Source: Malacoraja senta (Eukaryota). Taken from it: 64,000 nt of DNA. The notes beneath the pieces are model-generated. The model ran no database searches and had not been told where the DNA came from. It saw nothing but the letters and a program-made list of their open reading frames with translations. The first letter of the stretch is position 1, and each line of letters opens with the position of its first letter. The stretch lies in contig CM075989.1 of assembly GCA_038087875.1 (NCBI GenBank), positions 17,114,001 to 17,178,000 on the forward strand. The letters run 5' to 3'. Of this stretch, positions 1 through 64,000 are shown one piece after another. The position numbers and the translations under genes were made by a program.

Positions 1-291
1 GTGCCATCAACGCAGAGGGATATAATGCAGATGATATCCCCATCTAAATCATCAAGGCAGATTGTAATCTGCATCCTAAACTGACCTGTGTACACCTCCT
101 CTCTGTTTTCGTTATATTAATCAGGATTTATTTCTCAATCCTCAAACCACTCAACTACACACTAGTGTAATTTAAAGGAACAACTGACCTACCGACTCGC
201 AGGTCTTTGGGATGTGGGAGGAAGCCGGAGCACCCGGAGGAAACCCACATGGTCACAGGGAGTGTAGGAAGGAACTGCAGACGCTGGTTTA

Positions 292-462
292 ACGGTGTGT
301 CCTACTTAGGCAATTTTTCAGCGGACTGCTGGCGAGTGTCAAGTTCGCGGCACTCGCCTAAAAACCGGGAACTGGAACGCTACTGTCAGAGTGGAGCACA
401 CACAAACACATCGCAGAGTCTCCTGCACTCGCCTAAAAAGTCGCCGATGTGGGACAGGCCCT
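292..462. mobile_element. PIF/Harbinger-type MITE (degenerate left TIR) inserted in a Penelope-derived repeat
   Basis: Right end GTGGGACAGGCCCT; TTA at 289-291 and 463-465. Removing the element and one TTA restores the host motif GCTGGTTTACAC seen in other copies. Confidence 0.7.
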
Positions 463-684
463 TTACACTGATGATGGACTCAAAATGCTGGAGAAACTTT
501 ATCAAAATAGAGCTTGATAAAGACCAGTTTATTTCAACTCTACACAGTTGCAAATCGTGATTTCTCAGGTCCAGGCAATTAAATCGAAAGTAAAATCAAT
601 TACGAGATGCAATCGAAACTTAGCACAAGTAATACTGGATCAGGCCTTCTACCTTCAGTTAAGGCATCTTTGCAGGTGAACTGA

Positions 685-830
685 TTCATTTCTTGATCAG
701 TAAGGATTTCAGGGGTTATGGGGAGAAGGCAGGAGAAATAGGGTTAGGAGAGAGAGATAGATCAGCCATGATTGAATGGCAGAATAGACTTGAGCTGAAT
801 GGCCTAATTCCGCTTCTAGAACTTATCAAC
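685..830 (+). mobile_element. CR1-type LINE 3' fragment
   Basis: GGGGTTATGGGGAGAAGGCAGGAGAA...ATCAGCCATGATTGAATGGC...GAATGGCCTAATTC motif shared with many copies in the window. Confidence 0.7.
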
Positions 831-1481
831 TTATTTTTGTGCAGTCCAATCTTGCAGCGCTGACATCAGATATGCGCTACCTGCTGCACTGTTGTGAAAC
901 CTTGTGCATAGCCAGGTCACTTCTAGGGGAACATGTAATTCATCATGTACCACCCACACTTAGAGATTCCACTTGTGTCATAGATTTTTACTTTTGATTA
1001 AATTGCCTAGACAGTAAAAAATGACACGCAATTGAATTTTTTGGATATTGTTATTAAGGATTTTGCAGTTCAAGTTAATACAGAAGGACTGTCACAATGA
1101 CTTTGCAGGAGCCATTAGAAAAGATGAATTAGCCAGCGCACCTCTGTGCTCCTGGGATTCTGTAATCTTTGGCTGTTACGCTTCATTACCCACTTTCAAT
1201 GCAAAATCTTAAATACTTTCAGTTACTTGCGGTAAATATTCCTCTCGGCAATTATTTGAAGACAGTGTAGAAAGGTAATGAGGTGGGAGCATTCCCACAT
1301 CATTAGTGGGACCAACCCAAGTTAAATCCATCAACTCTCTGGCTCAACCATCCTCCTGATGCTGTAACTACAAAGCTGCTGCAACGCACATGGAGCGTCT
1401 AACGCTTGACGTGCACTGATACTGTCCTTGTAAACTCGACCTGCAATTAGTCCCATTATGAAAACATGTTCCTAAATCTTA

Positions 1482-1729
1482 AGGGCCTGTCCCACTTGGC
1501 GATTTTTTTCGGCGACTGCCGGCATAATTGACTGACGTATCAGGTCCCCGAAAAATTTGCGGTATGATGCGGCGTGACGCGGCGTGACGACGTATTGACG
1601 CGCGGTGTCTTTTCAAGTGTCGCAACATTTCTTTTGGTCACCGCTGGATTTTGAAATGCTCAAAATCTTTTGGCGACCCTGATATGACGCTGGCAGTCGC
1701 CAAAAAAATCGCCAAGTGGGACAGGCCCT
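1482..1729. mobile_element. PIF/Harbinger-type MITE, long TIRs
   Basis: AGGGCCTGTCCCACTTGGCGATTTTTTT ... AAAAAAATCGCCAAGTGGGACAGGCCCT; TWA flanks (TTA/TAA); CpG-rich interior. Confidence 0.8.
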
Positions 1730-1849
1730 TAAAGACTACCCTCTATCTCCCATCTCAGTTCCTCTTAACATTTTGAAATCTCCAATCTAGTAACTTCTAG
1801 AATTCCTGGCACACAGCCTCAGATTCACGGTTCTATTGATTCCATTTAT

Positions 1850-2160
1850 ACCTTGCGCTGTCTTGGCAAGGCCAGCAGCGTAATCAAGGACGAGTCGCAC
1901 CCTGCCCACTCCCTCTGCTCCTCTCTCCCATCAGGCAAGAGGGATAGAAGTGTGAAAGTGCACACCTCCAGATTCAGGGACAGTTTCTTCCCAGTTGTTA
2001 TCAGGCAACTGAATCATCCTACCACAAACAGAGAGCAGTACTGAACTACTATGTACCTCTGATGTCCCTCGGACTATCCTTGACCGGACTTTGCTGGCTT
2101 TACCTTGCACTATCTATACACTGTAAATGGATTGGTTGTAATCATGTATTGTCTTTCTGC
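1850..2160 (+). mobile_element. Rex1/Babar-type LINE 3' fragment
   Basis: Translates IKDESHPAHSL..LPSGKR.RS...TSRFRDSFFP.VIRQLN, the typical Rex1/Babar C-terminus. Confidence 0.7.
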
Positions 2161-2289
2161 TATGGGCTGTGAGGGACATGATATTATCTCATTATATCCA
2201 GCCCTTGTTCTCCCACCTCCAAGTACAGTAAATCCCTGACATTCCACTATCCAACTGCACCTATTTTTCTACGTTTCTATGTTTCTAAA

Positions 2290-2380
2290 AAGCTGGAGTA
2301 ACTCAGCGGGTCAGACAGCATCTCTGGAGAAAAACTAATAGGTAACGTTTCGGCTCGAGACCCTTCTTCAGACTGAGAGA
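2290..2380 (-). mobile_element. Penelope-derived terminal repeat with minimal hammerhead motif
   Basis: Minus strand AGTCTGAAGAAGGGTCTCGAGCCGAAACGTTACC followed by the CCAGAGATGCT..CTGACCCGCTGAGTTACTCCAGC repeat. Confidence 0.7.
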
Positions 2381-2726
2381 GCATACTGATGTACACCCTG
2401 CCGACAAGAGTACATGCCCTTTACCTCCTCTGACTCTTCCCATTCAGCTGATTTCTGATCCATGGAAAATTTGCTTTCGGTTCCACGAACTCCAATTACG
2501 GTGTCTTCTGTGTAGGAATTTTTCAAATGCCTTTTGCAAATCCCTATAAATAACATTCCTTGACATTAACTGGCCCACTACGTTAGTCACCTTTTCAATA
2601 ATTCAAATGGGTTTTATAGGCTTGATCTGCCCTACATGCTGGATCTTGATGATCTACAGAAAAGTTTCAAGGTGTTCAACCACTTAATGTTCACCAGTAA
2701 TTCCAGGCAAAAATGCATGAGATGTT

Positions 2727-2965
2727 AGACCCAAAATGCTGGAGTAATTCAGCGGGTCAGGCAGCATCTCTGGAAAAAAGGAATAGGCAGGGGAAGAGAA
2801 GTGTTGGAGATGGTCCAAGTGAATTTGAGAACAAGGTGGAAATTTATAGTGAAGTTAATGAAGTCCATGAGTTCTGCATGGGTGCAGGAGGTAGCCCCGA
2901 TGCGGTCGTCAATGTAGCAGAGATAGAGTTTGTGGATAGGGCCAGTATACGCCTGGAACACTGCA
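2727..2965 (-). mobile_element. Penelope-like element fragment (RT core fused to terminal repeat)
   Basis: ORF 2749-2982(-) contains LYLCYIDDRIG...FINFTINFH..LKFTWTISNTSLP, a PLE-type YIDD RT segment. It is joined directly to the same terminal repeat that carries the hammerhead motif elsewhere. Confidence 0.75.
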
Positions 2966-3654
2966 TCAGTGCACTGACTCAAAATTGAAGATTCCTCACT
3001 TTATTGATGGTGAGTTTTCTGGGCTCCTGCAATGCAGCAGTGGACAGCTAGGGGTCACCAGTGGCATATTTCTGTCGAGAGAGCCTTCAAGGGTCCTGAG
3101 GCAAAGTTTCTGGCTGAGAATGACCCTGACCTTGACTGAGAGGGTACAACATGCACTTGGTCGAACTTGCCAGATGTTACAGGAGTCAGAGGTTTACCAG
3201 ATGTTACAACTTGCCAGAGGTTTCAGACATACGGTGAGTGGACTGACACAGACAGGGATCACAATCCCAGAGGGCAATTTACCAATTAACCAATTAACCT
3301 ACAAACCTGCAGCTCGTCTTTGGGATGTGAGAGGAAACCAGACCTCAGAGGAAACCCGCATGGTCACAGGGAGAACGTGCAAACTCCATATAGGCAGCAC
3401 TCGAGGTCAGGATTGAACCAGGGTGCTGTGTGGCAGCAGCTCTATCAACAGCGCCACTGTGTCACAGTCATAAACTCAAAAAAAAATTAAGGATCTATCA
3501 AACTTTATTTCCCTTCCACAAATGCATGTTGACGCTGTGCAATCCTAATATTATTTTCCAAATACCCTGTTACCACTTACTTAATAATAGATTTCATCAT
3601 GTTCCTTATTACTGAAGGGAACGTTTTAAAAATTTCCCTCTTAAACAGTGGGAT

Positions 3655-3942
3655 TTTGAGATACCAGCATGGAAACAGGCCCTTTGGCCCACCAACTTCG
3701 TGCCGACCAGCGATCCCCACACATTAGCGCTATCCTACACATTAGGGACAATTTACAATTTTTACCAAGCCAATTAGCCTACAAACCTTTGAAGTGTGGG
3801 AGGAAACCGGGGCAGCCGGAAAAAAACCCACGCAGGTCACGGGGAAATTGTACAAACTCCATACAGACAGCTCCTGCAGTCAGGATTAAACCCGGGTCTC
3901 TGGCGCTGTAAGGCAGCAGCTCCAACACTGCGCCACCATGCC
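3655..3942 (-). mobile_element. HE1/V-SINE-type tRNA-derived SINE
   Basis: tRNA-like head (A box TGGCGCAG, B-box-like GGTTTAATCC), central V-domain-like GGAGTTTGTAC..CCGGTTTCCTCCCAC, tail GGGCCTGTTTCC. Confidence 0.8.
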
Positions 3943-4779
3943 AACCATTTCATATTTGGGTTATGTTTGCTATTTTCCGATTGGACTTTTGGAAGATGAT
4001 GACAATAGCATTCTCTGAGCTCGCTTCTCCAAAACTCTGAAGCAGGGCATCAATCCTTGGGTTTTTATTGCCGAATGGTTCCATTCCTTTCTCCAGCTAT
4101 GATTTTTTTTTTACTAATGTTAATTATTTTGGTCTCCTCATTTACTTTAGACCTCCACTATTTCTGAGAGATTTCCTATGACTTTTTCTGTGAAGACAGA
4201 TGTAAATTAATTGTTTTAATTTTTCAGCCATTTCCTTCTTCCCTAAGGTAATTCCTCTTGTCTCAGCTTGTCAGAGATCCACATTGTCTGTTGCTAATCT
4301 TTCTCTTTTTATATATCATGGAAGCTCTAGCAATTTGCATAGTGTTTCTCTCTAGCATATGCTGGTGTTCAATTCTCCCTTTCCTCGTCAATGCCTTAGT
4401 CCTTCTTTAATTAGTTTAGATTAGTTTTAGATTGGTGCCAACCCAAAACATCACCTATCCATGTTCTCCAGAGATACTGTCTGAGTCGCAGAGTAACTCC
4501 AACACTTAGATTAGATTAGTTAAGAGATTCAGCATGGAAACAGGATGCCACAATGGTGCAAGAGTGGAGTTGCTGCTTTACAGCTCCAGAGACCCGGGTT
4601 CAACCCTGTCTACGGGTGCTATCTGTACAGAGTTTGTACGTTCTACCTGTGACTTGGGGGGCTGAAGGGCCTGTTTCCGTGCTGTAAGTCTCAGTCTAAG
4701 TCTAAGGCCCTTCGGCCCACTGAGTCCATACTGACCATCGACCACCCGAGAAAAATCCTACCTTCACTGGAGTTCCGAA

Positions 4780-5125
4780 TCATGAGTCAAGGGTGTTTTA
4801 TTATCATATGTACCGCAAGTCAAAACAATGACATTCTGACTTGCAGCAGCAGCATAACTTGCCCATAAACACAATACATATGGATTATATATAATGGACA
4901 AAAAATCCATGAATTAATAACCATGATAGTGCAAAAACCTTCCAAAATCCTTGGTGCATCCAAAGAAAGTCCATAATAGTCCATAGTTGAGGTTAGTATT
5001 GTGTAGTGTTCAAGAGCCTGATGGCTGCTGCGATGCAGCTATTCTTGAACCTGGTGGTCACGGTTTTCAGACTTCCTGTAACATCTTCCTGACAGTGGGA
5101 GTGAAATGAGAATGGGGCCTGGATG
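4780..5125 (-). mobile_element. Rex1/Babar-type LINE 3' fragment
   Basis: Minus-strand peptide SLKTVTTRFKNS....AIRLLN plus 3' tail like the copy at 24993-25418. Confidence 0.65.
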
Positions 5126-5129
5126 ATGT

Positions 5130-5304
5130 GGAACTGCTGGTGCTGGTTTACACAAAAATGACATGAAGTGCTGGAGTAACTCTGCAGGTCAGGCAGCATC
5201 TCTGGAGAACATGGATAGGTGACGTCTCCTTCAGACTGAAGAAGGGTTCCAACCCAAAACATCACCTATCCATATTCTCCAGAGATACTGCCTGACCCGC
5301 TGAG
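5130..5304. mobile_element. Penelope-derived fold-back repeat
   Basis: Inverted arms GGTCAGGCAGCATCTCTGGAGAACATGGATAGGTGA / TCACCTATCCATATTCTCCAGAGATACTGCCTGACC around a degenerate CTGAAGAAGGG..CCCAAAAC core. Confidence 0.7.
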
Positions 5305-5718
5305 GTACGATATTGGCTTCCTTTATGAGACAGAGCCTCTTATGGATTCTGTCGATGGGGAGATCAATAGCTGTGATGGATCACAGTAGTTCATTATCAG
5401 CAGGTGACTGATAGTTGCAGTAACCATGAGTCTCATTGCTTCCAGAATGTGCTGCTTAGTCTACCTTTCTCTTTCTCTCTGTCGTTGCAAATGTTTTCCT
5501 TTCAAGCCTGCAAATATCTGCTTCCACAACTCGTGTGGTTACTGGGTTTCAACTATCTGTGCCCTAGCAGAGTCCGATATATAATTGGCTATGTGCGATT
5601 TCAGGAGAAATAGTGTCATATAGTATGGAACCCTGTAAAAATAAAGCACTCCTGCCCAACTTGCCCACACCAAACAACATGCCCCAAATACACTAGTCCC
5701 ACCTGCCTGCACTTGACT

Positions 5719-5905
5719 TCAACATTGAGCTGCAGTAGCACTAAACCTCCACAGTTGGCAGCATTTAACGGTGCCACCTGGCCTGGGGAGGCATGGCTAT
5801 TAGCGGTCTGCAGACGTGGTAAAGACATTGGTTTCGCTTTGTGGGCTTATGAGCCTGTAAGCTACTCGTGGAGGAGGCCGCGTAGAGGCTGTCTTTGTCT
5901 CCTCC
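5719..5905 (-). mobile_element. Unclassified 187-bp non-autonomous retroelement with 13-bp TSD
   Basis: CCTGCACTTGACT duplicated exactly at 5706-5718 and 5906-5918; insert unrelated to the host CR1. Confidence 0.8.
5821..5905 (-). ncRNA. Predicted HDV-like self-cleaving ribozyme
   Basis: P1 GGAGGAG/CUCCUCC, P2 AAAGACA/UGUCUUU, P3 GCC/GGC, L3 UCUACGC, P4 GCUUA/UAAGC, and a GCGAA junction with the candidate catalytic C at 5836; G1 is the first base of the insertion. Confidence 0.75.
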
Positions 5906-6774
5906 CCTGCACTTGACTCATATCCTTCTAAACCTTTCCGATCCATATACTGTCCAAATATTTTTTTAAATATATTGAAAGTACTTTAACTATCTCCTCT
6001 GGCAGAACATTCCATATACCCACCACCCTCTATATGAAAAGGTTGCTCCTCAGGTTCCTATTAAAACTTTCCCCACTTACCTTAAACCTGTGGTTCTTGA
6101 TTCCCTTACTCTGGGTAAAAGATTTTGTGCATTTTATCCATTCCCCTCATAATCGTATGTACCTCTATAAGATCACCCTGCACTCCAGGGAATGAAGTCC
6201 TAGCCTGCCCAACCTCTCCCTACAGCTCAGGCCCCCGAGTGCTGGCAACATCCTCGTAAATCTTCTCTGCACCCTTTCCAGCTTGTCAACATCTTGCCGA
6301 TAACAGGGTGACAAGAACTGAACACAATACTCCAAAGGTGGCCTCACCAGGAACTGAACTCGATGAACATCTCTACCAGAAAATCAGAGGCATTGTCTTC
6401 CCTTTCTTGTTTGGACAGAGCGTACTTGGAATGTGGATGTACCAGTCAGTTCTGTAGCCAATAGACATGTTGGCTTCTGACTGCTGCACCTGAACTCCCA
6501 ATGCGCTTTGCTGGAACACCATATTTTGAATGGCGAGTATTTATCTACAACATTTATTATGATTTCCATTAAACAAATAATGGCCAGCGCTTACACAGGA
6601 TGCGTGATTCTCACATTACTGCAAACAGCTGCGTTCACTCCAGATTGCACACAGCACTAGTCAACACCATCTGTTGTATCTCTACATTTCAAAAGTTGAG
6701 ACCATTCTCCAGAAGTTCCGATTTTATTAGGCATTCAAATTGCAGAATAAGGGATTTCTGCCGTTGCTGCAGAG

Positions 6775-7100
6775 TAAGTTTGGTTTAGAGATACAGGGTA
6801 TTAGTCTTGGAGATACAGCATAGAAACAGACACCTTGTTCCAGCGAGTCTGCGCCAACCAATGACTTCGCCGTACACAAGTTCTAACCTACACACCAGGG
6901 ACAAATTCTTTACAGAAGCCAATTAACCTACAAACCTACGTGTCTTTGGGATGTGGGAGGAAACCGGAGCACCTGGAGTAAACCCACGCGGTCACAGGGA
7001 GAACATACAAACTCTGTATAGACAGCATCCGTAATCAGGATAAAATCCGGGTCTCTGGCATTGTAAGGCAACAACTCTACCACTGAGCCACCGTGGCACC
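6775..7100 (-). mobile_element. HE1/V-SINE-type SINE
   Basis: Head, V-domain-like body and tail all recognisable. Confidence 0.8.
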
Positions 7101-7362
7101 CTTTTCTTTGTATGATACACTTTAGTTAGAAAATGGATTATATTCTTACTTAAATGAAGTAACACACAGAGTTCATTGTTATCACAAAACAAACTTCATT
7201 CCAAATAGTTTCACAAATGAAAAGTGGCTCTTGAAATCACCACAGTAACCAAACCTGCAGCAAGAATGTAGTTAACTTGTTATAAACAATGCTTACTCAG
7301 GATTGACCAAAATGTCTCTCAGTTGTGAAGAACAAAGGGGATTTTAACAAACTTTAAAAACA

Positions 7363-7536
7363 AGTTGTCGTAGGCCCTCCTCGGTCATGACTGACCATGG
7401 GTGATGCATCCTAGTTGTTGGCTGCTTGCTCCAAACCTCGGCTGGAGCAGCGTCGCTTGTGGCTGAAGAGACCAATGCGGGAGTGACAGTCTCTGTGGCA
7501 ACGGTCACATTTGTGTGTGGTCTCTGGTTTGTTGTT
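7363..7536 (-). mobile_element. RTE-clade LINE 3' fragment
   Basis: Encodes THKCDRCHRDCHSRIGLFSHKRRC (RTE C-terminal zinc-finger-like motif), stop, short 3' UTR. Confidence 0.75.
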
Positions 7537-7990
7537 ACCAAAGATCCTATAGCGAGCAAGATAGTCCACTCGACGAAAAAGACATAGTACGGTCATGGGC
7601 AGATTCATGGGTAATTTTCGGCCCCGTTTCCGTAACCGGATTCCGTCTCCACACCAAAGATCCCATAGCGGAGCAAAGATACTAGTGCGGAGATGGAAGC
7701 CGGTTACAGAAAGATCCTCCAGGAGAGTCGAGAAAATGTCCTCAATCGAGAGAATGCAACTTCAGAACCCCCTCGTCTTGACCGCGCTGGAGATTTCCGC
7801 GGACGCAAGGAACAAATGACCTGAAGTTTGCATTGAGTGAACGGAATGTTCTTACCGTCCTCGTCGTACACCGGCGTTTTGTGACACCATCCGCAGTTCC
7901 TTTCCTAAGAACTTTTGCAAAAATTCTTCCAGCATTCTCAGAACCAATCACAGTTGGAATAACATCACTAACCCCACCTTACTGTATGTT
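7537..7990. mobile_element. Unclassified CpG-rich repeat with internal direct and inverted repeats
   Basis: Direct repeat 7537-7563/7653-7681; 25-bp inverted repeat 7630-7654/7685-7709; right boundary uncertain. Confidence 0.45.
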
Positions 7991-8184
7991 TTATACTAAC
8001 ACCCACTTCCTACACTAGTCAGTCTTGGAAGCGGTCATGATGAATTAACAACTAACGACCTGCTGTGCCGTTATAATATGGGTACTGATTAAAGATGATC
8101 TTGAACTTCAGATTGTGGAAATTGCTTATTTATATGGTGTTAGAAGTGGGATGTGTTTAGATGTGTTTAGTAGCGTTCATAGAA

Positions 8185-8400
8185 ATATCATTGTACCCGG
8201 CTCCCTTGCCACTCTTGTGGCCCCTGGAGCGATATCACCGCCCTCGTTTGAGGGGTGTCTCCACCACATTCTCCCCCCCCCCAATGTCCAGCAGCGGAAG
8301 GACCCTAGACTGTGGTCCTCCCCCACAGAGCCTTGGCGTTGGCTGCACGTACTCCTGCAGTCCGGAGTGGACCAGTCGGCACCAATCCCTGACGGAGAAG
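8185..8400 (-). mobile_element. Tx1-clade LINE C-terminus and 3' UTR fragment
   Basis: Minus strand reads WCRLVHSGLQEYV then (after an internal deletion) AANAKALWGRTTV*; UTR matches 10478-10600 in opposite orientation. Confidence 0.6.
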
Positions 8401-8964
8401 GGGAGGCTGCCCCATCATCAGTCAACCCACACATGACCACTATCCCACTAGGACTGCCCACCCCTCCACGGTTCACATCCTTGTACCCCTGTCATTAGCA
8501 GAACTTTACCAGCCAACAATGGGCCGTTATGGACCACCCTTCTGAGGCAATCTGTTGCCTGCCCTTTGTACTGGTCTTTACTATCTTTCAGTCTGAAGAA
8601 GGGTTCCGACCAGAAATGCCAACTATTCTTTTTCTCCAGAGATGCTGCCAGATCCGCTGCATTACTCCAGCATATTGTGACTTTTTCTTTGAGTTTAGTT
8701 TAGTTTAGTGATACAGTGTGGAAATAGGTCCTTTGAATACAGAACAGGAACAGGCCCTTCGGCCCACAATATCTGTGCTGAACATGATAACAAGTTAAAC
8801 TAATTTCGTCTGCCTACATGTGATCCATATCCCTCCATTCACTTGCATATCTAAAAGCCTCTGAAACGTCACTATTGTAGCTGCCTCCATCACCGCTCTT
8901 GGCAGCATGTTGCAGGCACCTCCCAATTTCTGTAAAAAACTTGCCCCGCTCATGTATTTATAGT

Positions 8965-9251
8965 TTAATTTCGAGATACAGGGCGGAAACAGGCCCTTCA
9001 GCCCACCGAGTCTGTGCTGACCAGCGATCCCCGCACACTAACACTACCCTACACACACTATGGACAATTTACAATTATACCAAGCCAATTCACCTACGAA
9101 CCTCTTTGGAGTGTATGAGGAAACCAGAGCACCCGGAGAAAACCCACGCAGGTCACGGGGAGAACATCCAAACTCCCTCCGTGGTCAGGATAGAACACGG
9201 GTCTCTGGTGCTGTAAGGCAACAACTCTGCAGTTGCGCCTCCGTGCCGCCC
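8965..9251 (-). mobile_element. HE1/V-SINE-type SINE
   Basis: Near full-length; head GGGCGGCACGG on the minus strand. Confidence 0.8.
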
Positions 9252-9789
9252 TTGTGCTTTAAACTATCCCCCCTCAGAATAAGTTTCAGTCAGCAAGCCT
9301 AGTGATTTTGTGCTATGTGTTCACTCTCCAGAATTTTAGTGGTATTAACCTACTTATGATATCCAACAGCCAGGTGAACTGGAATTTCTAAGCTTACAGA
9401 TAGGATGGATGCAAACATCAACTTGCCTTTATCCATGGAGTGGTTAATGTTGCGACACATCCCAGAGAGATCCCCCAGGATTTATCAAAGCAGATTTGGC
9501 TCCAAGCAACATGATCAAGAGCTTGGTCAAGGAGGTAAGCTTTATCTTCATAAAGAAGTCGAGCATACATGAAATAAAAACAAATAAAATGGCTGGTTCT
9601 GTTAAACATTTCTATTTGACAAACCTCTTCTTAAAGTTTCAGCTAAGGTACAATTGGCTTTCGGGACCATTTAATGGAAGAAACTGAAAGATACTTTTTA
9701 AATAATTAAGTTATTTGTGGCTTCAAAGTAAGCACAGAATTAATGATCCATTCAAATCAAATTGCTTGTTTTTGGCACTTGAAACTCCT

Positions 9790-10160
9790 GGACAGAATGG
9801 ATGTAGAGAGGATGTTTCCACTAGTGGGATAGTCTACAAATCAGAGGCTGTAGCCTCAGATTAAAATAATAAAAACATACCTTTAGAAAGGAAATGAAGA
9901 GGAATTTGTTTAGTCAGAGGTTGGTGAATCTGTGGGATTCATTGCCGCTGTGGAGGCCAAGTCATTTGTGGAGGCCAAGTCAAGTCATCTGCCCAGGCGC
10001 AGATTGACAGATTTTTGATTAGTATGGGTGTCTGCGGTTATGGGGAGAAGGCTGGAGAAAGGGGTTGAAAGGGAAAGATGAATCAGGCATGATTGAATGG
10101 CGGAGTAGACTTGATGGGCCGAATGGCCTCATTCTGCTCCTGTAACTTATGAACTCATGA
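9790..10160 (+). mobile_element. CR1-type LINE 3' fragment
   Basis: GGATGTAGAGAGGATGTTTCCACTAGTGGG ... GGTGAATCTGTGG ... GATGGGCCGAATGGCC tail. Confidence 0.75.
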
Positions 10161-10477
10161 ACTGAGAGTGAAAGTGAGAGTGTGGCCAATCACTGGGCAC
10201 TCACGCCACTTGTTTGGCAATTTGTGTGAAGTGGATGCTGTTTCTTTCCATGTGTTTCATGCTTTTTCTATTGTCCTGGGCTACATTGACACTGAAATGT
10301 CAGGATGGTTTAAATGGTTTAAAACAGACTTATGCAACATGGAAAAACCCTTTGACCCACAGAGTCTGCAGTCACTACCTGTTTACTCTAATTGTACATT
10401 CATCCTTTTTGTTTTATTCTCCCCACCTATTCATCAGATTCTCTCCAGATTCACCTACACACTAGGTACAATTTAGT

Positions 10478-10715
10478 TAAGGGCCCTTCCGCTGCTGGAC
10501 ATTGAGGGGTAGAGTCTTTTGCAGACCCCCTGCTGAAACAATGGATGGGATATCACCTCAGGAGGCATCAAGACTGGCAAGGATGCTTGGTTGCGAACAC
10601 TATTCAACACGACACTCATGAATGTATAGACGTTGAGAATGTCAGAAGAGTTTTTGCATTGTTTTCTACAATTTTTTTATTCTGAATAAAGTTTATTTTT
10701 GGAAATGAAAAAGAA
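10478..10715 (+). mobile_element. Tx1-type 3' UTR fragment
   Basis: CCTTCCGCTGCTGGACATTG shared (inverted) with 8282-8303; ends AATAAAGTTTATTTTTGG plus an A-rich run. Confidence 0.5.
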
Positions 10716-11324
10716 AATTGCTGTGACCAATTAACCTGGCAACCCATCCGTCTTTGAATGTGGGAGGAAAACAGAGCACCCAGAGGAAACGCACCTAGAA
10801 AGAACGTGCAAACTCCACGCAGACAGCGCTGGAGATTAGGATTGAGCCCGGGTCTCTGATGCTGCGAGGCAGTGGCTCTACCAGCCGCACCACTGTGCTG
10901 CCCGCAGAATGTCACAGAAATCTCCATTCATAGTGAATTTATTATCACTCACAGGCGTTACAGCAGTTGCAGACGATTGAGTAATTATGGTAATTGCATC
11001 TTAACGAGATGCATGGTGCATAATGAATGAACTGTACACCAACAAACTCAGTGTGCAGTAAGCCACACATTTGTTATTGATTTGTGTAAGGATGGAAAAT
11101 GCCAATCATTAATTATTCAGCGTAGGTTGTTGTTCATCATAAGAATGGAAAAAGCAGCTGGTTAGCTCAGAGGTATTGAAAGCTTTTTCCTCGTCCAATG
11201 TACATCGACAAAGCACAACTAAGAGAATGCCTCTTTGGTGGAGTAGCCAGGTTTTAGATTAAGTCAGATATTGTGGCTCTGACCACCTTGCTAAATGGAT
11301 AGAAAATTTCATTTGGCACAAATA

Positions 11325-11550
11325 GGGGCGGCACGGTGGCGCAGCGTTAGAGTTGCTGCCTTACAGACCCAGGGACCCGGGTTCGATCCTGACTCTGGGT
11401 GCTGTCTGTATGGAGTTTGTACGTTCTCCCTGTGACCGTGTGGTTTTTCTCCGGGTGGTCCGATTTCCTCCCAAACTCCAGCGACGTGCAGGTTTTAGGT
11501 TAATTGACTTTGGTGAGAATTGTAAATTATTCCTATTGTCTAGGATAGTG
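11325..11550 (+). mobile_element. HE1/V-SINE-type SINE truncated by MITE
   Basis: GGGGCGGCACGGTGGCGCAGCG..GGTTCGATCC head; interrupted at TTA 11551-11553. Confidence 0.8.
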
Positions 11551-11553
11551 TTA

Positions 11554-11710
11554 AGGGCCAGTCCCACTTACCCGATTTTTTTCGGCGACTTGCCGGCACC
11601 CATCATAGTCACAGCAGGTTGCCGAAAATTTTCAACCTGTTGAAAATCCAGTGGCGACCAGAAAAAAGTACGACTCTTTGGGCGACTACTCACGACCATA
11701 CAGGTGTCAC
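11554..11710. mobile_element. PIF/Harbinger-type MITE, left part only
   Basis: AGGGCCAGTCCCACTTACCCGATTTTTTTCGGCGAC resembles the TIR at 1482; no right TIR seen. Confidence 0.6.
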
Positions 11711-13349
11711 CTGTCGGGATTCAATGGGGGGTTTCAATGGTTTCCAGAGGTGCTAGACCCATTTGTACCATAGGGCTTCTAGAATACTTCTAACAGAACT
11801 CTGAGCCAGTAAATGATTCACATCTGTGGTATAGCAATTCTCCTGCCTCGGCAACAGGACACCACAGACCCTCTCGTGCACTATCATGGACTCGTTTGCT
11901 TATTGTGTATTTTTGCACAAATGCCCAGTTTTTCGTTTCACTGTCTTGTAGAATTGATGAGTAACTATGAATACTTTATGTTATGTGTGTTCTCTGAGTG
12001 CATGTGTCTGAGATACAGTTGCAAACAATACTTTCATTGTACCTGTAACTCACCTAATTGTGCATATGACAATAAGCTCAACGACCTGACTCCTACTTCC
12101 CACACTCTTGCAGGACTCTGTAAAGAAGCACTTGGGAGGGTTGGTTTGCTGATTTCTGCAGTTAGAAGCCTTGCCTGACATGTTGCACTTGTGGACAAAT
12201 GGACAATTCCTACCATTACCTTTAAAAAATGTAATTGGCTTCTTTGCACAAACTCCTAATCTACTCCAATGATGTTTACTCCACTTATCTCCAATAAAAT
12301 TTGTTGCAAAGTTTTACTGTTTTAGTTTTCAAGATGCCTGGTGTAATTTTATCCAGTCAATAGTTATGGGTATGCTTCAGGATATACTTACCTGGAGAAG
12401 TAAAAGGACACCCTGGGGACTTGGCCTGGAGACGTATCCACTTTTCAGTGCGTACTCAATCTCCATGTTTCCCATTTTCAATGTTTCACATTTTTTCTCC
12501 ATTGATGCCATGATTCCCCTCTCCCATCAAAGCAGATCCAAAATATTCATTAGGATGATCCCGACAATGTCACTGAATGCAATGCTTGGTTTTTAATTCA
12601 GTTTGCTTTCATAGATTCATAAAAATCTATGGTGCAGAGGAGATCTATGACATCCAATATTGAACTATTCCCCACTTTTCAACACTTGCTTCCCAGTCTT
12701 AATCATCCAGATTTTTTAAAGGATTTAGGGGATTCTGCCTCTGCTTTCCTGACATCTAGTGAGTTCCAGACACCACCACAATGTAGAATAGTAGATCTCC
12801 CAGCCAATGTTTACTGCAATTACACAGGACCTTTGTGAGACCCACACCTAAGCAAGTATATACATTGTGGAGAGAACACGGTGACAATGCAACACAATGA
12901 GTTCTAGGATGACAGGTCTATCATATAAAGAGAGGCTGAGTAGGATAGAACTCTACTCATTATGGTTGAGAAGAATAACATTTAGAAACGTTCAACAGGG
13001 TAGATGTGGGGAGAATGTTTCTCTTGTCTAAGGATTCTAGGACATAGTCTCAACACAAGAGGTAGGCCAGAGGTAACGAGAAATATCTTCACTTGGAGCA
13101 GCAAGATTGCACATGGAATATTACGAGCAGTTCTCTTTGCTACACTACAGGTAGGATGTGTAACGATAGAGAAAGAGCTTCACCAGAGTGCTGTCTGGAA
13201 TGGAAGGCTTTAGTTACAAGGAAAGGGACTTCTTCCCTTTCTCTGCTTCCATCCGACCTGCACCCAACCAGCACTGGAATGTGAAAGTCAGATGTTGGAC
13301 TATATCCTCTTTTGTTACTATAAAGGGCTTGGGATGTATTTTTCTGGGT

Positions 13350-13642
13350 TTAGATTAGTTTAATTTATAAATACAACGATGAAACAGACCCTGCTGCTCG
13401 CCGAGTTTACACGGACCAACGATCACCCATACACTAGTTCTATCCTACACACTAGAGGCAATTTACAGAAGCCAATTAGCCTAATAACCTTCACGCCTGT
13501 GGGATGTGGGAAGAAACCGGAGAAAACCCATGTGGTTACAGGAAGAACGTACAAACTCTGTACCGACAGCACCCGCAGTCAGGATTGAACCTGAGTCTCT
13601 GGCGCTTTGAGGCAGCAACTCTACTGCTGGACCACTGTGCTA
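13350..13642 (-). mobile_element. HE1/V-SINE-type SINE
   Basis: Same modules as other copies. Confidence 0.75.
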
Positions 13643-13829
13643 CACTGGTGACATAATTTCTTAGTATGTCATTATTCTCCATGTTTCCCATTTTCAATAC
13701 ATCACAGTCTTCCACCTTTACACCATTGCCTCTGTGATTCCACTCTCCCATGAAGGCAGATCCAAAGTCGTCATTAGGATGATTTAGTGATCCTCTTGGT
13801 AGCTTTGTATCAAGGGATCGAACACACTT

Positions 13830-14233
13830 GGCGTCAAGAGTATTTTGTTGTGATATGTCCCAGATAGAACAATGAAATTCTTACTTGCAGCAGCACAAAG
13901 GAATATGTTAACATAGTACACTGTACACAATATAATAAATGAGAGGAAAAAAAGTTCAGTGTGTGTGTATATATATACACACACACGCATATTTTGTGTT
14001 TTTGTGTTTCGTCTTTTTGTGTTTTTATGATTGTTGGCAGATCAATTTCCCTCCTGGGATAAATAAAGTTCCATTGTATCGTATACATACATATAAAAAA
14101 CAAACAATAATAGTGCGATAATATCAATAATAGTCTATGTGTTTCAGCGCTTATTTGAGTTTGTAGTGTTAAATAGCCCAATGAAGAAGCTGTTCCTGAA
14201 CCTGGACGTTACGGTTTTCAGGCTCCTGTACCG
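13830..14233 (-). mobile_element. Rex1/Babar-type 3' fragment with a second nested tail
   Basis: GAAGCTGTTCCTGAACCTGGACGTTACGGTTTTCAGGCTCCTGTACC and tail GAAATTCTTACTTGCAGCAGCACA. Confidence 0.6.
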
Positions 14234-15721
14234 TTGGTCAGGAAGCAGGGCCAGGAATGGGCAGACATGAGCCGACACAGGTGATGGCTCCTCCACCTCT
14301 CACTCTGTCACCACCCAGTCAGTCGGTTTAAGATTGCTACCATGGTAAATGTACTCAAGGTGAATGGGTGACATTGATTCATGTAAGGTGTACAAGGAAA
14401 ATGTCATCCTCAAAAGATGCTGAGCGCATGAAATTAAGCCGAGCACATGTAAATCCTCAGCGTTTGTAATGAGAGAGTGAAGGTTACTATTTCAGGTCAA
14501 TGACCTTTCATCAGATTATTCCCTGGATTTTCTGCTTTCTTCCAAAATATTCTCTCTGTCAATGCAACTAAACAGCCCTCTGATATCTAGACCTTGAACA
14601 ATCTGTTCAGTACTGACGGAATGTGACTAAATACTTCTTCCACAGTTCCATTAGTTTTAATGAATTCTATAAATATACAGTGCCAACTTTCTGTTAATGA
14701 GATTCAGAGGGTGTGCAAAGAAAGAGAAGGTTTTCTTAAATGCATCACCTAATTATGCTTCAAATTGCCTCTCTCCAATTAGTTATCCTTTGATGTTTAC
14801 AACAAGATCCTAAAACAGAAGACTCACATGAATTCTTCCATGTAAACACTGTTTGCTTTGGGATGGAAATTATCCAGAAAGCAGGGAACCCATGCATTAA
14901 CTTAGTTGGAAGTTCATTAGGGCATAAGGAATAGGAGTAGAATTAGGCCATTTGGCCCATCAAGTCTACTCCACCTCCTAACCCCATTCTCCTGCCTTCT
15001 CCCCATAACCTCTGACAACTTGCAGGCTGTCTCTGAGAATTCGGATGAAAAGGTGAGACAGCTCCTTCGGAAATAAAGAGCTTGCATTTCTACAATGCCC
15101 TTCACAACTCCAGGAAGTTACGAAGCACTTTACAGATAATTAAATGCTTTTTAAAGAGCCCGATGTAAACTCACGAAAAGACACCTCTTTCTCTTGTCTC
15201 AACATGGTGCAGCTCTTGGTAATCAATATTGAGTTGAATCATTTCAGATAACCAGCTTTTCCTGTTTGTGAAAGAACTGGCCAGTTCTGACACAAAGTCA
15301 TCCACCTTCAATGCATTTTTCTATATCTCCACAGATGTTCCCTGATATGCTGAACTGGCCAGTTCTGACCCAAAGTCACCCACCTTAACTGTACAGTGCT
15401 GAAGGACACCCACGCTGTCTGAGGAGCTATCTTTGGGAGTAGATGTTGGTCGCTCAGGATGATCTTCATTCATCGCCGCAGGTTAGCTTTCACGGTCGGC
15501 AACGTCGATTCCCACCAATCTGAGGAAGGTCAACCTGCCCTATCTGAAGAGATCAGCTGATTGAAATAATTCAAGCAGACCCCTGGGCTGCATGGAAGCT
15601 GGCTCTTCAAGGTTATGGTTGCACAGCAGCTGCTATCATTTAATGAGAAACTGCTCGTCGCATGGCTAATTGAAGATCGACGCTTGGATGACTTTCAATG
15701 AGCCATGTACTGAGAAGCATT

Positions 15722-15895
15722 GCAGAGCTGCTGAAATTTTCTGATGCTGCATTCAATATTTTGTTGGATCGCGTCCAGGAGAGACAACGCACTCTTTTGG
15801 AAGCAGACAGGCTTCTTCACAAAATAGCACCAAGCTGTGCAGGGAGTTTGGAGCAAGGGTGCTGAGTGACCTCAGGACAGATGCAGTTGAAGAAA
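15722..15895 (+). pseudogene. Possible degraded Harbinger-associated Myb/SANT-like DNA-binding gene fragment
   Basis: From 15734 KFSDAAFNILLDRVQERQRTL, then across frameshifts GSRQASSQNSTKLCR and VWSKGAE; resembles the F-S..LL..V..R..LFG..W pattern of NAIF1/MSANTD-type proteins. Confidence 0.35.
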
Positions 15896-16077
15896 GGAAA
15901 GCAGGTACTACAGGTGGTTCAGCTGTCCCGCTGATCTGCTCGCTTCAATTCCAACCTCCAGCACTGTCAGTGTGGACTTTGTACATTGTGCCCGTGACCA
16001 CGTAAACTTCCTCTGGTCATTCTATCTTCCTCCCATGTGCCAAAGACAAGCCGGCTGGCTCTTGTGGAAGATTAGCA

Positions 16078-16515
16078 TTCATAAGTTCATAAGCCATCGC
16101 AGCAAAATCAGGTCATTCGGTCCATCAAGTCTACTCCGCCATTCAATCACGTTAGACCTATCTTTCACTCTCAACACCATTCTCCTGCCTTTCTACCCAA
16201 CTAGTCAAGAATCTGCAAATCTCCGTTTTATAAATACGCAATGACTGGGCTTTCACAGCCATCTGTGGCAAAGAATTCCACAGATTCACCACTCAGGCTA
16301 AAGAATTTTCTCCTCATCTCCTTTCCAAATGTACGTCTTTTTATTCTGAGGCTGTGCCCTCTGGTCCTAGACTCTCACTGGTGGAAACATCCTCCACATC
16401 CACTCTATCCAAGCCTCTTGCTATCACAATTCAGTAAGTTACAAAGAGGTTCCCCCTGGCCTTCTAAACTCCAGCGAGGACAGGCCCAGTGCCGACAAAC
16501 GCTCATCGTACGTTG
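16078..16515 (-). mobile_element. CR1-type LINE 3' fragment
   Basis: Reverse complement of the 9790-10160 family; TTCATAAG tail repeat. Confidence 0.75.
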
Positions 16516-17175
16516 ACGATCTTCAGGAGCAGTCAACGACTCTGAGGAAGAGTATTTGCTTCCCTCACCTGTGCTCCATGACTCATCCTCTGCTTCCTGC
16601 TCACCGCCACCTCTCTAACAAACCTGGGAGGTTATTTCTGTCCTCGCTTTGCGGAGACAGAACCAAAGATACGTGTTTAATTGGCCTGTTGTTTCTTTGT
16701 TTCCAATTAAAACTGCCCCTCTTTCTGACTTATATTTGTCTTCATTAATCTTTTTTCACTTCACAAATCCACAGAAGCATTTAAATCACTTCTTATGTTC
16801 TCTGCAGGTTTAATCTCGCATGCTGTTTTCTCCCATCTTAATAAATCCTTTTATCCTTCTTTGCTGATTTTGGAGTAATACATTTAATACAGCCCAAATG
16901 TAGATCTCACTTTCACACAGAGCATTTGAGGAAAACGACACTGATGTAAGTGAAGATTAGCTGAGATTCAGGGTCGGGTGGGAGGAAAGAGGAAGGATGC
17001 CTTGTTGGTGTGAGATGATGAGGGATGGGAGGGAGTAGGGTGTCTATCAGCTGGTGGGAAAGTCAGGAGTCGTATTCTTTGGCACTAGGGTGAAGGAAGG
17101 GGGAGGGTCTTGGGCTTGCAAGAGGGGAGATGAAACAAACAGCTGCACTGGGCATGTGCCAAATTATCAATGTAA

Positions 17176-17390
17176 AGGGCCTGTCTGACTTTCACAACCT
17201 AATTCCCGACCTCTGCCGAGTTTGCCCTTGACTCATACTCGCAGGAGGTCGTAGGTAGGTCGTAGGTAGGTCGTGATGCTAGTCGTAGGTACTCGTGGCA
17301 TCAAGTAGGTCGGGTGTTTTTCGAGCCTGATGAAAAATGTCCACGAGTAAAAAAGGTCATGAATTAGGTCGTGAAAGTGGGACAGGCCCT
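17176..17390. mobile_element. PIF/Harbinger-type MITE
   Basis: AGGGCCTGTCTGACTTTCAC ... GTGAAAGTGGGACAGGCCCT; TAA at 17173-17175 and 17391-17393; internal GGTCGTAGGTA repeats. Confidence 0.8.
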
Positions 17391-17487
17391 TAAGTCCTGC
17401 CCGTGCCCTAAAGGGGACAGAAGTCACTGTTACCCACCCTGTTGCAGATACCACACAATACGTGCTTCACCCACGCAAGTCTCAGGA

Positions 17488-17750
17488 CCGGCACGGTGGC
17501 GCAGCAAAAGAGTTGCTGCCTTTCAGCGCCAGAGACCCAGTTTCAATCCTGCCCTCAGGTGCTTTATGTGACCACGTGGGTTTTCTCTGGGTGCTCCGGT
17601 TCCCTCCCACATTCCTAAAACATGCAGGTTTGTAGGTTCATTGGGTTCTGTAAATCGTCCCCAGTGTGTAGGATAGAACTATTGTGCATGGGTGATTATT
17701 GGTCGGCGTGGACTTGGTGGGTCGAAGGGCCTGTTTCCTCACTATATTTC
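17488..17750 (+). mobile_element. HE1/V-SINE-type SINE (internally deleted)
   Basis: Head, partial body, tail GAAGGGCCTGTTTCC. Confidence 0.7.
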
Positions 17751-18174
17751 TGGTCAGCATCTGATCCGTAGCTTCTCATTACTGCTTGGGACTGGAATCA
17801 TGGGACCTCCATATCTCTGGCTCGGTTGCAAATGAGAGAAACAGCAACCTGGCCACTTTCTGCTCTTCAATCATCCACCGTCTGATGGATATAGAGTCGA
17901 AAAGGATTAGAGATTCACTTTCCCAATACCAACCTCAAGGCAATCAGCAGTAACTTTCTGAAAAAATGCACATTTTTACAGGAATTCAAGGGCTCTCTTT
18001 TCCCACCTCTCAATCCCTTTGGAATTAAGAAATAAATCTGCCTCTTTCTTGAATATATTGAGGGCTTCATTACCTTCTGTGGTGAGGAACTGCACAGGTT
18101 CACCACTCTTCTACTTCCTCTAGAGACTGAGGATGTTTGGCAAGTCTTCAAATACTCTGAGCAATTTCTATAAA

Positions 18175-18440
18175 TCAAGAACCAGAGGACATAGGTTTGA
18201 GGTGATGGGGGGGGGGGGGGGGGAAGATTTAACAGGAACATGAGGGTTAACCTTCTCGCACAAAGGGTAGGTGGGTGTATGGAACGAGCTACCTGAGGAG
18301 GTAGTTGAGGCAGGTACTATCGCAACATTTATGAAATATTTAGACAGGTACATGGAAAGGACAAGTTTAGAGAGATATATGCCAAACTCAGGCAGGTGGG
18401 ACTAGTGTAGATGGGACATGTTGGTCAGTGTGGGCAAGTT
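18175..18440 (+). mobile_element. CR1-type 3' fragment with poly-G run
   Basis: GGGTGTATGGAACGAGCT..GAGGAGGTAGTTGAGGCAGG..GGCAGGTGGGACTAG, same family as 5650-6350 and 29895-30240. Confidence 0.75.
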
Positions 18441-18459
18441 TTCATAATGTATCACTATG

Positions 18460-18750
18460 GCTCCACGATACAATTGAAAGCATCCTATCAGATTGTATGC
18501 CCAAGACAGTAGAGACTGCAGAGAGTTGTGAACACAGCAATGTCCATCCTGTAAACTAGATGCCTCCTCCTCATCAACCCTATTTACACTTCACACTGCC
18601 CAAGCAAAAGCAGCCAATGTAATCAAGGACTACCCCCATCCGGTCATTTATCCTCTCCTCTCTTCCGTTGGGCAGAAGGTAAAATGCTTGAAAGCAGATT
18701 CAGATTTACCAGATTCAGTAGCAGCTTCCTTCCCACTAACCTTATCAATA
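18460..18750 (+). mobile_element. Old Rex1/Babar-type fragment
   Basis: GTAATCAAGGAC..CATCC.GTCA..CTTCCGTTGGGCAGAAGGT..CAGCTTCCTTCCC similar to 1850-2160. Confidence 0.5.
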
Positions 18751-19460
18751 CCACATGCCCAAGCAGATATAGTGGTCAAATTCAAAAAGTTGCTGGATAA
18801 GGATCTGAAAGAGTAGGACTTGCACGCTGTGGAACACAATGGGCTGAATGGCCTCCTTCTGGCTAGTACCATTCAGGGATACTATGATTTGCTGAAAGAA
18901 ACATGTTGAGATGGGTCCAATATCCAACCTGTATGTCATTGATGGAGCACAGTGATCACTGACACTCACCACAATCCTCCGTGAGTGATGTGCCTTTGTA
19001 CTTCATCATCTTCTCTGTGAGTTTTGGTTTGGTTAATGGGGGAGCTTCTCTTTGCCTTTGCGGATGCCTGGCAATTAAAAGATTTTCTGTGTGGTTGCAT
19101 CCATCATGCTGATTATTAAACCGCAGCAGCCCGAGTTCAATCCTGAAGTTGCGAGCTAATCTCCCTTTTGAATGATGAGACAATGTTTCACAAAGATTGC
19201 TTACAAGCAGTAATTACAGATGGGACTGTCAGGGCAGTCAGAGGATGTAGTGTATCTCATGAATCAGCATGTGGTCTGCTAGAATGCAAGGATAAATCCG
19301 TGCCTCTGTGCCATTTACAAACACCGAATAAATTGCTCAACACTACCCTTGGCCGTCGATTCTAAACTTGAGGTCATTTCAAACAGTAAATTTGCAATTT
19401 ATTGGTGAATTCAACATCAATTCAACATCAGCAGATACATTATTTAATCCTGTTGATGAG

Positions 19461-19752
19461 AGGGCGGCGCAGTGGCGTCGCGGTAGAGTTGGTGCCTCAC
19501 AGTGCCAGAGACCCGGGTTCGATCCTGACCACGGGTGCAGTCTGTACGCGTTCCCCCCGTGACCTTGTGGGTTTTCCCCGGGTGCTCCAGTTTCCTCCCA
19601 CACTCCAGAGACGTACATGTTTGCAGGTTAATTGGCTTTTGTAAATTACCCTTAGTGTGTAGGATAGTGCTTCTGTACGGGGTGATCGCTGGTCAGCATG
19701 GACTCGATGGGCCGAAGGGCCTGTTTCCACGCTGTATCTCTAGATCTAAAGT
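19461..19752 (+). mobile_element. HE1/V-SINE-type SINE, full length
   Basis: GGGCGGCGCAGTGGCG..GGTTCGATCC head through GGGCCGAAGGGCCTGTTTCCACGCTGTATCTCTA tail. Confidence 0.85.
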
Positions 19753-20182
19753 CCAAAGAATCAGAACAGGCCGCACCAACAGAAACTCTTCCTCACAAGC
19801 AGACCTGTGGGCTCTGCTCGATAGCCGCATGACAAATTCAAGGGCACACCGGGACTAATACATCCTCATCATTAAGGGATCATTTTATGAGTTTGATTCC
19901 TGTTGCTGCCTCCATGCAGCCCAGATTCCGTAATCAAGGAAAGAAATTATCTGCAGGTAAAGCTATTACTTTTTTTCATAACAGTGTGAGACTAACCAAT
20001 CCAGGAGATGGAGTCTAACAATTCCATCATACGCGGACATTATTTTCCCTGTATATTGCACCGACTAATATGGCAGTATCGTGTCGTCAAGCCACAGAAA
20101 CTAATTTTAATCTCTTTATGTTTCCTCACATTCCTCCTGATCATGTGGGCGGCAGGATATAAGTCAATAACTATTTCAAAAG

Positions 20183-20508
20183 TGCAGCACGGTGGCGCAG
20201 CGGTAGAGTTGCTGCCTCACAGCACCAGAGACCCGGGTTCGGTCCTGACTACGGGTGCTGTCTGTATGGAGTTTGTATGTTCTCCCCGTAACCTGTGTAG
20301 GTTTTCTCCGATAGCTCTGGTTTCCTCCCTCACTCCAAAGATCTACAGAGTTGTAAGTTAATTTGGCTTCAGTAGAAATTGTAAATCTAGTGTGTAGGAT
20401 AGTGATAGTGTATGAGGATTGCAGACTCGGTGGGCCGAAGGGCCTGTTTCCGCGCTGCTTCTCTAAACTAAACAAATCTAAACTAAACTAAACTAAACTG
20501 TAAACTAA
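20183..20508 (+). mobile_element. HE1/V-SINE-type SINE, full length
   Basis: Head, body, (CTAAA)n tail. Confidence 0.85.
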
Positions 20509-20707
20509 ATGTGACCCAGGTCCACATTCATCTTCTGGTCAACTTACCTCTTCCTCTTTAGGCAGTTCCCCGGGATCAATGATAAATTGCTTCCATCCCA
20601 GTTTTATTGGTTTTGAGGTGAATTAATGGGAAACGGTTCAACCTACGCTGACAGTACTCCAGAAACACAGACATACCATCTGTTGCTGAGGCCTTGGTGC
20701 TGTTTAT

Positions 20708-20985
20708 AGACACAAAATGATGGCGTAACTCAGTGGGTTGGGCAGCATCTCTGCAGAAAAGGAATAGGTGACGTTTCGGGTCAAGAACCTTCTTCAGACT
20801 GAGAGTCAGGGGAGAGCGAAACTAGAGGCATGAAAAGGTACAGAACAAATCAGAGCTGGTACCGATGGCCAAAGAGCCCACAATGGTCCACTGTTGGCTG
20901 AGAAAGTGGTGAAAACAAAAAGATAAGTACAGTGAAACCACCAAGACGACTAGGGTGGGGGAGTGATGGAAAATGAGGGAATGCA
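20708..20985 (-). mobile_element. Penelope-like 3' end with minimal hammerhead motif
   Basis: Minus strand CAGTCTGAAGAAGGTTCTTGACCCGAAACGTCACC at about 20767-20801; upstream UTR homologous to 40440-40675. Confidence 0.75.
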
Positions 20986-21884
20986 TGTTTAGTTGGGTTA
21001 TGCCTTTTCAATGCCTTGCCAATGTCAACGTCAATGAGACCTACCCTCTCATATGCTTTGGTGTTTAGAAGTTGTCAATCAGAAGCAGCAGTAAGTCTAG
21101 ATAAATGAAATCCCACATCGTCAGTATCTTGGGGTACCATGGATCAAAATTTGGCTGGAGCAAGTACATAATTAGTCAGGCTCAAGGAGCATTCAGCATG
21201 GGTGTGGGGCAGGGGGGTGGGGGTGGGGGGGGGGGGGGGAGGAGTTCACCAGAAGCATACCAGAGGTCCAGGAAAGTGAAAACCGTGTCCTCAAGAAGGA
21301 TCATTATATGTTGAACTGACAGTAAAGCAAATGTCCAACTAAAGAACAAGGGCTCCTTGCCACATCAGGTCATCTTACCTTCCCCCAGCAATGATTAGTC
21401 CAGTATCCACTTAAACCACATTGAACAACATAACATGCCAAATCAAATCATCCTTCTAAACCATATTTGTACATCCAATCAAAGTCATTAAACAAACAAT
21501 CATGCACTAATCACACATCTGTCTGTGTTTGTGTGACTTGGCTTGGCCTAACATCCCAGTGTAGTTCACCACCAATAGCACAGTGGCTGAAAGGCTACTG
21601 ACTCACAATTGCAGGAGGTTGCAGGTTATCATGGAGTGGGACCTCATGTGGTTCCAGGCCAGACAACTCATCACTAATCCTCAAGGGCAATTAGCAGTAG
21701 TATTAAATGCCGCATTTGCCTGCCACATGCACATTCTGTGAATGAAGAAAAAGGGAACCAAAATTTAGATTGTTGTAATAATTACAGAAATTCAACAATA
21801 TAAATAATATTTAATTACATCTATTTGATGTAATTTGATTTTTTTTAATGCACAATGTAATGTCAATGATAGGAGCGGCAGTTT

Positions 21885-22163
21885 ATTTTTTTTTTTGTAT
21901 CAAAAAATAATATATTTAAATTCCAACATGATACAAAAACAAAACAACAAACAAAAGCATGGTGATATACCCACCACCATATTACAGAATCACCAAATTA
22001 TTCAGACATTAAATTACAAACAACTATGTTATAAATATCACCACCCTCTCCAACACCACCCGGGCGCGGACATAACCCCGGTAAAGGGGCAAGCATCTGG
22101 CTCGGGCAAAACCCTTACCGCCTGGTGCCGTGACTCGCGGATGGCCAGCTTGGCCAGGCCAGG
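21885..22163 (-). mobile_element. Tx1-clade LINE 3' fragment
   Basis: Minus strand GLAKLAIRESRHQAV then, after a frameshift, ARARCLPLYRGYVRARVVLER; T-rich UTR and A-tail. Confidence 0.6.
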
Positions 22164-22177
22164 AGCGGCACAGTGGC

Positions 22178-22435
22178 GGGGGCGGCACGGTGGCACAGCG
22201 ATAGTTCCTGTATCACAGCGCCAGAGACACAGGTTCGATCCTGACTATGGGTGCTGTCTGTATGGAATTTGTATGTTTTCTCTTGGTGCTCCGGTTTCCT
22301 CCCATACTCCAAAGACATACACGTTTGTAGGTTAATTGGTAAAATTGTAAATTGTCCCTTGGGTGTAGGGGTGATCATTGGTTGGTGGGACTCAGTGGGC
22401 CGAATGGCCTGTTCCATGCTGTATCTCTATATCTC
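22178..22435 (+). mobile_element. HE1/V-SINE-type SINE
   Basis: Head GGGGCGGCACGGTGGCACAGCG, body, tail. Confidence 0.8.
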
Positions 22436-23369
22436 TCATTGTAGGATCTCATTGTATCTAAATATCTTCATTGTAGTATTTGCAGATATGACCAATAATC
22501 TAATAAATTCAGTCACTTAATTCAGCAATGTCATTAGCATTATGGTGTCAAAAGTTTGTTTGGAGTTTATTGTGTGGCTGTTAATTGATCCGTTTTTTTC
22601 ATGGATAACATCATGGGAATGGACTTGGTCTGTTTATTACAGCAAGCTCTAATCTTCTTATACCTAACTAGCACAGCAATAATTGTTTCTGCATCCATCA
22701 CTCCAGAACTACAATCTTTCCCAAGGGCTGAAGAAGATGCAAATGCTGATCAATTGAAAGTTTGTTGTTTCCATCTTAGTAATGAGCTGTGTTGGGAATA
22801 AATCAATCAGTTCTAACTTTGTTCCACGGCATCTAAGTAACCATAAGACAGCAGAACGGCAAGAAATAACTTTATTCATAAAATAACATTATAGATTCAC
22901 TTGCATTACTATTTTCCTTCAATCCCATTTGAGTCGCACTTCAGTATCCCGATTCTTCATAAAGTTACCTGAACATTCAGAGTAAACCTGGTTTCATTAT
23001 TCAAAGAAATGTAATAATCCAAGCGTTAACAACACAACTCACATTTATGTCTCAGCTTTAACATCAAGAAATATCCCAAGACCTTTTACATCAGCATAAT
23101 CAGAGAAACATTGACATTGATCCAAGGAGATGCTTGGGCATGCGACCACAAGAAGTGACGTGAATGGTCAGGAATTTCATGAAGGAGAAGGAGAAAGAGT
23201 GGAGAAGAAAGACATTTGGTTGTGTGAAATGTCCTCTCTTCAAGCTGAATTCATGGCCACCAATGGTGGGTCAATGGAACTCGGGGTTACACAGGATGCC
23301 AGAATTGGGGGAAAGCAGTTATCCATGGGTTTGAAGGCTGCATACAGTACTGGAGATATAGGTGAGCCA

Positions 23370-23605
23370 GATGACATAGGTTTCAGGTGAGAGGGGAAAG
23401 ATTTGAAAGGAAACCAAGGGGCAACTTTTTCACTTAGATGTGTATATGGAACGTGCTGTCAGAAGAGGTAGATGAGGCAGGTACTATAAGAACATTTAAA
23501 ATACATTTGGACAGGTTCATGGATACGAAAGGTTTAGAGAGATATGGGGCAAACATGAACGTGTTGGGCTGATGGGCCTATTTCTGTGCTGTATGATTCT
23601 ATGAC
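23370..23605 (+). mobile_element. CR1-type 3' fragment
   Basis: Same family as 18175-18440. Confidence 0.65.
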
Positions 23606-24112
23606 TCAGGCAGTCTAAAGCTTTTTTTCCTCTTTGTCAATCAGGTGGCCAATTGTTGTATTATCTGCAAAATTCTTTATCGTGCCTCTACATTTAGGTC
23701 TAAATCACTGTAATCTATTCCAGAAAGCAAACGTCTGAGTAACAGCCATGAAACCTCCTGTAAATCAATAGCATTTGCTTTCTGAAACTGAGCCAGTTTG
23801 GGATCCAGTTTGTTATTCCCCCTTTAGATCCCCATGGCCTGTCACTGTTTTTGAACGAGGCTTATAAAAGCTTTGCTGAGGTTGTGTAGGCTAGACACTG
23901 TCAAATGAATGGCACTCAGCAATCATTCTTTATACCTTCCCAAGAACTTCAATCAAAAGACATAACCTGGTTAAACAAATAAATCCATTCTGATTGTCTC
24001 TGACTAATTTGTGACTTTGTCAATGACAATTTAGATTTGCCCTTCCAGTTGTATACACACTTCAAGCAGACAGTAAGGAAACATCTTTGAGATAAGTGAT
24101 CAAAACATCATA

Positions 24113-24312
24113 AAATCAATCTGCTGGGGGAACTCAGAGGGTCAAACAGCATTTGAGGAGGCAAATGGATGGTCTGTTGGTTCAGAGGAAGAGTATCAGT
24201 CCGAGATATCGATTGTCCATTCCCCTCCACAGATACTGCCTGACCCTCTGAGTTCTTCCATCAGTTTGTAATTTTGCTCAAGATTCCAGCATCTGCAGTC
24301 TCTTGTGTTTCT
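24113..24312. mobile_element. Older Penelope-derived fold-back repeat
   Basis: GAACTCAGAGGGTCA / TGACCCTCTGAGTTC inverted arms; TTCCAGCATCTGCAGTC end. Confidence 0.55.
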
Positions 24313-24594
24313 ATAACATCTCATGTTCTGGGTTAACTGTAGAACAGGAAAAGAAGCAATCCAGAGTAAAAATAATGACTTGGCAGAAGGCCAATTTCAA
24401 CAGTATGAGAGAGAATCTGGCTGTAGTAAATTGGAACCACAGTTGACAGGAAAAACTATACCTAAACAATGGGCTGCCTTTGAGAAAGAGATGGTTTGGG
24501 TATATTTGGGGCACATTCCATTAGCAAGAACAAACTGAGCTTCCCGAACGAAAAAAAAAGTATATATGGTACAGATATAAAAGAGAAAGAGATA

Positions 24595-24715
24595 TCAAGT
24601 CAAGTCACATTTATTTATATAGCACATTTAAAAAACAACTCTCGTTGGCCAAAGTGCTTTACATTTGTTATCAGAATAGTATAAACAAACAAACTACATA
24701 CATATATACATATAA
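24595..24715 (-). mobile_element. L2-type 3' end fragment
   Basis: Minus strand TGTAAAGCACTTTGGCCAACGAGAGTTGTTTTTTAAATGTGCTATATAAATAAA plus (CTTGA)n: L2 tail stem-loop. Confidence 0.65.
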
Positions 24716-24992
24716 AGCAAAAACAAATGATGCTAACAATGCAGGTCAGGTTGTATATACCAGTGAAAAACTGTTGATTACAAAAATATCAGAGAGAATG
24801 TGAAAACTAAAATACCAGTGGTAATGGGAGATTATATGAAAATATTAGTTGGAAACATAAATGGAAATCCAGAAATATTCTATAGATATCATAAGGTTAT
24901 AGGGTCATAAGTGATAGGAGTAGAATTAGGCCACTCGGCCCATCAAGTCTACTCTGCCATTCAATCATGGCTAATCTATCTGTCCCTCCTAA

Positions 24993-25421
24993 CAGTTGTG
25001 ACCACTGCCCAGCCCATCACCGGCTTTGACCTCCCCACCGTCGAAGGGATCTCTCGTAGTCGCCATCTCAAAAAGGCAGTCAAAATCATCAAGGACCCAC
25101 ACCATCCTGGCCACACACTCATTTCCACCATTTTCATCAGGAAGAAGGTACAGGAGCCTGAAAACTGTAACATCCAGGTTCAGGAACAGCTTCTTCCCTA
25201 CAGCCATCAAGCTATTAAACATAATAACAAATAAGCTCTGAGCTCTGAACTGAACTGCAAAAGACTATATTATTACTGCACTATATTTGTTATTTATTGA
25301 ACGTTTTTTCTCTTCCCCGTTATGTACTACGTTTGCTTATTCACATATTCTGTTGTGCTGCAGCAAGTAAGAATTTCATTGTCCAATCCGGGACATATGA
25401 CAATAAAATACTCTTGACTTG
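24993..25421 (+). mobile_element. Rex1/Babar-type 3' fragment nested in a CR1 tail (24890-25455, minus)
   Basis: IIKDPHHPGH..SGRRYRSLKTVTSRFRNSFFPTAIKLLN; the host sequence CTCCTAAC|CCCCATTCTCCTGCC is split. Confidence 0.75.
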
Positions 25422-26582
25422 ACCCCATTCTCCTGCCTGCTCCCCATAACCTCTGGCATCTGTAGATATGTAAATAATAAAAAGTTAGTAGATAGAAGAG
25501 TAGGCCCTATTCGGGTCAAAATTAGAACTTGCACATGGATTCTGAGGGCCACCCTCTATGTGAAAACTTGCCCTCTGGACCCCTTTAAATCTTTGTCATC
25601 TCACTTACAACCTCTGCCCGTAAGTTTTAGATTCTCCTATCCTGTGATCACCCAACTTATTAATGCCATTGTGATGTTATAAACCTCCATACGTTCACCC
25701 CTCAGCCTCCTTCACTCCAGCGAAAGCAGTCCAACCCTATGAATAAATCGTGGTATTGCATTGCCAATTTTTGTTCTTTAGTTTTTTTTTAAAATTGTGG
25801 ATGTACGCTGGCGACACGTGCATTCCAAATGATATACGCACAGGATATTTTCAGTATCCAGTTCAGATCAATTGCCATCAACCACCCCCCTCCTCTCTCC
25901 ATCCCTTCCTTCATCACCACTGAAATAACTTTAAATATAATAACACCAAGATCCAAGGTCCTGTGCTGTGATGAACTGGATGTCGCCATCTTTATTTATT
26001 TCTTCTCCTTCTGAATTCCGCTGCTGGCAAACGCTGGTAACCTGGCAGCACCAAGGCAGCCAAGCATCCACATCGAACAACACCAAAATACAACATCAAT
26101 ATTTTCCTCCACATATCCCACAATACCCAAAGATCCAACTTCATATACACCTAGCATATGTCCTGGAGTTCTGGGCTTCTATTTTAATAATATCTACCTT
26201 GAAGCATTTCAGGAAATATATTTTGCGACCAATATTACATACCATACTCATCAACCACAAAGACATTCATTATGGACACAGATTGTTTGGCCACTAAGTC
26301 CACACCAACCATCAAGCACCCACTACACTAATCTTACACTAACCCCATTTTATGCTCCCCCAATTCCCATTAATCCTTCTCACCTACACACAGGAGGCAA
26401 TTTGCAGTGGCCAAGGAGGGTGGAAACTGGAGAACCTGGAGGAATCTCACATAGGCCCATGAAGAATGTGCAAACTCCATGCAGACAGCACCTGAGATCA
26501 GGATTGTCCTAGGTCTCTGGATCTGTGAGGCAGCAGCTCTACTAAATGCCTCCCTCTGCTGCCCTACCGAACTCCATCATGT

Positions 26583-26755
26583 GTAAGAAGGAACTGCAGA
26601 TGCTGGTTTACACCAAAGATAGACTCAAAATGCTCGAGTAACTCAGCGGGTCAGGCAGCATCCCTGGAGAAAAGGAATAGGTGACCTTTCAGGTCTAGAC
26701 CCTTCATCAGACTCCTGCTGCCTGACCCGCTAAGTAACTCTAGAATTTTGTGTCA
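26583..26755. mobile_element. Penelope-derived fold-back repeat with hammerhead motif and 13-bp TSD
   Basis: AACTCCATCATGT (26570-26582) vs AACTACATCATGT (26756-26768); minus strand AGTCTGATGAAGGGTCTAGACCTGAAAGGTCACC. Confidence 0.75.
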
Positions 26756-27571
26756 AACTACATCATGTTATTGAAATAGCTCAGTCATTAGTTCAACACA
26801 ATTTTCCCGACATAATCTGTGCTGCCTGTCATTTATTAAGTGTTATGCTAGTACTTTCTGAGTTACAAGCATTCCACGTATTAACCTCCCATCTTCATGC
26901 TGTGCTTTGTGCCCAGACAGATGCTGCAGCATCTGTATAGACATCGAGACTGAGCCCTTTGGATCGAAGTCACCAACACAGCCAGAAACTATAGAGAAAG
27001 CAATGAGAATGGGACTAATTGGATTGCTTGCTTTCAGCACTATGTTTGAATGATTCTGAAGCTCCAGCTATTACTGAGCACCCTAGATACTGTTTTAATA
27101 ATGAGTCACATACTTATCTTCAGCCTGCACCCCGAACCTCTGTAATATTCCTCAGCCAGCAGGCAGTTAGGTCATAATGACATGTTTCACAAAGTGCCTG
27201 TGCATTGAAGCTCTCTGCATTGACACAGTCATAGAATGCTAAAGAAACTGGGACAATTTGATATAGTGGCAGATTTTTATGCTGAGGTTTTGCTCCGAGC
27301 CCAATATCTTTTTCAGACCAGTTATGGATTTATCGAGTCTGGACTCATTGTGAAACATCAATTGCATCCCTGTTGCAATTTATTGCAAGCTGCGAGCCAT
27401 TCACAAGGAAACTAACTAGATTGTGTGTTCAGACGTTCATTCCAAGAAGTGGTGGCAAACAATACCTTGTGACGAGATGGGTTTTGCAGCCTGTCTCTGG
27501 AAGGAGATCTGATTCAGTGATAAATCATCTGAAGCCACTTCCTTGCAAGCTGCAATCAGACACATCTTACC

Positions 27572-27890
27572 TAGTTTAATTTAGTTTAGTTTGGAGATAC
27601 AACGCAGAAACAGGCCCTTCGACCCACCGAGTCCGTGCCGACCAGTGATCCCCGCACACTTACACTATCCTACACACACTAGGGACAATTTACTTCTATA
27701 CCAAGCCAATTAACCTACAAACCTGTACGTCTTTGGAATGAGGGAGGAAACCGGAGATCCTGAAGAAATCCCATGCAAGTCACGGGGAGAAGGTACAAAC
27801 TCCGTACAGACAGCACCCATAGTCAGGATCCAACCCGGGTCTCTGGCACTGTAAGGCAGCAACTTTACCGCTGCGCCACCGTGCCGCCCC
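27572..27890 (-). mobile_element. HE1/V-SINE-type SINE, full length
   Basis: All modules present; (TTTAG)n tail. Confidence 0.85.
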
Positions 27891-28458
27891 AATGCGCCAC
27901 CATGCCGCCCCCAATTTCTCAGCTGAAGTTTCAGACCTTTCTATCTTTGAATTTTCAAATCAATAAATTGATTATGTTAAATTTCCCCAGAATTTCTTTG
28001 TAAACAATATCTTATGAATTATTCTCAAACTTAATGCCGCTTATTTTGTCACACATTTCCTCTGCTTTGTGTGCGATCTGTAGCGAGATCCGATCTATAA
28101 CTCAAGAGGGCAAAACATTGAAACATTGGGCAGCAATAACTGTGAGGATGTACCCAGAGCTATTGTGGAATGATCCACATTGATTTAATTGAATAAAATA
28201 TAATTCTTAGCACTTGCTTAGAATGCATTCATCGCAGTGAAGATTAGTTTGTACTTGTGAGTGCTGGCTTTTATTTGACTCAGGACGGCACAGTGGCAGA
28301 GTGGTAAAGTTGCTGCCTTACAGCGCCAGAGAACCGGTTCGATCCTGACTATGGGTGCTGTCTGTATGGTGTTAATCCGTTCTCCCTGTGACCGCGTGGG
28401 TTTTGTTTGGGTGCTCCGGTTTCCTCCAACATTCCAAAGGCATACAGGTTTGTAGGTT

Positions 28459-28683
28459 GTGTAGAAAGGAACTGCAGATGCTGGCATAAACCGAAGATAT
28501 ACTGTAGTAACTCAGCGGGCCAGGCAGCATCTGTGGACCAGAAGAATGGGTAATGTTTTGGGTGGGGGGCCTTCAGCTGAAGTAGGGAGCCTTCGTCTGA
28601 AGAACCCGAAAACATCACCCATCCTTTGCCTCCAGAGATGCTGCCTGACCCACAGATTTACACCAGCACTTTGTGTCTATCTT
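28459..28683. mobile_element. Penelope-derived fold-back repeat with 14-bp TSD
   Basis: CAGGTTTGTAGGTT at 28445-28458 and 28684-28697; inverted arms. Confidence 0.8.
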
Positions 28684-28743
28684 CAGGTTTGTAGGTTCAT
28701 TGGCTTCTGTAAATTGTAAATTGTCCCGAGCATGTAGGATAGT

Positions 28744-29032
28744 ACTTACTTACTTACTGCCTATTGTGCCTCCTAGCATGTAGGGCAGCAACGAAGGTCC
28801 TCCACAGTGTTGCTGTTTCGTAACATATTTGTTTTACGAGACAGGGTTGTTAACCCTGTGCTCAACCTCCAACCTGGAGGACCAGTGGATCGCTCTTCAT
28901 CTCGCCTCTACCCTTCGACCTGTCCTGCATGGGAGACCCTAACAGGAGACGAATCTCCCGCTGGCATAGCTCTAGGGGTCACTGAGACACACAAGCTTCC
29001 CGACCACGACAAGGTTGCATTCCAACGGGAAG
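28744..29032 (-). mobile_element. Bipartite RTE-derived non-autonomous element with 12-bp TSD
   Basis: ATGTAGGATAGT at 28732-28743 and 29033-29044; head CCTTGTCGTGG..GAGCTATGCC like RTE/BovB 5' UTRs; (TAAG)n tail. Confidence 0.75.
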
Positions 29033-29894
29033 ATGTAGGATAGTGTACAGGGTGATTACTGGTCGGTACGGACTCGATGGGCCGAAGGGTCTGTTTGCAT
29101 GCAGTGTCTTTAAAGTCTAAAAGTCTAAAGTCTAAAGGCTCTGTGTTCTTCACCAGAACGATCCATGTTGAGAGCCACAGTGAGATACTGCAAACACAGA
29201 AACTGCAACTGCTTTCAGTCCATTGGGCACTAAGCCCGTCCCCAGACATTGCAGCAACCAGCACAGTGACCCGGCCCTGATCATCTCCGTAGCTGAACCT
29301 TCCAGCTGCCGTGCCTATTTAGAATGCATAGCTGCACTCCGCGCCAGTGCAGGAATACTTATGATTTGCCAGATGAGGAGTGATTTCAGCAACGTATTCA
29401 GTGAAATCATCCGGTGACAGAAATGTTTATATCATAGAGGCTGGCACCCGAAGAAAATTGAATGGGAAATGTTGACAGTAAATGATAATGGAAAACATGG
29501 TCGGAAAATTTTTGCCCCTTAAATGTGTCAACAGTAAACATGTTTGTGGAGAAAATTGTCTCCAAATGAGTTTTACTGACATTCATAAATGTACACTTTT
29601 CAGATAGAACAGTCATAAATGCTATCTCTAAATGTTTCCTTTCAGCTAAATTAACTTGTTAGAAATACGCACTGATGTCATTCAATCAGTGAATTGTTCA
29701 TTCTTAGATGTTCTATTGCTATTTTATTATTTTACATCACATCTTACGGGGGGGAACTACATTTTCTAAAAATGAAAACACCATCACTGAATAATGTATA
29801 AGGTTCTAGTTTAAGAAACAGGCTCTGATTCTTGCTCATTGATAGTTTGTGTTGGTAAACTACGTAAGTATCACAATAGATTTTTGTATAATTA

Positions 29895-30240
29895 ATGTAC
29901 AAATTATGAGAGGAATAGATCGGGTAGACGCACAGAGTCTCTTGCCCCGAGTAGGGGAATCGAGGACCAGAGGACACAGTGAGGGGGAAAGGTTTAGTAG
30001 GAACCTGAAGGGTAACTTTTTCACGCAAAGGGTGGTAGGTGTACGGAACGAGCTGCCGGAGGAGGTAGTTGAGGGAAGTATTGTTGCAATGTTTAAGAAA
30101 CATTTAGACAGGTACATGGATTAGGGGGATATGGGCCGAACGCAGGCAGGTGGGACTAGTATAGATGGGACATACTGTATTGGCCAGTGTGGGCAAGTTG
30201 GGCCAAAGGGCCTGTTTCCTGTTGTAAGACTCTATAACTC
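29895..30240 (+). mobile_element. CR1-type LINE 3' fragment
   Basis: QIMRGIDRVDAQSLLPRVGESRTRGH..FFTQRVVGVRNELPEEVVE. Confidence 0.85.
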
Positions 30241-30329
30241 TATGGCTCGATAATCAATGGGTGGACAGAGACTGCTTTCAATTTTACTGCCAGCTTAGAA
30301 TGTTCCATATCAACCAACAGTCTATTAAA

Positions 30330-30490
30330 TGCTTTGGAAGTGTAATCGCTGTTGTAAAGTGGCCGTGTGCAGGCCAGTTTCCACTCGGCAAGAGGCCACA
30401 ATGAAGAATGAGATAAAGACACCAGAAGATCTGTTTTAGTGATGCTATTTGTGTTGTGTGATCTTTGTTGTCCAGGATACTGCAGAGCAC
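30330..30490 (-). mobile_element. Possible ancient DeuSINE-type fragment
   Basis: AAGTGTAATCGCTGTTGTAA..GAGATAA..CCAGA..ATCTGTTTTAGTGATG resembles the reverse-strand Deu domain; very diverged. Confidence 0.35.
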
Positions 30491-30863
30491 TTACTTAACT
30501 TATTCAAAGTGACGGCATCTGTTACATCCAGCTCAGAGACGAAGGACACAAATATTCAGTCAACAACACTCATGGAACATAAAACATAGAACCGTACACA
30601 CAGGAACAGATCCTTCAGCCCACAATGTCCCTGCCAAACATGACCATGAAGCTAAACTAATTTCTTCTGCCTGCACGTGATCCATATCCCTCCATTCCCT
30701 GGTGCCTTTATGTCAATTTGTCCCATATTAAATTATCAATCCGTTTCTTGCCAAAGAATAGAAATGCAGGATGATCTTCAGGTGAGCTGTTACTATTCCC
30801 TTGCCAGGCATTGTCCTGCCCCCGTCTCTCTTCCAGCTTCTCCCCCAACTACTCTATATTTAC

Positions 30864-31161
30864 AGTTTAAAGATAGAGTTTAGAGATACAACGTAGAAAC
30901 AGGCCCTTCGGCCCACCAAGTCCACGCCAACCATTGGTCACCTGCACACTGGTTCCATGTTATACCACTTTCGCACACTACACACTAAGGGTAATTTACA
31001 GAAGCCAAGTCTTTGGAATGTGGGAGAAAACCGAAGCATCCGGAGGAAACCCATGCAGTCACGGGGAGAACGTACAGACTCCGCACAGACAGCACCCGTG
31101 GTCAGGATCGAACCCGGGTCTCTGGTGCTGTGAGACAGCAGCTGTGCCTCTGTGCCGCCCT
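30864..31161 (-). mobile_element. HE1/V-SINE-type SINE
   Basis: All modules recognisable. Confidence 0.8.
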
Positions 31162-32504
31162 ATTTCACATTTAAATATTTGTGCCCAAGAAAATTCTAAT
31201 GATAGAAGAGTTGGGCAGGGTATGAAAATAGAATTAGTAATATCATCACCCAAGATGTTGATAGTTCCCATAATTTGCTGAGAACGTGAGATCACCGACA
31301 GTAGATTAAAAAGCAGTAACTTAAAAGCAAAACATTGTAGTTGTGGGAAATCTTCAGAGAAGAACAGAAACATTTGGTCATTCAGCTGGCATATGTGGAG
31401 AAAAAAACCCATGTTGTAACATCAACTCACTTTTTGCCAGAAGTTCGAAAATTAAGAAACCACGGTCGTTTTAAATTGGTGAGAAGGTGGAGGGAAGAAA
31501 GGGGAGGTGTGAGATTAGCTGGCAACCAATGCCAGTGGTGCCATCTGAGAGAGTCGTGAAAGTTCACAACTCATCTCACTGAAGGCAGTGCAGATGGATG
31601 GTCTAAATTAGAATGGAACAGAGCAAAAAAAAAGTCTGGAATCTTCCCAAACACCGTCCCTAGGATTCGCATAAGGATTACGATTGCCCAGTTTTAGTTT
31701 CTTGTTCATCTCTCATCCCATTTATGTTTCACAGTTCCCTCCATAACACACCAGTTCACTCTTTCATCTCCACTCACCACTCTCCTTCTCATTACACTTT
31801 CCCATGCAACCACAGGAGAGGCGAAACATAAAGTAATCGAGTTTTGTTCCATGTCCTTTTGTCTCTTCCCTTTGCCAATAGCCGTCGACACAATTTAGCC
31901 TTCCAGATGACGTGGCGAATGGACCGACGAGTTATCGGGTCGGGACCCTTCTTCAGAATTCCATCCATTTCCTCCCTCCACATATGTGCCTTGTCTGCAG
32001 AGTTCGTCCAGCAGCCCGTTTCCTGCTCGAGATTCCTGCGTTTGCAGTCTTTTGTGTCAACAGAAGAAATGTGAACGGGAGTGAGCCATTTGGAGAAATG
32101 GGAGGTGGATGGATAAAATAGCTTAAGGAGGCAATTCCAATTGTTAAGCATGGGTAGTTGAAGGTACAGTCCTCAATAGTGCAGGAAATGGGGAAGGAGA
32201 GCAGAAGGAGTTAAATTTGACAACTGCAGAATTTTCATTGGGTTGTTGGACTGGAGTGGTGTAAAGGTTTTAAAATTGGACTGGAAGCCATAGTAGGTCA
32301 TTAAATATAAGAAGGTGGATGAAAGAGACTTGGTGTGTGAGGATATGGGTGGCTGAGGACCAAATAAGCTGAACTTAAGGGAGCACTTCAAGCTAAATTG
32401 GGATGGGTGAGCCTGAGGTAAACTCTGTGGAGAGGCCTTTCTGTCACAAGTGGGCTGGGATAGGATCAGATGTGATCAACAGGCCAAATCAATGCTTCAT
32501 ATCA

Positions 32505-32682
32505 AAGATAGACAGGTAATGCTGGAGTACCTCAGCGGATCAGGCAGCATCCCTGAAGAAGGGTCCCAATCCAAAACGTCACCTATCCTTTTTGTCCAGA
32601 GATGCTGCCTTATCTGCTGAATTACTCCAGCACTTTGTGTCTTTCATTAGTATAAACCAGCATCTGCATTTCTTCGTATCTA
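32505..32682. mobile_element. Penelope-derived fold-back repeat
   Basis: GCTGGAGTA..CAGGCAGCATC / GATGCTGCCT..TACTCCAGC arms around CTGAAGAAGGGTCCCAATCCAAAACGTCACC. Confidence 0.7.
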
Positions 32683-33304
32683 CATTGATTCATGCCGTTG
32701 TCCTCAACTGAAGTCAGCAAGCAGCTTGAAATAGCCATCTTACATTTGGTCAGATGTTTATTTAACAGGCAGAGCCCCGTCAACAGCAGGATACATCTAT
32801 CATGAATATGTTTACATCTTTGTTCAAAATTAGTTGTCTCCCTTCCTGTCAGTCTGTCATATTGCATTATCAGGTGATACAGAGCGACACAGAAGATCTC
32901 TGATACTTGGCATGCTGACTTCATTATTGCTCTCTCTCAGCCTGTGTTAACACTGATGCTCCTTACAGTGCTGTCAATGTCTAGAGGACGCAATCACAGC
33001 GTGAAGGCTTGTGTCAGTAGCAGTGAATTGTCTGTCCATCAAGAATTCCCATAGGAGGCTGCTCATTCTATTACCACCACCTTGTCTCCTAAACACCAAT
33101 CTACAAGATAAATAAACTCACCCGAAGGCACAGAGTCTGCAGATCTCAGGCTGTTCTAGCCACGTTCTCTCTATCCTGTTTTTCAGATCTTTCAGATATC
33201 TGCACAGCTCAGCCATTCACACAGTGGTCTTCTATTTGACTTGGGGCTCCCAGATTCCCAATCCCAAGTACAGACAGCATTTCGCCAGATGGTAAGGCAG
33301 GCAT

Positions 33305-33800
33305 TCATAAGTTCATGAGTGATAGAAGCCGAATTAGGCCATTCGACCCATCAAGCCTACTCCAACATTCAATCATGGCTGATCTATCTTCCCCTCTCAA
33401 CCCCACTCTCTTGCCTCCTCCCCATAACCCTTGACACCCGTACCAATGAAGAATCTATCAATTTATGCCTTAAAAATATCGATTGACATAGCCTCAACAT
33501 CTGTCTATGGCAATGAATTCCACAGATTCACCTCCCTCTGAGGGGGTTTATAGTGCAATCCCATTAGAGTGCTTGCAGGTTTTTTATTTTTAAGCTCTAC
33601 CCATATCGCCTCAGCGGAAGAACCCTCCAGTATCTGCGTACCTGATCGGTAGAGCAACTGCTTTGCTTCTTTTCTCTCCCTTTCTATCATGTCTGAAACA
33701 TCAAACCCTGGATCATTGAGCTGTTAGTCATTCCCTCTCGCAACCACTTTTCCGCAATGGCCATAACATCATAGTCCTAAGCACTAATCCAGACTCTAAA
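33305..33800 (-). mobile_element. CR1 3' end joined to a CR1 endonuclease-region fragment
   Basis: ORF 33505-33690(-) EAIWVELKNKK..TLMGLHYKPP fused to VNLWNSLP. Confidence 0.6.
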
Positions 33801-34231
33801 TTCATCCCATTCCCATGGCTACTGCAATATCCTGGCAGTTTTCCCCATTCCCTTCCTGTCCTGATCCAGGGTCTCGATCCGAAACATCAACTTACAGCTT
33901 TTGCCTCCACAGATGCTGCTCAACCCTCTGTGTTCTTCCAGCGTTCTGTTTTTTGTTCTAGATTCCAGCATCTGAAGTCTCCTTTGTTTCCTAATGATCC
34001 TGCTTTTCTTTTTACATCCAAATGGACATTTTATTCTTCATTAGTTGCTCTGTCTCCTTGCACTTTGTTGTTTAACCACTCCTGCATCTTTTCACTTCCC
34101 TTCTGTATTCTCTACCTGAATTCCCTGAAACATATTTATTTCTTGGAAGTTCATTTTATCTTAAACTCTCCCTACATGTGATGAAAGGTCGTGGGCTGGA
34201 AACTTCAAAAAAAAATAAAAAAAATAAAATA

Positions 34232-34234
<3 letters not shown>

Positions 34235-34314
<80 letters not shown>

Positions 34315-34326
34315 GCACGCGCACGC

Positions 34327-34407
<81 letters not shown>
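34235..34407. repeat. Compound microsatellite (CA)n-(CACG/CG)n-(CA)n
   Basis: Directly visible; about 170 bp of alternating purine-pyrimidine. Confidence 0.97.
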
Positions 34408-34408
<1 letters not shown>

Positions 34409-35150
34409 GTTCACACAAGTTATAAGAGTAGAATTAAGCCCATTGAGTCCATTCTGCCATTCAATCATGGCTGATCTCTGCCTCCTAATCCTATTTTCTT
34501 GCTCTATTCCCATAATTCTTGATACCGGTTCTAATCAAGAATTTGTCTATCTCTGCCTTACAAATATCCACTGATATGGCCTCCACAGCCCTCTGCGGCA
34601 ATGGGTTCCACAGACTAACTACCCTCTGACTAAAGAAGTTCCTCCTCATCTTTTTGTAAAAGAGCACCCTTTAATTCTGAGGCTATGTCCTCTGGTCCTA
34701 GACTCTCCCACCAGTGGAAACATCCTTTCCACATCCACTCTATCTGTGCCTTTCATTATTCTATGTTTCAATAAGATCCCCCCTCAACCTGCTAAACTCC
34801 AGCAAGTAAAGGCCCAGTGCTGTTAAATGCTCATCATATGTTCATTCCTGGAATCATTCTTGTAAACCTCCTCTGGATCCTCTCCAGAGCCAGTACACCC
34901 TTCCTCATATATGGGGCCCAAATTTGCTCACAGTACTCCAAATTTGGCCTGCCCAGCACCTCATAGAGCCTCAGCATTACATCTCTGTGTCATCTTGATA
35001 TAAATTTGCCTTCCTTGCTACCGATTCGACTTGCAAATTAACTTTTTGGGAGTCCTGCACCAGCACTCCCAAGTCCCTTTGCACTTCTGATTTTGTGGAT
35101 TCTCTCTCCATTTGGAAAATAATCTCCACCTTTATTCTTCCTCACAAAAT
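34408..35150 (-). mobile_element. CR1-type LINE 3' fragment
   Basis: Reverse-strand match to the 9790/16078 family, extending into the post-RT coding region. Confidence 0.8.
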
Positions 35151-35864
35151 TATTCCTTTTTTTTTGTTTTCATAATATTAGAATAAGCTATAATTAGGTG
35201 TTAATAACAGTTGTCATTAGGTAACTTATCAATGGGCATTAGTCACAGGCCTCAGTTTAATGATCCTTGGTGACAGAGGAACCAATACAATAGGCATTAC
35301 TCACGGCTGCTACAGCATTGTTGGCATTCATCACTGTGATCAGTATATTGCATATTAGTCACACATCGAATGGTATTAAGGACATTAGTCACAATGACAC
35401 CAGTATAATCAGAAAGGCTCCAGTATAATGAACAACAGTTGCACAGACGTACAGATCCAGATATTAATTTACTATTTCATAATATTAAGGCAGAGCTTTG
35501 TTTCTTCCATGAAAATTGTGGTTCAATTGCAACGTCCCCACGACAGCATTGGTTAGTCAATTCACTGTACTCTGTCATCATCAGCCTGAAGTATTTCACA
35601 GATCCATTGCCTGATCTCACAGTTGACAGCAGCTAACCCTGCACACATCTTTCACTGACCAGCACCTGCTCAGAAATACAATGACACAAGAATCACTCTG
35701 CCAGCAAAAGAATAATTGCACCCATAACAAGGAGGGATAGATAGGTAGTGGGAGATTTCTCACAAAGGGATCATTTGGACGTAGAAGGCTGGTGAGGAAC
35801 AGAATCTGCAGAAGGCATCTTCTTTGAGTAGTTGCCCTGAGCTGATTCTGGCAGATCTAGAATT

Positions 35865-36045
35865 TGGCGGCACAGGGTGCAGCGGTATAATTACTGCCTC
35901 ACAGCACCAGAGGCCAGGGTTCAATCATGTCTACGGGTCCTTACCTGTATGGAGTTTTACGTTCTTCGCAGGACTTTCTCTGGGTGCTCCGGGGTCCTCC
36001 CACATTCCAAAGACATACAGGTTTGTAGGTTAATTGACTTGGTAC
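35865..36045 (+). mobile_element. HE1/V-SINE-type SINE, partial
   Basis: Head and V-domain-like body. Confidence 0.65.
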
Positions 36046-36167
36046 ATGTGCCACATGACAATAACACAACTAAACCTAATCTAAAAGGCACTTGGCAAAT
36101 AGGATTATCTTGAAGGCAATTATTTGGCCAAAACGGACATAACGGCCAAATCATAATCATAATCATA

Positions 36168-37608
36168 ATAATAATAATAATAACTTTATTTATAGAGAAC
36201 TTTAAAAACAACCACAGTTGCAACAAAGTGCGGTACATGACTAATCATGGGCAAGAAATTATTATATAACAATAAAAACATTAAACGAAAGAGTAAAAAC
36301 AATAAAATAAAAAACATTAAAAGCACTAAGAACAGGAGCAAAGTCTCAAGCAGTGACAAAAGCCAAGGAATATAAATGTGTTTTAATACTGGTTTTGAAG
36401 ATGGACAGTGAGGGGGCCTGTCTGATGTGTAACGGCAGGGTGTTCCAGAGTGCCGGAGCAGCAACAGAGAAGGCTCTATCCCCTCTGAGCTTCCGCTTAG
36501 ACCTCGGTACCTCCAGGAGCAGCTGATCAGCTGACCTGAGGCACCGGGCAGGAGCGTATGGGTGGAGCAGTTCAGAGAGGTAAGGTGGGGCGAGCCCATT
36601 TAGAGATTTAAAAACAAATAAAAGAATTTTAAAATGAACTTGAAAGTGCACCGGGAGCCAGTGGAGGGAGGCCAGAATTGTCGTTATGTGCTCCCTCTTT
36701 CGAGTTCCAGTTAAAAGGCGAGCAGCAGCATTCTGAACCAACTGGAGACGAGCCAGTGAAGATCGTGCAACTCCAAAAGAGAGTGCGTTGCAGTAATCCA
36801 GCCTAGATGTAATAAAGGCATGGATTACTGTTTCAAAATGCTGCCGCTCGAGAATGGGCTTCACCTTTGCCAGCTTCCTTAGGTGAAAGAAGCTGGACTT
36901 AACCACCGCGCCTATTTGATGATCTAATTTAAAATCACTGTCCATCCTAAAACCTAGGTTCAAAACTGTTGGCTTCACGTACCGTGCCAGTGGACCCAAG
37001 TCAACAAGGGGAGGTTCACGGCAGCCATTGGGGCCAAGCAATATCACCTCTGTCTTCTTTTCATTAAATCCTAGAAAGTTTAGGGCCATCCAGGACTTAA
37101 TGTCCTCAAGACATGACAGAAGTGATTTGACAGAAAAGGCGTCTTCCTTCCTCAGCGGTATATATAGTTGGCTATCATCAGCATAACAGTGAAAGGAGAT
37201 GCCATGCTTCCTAAGAATGGAACCCAGAGGAAGTAAGTATAGTGAGAAAAGCAGGGGCCCTAAAATTGAGCCCTGTGGAACCCCATATGACAGAGGAGCG
37301 GAGGAGGATTCAAAGCCAGCAAGGCTTACACATATGGTTCTGTCTGCCAGATAGGACCTGAACCATCCCAGGGCACTGCCACAGATGCCCACTAGGTGCT
37401 GTAACCGAGATATTAAGATACCATGGTCCACCGTATCAAAGGCGGCAGATAGGTCCAGCAAGACAAGAACCACATAATTACCAGAGTCATTTGCCAGGAG
37501 GATGTCATTAAAAACCCTTAGCAATGCTGACTCTGTGCTATGCATAGCTTTAAACCCAGACTGGAAAACCTCCCGAATATTATGCTCGTCCAAGAAGAGT
37601 TTTAGCTG
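36168..37608 (-). mobile_element. L2-clade LINE, 5'-truncated, young
   Basis: Open RT frame; 3' stem-loop GCACTTT..CAACTGTGGTTG..AAAGTTC, AATAAA, (TTA)n tail; (ATCATA)3 on both flanks (36150-36167, 37609-37626). Confidence 0.9.
36346..37593 (-). CDS. L2-clade reverse transcriptase, C-terminal 415 aa (5'-truncated, no native start)
   Basis: FQSGF..HSTESAL, LLDLSAAFDTVDH, GVPQGSILGPLLF, YADDSQLY, SRLDYCN, LHWLPV motifs; no stops or frameshifts. Confidence 0.9.
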   Translation of the reverse strand: MDEHNIREVFQSGFKAMHSTESALLRVFNDILLANDSGNYVVLVLLDLSAAFDTVDHGILISRLQHLVGICGSALGWFRSYLADRTICVSLAGFESSSAPLSYGVPQGSILGPLLFSLYLLPLGSILRKHGISFHCYADDSQLYIPLRKEDAFSVKSLLSCLEDIKSWMALNFLGFNEKKTEVILLGPNGCREPPLVDLGPLARYVKPTVLNLGFRMDSDFKLDHQIGAVVKSSFFHLRKLAKVKPILERQHFETVIHAFITSRLDYCNALSFGVARSSLARLQLVQNAAARLLTGTRKREHITTILASLHWLPVHFQVHFKILLFVFKSLNGLAPPYLSELLHPYAPARCLRSADQLLLEVPRSKRKLRGDRAFSVAAPALWNTLPLHIRQAPSLSIFKTSIKTHLYSLAFVTA

Positions 37609-38140
37609 ATCATAATCATAATCATATTTTATTAGCTAAGTATGTTTTGCAATATACGAGGAATTTCATTTGCCATACAGTCATACCAATAAAAAGCAAC
37701 AAAACACACAAAATACATTTTAACATAAACATCCACCACAGTGGCCTCCACATTCCTCACTGTGATGGAAGGGGAAAAAAAGTTCAATCTCTCCCTTCTT
37801 TGTCCTCCTGCGGTCGGGGGCCACTAACCGTCCGTTGACGGGATGATCTTACTCCCTTAGCCTGGGCGATCAAGCTCCTGCATCGGGTGGGGGGGGTCTC
37901 AGCTCCCCCGCGCCGGGCGATCTACCCCGGGTTGGGGCTAGTCGAACATCGTGCGGCTTTTGGAGCTTCCCGACGACGGTCTCAACCCGAGACTGCGAGC
38001 TTCTTGATGTTAAAGTCCGCAGGCAAGGAATCGGCTCCGATGGTAAGTCTACGCCCCGCCGTGGGGCTCAAAGTCAGTCCCGAGCAAGGCCTCCAGCTCC
38101 ACAATGTTAGACCGCAGTGCGACCGGAGATATGATACGAA
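37609..38140 (-). mobile_element. Unclassified GC/CpG-rich SINE-like element with (TATGAT)n tail
   Basis: Minus strand ends GAAATTCCTCGTAT..TTAGCTAATAAAA(TATGAT)n, resembling the Rex-type tails in this window; GC-rich non-coding body. Confidence 0.5.
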
Positions 38141-38648
38141 TAAGGTTGCCAACTCTCCCGTATTAGCTGGGACATCCCATATATTGGGTTAAATTGGTTT
38201 GTCCCAAACGGGACCGCCCTTGTCCCGTATTTGACTGCTGCTACTCGGGTCGAGGGCACTGTTGGGTGGGAGCATCACGTCCGTCCCCGCCCCACCCGTC
38301 CCGATGTAGTGCAGCCCATGGAGTGCAGCAGCAGCACCTCGCCCGTGGCCCCATCAGTCGGCAGCCCGGCCAGCTGTCCGACCTTCGAACCTTCGTTTAT
38401 GGCCGATCATCGGTTCATGAGTTTGATGGGGTGCTGGACATTACACGCGATGTCGCGCGCAAAGTCCGGCACCCGGGCCAAAACTCCTCTGCTGGCCCGC
38501 CGACTGGGCTTTGTGTGCAGTCCAGCACCCGGGCCAACTCATCATTCACCCAGCCACGGGCGAGTCGGTCAACGAATTGCCGTCGGGAATTTGTCCATTA
38601 TTTCGACCTTTTGTCCCTTATTTGGGAGTGAGAAAGTTGGCATCCCTA
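38141..38648. mobile_element. hAT (Tip100-like) MITE
   Basis: TIRs TAAGGTTGCCAACT / AGTTGGCATCCCTA; 8-bp TSD GATACGAA (38133-38140) vs GATACAAA (38649-38656); subterminal TTGTCCC repeats. Confidence 0.85.
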
Positions 38649-39403
38649 GATACAAATAACCACCTTCATAAATTTTCATGCTGTAAATTTCTATGATTCC
38701 ATCTCCAAACGAAATACACGGTTATGCATGAATTTGCAGCCATAAGTTTTGCAACAGATCTTATTATTGTTTCAGGTGTAGTAATGTTCAGTATTCATTC
38801 CTGATTGAATTATTCTAATGTGTCTTCGGCATGTTAAGAAACGGTAGCAAATTCATTGAAATGTTTAAGGCAGAGCTGAGTGAAGTGATTTTTGTTTTAC
38901 ACTGAACCATTAAAGGCCATAAAATATATCTGCTCGGGAATCTCTCTCTCCATGCTGTGAGATTGAGTCATTGGTATTGCAGAATTATCCTCCACACTGT
39001 CAAAAAGCAGCTATGTTTAATAAAAGGCATCATTTCAAGACAACACTTATTAAAGTAAATATGCAATTCCCCGGAATATCGATAGTTTCCAGTTCACATG
39101 CCTTACTATGGCAGCCCATTATCAATGAGTCATTGCATGCCCTTATTTTCCAGATGATGTATTATATAGTAGAAAAAACATAGTTGTGTGGAGATAAATT
39201 ATTGATTCTAAGTACGTATGGTTTTGCAAACTCTTTCCAGTTGCAACTCCGTTCTCAACTGTTCTTTATGATGAAATTCAGTTGGCTATTTTCTCTGTTA
39301 TTGTAGCGCAAAGAGTTATCGATCATAAAACTAACCCTCAATTATAAAATAATCAGTTACACACTGCATTGCAGTCTGCAGCCACCATAAAAACATGAAC
39401 CTT

Positions 39404-39499
39404 GCGGGTGACACAGAGTTGCAATGAATGAGGCTGTTACCTCACAGCGCCAGATACCTGGGTTCAGTCCACGCCTCGGGTGCTGTCTTTGTGGAGTTT

Positions 39500-39573
<74 letters not shown>

Positions 39574-39810
39574 GGATTTCCTTTGGGTGCTCTACTTTCC
39601 TCCTACATCCCAAAGACGGATGGGTTGGTAAGTTAATTGGTCGCTGTAAATTGTCCCTAATGTGTAGGTGAGTGGTAGAATCGAGAGGGAGTTAATGAGA
39701 AAGTGGAGAGAATTAAAAAATGGGGTTGATGTAGGATTAATGTAAGTGGGTAGTAAATGGTTGGTGCAGATTCAATGGGCCAAAGTGCCTGCTTCCTCTC
39801 TACGACTCTA
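39404..39810 (+). mobile_element. Older HE1/V-SINE-type SINE containing a (CA)n tract at 39501-39572
   Basis: SINE modules on both sides of the microsatellite. Confidence 0.7.
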
Positions 39811-40305
39811 CAATAGTCCAACAAAAAAGATTCCACTTTACTAGATTACAGCACAGAAAATCATCCTGCTGTGCTGTAGAGTCAACTGGCTGAGAATGCT
39901 TCAGCTCATGGCTGATCTATCAGAGAGGGAATGGGATGGCAGTTGACCAGAAGCTCAGGGGCACTCATGCAGACTGAGCGTGGGTGGTCAGTAAAGCATT
40001 CATCCAATTTGTGCTTCGTTTCTCCAGCATAGAGGAGACCAAATGCAATACATTAGATTGGAAGAAGTGAAAGTGAATCATTGCTCATCTAGAATGATTG
40101 TTTAGGTCCCCGGATGGTTGGAAGATGTGGCGTCTTCTCTGTATCTGAAATTTATCTGCTTTCTCTTTCCATGGATGCTGCTTAACTGAGTTATTTTGGC
40201 ATTTCTGCTTTTGTTCCAGACTCCAGCATCTGCAGTTTCATTTGATTTTTATTCTATGTCCCCCCTAGTTCCCACCATTAATAAGGGCAGTTTCTCTTTA
40301 TATGA

Positions 40306-40675
40306 TGTGTAGGAAGGAACTGCAGATGCTGGTTCACACTGAAGATAGACACAAAATGCTGGAGTAACTCAGCGGGTCAGGCAGCATCTCTGGAGAAAAG
40401 GAATAGGTGACGTTTCAGATTGAGACCCTTCTTCAGACAGATAGGAAACTAGAGGTATGAAAAAGTACAAAAAGTAAACGAATGAAAGATTTGAAAAGAA
40501 CAAATCAAAGCCAGCAATGATGATCAGGAAATGGTGGGGCCCACAATGGTCCATTGTTGGCTGTGGAAAAGGTGATATGGAGTGGATACAAAACAGTGAA
40601 ACCAAGCAAGACGGCAGTGAAACTAGCAGGATGACTAGGGTGGGTGCGGGAGGGACGGAGAGAGAGGGAATGCAT
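40306..40675 (-). mobile_element. Penelope-like 3' end with degenerate hammerhead motif
   Basis: Complete terminal repeat ending CAGCATCTGCAGTTCCTTCCTACAC on the minus strand; GTCTGAAGAAGGGTCTCAATCTGAAACGTCACC. Confidence 0.75.
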
Positions 40676-40986
40676 CTGACTGCAGCCTTCATGATTTAAA
40701 TATCTCTCTCAAATTTCCTCACAGCTTCTACTATTCCTGTAGGGAAAACTGCAGCTTCTCCATTCTACCCAAATAAGTCCCTGAAATCATTTTTGTAAAT
40801 CTCTCTTGCACTCTCGGCAAAGCCTCTCCAAAAGGGTGGTGCCCACCACTGGCTCAACTGGTGTTTCATAAATTAGCTTCATAATGACGTCCTTACCATT
40901 GTACACACAGCTTCTTCTATTAGGCCCACTCACCTGTCTGCCTATTTTGTTCACCTCCTCAATATGTCCTGATACTTTCAACAAAG

Positions 40987-41419
40987 TTGGTTTATACTCT
41001 CTAGAATTTAGGAGATTGAGAGGGGATCTTATAGAAACTTACAAAATTCTTAAGGGGTTGGACAGGCTAGATGCAGGAAGATTGCTCCCGATGTTGGGGA
41101 AGTCCAGGACAAGGGGTCACAGCTTAAGGATAAGGGGGAAATCCTTTAAAACCGAGATGAGAAGAACTTTTTTCACACAGAGAGTGGTGAATCTCTGGAA
41201 CTCTCTGCCACAGAGGGTAGTCAAGGCCAGTTCATTGGCTATATTTAAGAGGGAGTTAGATGTGGCCCTTGTGGCTAAAGGGATCAGAGGGTATGGAGAG
41301 AAGGCAGGTACGGGATACTGAGTTGCATGATCAGCCATGATCATATTGAATGGCGGTGCAGGCTCGAAGTGCCAAATGGCCTACTCCTGCACCTAATTTC
41401 TATGTTTCTATGTTTCTAT
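40987..41419 (+). mobile_element. Young CR1 3' fragment nested in an old minus-strand CR1 (about 40700-41640)
   Basis: GLYSLEFRRLRGDLIETYKI..RTRGHS..FFTQRVVNLWNSLP open to the stop; (TTTCTATG)n tail. Confidence 0.9.
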
Positions 41420-41639
41420 ACCCCAGATCCCTCTGTTCTAATAAACTTTACAATTATCTCTACTGTTTACATTGCCTCTACTTATTCTTCCTCCCGAAAT
41501 GCAATACTTTGCATTTTTCAGTATTCATTTTTTCTCACGTTCCACTAACTTGTCCACATCTCTTTGGTCTACTACGATCCTCTTTGCAGTTCACTATTTC
41601 TCCTGACGTTATGCCATCTGTAAGTTTACAGCAGTGAAA

Positions 41640-41940
41640 GGCTCAACCCATGCATTGGATCCTTGACTTCCTCATCGGCAAACCTCAATCAGTTTCAATG
41701 GGCAGCATCACTCTCTCCTTGATGACCAGGGTCACCTCAAGGCTGTGGACCAGTCCCCTGCTCTACTCCCTCTGTACCTGGACAGTGTAGCCAGATACAG
41801 CCCCAACGCCATCTTTAAATTCACCACCTTTGTTGGATGAATAACCAGCAACGATCAGTCCAAGTACTTGGGGGAAAATTGTATATTTATTGTGTTAACG
41901 TGACTATAAAGCTACAGCAAGTAAGATTTCCATTGTGCAG
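41640..41940 (+). mobile_element. Degraded Rex1/Babar-type RT fragment
   Basis: TGGATCCTTGACTTCCTC (WILDFL), CCTCAAGGCTGT (PQGC), CCCCTGCTCTACTCCCT (PLLYS). Confidence 0.55.
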
Positions 41941-42080
41941 GAGAGAACTGCAGATGCTGGTTTAAATCGAAGATAGACACAAATGCTGAAGTACTATAAC
42001 TCAGCAGGACTGGCAGCATCTCTGGAGAGACCATTCTTTTTCACGATTTTCATTGTTCTTTTCCTGGTGCCCGTGCGAAT

Positions 42081-42127
42081 TACATAGATACATAGGTACA
42101 TAGAAAATAGGTGCAGGAGTAGGCCAA
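42081..42127 (-). mobile_element. Young CR1 3' tail abutting the gap
   Basis: Reverse complement of TGGCCTACTCCTGCACCTATTTTCTATGTA.CTATGTATCTATGT at 43684-43728. Confidence 0.8.
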
Positions 42128-42130
42128 ATT

Positions 42131-42330
42131 NNNNNNNNNNNNNNNNNNNNNNNNNNNNNNNNNNNNNNNNNNNNNNNNNNNNNNNNNNNNNNNNNNNNNN
42201 NNNNNNNNNNNNNNNNNNNNNNNNNNNNNNNNNNNNNNNNNNNNNNNNNNNNNNNNNNNNNNNNNNNNNNNNNNNNNNNNNNNNNNNNNNNNNNNNNNNN
42301 NNNNNNNNNNNNNNNNNNNNNNNNNNNNNN
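42131..42330. other. Assembly gap (200 N)
   Basis: Run of N. Confidence 1.
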
Positions 42331-42979
42331 CATTCCCTCATCGACCCTTTCTGTTTCTTCATCAAAACTCTGCACCAAATTACAGCAGTTGAACAGGATT
42401 TTTCATGCTCGTTTTTTAGAATCAATCCACACTTGTCCAAGTGACTTATAGGCCTGCCCCTGATTATTGTTTCTCCTCACCTATCTTCACCTTCGGAACG
42501 CAGCTCCACAAGTGAGGTCATTAATCCCCGATACCAAATCCGATGCAACAATTGATTTCCATCTCCATTGACCTCTAGTCTTGCTCCATGTCAGCAGTAA
42601 AGTATGGACCCTTCATACTGAAGCTGCCACATCTACTAGCAATATATCTCAATGTAACTGGCAGCCATCAAATAAACACCTCATGTTCAGCTGTAATTCT
42701 CCACCATTACCCATGGTAGCAGGCAAAGCTTGATTCTGCACATCACATTTTATTGCTTTTACAATAACCGATGGTCACTTTTCCAAGATTTATAATTAAA
42801 TATCCCAATAACATTCTTTATGGTATTTGCTTGCTCTGAGGTTTAATTAAATCCAAGTTTATAATGGATCTAAACTTAATTCTGATTATTGGAAACTGTT
42901 CTATTTAACTTGGTGTGAATGTGCTAACAAAGTGGTTTGGAAGAAAGTAGTCTGGGCCACTGGCAACTGAGAAGCCCTT

Positions 42980-43074
42980 CTCACCACTGTGTCACATCCC
43001 TGTGCACTTATCACCACTGTGATACACTATTCATACACCATCCTTGCACGCTGCCGACCCATGTTATACTCCCC
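42980..43074. repeat. Degenerate minisatellite, left segment (continues 43729-43886 and 50155-50430)
   Basis: Recurrent CACACTGCTCACCACYGTGTYACACTCCCCATTCCC-like units. Confidence 0.65.
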
Positions 43075-43728
43075 GTATGTTGGCCTTCATAGCAAGAGGA
43101 TTTGAGTATAGGAGCAGGGAGGTTCTACTGCAGTTGTACAGGGTCTTGGTGAGACCACACCTGGAGTATTGCGTACAGTTTTGGTCTCCAAATCTGAGGA
43201 AGGACATTATAGCCATAGAGGGAGTGCAGAGAAGGTTCACCAGACTGATTCCTGGGATGTCAGGACTTTCATATGAAGAAAGACTGGATAGACTTGGCTT
43301 ATACTCGCTAGAATTTAGGAGATTGAGAGGGGATCTTATAGAAACGTACAAAATTCTTATGGGGTTGGACAGGCTAGATGCAGGAAGATTGTTCCCGATG
43401 TTGGGGAAGTCCAGGACAAGGGGTCACAGCTTAAGGATAAGGGGGAAATCCTTTAAGACCGAGATGAGGAAAACCTTTTTCACACAGAGAGTGGTGAATC
43501 TCTGGAACTCTCTGCCACAGAGGGTAGTTGAGGCCAGTTCATTGGCTATATTTAAGAGGGAGTTAGATGTGGCCCTTGTGGCTAAAGGGATCAGGGGGTA
43601 TGGAGAGAAGGCAGGTACGGGATACTGAGTTGGATGATCAGCCATGATCATATTGAATGGCGGTGCAGGCTCGAAGGGCCGAATGGCCTACTCCTGCACC
43701 TATTTTCTATGTATCTATGTATCTATGT
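43075..43728 (+). mobile_element. Young CR1 LINE, 5'-truncated, open C-terminal frame
   Basis: MLAFIARGFEYRSREVLLQLYRVLVRPHLEYCVQFWSP...GTGY*; (ATCTATGT)n tail; near-identical to 40987-41419. Confidence 0.92.
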
Positions 43729-44309
43729 TCCTCATCCCTGCACACTGTTCACCACTGCAATATGGTCTTCATACCCTATCTACGCACACTGCTCACCACC
43801 GTGTGACGCTCCCCATTCCCCATCCCTGGCCACTGTCATCGTTGTTAAACTCCTCATTCACTGTACCCACCCTATCCACCATTGTTTTTTTTTTTTTTTT
43901 TTTGTTTTTTTTAAATTTTTATTTATTAGAAGTACATTACATTACAACCACATACATTAATACTCGTCATTTATATCTTCTTACAATTAATGTACTCCCT
44001 TTATTTATTTTTTTACACTAGAAAAAGAAAAGATTGAAAGAGAGAAGAAAGTGAAGGAAAAAGTGCAAGTGTAGAAAAGTGTAGAAAATGTAACAACAAA
44101 AAAGGACGAAGACCCTATAAGAGCGAAATTAAAAACAAAAAGAAAAAGAGTTAAGAAATAGGCCCTAAGAAAAGAAAAGAGAAAGAGAAAAAAAGAGAAA
44201 CAAATGTTTTTTTTTTTGAGCATCACGTAAATAGGACATACCAACTCTTCAACTATCACCCCCCCTTACCTGACCTCAATTTTTTATTTTTTTAAAGTAC
44301 TTTTGCACC

Positions 44310-47300
44310 CTATGTTTGTAATAATTCTATAAATGCAGACCACGTCAGGTGGAAGTGATCTGGTTTACCTGCTAGGAGGAGTCTTATCTCTTCAAGGTGT
44401 AATGTTTCAAACATATTTGAAATCCACATATTTATAGTTGGTATTGGAGCCTTCTTCCAAAATTTTAGAATTAGCTTTTTTCCAGTTATTAACCCATAGT
44501 CCATTAATTTCTTTTGAAACACATTTAGTTCTGGATCATCTTCCGTTATTCCGAAGATAATCCATTCTGCTTTGGGTATCAGTCTTGTTTTAAATAACTT
44601 TGTAAAGATTTCAAAAATTTCATTCCAAAATTTTTGAATTTTTGTACAGAAGACAAATGAGTGCGCTATAGTTGCTTCTTGGGATTGACATTTATCACAA
44701 ATAGATGATACGTTTGGGAAAATTTTATGAATTTTAGTTTTCGAATAATATAATCTATGTAAAATTTTAAATTGTATTAAAGTGTGTCTTACATTAATCG
44801 AGCATTTATGCACTTTTAATAAGTATTCATTCCAACTTTCCTTTGAAATTTTAATAGCTAACTCTTGTTCCCAGTCTCTTCTGATACCCTCCGTAGATGG
44901 TATTTGTGCATTTAAGATAATATTATACAAATATGATATTAAGTTTGCTGATTCCGCTTTTATCTGCATTGCCTCGTCCAGTACATCTGCTGGGTTATTA
45001 TAATGATCTTTTGTATATTTTTTCAAATAGTCGCATATTTGAAAGTATTTAAAATATTGATTATTTCCGAGTTTATATTTTATTTGTAATTGTTGAAATG
45101 AAAGTAATTTTCCAGTTTCATACAAGTCACCAAGCGTTTTAATTCCTAGTCTATCCCATTGTGTATAAGCATTATCTATAATAGAAGGACTAAACAAAGG
45201 GTTATTGACTATAGGTAATAAAAGTGATAAGTTTCTTAATTTTAAATTTTGTTTTATTTGTTTCCAAATACGGATTGTACTATGAATAATTGGGTTCTTA
45301 TTATAGTTTATGTTATTCAATTTCATTGGAGAGAGGAGGATCGCTCCAATGTTTCTAGAGGAGCAATCCTCTTTCTCCATTACAATCCAGTCTACTTGCT
45401 GGGCGGAGTTATCCATCAGTTGAATCATGTTTTTAATATTTACTGACCAATAATAATACATAAAATTAGGTAGTGCTAGACCCCCCAATACTTTAGGTTT
45501 ATTCAGATGGGTTTTTTGTATTCTATGTGATTTATAGTCCCATATAAAATTAGTGATATCTGAGTCGAGTTTTTTAAAAAACTTCTTAGGTAAGTATATA
45601 GGAATTGATTGAAATAGGTATAAAATTTGTGGTAAAAAGATCATTTTTATTGCGTTTATTCGGCCTATTAAAGACATCGGGAGCGTTTTCCAGAATTTAA
45701 TTAATGTATTCAGTTTATTAAGTAGGGGGTCAAAATTTGCCCTGAACATACCTTGATATGTTCTGGTAATTTCGATTCCCAAATATTAAAATTTTTCTGT
45801 AGCTATTTTAAAAGGGAATTTTAAAAGATGTGTTGAATCTTTCGGTTTTATTGACATAATTTCACTTTTATTCCAATTTATTCTATATCCAGAAAAAGAT
45901 CCGAAGTCTTCAATTAAATTTAATATATTTGGTATAGTGATTTGAGGTTTTGTAATATACAATAATATATCATCCGCGTATAAAGATATTTTATTATATG
46001 AGTCTTTAGTATTATATCCATGAATATCAGGGTGTATTCTAATTTTTTCTGCTAGCGGTTCAATAATGAGAGCAAACAGCTGTGGTGATAATGAGCATCC
46101 TTGTCTATTTCCCCTTGATAGTTGAAATTTCGAGGATAATATGTTATTAGTAAGTATTCTAGCTGTAGGTTTGTTATATAGTAACTTAATCCATAAAATA
46201 AAATTCTCTCCCAGTTGAAATTTTTGTAATACTTTATCCATATAATTCCATTCTACTTGATCAAATGCTTTTTCAGCATCCAGCGAAATAATTGATAATT
46301 CTTGATCTTCAGATTTGTGTGAGTGCATTATGTTGAGTAGACGTCTCATATTATTAGAAGAGTATCTCTTAGGGATAAACCCTGTCTGATCTGGGTTTAT
46401 TAATTTACTAATGTATTTACTTAATCTTCTGGCTAATGTTTTCGCTAATATTTTTTGATCTGTGTTTAACAATGCTATAGCTCTATATGAGCCAGGTTCT
46501 TCTAAATCCTTATTTTTCTTAGGTATTAATGTAATCGTTGATTCCGCTAATGTATCAGGTAGTATTCGTTTTTTAAAAGCGTATTGGTACATTTTTTGTA
46601 ATCTTGGTATTATTTTATCATAAAAGCTTTTATAAAATTCATTAGTAAATCCATCAGGGCCTGGTGTTTTTCCATTTTTTAGTGAGTTTATTGTATCTTC
46701 TAATTCCTTAATTGAGATTTGTGCACCCAGTTCCTCTTGTTCCTTCAGCTCTAACTTTGGAAGATTACAGGTATCCAAGAACTTTGTGATATTATTGGAA
46801 TCAATTATCGTTTTAGATGTATACAAATTCTCGTAAAATTGCGCAAATCTTTTATTAATATCCTTCGGTGTTGTTAATAATTCCCCTTTATCTGATTTGA
46901 TCTTTGGTATAGTATGTTCCTTTTCTCGTTTTTTTAGCTGGCGAGCCAAAAGTTTATGCGGTTTATCCCCAAATTCAAAGTGCTCTTGTTTTGTAATTTG
47001 AAAAAGTCTTATAAGTTTGGCAGATAATAATTTATTTAATTTAAATTTTAAAATTATTATTTTATTATGTTTATCTATTGATGGATCTTTAGCATTATCT
47101 ATATCCATTTGTCTAATAAGTTCTTCTAACTGTCTTTGTTCATTCTTATTCTTTTTATTTTGAAAAGCTTGATATGAAATTATAATACCCCTAATGTATG
47201 CTTTAAAAGATTCCCAAAGTAAAGTAGGCGATATATCTGAAGTATCATTTGTTTGAAAAAAGACCTCCATTTGTTCTTTTAAATATATACTCGCTTGTGG

Positions 47301-48097
47301 ATCTTTTAAAATTTGAGAGTTAAATCTCCAGAATGAATTATTCTTAGACAATCCTTCCAGTTTTAAAAAGAAAGTTAGTGGAGAATGGTCTGAAATTGAA
47401 TTTGTATGGTATATTGCATTAGATGTTTGGGGGATTAATTTTGTATCCAGCAGAAAGTAGTCTATACGTGAGTATGTCTTATGTACCATTGAGTAAAACG
47501 AATATTCCCTGCCAGTTGGATTCACAATTCTCCAAACATCTGCTATATTAGTGTTATTTATGTAGGTATTGAGGAGTTCCCCAGTTTTCGATTTCATATT
47601 CCCTCTCTGTTTTTGACTTGATTTATCTAAGTACGGATCTAAAACACAGTTAAAGTCTCCGCCTATTATAACATTTTGATAGTTTGACTCTGCAATTATA
47701 TTGAAGATTTTATTGAAAAAGTGGGGGTTATCAAAGTTAGGGGCATATATATTTACCAAAGTAAGTGGAGTGTCATGGATTTCTCCATTAACTATTAGGT
47801 ATCTCCTATATCTGTTATAATATTCTTTGCTTTAAATGGTATACCTTTTCTTATGATAATTGACGTGCCTCTAGATTTTGAAGTGAATGAAGAGTGGTAT
47901 GTTTGACCTATCCATTTCGCCCTCAGCCTAACTTGGTCCTGAGGTTTTAGGTGTGTTTCTTGTAGGAAGGTAATGTCAGAATTATACATTTTTAGCTGAG
48001 CTAATATCTTACCCCTTTTGATAGGTTCGTTAATACCTCTTATATTCCAACTACAAAATGAGATTCCTCCTAGGTTCTTTTGTGTGGTGTCATGCAT
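44310..48097 (-). pseudogene. L1 ORF2 (APE endonuclease, reverse transcriptase, CCHC knuckle), disrupted
   Basis: SWNIRG, FLQETH, NIYAPN, GGDFN, SRIDYF, SDH, PGPDG, SLDAEKAFD, QGCSLSP, YADD, CDKC-x8-HSFVFC. Frameshift near 47805 and in-frame TAA at 45786-45788 within F[K]YLG. Confidence 0.95.
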
Positions 48098-48906
48098 TTT
48101 GAATAATTATAGTACCTTTGAATCTTGTGGTGCGTCCATGTCCCAGGTCTTTAGGTATTGGGGGAGTTTTTGAATTATTAACTTTTGCTGGTATGTCCAT
48201 ATTACTCTTATCACTAAACACAAAACACAAACAAGTGATTTTATGTGATAAAAAAAACCCTAAAAAAGTGAGGCTACAGTGTCTGATATAATCGGCACTG
48301 TAGCGAGTGACCCACCTGTAGGTGGGAAAAAACCTTGTTTTGACTTCCATTGCGTTGTTACTCAACTAGCTCCGCTCTCTTAGTTAATCATAACATATTA
48401 AAATATTAAAACGAGGCCTCACATTCAGATATATAATACAATTTTACCCTGATATTTCCTTATAACATATATATATATCAGAGTTTAATTATTAAACCAA
48501 TATTTTTGATTTCAATAAGAATCAACTGTTGGTTGAAGGGGTTAACGAGACGTGCTCCTGGACATAAGCCAGGAGCTCGTTTCTCATCCCCTCCTCCCGC
48601 TTATAGACAAGGTTACAATTTATTAAAAATTCATATTAGTATGTTAGTTCATTATTTTTTTGTTTTTTTTGTTAGTATTCTAATCTAACCTGCATAACTT
48701 TTAAAGTTGTTAATAGGATAAGTTCTTACAATTGGTTATAACATTTTAATCAATAAGCAATTATTTTCTGATTCATATTCCAGCTGTAAAGTTGTTTACA
48801 CGTTTTGAACAGAAAATGTCCTTGCTTCAACATTCCGGAGATAACAATGTAACTATCCCCAGACAAAACATAGCTGAGAATTATTCGGATCTGCCAAAGC
48901 TCCCTT

Positions 48907-49977
48907 TTATTTCTGTTTTTCAACAATCGTTTGGGCATATTTGAATGCGTCTTCAGGCTTAACAAATGACTTTTCAAGACCATTAAAGGAAATACGCATT
49001 TTCGCGGGATAAAAAAACCCAAATCTGACCCCTTCTCTCCCTCTTAAAAGATCTTTAACCTTATCAAATTTGTTTCTTTTTTGCACAATTTCATGTGGGT
49101 AGTCCCTGAATATCTTAATAGTATCCTTGTCCAGCCGCAATTGTACACCATATTTGATTTTACTCATAACATATTCCAGTTCTGCAGTATCTCGAAATTT
49201 CACTATAATATGTCGTGGATAAGCTTTTCCCGCATCAGATCTTTTTCCAAATCTTGGGACACGATGAGCCACTTCGATTTTCGGTTCCTTGGAAAGATTC
49301 AACAGTTGTTTCAACAAGCCCATGGCAAATTCACGTACCTGTTCCCCTTCTGCCCCCTCTGAAACACCAAGAATTCTCAAATTCTGGCGTCTAGAGCGAG
49401 CTTCCAGGTCCAGGCATTTGACTGAGACTTTCTCTAATTGAGTCCCCATTTGTAGTGATGCTTGTTCGTTTTCTCGCCTCATTTGCTCATGTTCTTGCCT
49501 CAATTTCGCCATGTCTTCAACCAGTCGAGCCGTATTTTTCTCCAATTCCGTAATTGTGTGTATACTTGCAGCTACTGTTTCAAGTACAGCCGTGAACTTA
49601 TCCGTAGTAATTACATCCATCTTATCCATTTTCTCTGATAGTCCATCTTTCACCTCATCAATTCGTTTATTCATAATGTCCAGTAAATCCGTCATATTCT
49701 TCTGGTTACCAGCATTTAAATCCTTCATCATCTTCTCCATTCCTTCCATCATTTTTGCCGAATTTTCCTTCATTTCCTTCTTATCTTCCACCCTATTATC
49801 CGAGATCTCATCTTTCAAATTTTTCATTGATTTCTTCAAGTCATCAAAGTCTTTCTTAGATCTTGTATCCATTTCTGCAGCCACTTCAGAGACTTCAGAG
49901 GTAACTTCTGCTTCAAAATTTTTCGACAGCTTATTCACAGCTCTCTGAGGGCTCACAGCTGGACTCAATTTACTCAT
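48907..49977 (-). CDS. L1 ORF1p (coiled coil, RRM, CTD), 356 aa, intact
   Basis: Heptad-rich N-terminal half; LEARSRRQNLRILG, IEVAHRV, PRHIIVKF, IKIFRDY, YPAKMRI motifs. Confidence 0.92.
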   Translation of the reverse strand: MSKLSPAVSPQRAVNKLSKNFEAEVTSEVSEVAAEMDTRSKKDFDDLKKSMKNLKDEISDNRVEDKKEMKENSAKMMEGMEKMMKDLNAGNQKNMTDLLDIMNKRIDEVKDGLSEKMDKMDVITTDKFTAVLETVAASIHTITELEKNTARLVEDMAKLRQEHEQMRRENEQASLQMGTQLEKVSVKCLDLEARSRRQNLRILGVSEGAEGEQVREFAMGLLKQLLNLSKEPKIEVAHRVPRFGKRSDAGKAYPRHIIVKFRDTAELEYVMSKIKYGVQLRLDKDTIKIFRDYPHEIVQKRNKFDKVKDLLRGREGVRFGFFYPAKMRISFNGLEKSFVKPEDAFKYAQTIVEKQK

Positions 49978-50018
49978 TTAAAGGGCTTCAAACCACCGTT
50001 TAAAACATCGCGTTTAAC

Positions 50019-50030
50019 GATGACGTCATC
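50019..50030. promoter_or_regulatory. Palindromic CRE-type site in L1 5' UTR
   Basis: GATGACGTCATC, 12-bp palindrome containing TGACGTCA; function untested. Confidence 0.35.
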
Positions 50031-50154
50031 AGCGCGGTAACCAGAAGCTCCGGTAAGGTTTTTAAAAACAATCCCGATTTTCGGACCCGTTTTACACGAT
50101 AAATCGTGAAGTTTTTCGGGAGAGGAGCTGGGTGCACGTCTGTTAGTCTAACAG

Positions 50155-50430
50155 ACTGCTCACCACCGTGTGACGCTCCCCATTCCCCATCCCTGGCCAC
50201 TGTCATCGTTGTTAAACTCCCCATTCACTGTACCCACCCTATCCACCATTGTTACACTCCCCATTCCCCATCCCAGCACACGGTTCACCGTGGTTACACT
50301 CCCCATTCCCTACAGACTGCTCACCACTACGACTCACTCTTCATTCCCCAACCTCACACACTCAACAACATTGTTACATTCCCCATCCTTGCACACTGCT
50401 CACCACCGTGTCACATTCCCACACCTTACT
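50155..50430. repeat. Degenerate minisatellite, right segment, including the 99-bp duplication (50155-50253)
   Basis: Repeated ACTGCTCACCAC and ACTCCCCATTCCC units. Confidence 0.75.
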
Positions 50431-51046
50431 GCCAATTGCAAGATCTCCTCAATTATCGGGGTGAGGTGAAAGGGCCGCAATGGGGTCCAAGCCCCTGAGT
50501 TCCCCAGACTACTTGCGGCCTGATATCTTTAAGGTTACTGCAGCCTCTTTGTAATCAGCTCTTTGTAATCTAGGCAGCTCTGGTGGAATATGGGTCTTGT
50601 TCTCTTCTCATGGTTGGGAAACCCAATGATCAGGCTTTCCAGAATGCTTACATTTATACACGTTACTGCCACACATGATCGATCAACTACAGGGTTCGAA
50701 GGGTCCTGACCCGAAATGTAATCTATCCATGTTCTCCAGAGATGCTGCCTGAGCCGTTGAGTTACCCCAGCACTTTGTGTCCCTTTGTGTAAACCAGCAC
50801 CTGTAGCTCCTTGTTTCTATACCCGGTACAAACGCGTTCCCTGTTTTCTTTGTTGATTCTTTGGAAAGCATCTCAGTGGGCATGGAGAAGTTGGGCTGAA
50901 GGGCTCGTTTCCGCGCTGCATAACTCTATATGACAGCATGATTCTTTGTCGTATTTGTAGTGTTTCTGTGTGGATACTTTGTTCCTTACAATGTCTATGA
51001 GGTTCCAAATATTATCATCCATTTGTCATCTTGTGTCAGACTAACC

Positions 51047-51140
51047 ATCTGCAGAAGGGTCTCGACCCGAAACGTCACCCATTCCTTTTCTCCAGAGATG
51101 CTGCCGGTCCCGCTAAGTTACTTCAGCATTTTGTTTGTAT
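51047..51140 (+). mobile_element. Penelope-derived terminal repeat with hammerhead motif
   Basis: CTGCAGAAGGGTCTCGACCCGAAACGTCACC: perfect stem II, one core substitution. Confidence 0.7.
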
Positions 51141-51787
51141 CTAAATTGAGATGGCGCCAGCCCGATGGGTCAAACACCTGAATCAGTGCGAGTGGATGGA
51201 GTGAGAAACTGCTCTCTCTATTCAGATGGGAGGGAGCTGCACTCTGAACTCAGGCAAGAACCACCTCCCCAGGCTGACCTCCCCTGGCAGACTGTGAGGA
51301 TCTGAGCCTGTTCACACGGGGAGTGAGAGGGAAGCAAATTAACCAGCGCACAAGGTGTTAAATTAAAATATTTTTTTTAAAGCAACAAATGATTTTAACC
51401 AGCAGTGAATAATGAGCATCAGGTGTTGGAACAGAAGAGAATTGAATGTACTTCAAGCAATCCTTCAGAATGATCTGTTGTTTCTTTTATCGCTGAAACT
51501 TCCCAGTGAATAATTCATGCCTTCCTCTGTAATGCAGTTCCCACTCTAATTGCTTGGACATTTTTGGTTTTATTTCACATTGCAAACAAATCATTAGCGG
51601 AACTCTATTTTTTTTGTACAGCCCATTTTTTACTGCATCTCAGCACAGTTTCCAGTGCCTTGTTCCAGCGGGCAGCGGGCAAATGGCAGAAGGGGAAGTT
51701 TCTAGCTACTAGACTCCAGCTACCACCAGTTACTAAACTCCATGTACTTCCATCCAACATTGAAGGATACAACTTAGTCCATTGGAT

Positions 51788-52195
51788 TCATCATCATCGG
51801 CAGTCACTCTAAACAAATATAACTGTCCTCTTTTGGGAGGAGGCCTGTGCGTGACTTTGTTTAACGTGGGGAGACTGGTGCACAGACAGCCACCACACGG
51901 TCCTTGACAGATCTGGGTCGGGATCAAGTGGCATGGAGTCCAAGATGACCGGAGACCCTATTCTGCTGCAGCCTTCACCCGCCTTCCCAGCCGTTGTGAC
52001 GCTCCACTAAGGTCAGCCATCATCCTCCGCCTGTTCCACCGTTGAGGTCTTGGTTGGATTGCTCTTTGTCAGGGACCTCCCCCTTGACCGTACCGCCATG
52101 GGTGGCCCTACCAGGAGCACAGCTCCAGACGGCATCGCTCTCAGGATCTCAGGACCACACAAGCTTCTCCACCACGACAAGGTGACAATTCACGG
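51788..52195 (-). mobile_element. Bipartite RTE-derived non-autonomous element, second family
   Basis: Head CCTTGTCGTGGTGGAGAAGCTTGTGTG..GAGCGATGCC..CTCCTGGTAGGGCCACCCATG homologous to 28744-29032; (GAT)n tail; no clear TSD. Confidence 0.7.
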
Positions 52196-52259
52196 TGGCT
52201 TAGAGAAGGGTCTCATTTCGCCACAGATTTTTTCCTCTGTAACCACATCTCCCCTCATT

Positions 52260-52490
52260 CAAAAAATGACATAAAATTCTGGAGTAACTCAATGGGTCAG
52301 GCTGCATCTCTGGAGAACATGGATTGGTTACCTTTCGGGTTGGGACCCTTCTGCAGACCGAAATGTCAAAAGACGGCTTCTGATGTGAATCGTCACCCAT
52401 CCATGTTCTCCAGAGATGATGCCTGACCTGCTGAGTTACTCCAGCATTTTGTGTCTTTTTTGTAAACTGGCATCTGCAGTTCCTTTTGTC
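52260..52490. mobile_element. Penelope-derived fold-back repeat
   Basis: Inverted arms CTGGAGTAACTCA..CATCTCTGGAGAACATGGAT / ATCCATGTTCTCCAGAGATG..TGAGTTACTCCAG. Confidence 0.75.
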
Positions 52491-53264
52491 TCCCCTCATT
52501 CACGTGAACTTCCTCCCAGCCACTGAAGGACAATTTACAGTCGGCACTCAACCTACCAATCAGAATTTCCTTGGGACATTGGAGGAAACCAGTGCATCCA
52601 CTGAATCACAGAAAGAACATAAAAACATTATGCAGACAGCACTGGAGGCTCGACTTGACCCTGAGTCTCTGGTGCTGTGAGGCCGTGGCTCTGCTCTCTG
52701 GCCATTGTGCTGTTGTACAATAGATCCACTGAATTCAGTACAACTTAATATCAGTCATGTCATATATGACACAGCAAAAGAAATTTGGTTTAAGATGAGC
52801 TCCTGTGCTCTCATTAGATTTAGGTTCGTGAAGGATTCACTGCCCATTTCGTCAGCCGCAATTTACCCTGAAGAACGGCCCCGGCATGAAACGTCACCTA
52901 TCCATGTTCTCCAAGGATGCTGCCTGACCCGCTGAGTTACTCCAGCATTCTGTCCTTCCTCGGTAAACCAGCATCTGCAGTTCCTTGTTTCTACTGTTTC
53001 TGCAATATAAACCCAGAGCCTCTGGTCATAACGCCAGCCAGGCTTCAGTGGCTGCTGGGCCCAGTGGAAGTGGTGGGGAGAGTGGAACTTGTTTGCCGGT
53101 TCAGAGCTGAATCACTGTGGACTCTTTGTTGGACCAGGGATGCAAGTCAGGCAGAGGCTTTAAGGAACTCCTCTGAATCAACTGAGCCCATCCTGCTCTC
53201 CCGCCCTTGCACCCACAGTGTGCAGACCAGCCAAAAGCAGAAACCTAATGCCTGGCACTCAGGT

Positions 53265-53475
53265 TCAGGAGGAAGGATCTGCAGATGCTGGTTTAAACCG
53301 AAGATAGACACAAAATTCTGGGTTAACTCAGTGGGACAGGCAGCATCTCTGGGGAGAAGGAATGGGTGACGTTTTGAGTCTGAAGAAGGATCTCAACCGG
53401 AAACGTCACCCATTCCTTCTCTCCAGAGATGCTGCCTGTCCCACTGAGTTACTCCAGCTTTTTGTATCTATCTTC
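53265..53475. mobile_element. Penelope-derived fold-back repeat with hammerhead core in the loop and 11-bp TSD
   Basis: Arms 53298-53374 and 53401-53477; GGCACTCAGGT (53254-53264) vs GGCACTTAGGT (53476-53486). Confidence 0.85.
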
Positions 53476-53659
53476 GGCACTTAGGTACATCTTATGTGGG
53501 GCATCTGATCTTTACTTTTTTAATACAAACACTTCAATGTCATCACAATCAGGTTGATCTGAAGCATCCTCAGCCTCAGCTGCACACAACTTCAGAAATG
53601 TGTTTATAATTCATTTTTACCCCGACTCCTGTCTTGAATAACATGTCACATTACTTGGC

Positions 53660-53985
53660 TTAGTTTAATTTAAGTTAGTTTAGGTTAGAGATAGGGCGCG
53701 GAAACAGGCCCTCCGCCCCACCGGGTCCACGCCGACCAGCGATCCCCGTACACTAGTACCAGTACGCTCCTACACACTAGGGACAATTTCCAATTTTACC
53801 AATGCTAATAAACCTACAACCCTGTATGTCTTTGGTGTATGGGAGGAAACCGGAGCATCCGGAGAAAACCCACACAGTCATGGGGAGAACGTACAAACTC
53901 CGACAGCCAGCAACTGTTGTTAGGATTGAACCAGGGTCTCTGATGTCGTAAGGCAGCAACACTACCTCTGCGTCACCATGCCGGC
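53660..53985 (-). mobile_element. HE1/V-SINE-type SINE
   Basis: All modules recognisable. Confidence 0.8.
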
Positions 53986-55049
53986 TTAATGGCAGCACCA
54001 ATCGGCCTCCCAGGGCAGCAGTTCCAGGCCTTCTATTCCACAGCAATTTACTGACACTTCCCTCCCTTGTGGGATTGTTCTCTTTGCATGCATCAGCGCT
54101 CTGCAGCGAACTGCACCTTGCTGCACATTCTTACTAGTCACTGAGTAAAACCATTTGTTCTGAGTTTGTTTGGGATTTGTTTGGTTATACTTGAGAGTCC
54201 CAATACAGGCCTTGTCTACAAGTGAAAGTATCTTCTCTATATCCATCCAGTCAAACACTTCCATAATTCTTTTGGATTCTATCTAAGAGTTCTCATCCAT
54301 ACAGCCTCCTCCAACAGGTAGAAACCCTTCACTTTAGTATAATCTCAGAAAGTTACTTGTTTCTGCACATTCTCCAGTGCAATATGCAATAACAATATGC
54401 AATAACTGCAACAAGGCCACAGCTGTGGTCTCATCAAAATAGAAGATTAGTAAAACCTCTCTGCTTTTCAGTACCATTCTTTTAACGCTGGATCCAAGGC
54501 ACTTTATTTGTTTTGTTGTAGTCATATAGGGATTTGCGCATTTGTGGCCCAGCTTTCGTTATTTCTACAGTCCACTGAGATGCAATGCAAATGGAACATG
54601 CAGCCTTTTTAATCTTCCTTTCAAAGTCTACCTCCTCACTCTTATTAAAGGAAAAGACTCAGATTTACATGATACATTTCTTGACTTCGGGAGCCCTGGA
54701 GAGAATCATTATTGAAATAAAACTGTCAGATATTGAAAATAGGCATCAGGTCAGAGAACTGCCTCAGAGAGAGAAACAGACCTTTTAAAGGAAATGGAAA
54801 TGTTACAGATTGAGCAGGGTCTCACTTATTCAGACTCAAGAAACAGAGAAAAGAAAAGATGTCTGAGATGGCGGGATGGTGTTGAGGCAAAGTGGGTAGT
54901 GGAAGTACAAACTAGATGAATTAAGAGAGGGAAGCGTTGGAGATATAAATAACGACATTGAAGTTAGAGTGCCAACTGCATTGTGTAAAGGTCTTTACAG
55001 GATGTTCATTTGTTGCAGACCTCCTCTGTATACTCCATACACCTTTACA

Positions 55050-55372
55050 GGGCGGCATGGGTGTGCAGTGGTAGAGTTGCTGCCTTACAGCGCTTGCAGC
55101 GCCAGAGACCCGGGTTCGATCCTGACTAAGGTTGTTGTCCATACGGAGTTTGTACAGTTCTCACCGTGGCCAAGTTGGTTTTCTGGAAATCTTCTGTTTC
55201 CTCCCACACTCTAAAGACATATAGGTTTGTAGGTTAATTGGCTTGGTATAATTGTAAATTGTCCCTAGTGTGTGTAGGGTAGTGTTAATTTGTGGGAATC
55301 GCTGGTAGGCATGGACTCAATGGGCTGAAGGGCCTGTTTCGGCATTGTATCTCTAAACTGAACTAAACTAAA
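55050..55372 (+). mobile_element. HE1/V-SINE-type SINE, full length
   Basis: Head to (CTAAA)n tail. Confidence 0.85.
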
Positions 55373-55647
55373 CCTTGCTCCCATGTCTCCCTTCTCCATC
55401 AATTGACACTCATTTTGAGTACTTTTGAAACATTTGTTGGTTATTTCTAATTATATTTTTCATTGCTGAACAATTCCCTGCAGCAGATGTATCATGTTCC
55501 CAGTCACTAATATAACCCCAAACATTCGATGCCCCACTAAACTTAGTCCACTCCTGCTCTCCATGTGCTATTAGCTATTTGCCAATCTCTGGCACCTTTC
55601 GCTTTATAATGTACTTTCACACACAAGAACATACACAAGAACTCATA

Positions 55648-55958
55648 AGGGCGGCACAGTGGCGCAGCGGTAGAGTTGCTGCCTTACATCGCCAGGGACC
55701 CGGTTTCGATTCCGGCTACGGGTGCTGTCTGTACAGAGTTTATACATTCTCCCAGTGACCTTGTGGGTTTTCTCCGGGCGCTCAGCTTTCCGCCCACACT
55801 CCGAAGATGTACAGATTTGTAGGTTAATTTGGCTTCGGTAAAAATTGTAAATTGTCCTTTGTGTGTAGGCGAGTGCTAGCGTACGGGGATCGCTGGTCGG
55901 CACAGACTCGGTGGGACGAAGGGCCTGTTTCCAAGATGTATCTCTAAACTAAACTAAA
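55648..55958 (+). mobile_element. HE1/V-SINE-type SINE, full length
   Basis: GGGCGGCACAGTGGCGCAGCGGTAGAG head to (CTAAA)n tail. Confidence 0.85.
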
Positions 55959-56283
55959 ACCAACTTTGGCCATGGTATTGCATTGTTGCTGTAACTTCTT
56001 TTAGTAGATCTGGTAAATCAGGAGTAGAGGACTGAACCACAATATTATTAAATATTTTATCAATTATCTCACCGCCCTTTTCTATCTAAATTGTGCCTGA
56101 ATCATTTTGACCCGGCACATCCATTCTTTTAAACTCCCTGTCTAAACATGAAGGAGGAAGAACTCTTCAATACTCCTGACATTTTGCTGACATTACCAAA
56201 CGTTTAATGGGTGTAGATCTTCGTAGCCGCATCAAAGTTCTGATCTTGACATGTTATGCATCTGCCTTTAGAAAACATTTGAA

Positions 56284-56595
56284 GTTTAGTTTAGTTTAGA
56301 AACACAGTGCGGAAAGAAGTCCTTCGGCCCACCGAGTCCGCGCCGACCAGCGATCCCTGCACACTAACACTATCCTACACACACTCAGGTCAATTTACGA
56401 TTTTTGCCAAGCGAATTAGCCTACAAACCTGTACATCTTTGGAGCGTGGAAGGAAACCGGAGCACACTGAGAAAACCCACGCAGGTCACGGGGAGAACGT
56501 ATTAACTCCGTACAGACTACACCCTTCGTCATGACCGAATTTGGGTCTCTGGCGCTGTAAGGCAGCAACTGTACCACTGCTCCCCATGCCGCCCC
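56284..56595 (-). mobile_element. HE1/V-SINE-type SINE, full length
   Basis: Tail-to-tail with 55648-55958. Confidence 0.85.
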
Positions 56596-56864
56596 TTTAG
56601 ATGTTCTTTATATAGGTATTGATAAAGTAATTCCATACTTCCTGCACCTTCTAAGTTGTATTTTCAGCATTCGTTATGTATTCCTTTTGCCAAAATCCCT
56701 TTGTTGCTCTTGTTTTATGTGTGAATTTTTTGCGAGTTTCCTTCCTTATTCATGATGTGTCTTGCAGCTTGCAGATGTTGCTTGTGGGCTTTATCCGATG
56801 ATCAGAGCGGCATAGCTTTTCCAACAAGTATATAATTAACCTGCACAATAGCTGTAACTTTGGA

Positions 56865-57165
56865 GGGATACAGCACAGAAACAGGCCCATCAGCCCACCA
56901 TCAAAACCGACCATCCCCATATTCCAATCATCTCCCCACAGATTCTACTACTTACCCATATCATGAGGTAATTTACAGTGGCTAATTAACCCACCAATCC
57001 CCGACCAACCTCCCCCTCCCTGCCTCTCCCCATGTACTTGGGATATGGGCAGACACTGGAGCACCTGTGGAAAACCCACTTGGTCACAGGGAGAGCATGC
57101 AAACTCCACACAGACTGCACCAGAGGTCAAGATTGAACCCAGCGCTCTGGTGCCATGAGGTTGCA
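56865..57165 (-). mobile_element. Older HE1/V-SINE-type SINE
   Basis: Diverged body and tail. Confidence 0.6.
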
Positions 57166-58984
57166 ACTCAACTGGTTGATCATATAAACACAATTTTACT
57201 TTCCATAACGAGGAACCAGATTTGTGTTTATGCAATATTTTCCTGCTCAAGATATTCTAAAGAACGTCATGGCAAATTAAATGCTTCTCTGTGCCATTTC
57301 TTAAATTCTCAAGAAAAATATGTTTGCTTCATTTCTAAATGAGCAGTATCAGCTTTAATTTTTATTTTAATGACGAGGCATTCTCCAATAACTGGGAGGA
57401 GGGGAGCCACCAGTAAGTGTGACTTAGACCATCTCTATTGCACAGGGGAATGAGAATAGTTCCATTAAGTCAGTGGGAGGGCTGAGGCTATATCCAATTG
57501 TTTGGATGAGTGTTACCATCTGGAGTTATTAGGTTAAGTGAAGCCATCACTGGTAGATGCAAGGAATGGAACCAATTTTGGGCAATGTGTGAGGCATGTT
57601 TTTGGGAGGAGTGTCAGATGGAACTGCAGATGCTGGTTTGTAACAAAAATAGACACAAAGAACAGTCGGAAAAAGGGTTCCGACCCGAGACATCACCCAT
57701 CCTTTTTATCCAGAGTTGCTGCCTGACCCGCTGAGTTACTCCAGCACTTTGTGTGTCAGGGGTTATGGGGAGAAGGCAGGAGAAAGGAGTTAAGAGGGAA
57801 ATGTAGATCAGCCATGATTGAATGGCAGGGTAGACTTGATGGTCCGAATGACCCAATTTTAGCTCCTATCACTTTATGAACATATGAACATGAAATTTGT
57901 GTCTATTTTTGGGTGTCTATTTACTCAGGGGGGAATAAAGTCGATAGGAGGAGTGAAATAGTCTGAGCTGGTGGGGGCAACAGGTAGCTTTATGCCTCTT
58001 GATTTCCTATATAATAGTAACTACACCTCAAGAAGTATTTTGTATGGCGTGAAGTGCTTCAGAATGCTTTGAGAAGATGTTGCACCCACACAAATTTGGT
58101 TGCTCATTGGGCCGGTGGGCCGAATGGCCTAATTCTGCTCCTATAACGTATGAACATTGTAGAACGTAAAAATGTGTTTAAATGATCGGTCATTCCAATC
58201 ACATACTGTAGATTCCTCACAGGGTGAGTTGGGTTAAAATTGTCCGCCGTTTTTTCTGGCAAATGAATATTTTGATTTTGATTATTGTCGTCTAGTATTT
58301 GACATTCCTTAAGTCCCTGACAAATTGGACATTCACCCTGTTGCAAATCATTTGGTTCAATAGAGAATGGATTTGATAGGAATGGATGACAATGCCACTG
58401 TCAATTCCAGCAACGGTTTCTGGGAATCATCAATAACCCATCATGCTACTAATGAAGAAATAAGTGACAGTGTGTGTGGTATGTCTTCTGATTATATTTC
58501 AGTCACAAATGATTAGGTACCTAAGGCTGCTTTGTTAACAATTGTAAGCTTTCCTCTGGGAGTGGAGGTTAGTACATGAGGTTAGAAATAACTGCCTCCT
58601 GGCTATTATTACAGTAACACCTGGTCAATTAGGACCAATTTGTATTCAAAGTCAAAATACAAAATTCAACCAAGCAAAGGAACTCTTTAATATTGAATGT
58701 GACCTTGTTCAATAGAGGTAGTGCTCTCTTGTTATGTTAGAAGATTGTGGGTCTAAGATACCTAAACCAACAACCAAACACAAACCTGAGCTGACACTTC
58801 AGAGTATTACTCTCAGATGCAGTGTCCTTCAGGAGAAATATCAAATCCTGGAGTAGGTAACAGATCCATGTTTGAAAATGAGCAAGTGTTCTGGTTTTCA
58901 CCAACATTATGAAGACATCTTTGAAGACAGGACCTTCCTATTACTTTAGTTTAGAGCTACAGACTAAACTAGGAAACAGTTTTA

Positions 58985-59282
58985 AAACAGGCCCTTCCGC
59001 CCACCGAGTCCATGCTGACCAGCGATCCCCGTGCATTAGCACAATCTTACACACACACACGAGGGACAGTTTACAATCTTTACCAAAGCTGATTAACCTG
59101 CAAACCTGTACGTCTGTACGTCTGTACGTCTGTACGTCTTACGGAACCCATAGCACGCGGGAAAACCCACGCGGTCACTGGGAGAATGTACAAACTCCGT
59201 ACAGACAGCACCCGTAGTCAGGATCGAACCTGGGTCTCTGGCGTTGTAAGGCAGCAACTCTACCGCTGCGCCACCGTGCTGC
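58985..59282 (-). mobile_element. HE1/V-SINE-type SINE with internal (CTGTACGT)4 expansion
   Basis: SINE modules; 8-bp tandem at about 59106-59138. Confidence 0.8.
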
Positions 59283-60089
59283 TCTAAACGTTCCTGTACA
59301 CAAATGTGTCGCAACATTTTCTACAAGGGTGTTCGCATTTCAAAAGATCTTCAGCTCTGGAAGGCTGAGGAGGAAGAAGGTATCCCATCACCACAACAAC
59401 CTCTGCACAAAGCATCTTATTCTCAGTGAAGTATTTGGAAGTGTTATAACACTGATCTATTTTTCAAGCGGGGCTACTTCAGTGTCAAAGCCAATGAACT
59501 AATTTGGTGTTTACTAATTTGCAACAACAGAATATTCCAGAACAACTCCCGTAACTAATACAATGTCTGGTTATGCAATAAAACACCATCCGATATGATA
59601 CTGCATCAAAGATTATTCTTTCCCTCTGCTCTACCTATTGTGCCTGAGTTTTGGCTCAATTGTTCTTATGAAGAGTATTATCTGATTTGATTGGATTGCA
59701 TGCAAATCAAAGCTTTTCTTTGTATTTCGGTACACCTGACAATAATAAACCTAAACCTAATTATTGCAGAAAAGAAAAGCATTTGGTGAACGAGGTAACA
59801 TGTTGGCACAAATAGAAATGTAGCTGCCTAACTGGAGACAGGGAGTGAGCATAGATGGCTCTGTCTCTGGTTGCCAAGATGTAACAAGTGGAGTTCCAAA
59901 GGGATAGGTGCTGAGGCCTCAACCTTTTACATTTTATGTGAATACCATTAATCAGTCCTGACCTATTGAATGACAGAGCAGACTCCAGGGGTCACTCCAT
60001 TGCTCCTATTATAAATGTTTATTTGTTATAAAACCCCCTGCCTCATCTGTGGAAGAACCCACGAATACCACGTTAACCTCAGCATTCAC

Positions 60090-60385
60090 AGCGCAGCTGG
60101 CGGAGCTGTTGTCTCACAACACCAGAGATCTATTTTCGACCCCATCCTTGGATGCTGTCTACGTGTAGTTTGCACATTCTCCCTATGACAGCGAGGATAT
60201 CCTCCGGGTGCTCCGGTTTCCTCCCACATCCCAAAGGCATGCAGGTTTGCAGATTAATTGGCCTCTGTAAATTGCCCCCAGCTTGTAGCAAGTGGATGAG
60301 AAAGTGGGATAGCACAGAACCAGTGTGAATGGGTGATCGATGGTCAGCATGGACACAATGGGCAGAAGGGCCTTTTTCCACTCAA
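60090..60385 (+). mobile_element. Older HE1/V-SINE-type SINE
   Basis: CTCCGGGTGCTCCGGTTTCCTCCCACATCCCAAAG body and GAAGGGCCT tail. Confidence 0.7.
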
Positions 60386-60897
60386 TTCAATTAAATTCAA
60401 TTCACCTCCAAACCTCCAAGCTTGGACTGGAAACAAGGAATTCTCAAATCCAAATGACTGCATAAGGAGGGAAGGAGGCAGTTCAACTGTTCATTGATTG
60501 TCCTGTTCTTTATCTTGTCCCTCAATCTAGCACCATTCTGCTGTTTTGAACTCATCATTGTATTTATTGTTGTGATTATCATTACTGTATGCATATTGTT
60601 TACTTTGTGTGCTTTATGTGAACAAGGAATTTCATTGCACCCTGGCCTATATTATAATAAACTAATCTGAATCAGAATTTGTTGAATATCTAGATTTGCG
60701 GGTGAATGTAAGGGCAGGGAATTTTGTGCACAGTGTTTCAGTTATAGTTACTGTGCATCAGAGACAATGCCCCAGGCATGATAAACCCCTGCCCTAAATT
60801 TACTGTAGACTTCACGATGTGCAGCACAGTGTTCCAAAAGCAGCATAATGGTGAAGCAGGTAGAGCTGGTACCCGCAGCTCCAGTGCTGTTGGTTCA

Positions 60898-61212
60898 ATA
60901 GACTATAGACAATAGGTGCAGGAGTAGGCCATTTGGCCCTTCGAGCCAGCACCGCCATTCACTGTGATCATGGCTGATCATCCACATCAGTACCCCGTTC
61001 CTGCCTTCTCCCCATATCCCCTGACTCCGCTATCTTTAGGAGTTTTATCTAACTCTCTCTTGAAAGCATCCAGAGAATTGGCCTCCACTGCCTTCTGAGG
61101 CAGAGAATTCCACAGATTCACAACCCTCTGTGTGAAAAAGTTTTCTCTCATCTCTGTTCTAAATGGCTTACCCCTTATTCTTAAACTGTAGCCACTGGTT
61201 CTGGACTCCCCC
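60898..61212 (-). mobile_element. CR1-type 3' fragment nested in an old SINE head
   Basis: AATAGGTGCAGGAGTAGGCCATT..GAATTCCACAGATTCAC; related to 43075-43728. Confidence 0.8.
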
Positions 61213-61932
61213 GATCCTGACCTCCGGTGTTTACAGACCTGTTATCCTGCTGCATAACAATGAAGAATTTAATTGTTGCATTTCGACTAGACTCTCTTGA
61301 GTGTGGAGATTCCAAATTCTCCCTGTGGCAAAGATTCCCTCCGTGTGCTCCGGTTTCTTCTCACATCAAGGAGATGTGTGAATTGGTAGATTAATTGGTC
61401 ATTGTAACAGGTGACTGGAGTAGGTGAGTTGGGAGGAGAATCTGAGTAGAATTCCTGGGTGGGTGAGGAGGAATAAATTACTGGGAGATAGATAGAGCAG
61501 TGGGATTGTTGGGAATCCTCCAAGAACTAGCACAAACCGCATGAGCCGAATTATCTCATTCTGAGTCATAAGGAAATGTACACATGTGTATGTGGTTTCA
61601 CCGTTGACCTCTCCATTTTAGCACAGTCAGAACAACCGGTCACAGAGGTCACACACAGATTTTTCAGTGAAATTAGAAACTCACCTCGTACTCCTTTATA
61701 TCTCCAAACCTGAACTTAAATTTCACCCTCAAAAAATCGCACTGTACTCGAAATGTTTTGAAAGCTCATGATTTTTGAAGAGTTGCTCTTTTGGAAAATG
61801 AGTGAAACCGTGGCGAGAATGTGCCAGTTACAATACACTACATGCAACATGGAGGTGCTGTTTAAGTGCATTCGAGTAGTGAGTGATGTCATCCACTCTC
61901 AAAGTCTCCCAGTGATGCTCGAAACAGTGAAA

Positions 61933-62275
61933 GCCCTGGATAGAGTGGATGTGGAGAGGATGTTTCCATTCGTGGGAGAGTCTAGGACCAGAGGTCATAG
62001 CCTCAGAATAAAAGGACGTTTTTTTTAGGAAGGAGATGAGGAGGAATTTATTTTGCCAGAGGGTGGTGAATCTGTGGAATCCATTGCCACAGATGGCTGT
62101 GGAGGCCAAGTCAATGGATATTTTTTAAGGCAGAGATAGATAGATTCTTAATTACTATGGGTGTCAGAGGTTATGGGGAGAAGGCAGGAGAATGAGGTTA
62201 AGAGGCATAGACTGATCAGCCATGATTGAATGCAGAGTAGACTTGAAGGGGCAAATGACCTAATTCTGCTTCTAT
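61933..62275 (+). mobile_element. CR1-type 3' fragment
   Basis: LDRVDVERMFPFVGESRTRGHSLRIKG plus tail. Confidence 0.85.
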
Positions 62276-63574
62276 CCCTCCTAGCCAGTGATTCAATGGT
62301 TCATTAATATTGACACTTTTACAACCAAATGCACCACACTTCACACTTCATTTTTTTACTCAACATATAATTGTTTCTTGGTACAAACATAGTGAATTTG
62401 GATATTTCCCCTGATTTAGATTTATAGTCATACAGACATACAATGTAGAAACAGGCCCTTCGGCCCAACTTGCCCACACTAACCAACGTATGCCATCTAC
62501 ACTGATCCAACAGCCAGCATTTGACCGTAAACCTGTCCTATCTGCCTTATTTGTGTATCTAGCTAATCCAATCCATTTTCCCTCCCTCGGGTATTTGATG
62601 CAACAATCTGTACACACGCAGATATTAGTTTTGTTCAGGCATAGATATTCTTGGCAAAAGCAATCAAGCAGCCAAAATGCTTTCCTTTACTGTTTGACAT
62701 TTCAAAGGTATTAAATACAGCAGTTCTTCCTGAAATCATTCTCCTTTGGGGAAATGAGCCCAGACACCCAATTGTGAATTCTCACAGTTATCTATTCTTT
62801 GTTTACCACCTTGCTAAAACACAGCGCGGCCAAAATATCTACAGTTGTCTGCAGGGAGATACTGTAAGTTTTCCCATTTCCACCATCCTTCTCATTTGTG
62901 GTCGTCTCAGGCAATTACTGTCCTTTTGCTTGCTTCAGAATTTCATTTCAGTTATTGGGGTCAATACACAGGGCTTTCGCAGCAACTAAAGTGCACTCTG
63001 CAAAGATTTCTGTGTCAGTAATTACTTTTATATCTCGTGCTAAAGTCCATAGGAAAGGTGCCTCTCTACAATGCATTTCCTCTCTGCATTATGTCTCTGC
63101 CGATCTTTCAGTGAAGCAGTAAGGTGTTCAAGTTTACTTTTCCTCGGGTTACTTACAGCGGGTAATTTCTGGTGAAAAGTGCACATGCTGCTACCGTATG
63201 TAATTGTATTAGCGCTTAAAAGCAGAACACATTGCGGTCAGTCATCATATGTGATTCATTAAACACAACGAAAAGCTCATCAGTCCACTGGTGCCAAAAC
63301 TTCTAGCTTTCATCTTTCAGAGCACGAAGCTTTCTCTTTGGCTGGCTCATGTTTAACCCTATTACACTCATGAATTTATCTAACCTCCTCCTTTTCTGTA
63401 GTTGTTGTAGGTCTAGCTTTCTTCATTTTGTTGATTTCCACAGTTCTGATCTTGTTTTGTTTTTCCACCTTCCGAGTCTCTCTTAATGGAATTAAGAATT
63501 AATCGATTCATCCTCAATGGGCCAAAAAATAACATGGCCACACAATGGACTGAACACCCTGGTTGTACAGGTTA

Positions 63575-63705
63575 AAAGGAACTGCAGGTGCTTGTTTACA
63601 ACAAAAAAAAGACACTAAGTGCTGGAGTAACTCAGCAGGTCAGGCAGCATCACTGGAGAACATAGATAGGTGACGCTTCGGGTCGGGACGCTTCTTCAGA
63701 TTATA
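63575..63705 (-). mobile_element. Penelope-derived terminal repeat with degenerate hammerhead motif
   Basis: Minus strand TCTGAAGAAGCGTCCCGACCCGAAGCGTCACC. Confidence 0.7.
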
Positions 63706-63769
63706 AGGAATGGGGGGAAGGGAAGAACACTGGAATAGAGGAAGAGCAGATCGAACCGTGGCAGGTTAG

Positions 63770-64000
63770 TTGTGCTGCACTGTAGAAACTACTTTGACTG
63801 GCTGCCTCATGACCTGTGGTGATTCCATACACAGGAACACAAGAGGCTACCAGAGAGCATTGGACACATCATGGGCAAAACCCTCCCACCATCAATATGA
63901 GGTGGTGCCTGAAAGTTGGCGTCTATCATCAAAGATCCAGGCCAGGCCCTCTTCGATCTTCAGTTGGGCAGGAGGTACAGAAGCCTGAAGTCCCACAGAC
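63770..64000 (+). mobile_element. Degraded Rex1/Babar-type fragment running off the window
   Basis: CTVETTLTGC.. and GGGCAGGAGGTACAGAAGCCTGAAG (GRRYRSLK). Confidence 0.6.

What the first reader, a model, noticed from the sequence alone, without database searches (positions are those of the whole stretch)
5706..5918. 187-bp mobile element that begins precisely with an HDV-like ribozyme fold
Seen: an exact 13-bp duplication CCTGCACTTGACT brackets an insert in a CR1 remnant. On the minus strand from its first base (5905) it reads GGAGGAG-AC-AAAGACA-GCC-UCUACGC-GGC-CUCCUCC-ACGA-GUAGCUUA-CAGGCUCA-UAAGCCCAC-AAA-GCGAA-ACCAA-UGUCUUU. This gives a perfect 7-bp P1, 7-bp P2 and 3-bp P3, a 7-nt L3, a P4 hairpin and the GCGAA junction in the nested double-pseudoknot order of HDV/CPEB3 ribozymes. 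Established: HDV-like ribozymes cut 5' of G1 and define the 5' ends of R2, some RTE and ingi/L1Tc-type retrotransposons. Inference: this is a ribozyme-headed non-autonomous retroelement (about 85 nt ribozyme plus about 100 nt tail, no tRNA head, no poly-A) that cuts itself out of read-through transcripts. Atypical points: P1.1 is at most one U-A pair and J4/2 has about 5 extra nt.
Basis: partly seen in the sequence, partly recalled or inferred. Interest (0 to 1): 0.85.

Follow-up and report, generated by a model that had tools for sequence, protein, structure and literature searches.

The report
Ribozyme head of a Vingi LINE
This 187-base insert is not a small jumping element of its own but the front end of a 3.2-kb jumping gene, inserted backwards, whose RNA begins with the fold of a self-cutting enzyme; related jumping genes in the same genome begin with a near match to the mammalian CPEB3 ribozyme.

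Summary
The 13-bp duplication and the HDV-like fold starting at 5905 are real. No bipartite copy was found among 42 independent 5'-containing copies. Of these, 32 are short or inverted, and 25 of those end at nt 189 or 221-242, whatever length of 3' end they carry: twin priming aimed at the ribozyme end. The window copy is the limit case with no 3' part. The fold recurs, with compensatory changes, at 5' ends of distant families; these point to C75 (window 5831), not 5836, as catalytic. Cleavage is untested, and two copies with U75 still start at G1. Further families here start with ribozymes scoring up to 64 bits on Rfam's mammalian CPEB3 model, suggesting CPEB3's ribozyme is a stranded Vingi-type 5' end. 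Ribozyme-headed LINEs are known (Ingi, R2, RTE; this scan also noted fungal ones on other DNA); I found no paper on Vingi ribozymes, but key papers were unreadable.

The parts
5706..5718 (.). Target-site duplication, copy at the internal-priming junction; its last two bases (5717-5718) also match element nt 188-189 (2-nt microhomology)
5719..5905 (-). nt 1-187 of a 3.16-kb Vingi-type LINE (94-96% identical to other copies), inserted without any 3' part
5821..5905 (-). HDV-like ribozyme fold: P1 5899-5905/5870-5876, P2 5890-5896/5821-5827, P3 5887-5889/5877-5879, L3 5880-5886; predicted cut 5' of G1 (5906/5905)
   Evidence: activity not tested
5869..5884 (-). Single-pair P1.1: U22 (5884) with A37 (5869); C-G at the same place in 6 of 7 other ribozymes, C-U in 1
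5833..5866 (-). P4 region: stem nt 44-47/67-70 with inner hairpin, flanked by AGUA (nt 40-43) and GAA (nt 71-73), which look like a bulged-G (loop E) motif (motif name recalled)
   Evidence: inference
5828..5831 (-). J4/2 C75-C76-A77-A78; C75 (5831) is the likely general acid; C stands 4 nt before P2 in 7 of 8 ribozymes compared
   Evidence: HDV J4/2 consensus from passages of PMC6326823
5719..5828 (-). Start of the single ORF; its AUG (5828-5826) overlaps A78 and the P2 3' strand and is in frame with the APE N-terminal QLNVEG motif
5906..5918 (.). Target-site duplication, copy at the G1 junction
5646..6400 (-). Older multi-copy host repeat (CR1-like by recall) interrupted by the insert
   Evidence: Pfam no hit

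Best explanation
The insert is the 5' module of an autonomous Vingi-type non-LTR retrotransposon. Shown: the parent is 3.16 kb with one APE+RT ORF, a GAA tail and 11-12-bp TSDs, and its first 85 nt have the pairing pattern of an HDV-like ribozyme beginning at nt 1. Inferred: the ribozyme cuts the element's RNA free of upstream host transcript just before G1, leaving an uncapped 5' end, and the ORF's AUG sits inside the ribozyme. Shown: most short copies that keep the ribozyme are inversions in which nt 1-9 to X lie back to front beside a 3' piece of any length, with X at 189 or 221-242. Inferred: the protein holds the folded 5' module near the second DNA nick, so that nick primes a second reverse transcription just downstream of the module and runs to the RNA's 5' end. 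In the window copy that internal priming (2-nt microhomology at nt 188-189) was completed while nothing from the 3' tail was retained; it is a dead-end product, not a family.
For: Copies continue into an APE ORF; Pfam APE + RVT_1, no RNase H; full-length copies with TSDs. Of 42 independent 5'-containing copies: 9 full-length (3 interrupted), 1 unresolved long, 29 inversions, 1 with only the GAA tail inverted, 2 5'-only with TSD. X = 189 in 4 and 221-242 in 21 of the 32 short or inverted copies; X is next to the 3' breakpoint in only 2 of 29 inversions; 3' breakpoints range from 1147 to 3072. In 68 consecutive 3'-end matches, 4 of 7 inversions have X in 221-241 (about 1e-5 if uniform, after correction for window choice). 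21 of 42 copies start at nt 1; 7 of 9 full-length copies do; the 2 of 21 with a G before G1 are explained by the TSD, so no cap-derived G is seen. The fold sits 190-256 nt before the APE motif in 12 of 25 metagenome loci with an N-terminal match and in 14 of 20 loci of two further families of this genome. Among 8 ribozymes, changes on both sides in 15 P1, 24 P2 and 4 P3 cells; P1.1, which the descriptor did not require, covaries. In the family, G1 pairs with U36 or C36 (20 of 43 C).
Against: No cleavage data and no usable RNA reads. C75 is changed in 4 of 41 parsed copies versus 1 for C70; three C75>U copies share subfamily variants and two of them start at nt 1, which suggests a G1 start without cleavage, or that C75 is not the catalytic base. 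Pair counts for P1-P3 are partly built in by the descriptor. nt 183-190 is predicted paired (accessibility 0.014), unlike 221-242 (top 4% of windows), so accessibility does not explain the 189 hot spot. The 5'-containing sample was selected for nt 10-30 and partly by best score. Protein tethering of the 5' module is inference only.
Confidence: 0.75

Rival explanations
1. Same parent LINE and ribozyme, but the window copy arose by ordinary first-strand TPRT primed internally at nt 189 (or on a 3'-shortened RNA), with no twin priming.
For: nt 186-189 read GAAG like the tail, and the junction looks like a normal tail junction; the other TSD end could not pair with a GAA tail. A second 5'-only copy with TSD exists (L189).
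Against: Three inversions end at exactly nt 189 and there is a graded series down to an 87-nt and a tail-only 3' part, which makes the 5'-only copies the end of one series.
Confidence: 0.3
2. The 5' end is set by an internal promoter that starts at G1; the fold is a protein-binding, stabilising or translation element and need not cut (or does both, as Pr77/L1TcRz).
For: U75 copies that start at nt 1; L1Tc's first 77 nt are both promoter and ribozyme (passages of PMC3383444); AUG inside the fold in four families.
Against: Catalytic-core positions (G1, L3 U..CG, P1.1, C-N-R-A) are kept across families about 44-65% identical in protein; no cap-derived G in 21 copies starting at nt 1.
Confidence: 0.2
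3. A separate 187-bp ribozyme-headed non-autonomous element.
For: Clean 13-bp TSD; four copies end at nt 189; such elements exist for this clade (passages of PMC5786205) and in this genome as another family.
Against: Only 1 of 42 copies has this structure; the other three nt-189 copies carry different inverted 3' pieces; no 3' recognition sequence or GAA tail.
Confidence: 0.04
4. The fold is a chance match.
For: Rfam hit for this copy is below gathering.
Against: 0 of 900 shuffles; unique in the window; same position and covariation in distant families.
Confidence: 0.02

Closest known systems
L1Tc/ingi Pr77 HDV-like ribozyme (L1TcRz) of trypanosomes
   Same: HDV-like fold at nt 1 of a dispersed APE-type LINE of the Ingi group; predicted cut 5' of +1; 11-12-bp TSD (passages of PMC3383444).
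   Different: Animal genome; 3.16 kb, no RNase H domain; GAA tail; AUG inside P2; ribozyme untested.
Vingi clade LINEs (Vingi-1_EE, Vingi-1_Acar, Vingi-2_Gav)
   Same: Compact single ORF of about 1000 aa, APE + RT, no RNase H (passages of PMC13708176 and PMC3708506; Pfam).
   Different: [quoted passage not shown] Known derivatives are forward bipartite deletions; here short copies are inversions. No named Vingi protein was available for a tree.
L1 5' inversion by twin priming
   Same: TSD-flanked inverted 5' part plus forward 3' part, with short microhomology at the internal priming site (passages of PMC2912911; junctions).
   Different: Priming site is clustered at nt 189 and 221-242, up to 2.9 kb from the first-strand breakpoint, and the inverted piece reaches the RNA 5' end. 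That L1's two breakpoints usually lie side by side is recalled, not read here.
Mammalian CPEB3 ribozyme (Rfam RF00622)
   Same: Same fold. Other LINE families of this genome with the same anatomy start with sequences scoring 43-64 bits (gathering 35).
   Different: The window's own family is not listed among the RF00622 matches and lies on another branch; the link is at clade level.
R2 5' HDV-like ribozyme
   Same: Releases the element RNA from a co-transcript; 5' module proposed to bind the element's protein and aid translation (passages of PMC6765202).
   Different: R2 is site-specific with a restriction-like endonuclease; this element is dispersed with an APE endonuclease.

Membership tests
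HDV-like ribozyme | P1 7 bp starting with G1 paired to Y; P2; P3 3 bp; nested order | tested here: met
   (G1-C36 here, G1-U36 in the family majority)
HDV-like ribozyme | L3 with U at first place and C-G near the end | tested here: met
   consensus from passages of PMC6326823
HDV-like ribozyme | P1.1 pseudoknot | tested here: met
   one pair only, U-A here and C-G in 6 of 7 others; HDV itself has two pairs
HDV-like ribozyme | Catalytic C in J4/2 (C-R-R-A in HDV) directly before P2 | tested here: inconclusive
   C-C-A-A at nt 75-78; C at -4 in 7 of 8; but C75 changed in 4 of 41 copies and GCGAA at nt 69-73 is an alternative
HDV-like ribozyme | Mg2+-dependent self-cleavage 5' of G1 | not testable with these tools
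   needs an in vitro assay
Vingi clade LINE | Single ORF of about 1000 aa with APE and RT | tested here: met
   (own copies are broken; 34 of 34 aligned relatives have all three Pfam families)
Vingi clade LINE | No RNase H domain | tested here: met
   no RNase H family; ORF ends shortly after a C-terminal Cys/His motif
Vingi clade LINE | RT phylogeny with named Vingi elements, sister to Ingi | not testable with these tools
   no named Vingi or Ingi protein was returned; tree has no named reference or outgroup
Bipartite non-autonomous LINE / SINE | 5' part joined in forward orientation to the LINE's 3' end and tail | tested here: not met
   window copy has no 3' part; 0 of 42 and 0 of 60 copies bipartite
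Bipartite non-autonomous LINE / SINE | Many copies with the same two boundaries and own TSDs | tested here: not met
   1 of 42
Twin-primed inversion | Inverted 5' part plus forward 3' part within one TSD | tested here: inconclusive
   met by sister copies (29 inversions, many with TSD); the window copy lacks the 3' part

The most novel reading that the evidence does not exclude
An HDV-like ribozyme is the ancestral 5' end of Vingi-type LINEs across animals; the folded 5' module is gripped by the element's protein and steers second-strand priming to a fixed place behind it; and the mammalian CPEB3 ribozyme is the stranded, later conserved 5' end of one such LINE lineage or of its short derivative. 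Basis: LINE families in this genome start at G1 with sequences scoring up to 64.2 bits on RF00622 (39 matches over gathering; 0 of 14 control genomes), and the Repbase Vingi-2_Gav 5' end printed in the supplement of PMC5786205 matches the Rfam consensus printed at 46 of 48 positions outside P4 (counted by eye).
Probability: 0.55. Interest if true: 0.87.

Novelty: new variant of a known kind. Interest (0 to 1): 0.68.

Why it matters
Vingi elements are being developed as RNA-only gene-insertion tools, with native 5' UTRs kept on driver and donor RNAs (passages of PMC13708176). If that UTR is a self-cleaving ribozyme that holds the start codon and attracts second-strand priming, it predicts cap loss on templates and a specific class of inverted by-products that can be looked for. 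It extends ribozyme-defined 5' ends to a clade not on the published list I could read. The side result gives a concrete, testable origin for the CPEB3 ribozyme, whose source is not given in the passages I read.

Tried and rejected
187-bp SINE family: rejected. Pairing of the 3' UTR with the ribozyme (the P2 5' heptamer recurs before the tail): rejected as probably coincidental, because the CPEB3-like family has the same 3' motif but another P2. MAFFT alignment of 10 ribozymes misaligned P1 in two rows, so pairs were counted from structure-anchored parses instead. Expression: no RNA holder listed; the one raw RNA run laid gave 4 reads, all in the flank; no evidence either way. PDB search gave only R2, L1 and group II RTs. 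First 3'-end pattern was mis-specified and found nothing. A tblastn test for inversions in two other families and in metagenome loci printed none, but those loci were short or selected on the ORF; inversions were then seen in the CPEB3-like families. Ruminski 2011, Kojima 2011 and Webb 2009 were not held, so a prior report of a Vingi ribozyme under the name Ingi cannot be excluded; patents, Repbase and Dfam could not be searched. Paper searches without a Vingi-ribozyme or CPEB3-Vingi link: (0 papers); these cover open-access text only. L120 and L135 gave AT-rich spurious parses and L081 a mis-parse; they were not counted as ribozymes.

Full report
Observation. The window holds an exact 13-bp direct repeat (5706-5718, 5906-5918) around 187 bp. 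The flanks belong to an older multi-copy repeat; five other copies of it carry the 13-bp unit once at this point, so this is a target-site duplication. I call the host CR1-like from recall of its translated motif; Pfam found nothing in three frames. My descriptor hits the whole window, both strands, only at 5905, and 0 of 900 shuffles of comparable regions. Rfam's match for this copy is weak (RF02682, 21.6 bits, E 0.29).

What the insert is. The own-genome search gave 208 candidates, 40 scored, 94-96% identical apart from the window copy. The copies do not stop at nt 187: most run on into an APE endonuclease frame. Full-length copies are about 3.16 kb, with one ORF (broken in every copy translated), a 3' UTR of about 20 nt, a GAA tail and 11-12-bp TSDs. 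Pfam finds APE and RVT_1 and no RNase H in them and in 34 of 34 aligned relatives. This is the anatomy given for Vingi in passages of PMC13708176 and PMC3708506. No named Vingi protein was available, so clade membership by phylogeny is untested. Exact patterns count 112 5' ends and 822 3' ends, 0 in the reversed controls; many 5' matches on small contigs appear to be duplicates of one event.

How it got here. I classified 46 loci that hold the 5' end and dropped 4 duplicates (L180, L213-215), leaving 42: 9 full-length (3 interrupted), 1 unresolved long copy, 29 inversions, 1 with only the GAA tail inverted, and 2 5'-only copies with a TSD (this one and L189). None is a forward 5'+3' bipartite element. 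In the inversions, nt 1-9 to X lie back to front beside a 3' piece that begins anywhere from nt 1147 to 3072. X is 189 in 4 and 221-242 in 21 of the 32 short or inverted copies; the other 7 are 98, 168, 261, 403, 988, 1146 and 1441, and only two inversions have X beside the 3' breakpoint. Because that sample was chosen for the 5' end, I also took the first 68 consecutive exact 3'-end matches on C1 (60 new, 8 already held; two of the new ones are one duplicated event): 58 plain 5' truncations, 3 full-length, 7 inversions, of which 4 have X at 221-241; uniform priming would give this about once in 100,000. Where a TSD was found, X junctions show 1-5 nt of microhomology (read by eye), 2 nt in the window copy. 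This fits twin priming as described for L1 (passages of PMC2912911), with the difference that the second primer lands just behind the folded 5' module. nt 221-242 is among the 4% most accessible windows of the RNA, but nt 183-190 is predicted paired, so accessibility alone does not explain it; that the protein holds the 5' module near the second nick is my inference. The window copy ends at the nt-189 hot spot and closes a series running from long 3' parts through 87 nt and tail-only to none. Single internal priming on the first strand cannot be excluded for it.

The ribozyme. 21 of 42 copies start at nt 1, as do 7 of 9 full-length copies (2 start at nt 2), with unrelated upstream sequence; the two with a G before G1 are explained by their TSDs, so no cap-derived G is seen. 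Starts beyond nt 9 were excluded by how the sample was drawn. The same fold lies 190-256 nt before the APE motif in 12 of 25 metagenome loci with an N-terminal match (3 too short, 7 without parse, 3 spurious or mis-parsed) and in 14 of 20 loci from further families of this genome. Across 8 ribozymes, P1 positions 2-7, P2 and P3 are fully paired, P1 position 1 in 5 of 8, with changes on both sides in 15, 24 and 4 cells; this is partly built in by the descriptor. Not built in: P1.1 is U-A here, C-G in 6 and C-U in 1; and a C stands 4 nt before P2 in 7 of 8. HDV's J4/2 consensus is from passages of PMC6326823. Against this: C75 is changed in 4 of 41 parsed copies versus 1 for C70; three C75>U copies share subfamily variants and two start at nt 1; L069 keeps both candidate motifs. 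An internal promoter, as in L1Tc (passages of PMC3383444), may therefore set or share in setting the 5' end. Cleavage is untested, and the sequencing runs gave nothing on expression.

The CPEB3 link. The supplement of PMC5786205 prints nt 2-74 of Repbase Vingi-2_Gav. By eye it parses as an HDV-like fold and matches the Rfam consensus of the mammalian CPEB3 ribozyme printed at 46 of 48 positions outside P4. I tested this on own data: RF00622 has 39 matches over its gathering score in this genome, best 64.2 bits, and none in 14 control genomes. Seven of the top 10 start at or next to G1 with unrelated flanks and run into an APE ORF; five fetched in full are 3.14 kb with APE, RT, no RNase H and a GAA tail, and 3 of 5 showed 11-12-bp TSDs. 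Older families score 43-51 bits and some share CPEB3's P4 sequence; several are again short 5' modules beside inverted ORF pieces. The 3.14-kb family is 33-35% identical to the window family's relatives and is a long branch; the window's own ribozyme is not among the RF00622 matches. So the link concerns the clade. Convergence is the rival, but identity extends to helix sequences that vary freely among the other families.

Prior knowledge. HDV-like ribozymes at LINE 5' ends are established for R2, L1Tc, RTE and Baggins (passages of PMC6765202 and PMC8256844). [quoted passage not shown] The 2026 review mentions ribozymes only for R2 in the passages shown. Passages of PMC4035085, PMC5753468, PMC10919898 and PMC3277949 add no link. 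Ten searches found no Vingi ribozyme or CPEB3-Vingi statement (listings only, apart from the papers named). Ruminski 2011, Kojima 2011 and Webb 2009 were not held; from recall, some animal elements first named Ingi were later filed as Vingi, so the ribozyme may already be on record under the older name. Earlier scan notes describe analogous fungal LINE ribozymes on other DNA and nothing for this sequence or genome.

Verdict. Observation confirmed; interpretation partly supported. The insert is a 5' fragment of a ribozyme-headed Vingi-type LINE, produced by priming at a hot spot behind the 5' module. New variant of a known kind; interest 0.68, carried by the priming pattern and the CPEB3 lead more than by this copy.

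Noticed in passing
L297-L311, L312, L318 (e.g. G000:C1:217550485, G000:C21:8958189): A 3.14-kb autonomous LINE family (APE+RT, no RNase H, GAA tail, 11-12-bp TSD) whose first 73 nt score up to 64 bits on Rfam's mammalian CPEB3 ribozyme model, with compensatory changes in P1.
   Followed up: partly
L313, L315, L316, L317, L319, L326, L301, L305, L314: Older families with CPEB3-like 5' ends (43-60 bits), some sharing CPEB3's P4 sequence; L301, L313, L317, L319 and L326 have inverted ORF pieces directly upstream, the same 5'-module inversion.
   Followed up: partly
L320-L325 (e.g. G000:C20:3600463-3600525, G000:C13:8596080): A true short element of about 136-180 bp: minimal HDV-like head almost without P4, C-C-A-A before P2, short GAA-type tail, 11-12-bp TSD in 5 of 6 copies; 50 exact pattern matches. 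Copies start one base inside the expected 7-bp P1.
   Followed up: partly
Supplement of PMC5786205: Repbase Vingi-2_Gav nt 2-74 and the body of alligator SINE2-1_AMi look like the CPEB3 ribozyme (46 of 48 positions outside P4 against the Rfam consensus, by eye).
   Followed up: partly
L171, L176, L283, L285, L288, L291, L296 and L277, L282, L293, L295: Two more Vingi-like families in this genome, about 50% identical in protein, each with its own 5' HDV-like ribozyme; one is amplified in many small contigs.
   Followed up: partly
L034:4760-5000 laid with run X5 (another organism): Summed contig depth is roughly 10-100 times higher over element nt 1-240 than beyond, dropping near nt 216-242; may mean a high-copy 5'-module derivative in that organism. 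The tool warns this depth is no copy number.
   Followed up: no
L312:1386-1515; L186, L197, L171 at the G1 junction: Short tandem re-copies of the element's first 10-30 nt at the 5' junction (five extra units in L312), suggesting repeated template jumps at the RNA 5' end.
   Followed up: no
L022-L027, L212-L215 and many small contigs: One inversion event (X 226, 3' breakpoint 2799) appears to have been multiplied many times with its flanks inside a larger repeated segment.
   Followed up: no
window 5180-5304: Long inverted-repeat element that matches microRNA models below gathering; probably a MITE-like repeat.
   Followed up: no
window 44310-49977 (-), 36346-37635 (-), 40872-43628 (+): A two-ORF L1/Tx1-like element with long open frames, an L2-like RT frame and CR1-like pieces (labels from recall of motifs).
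   Followed up: no
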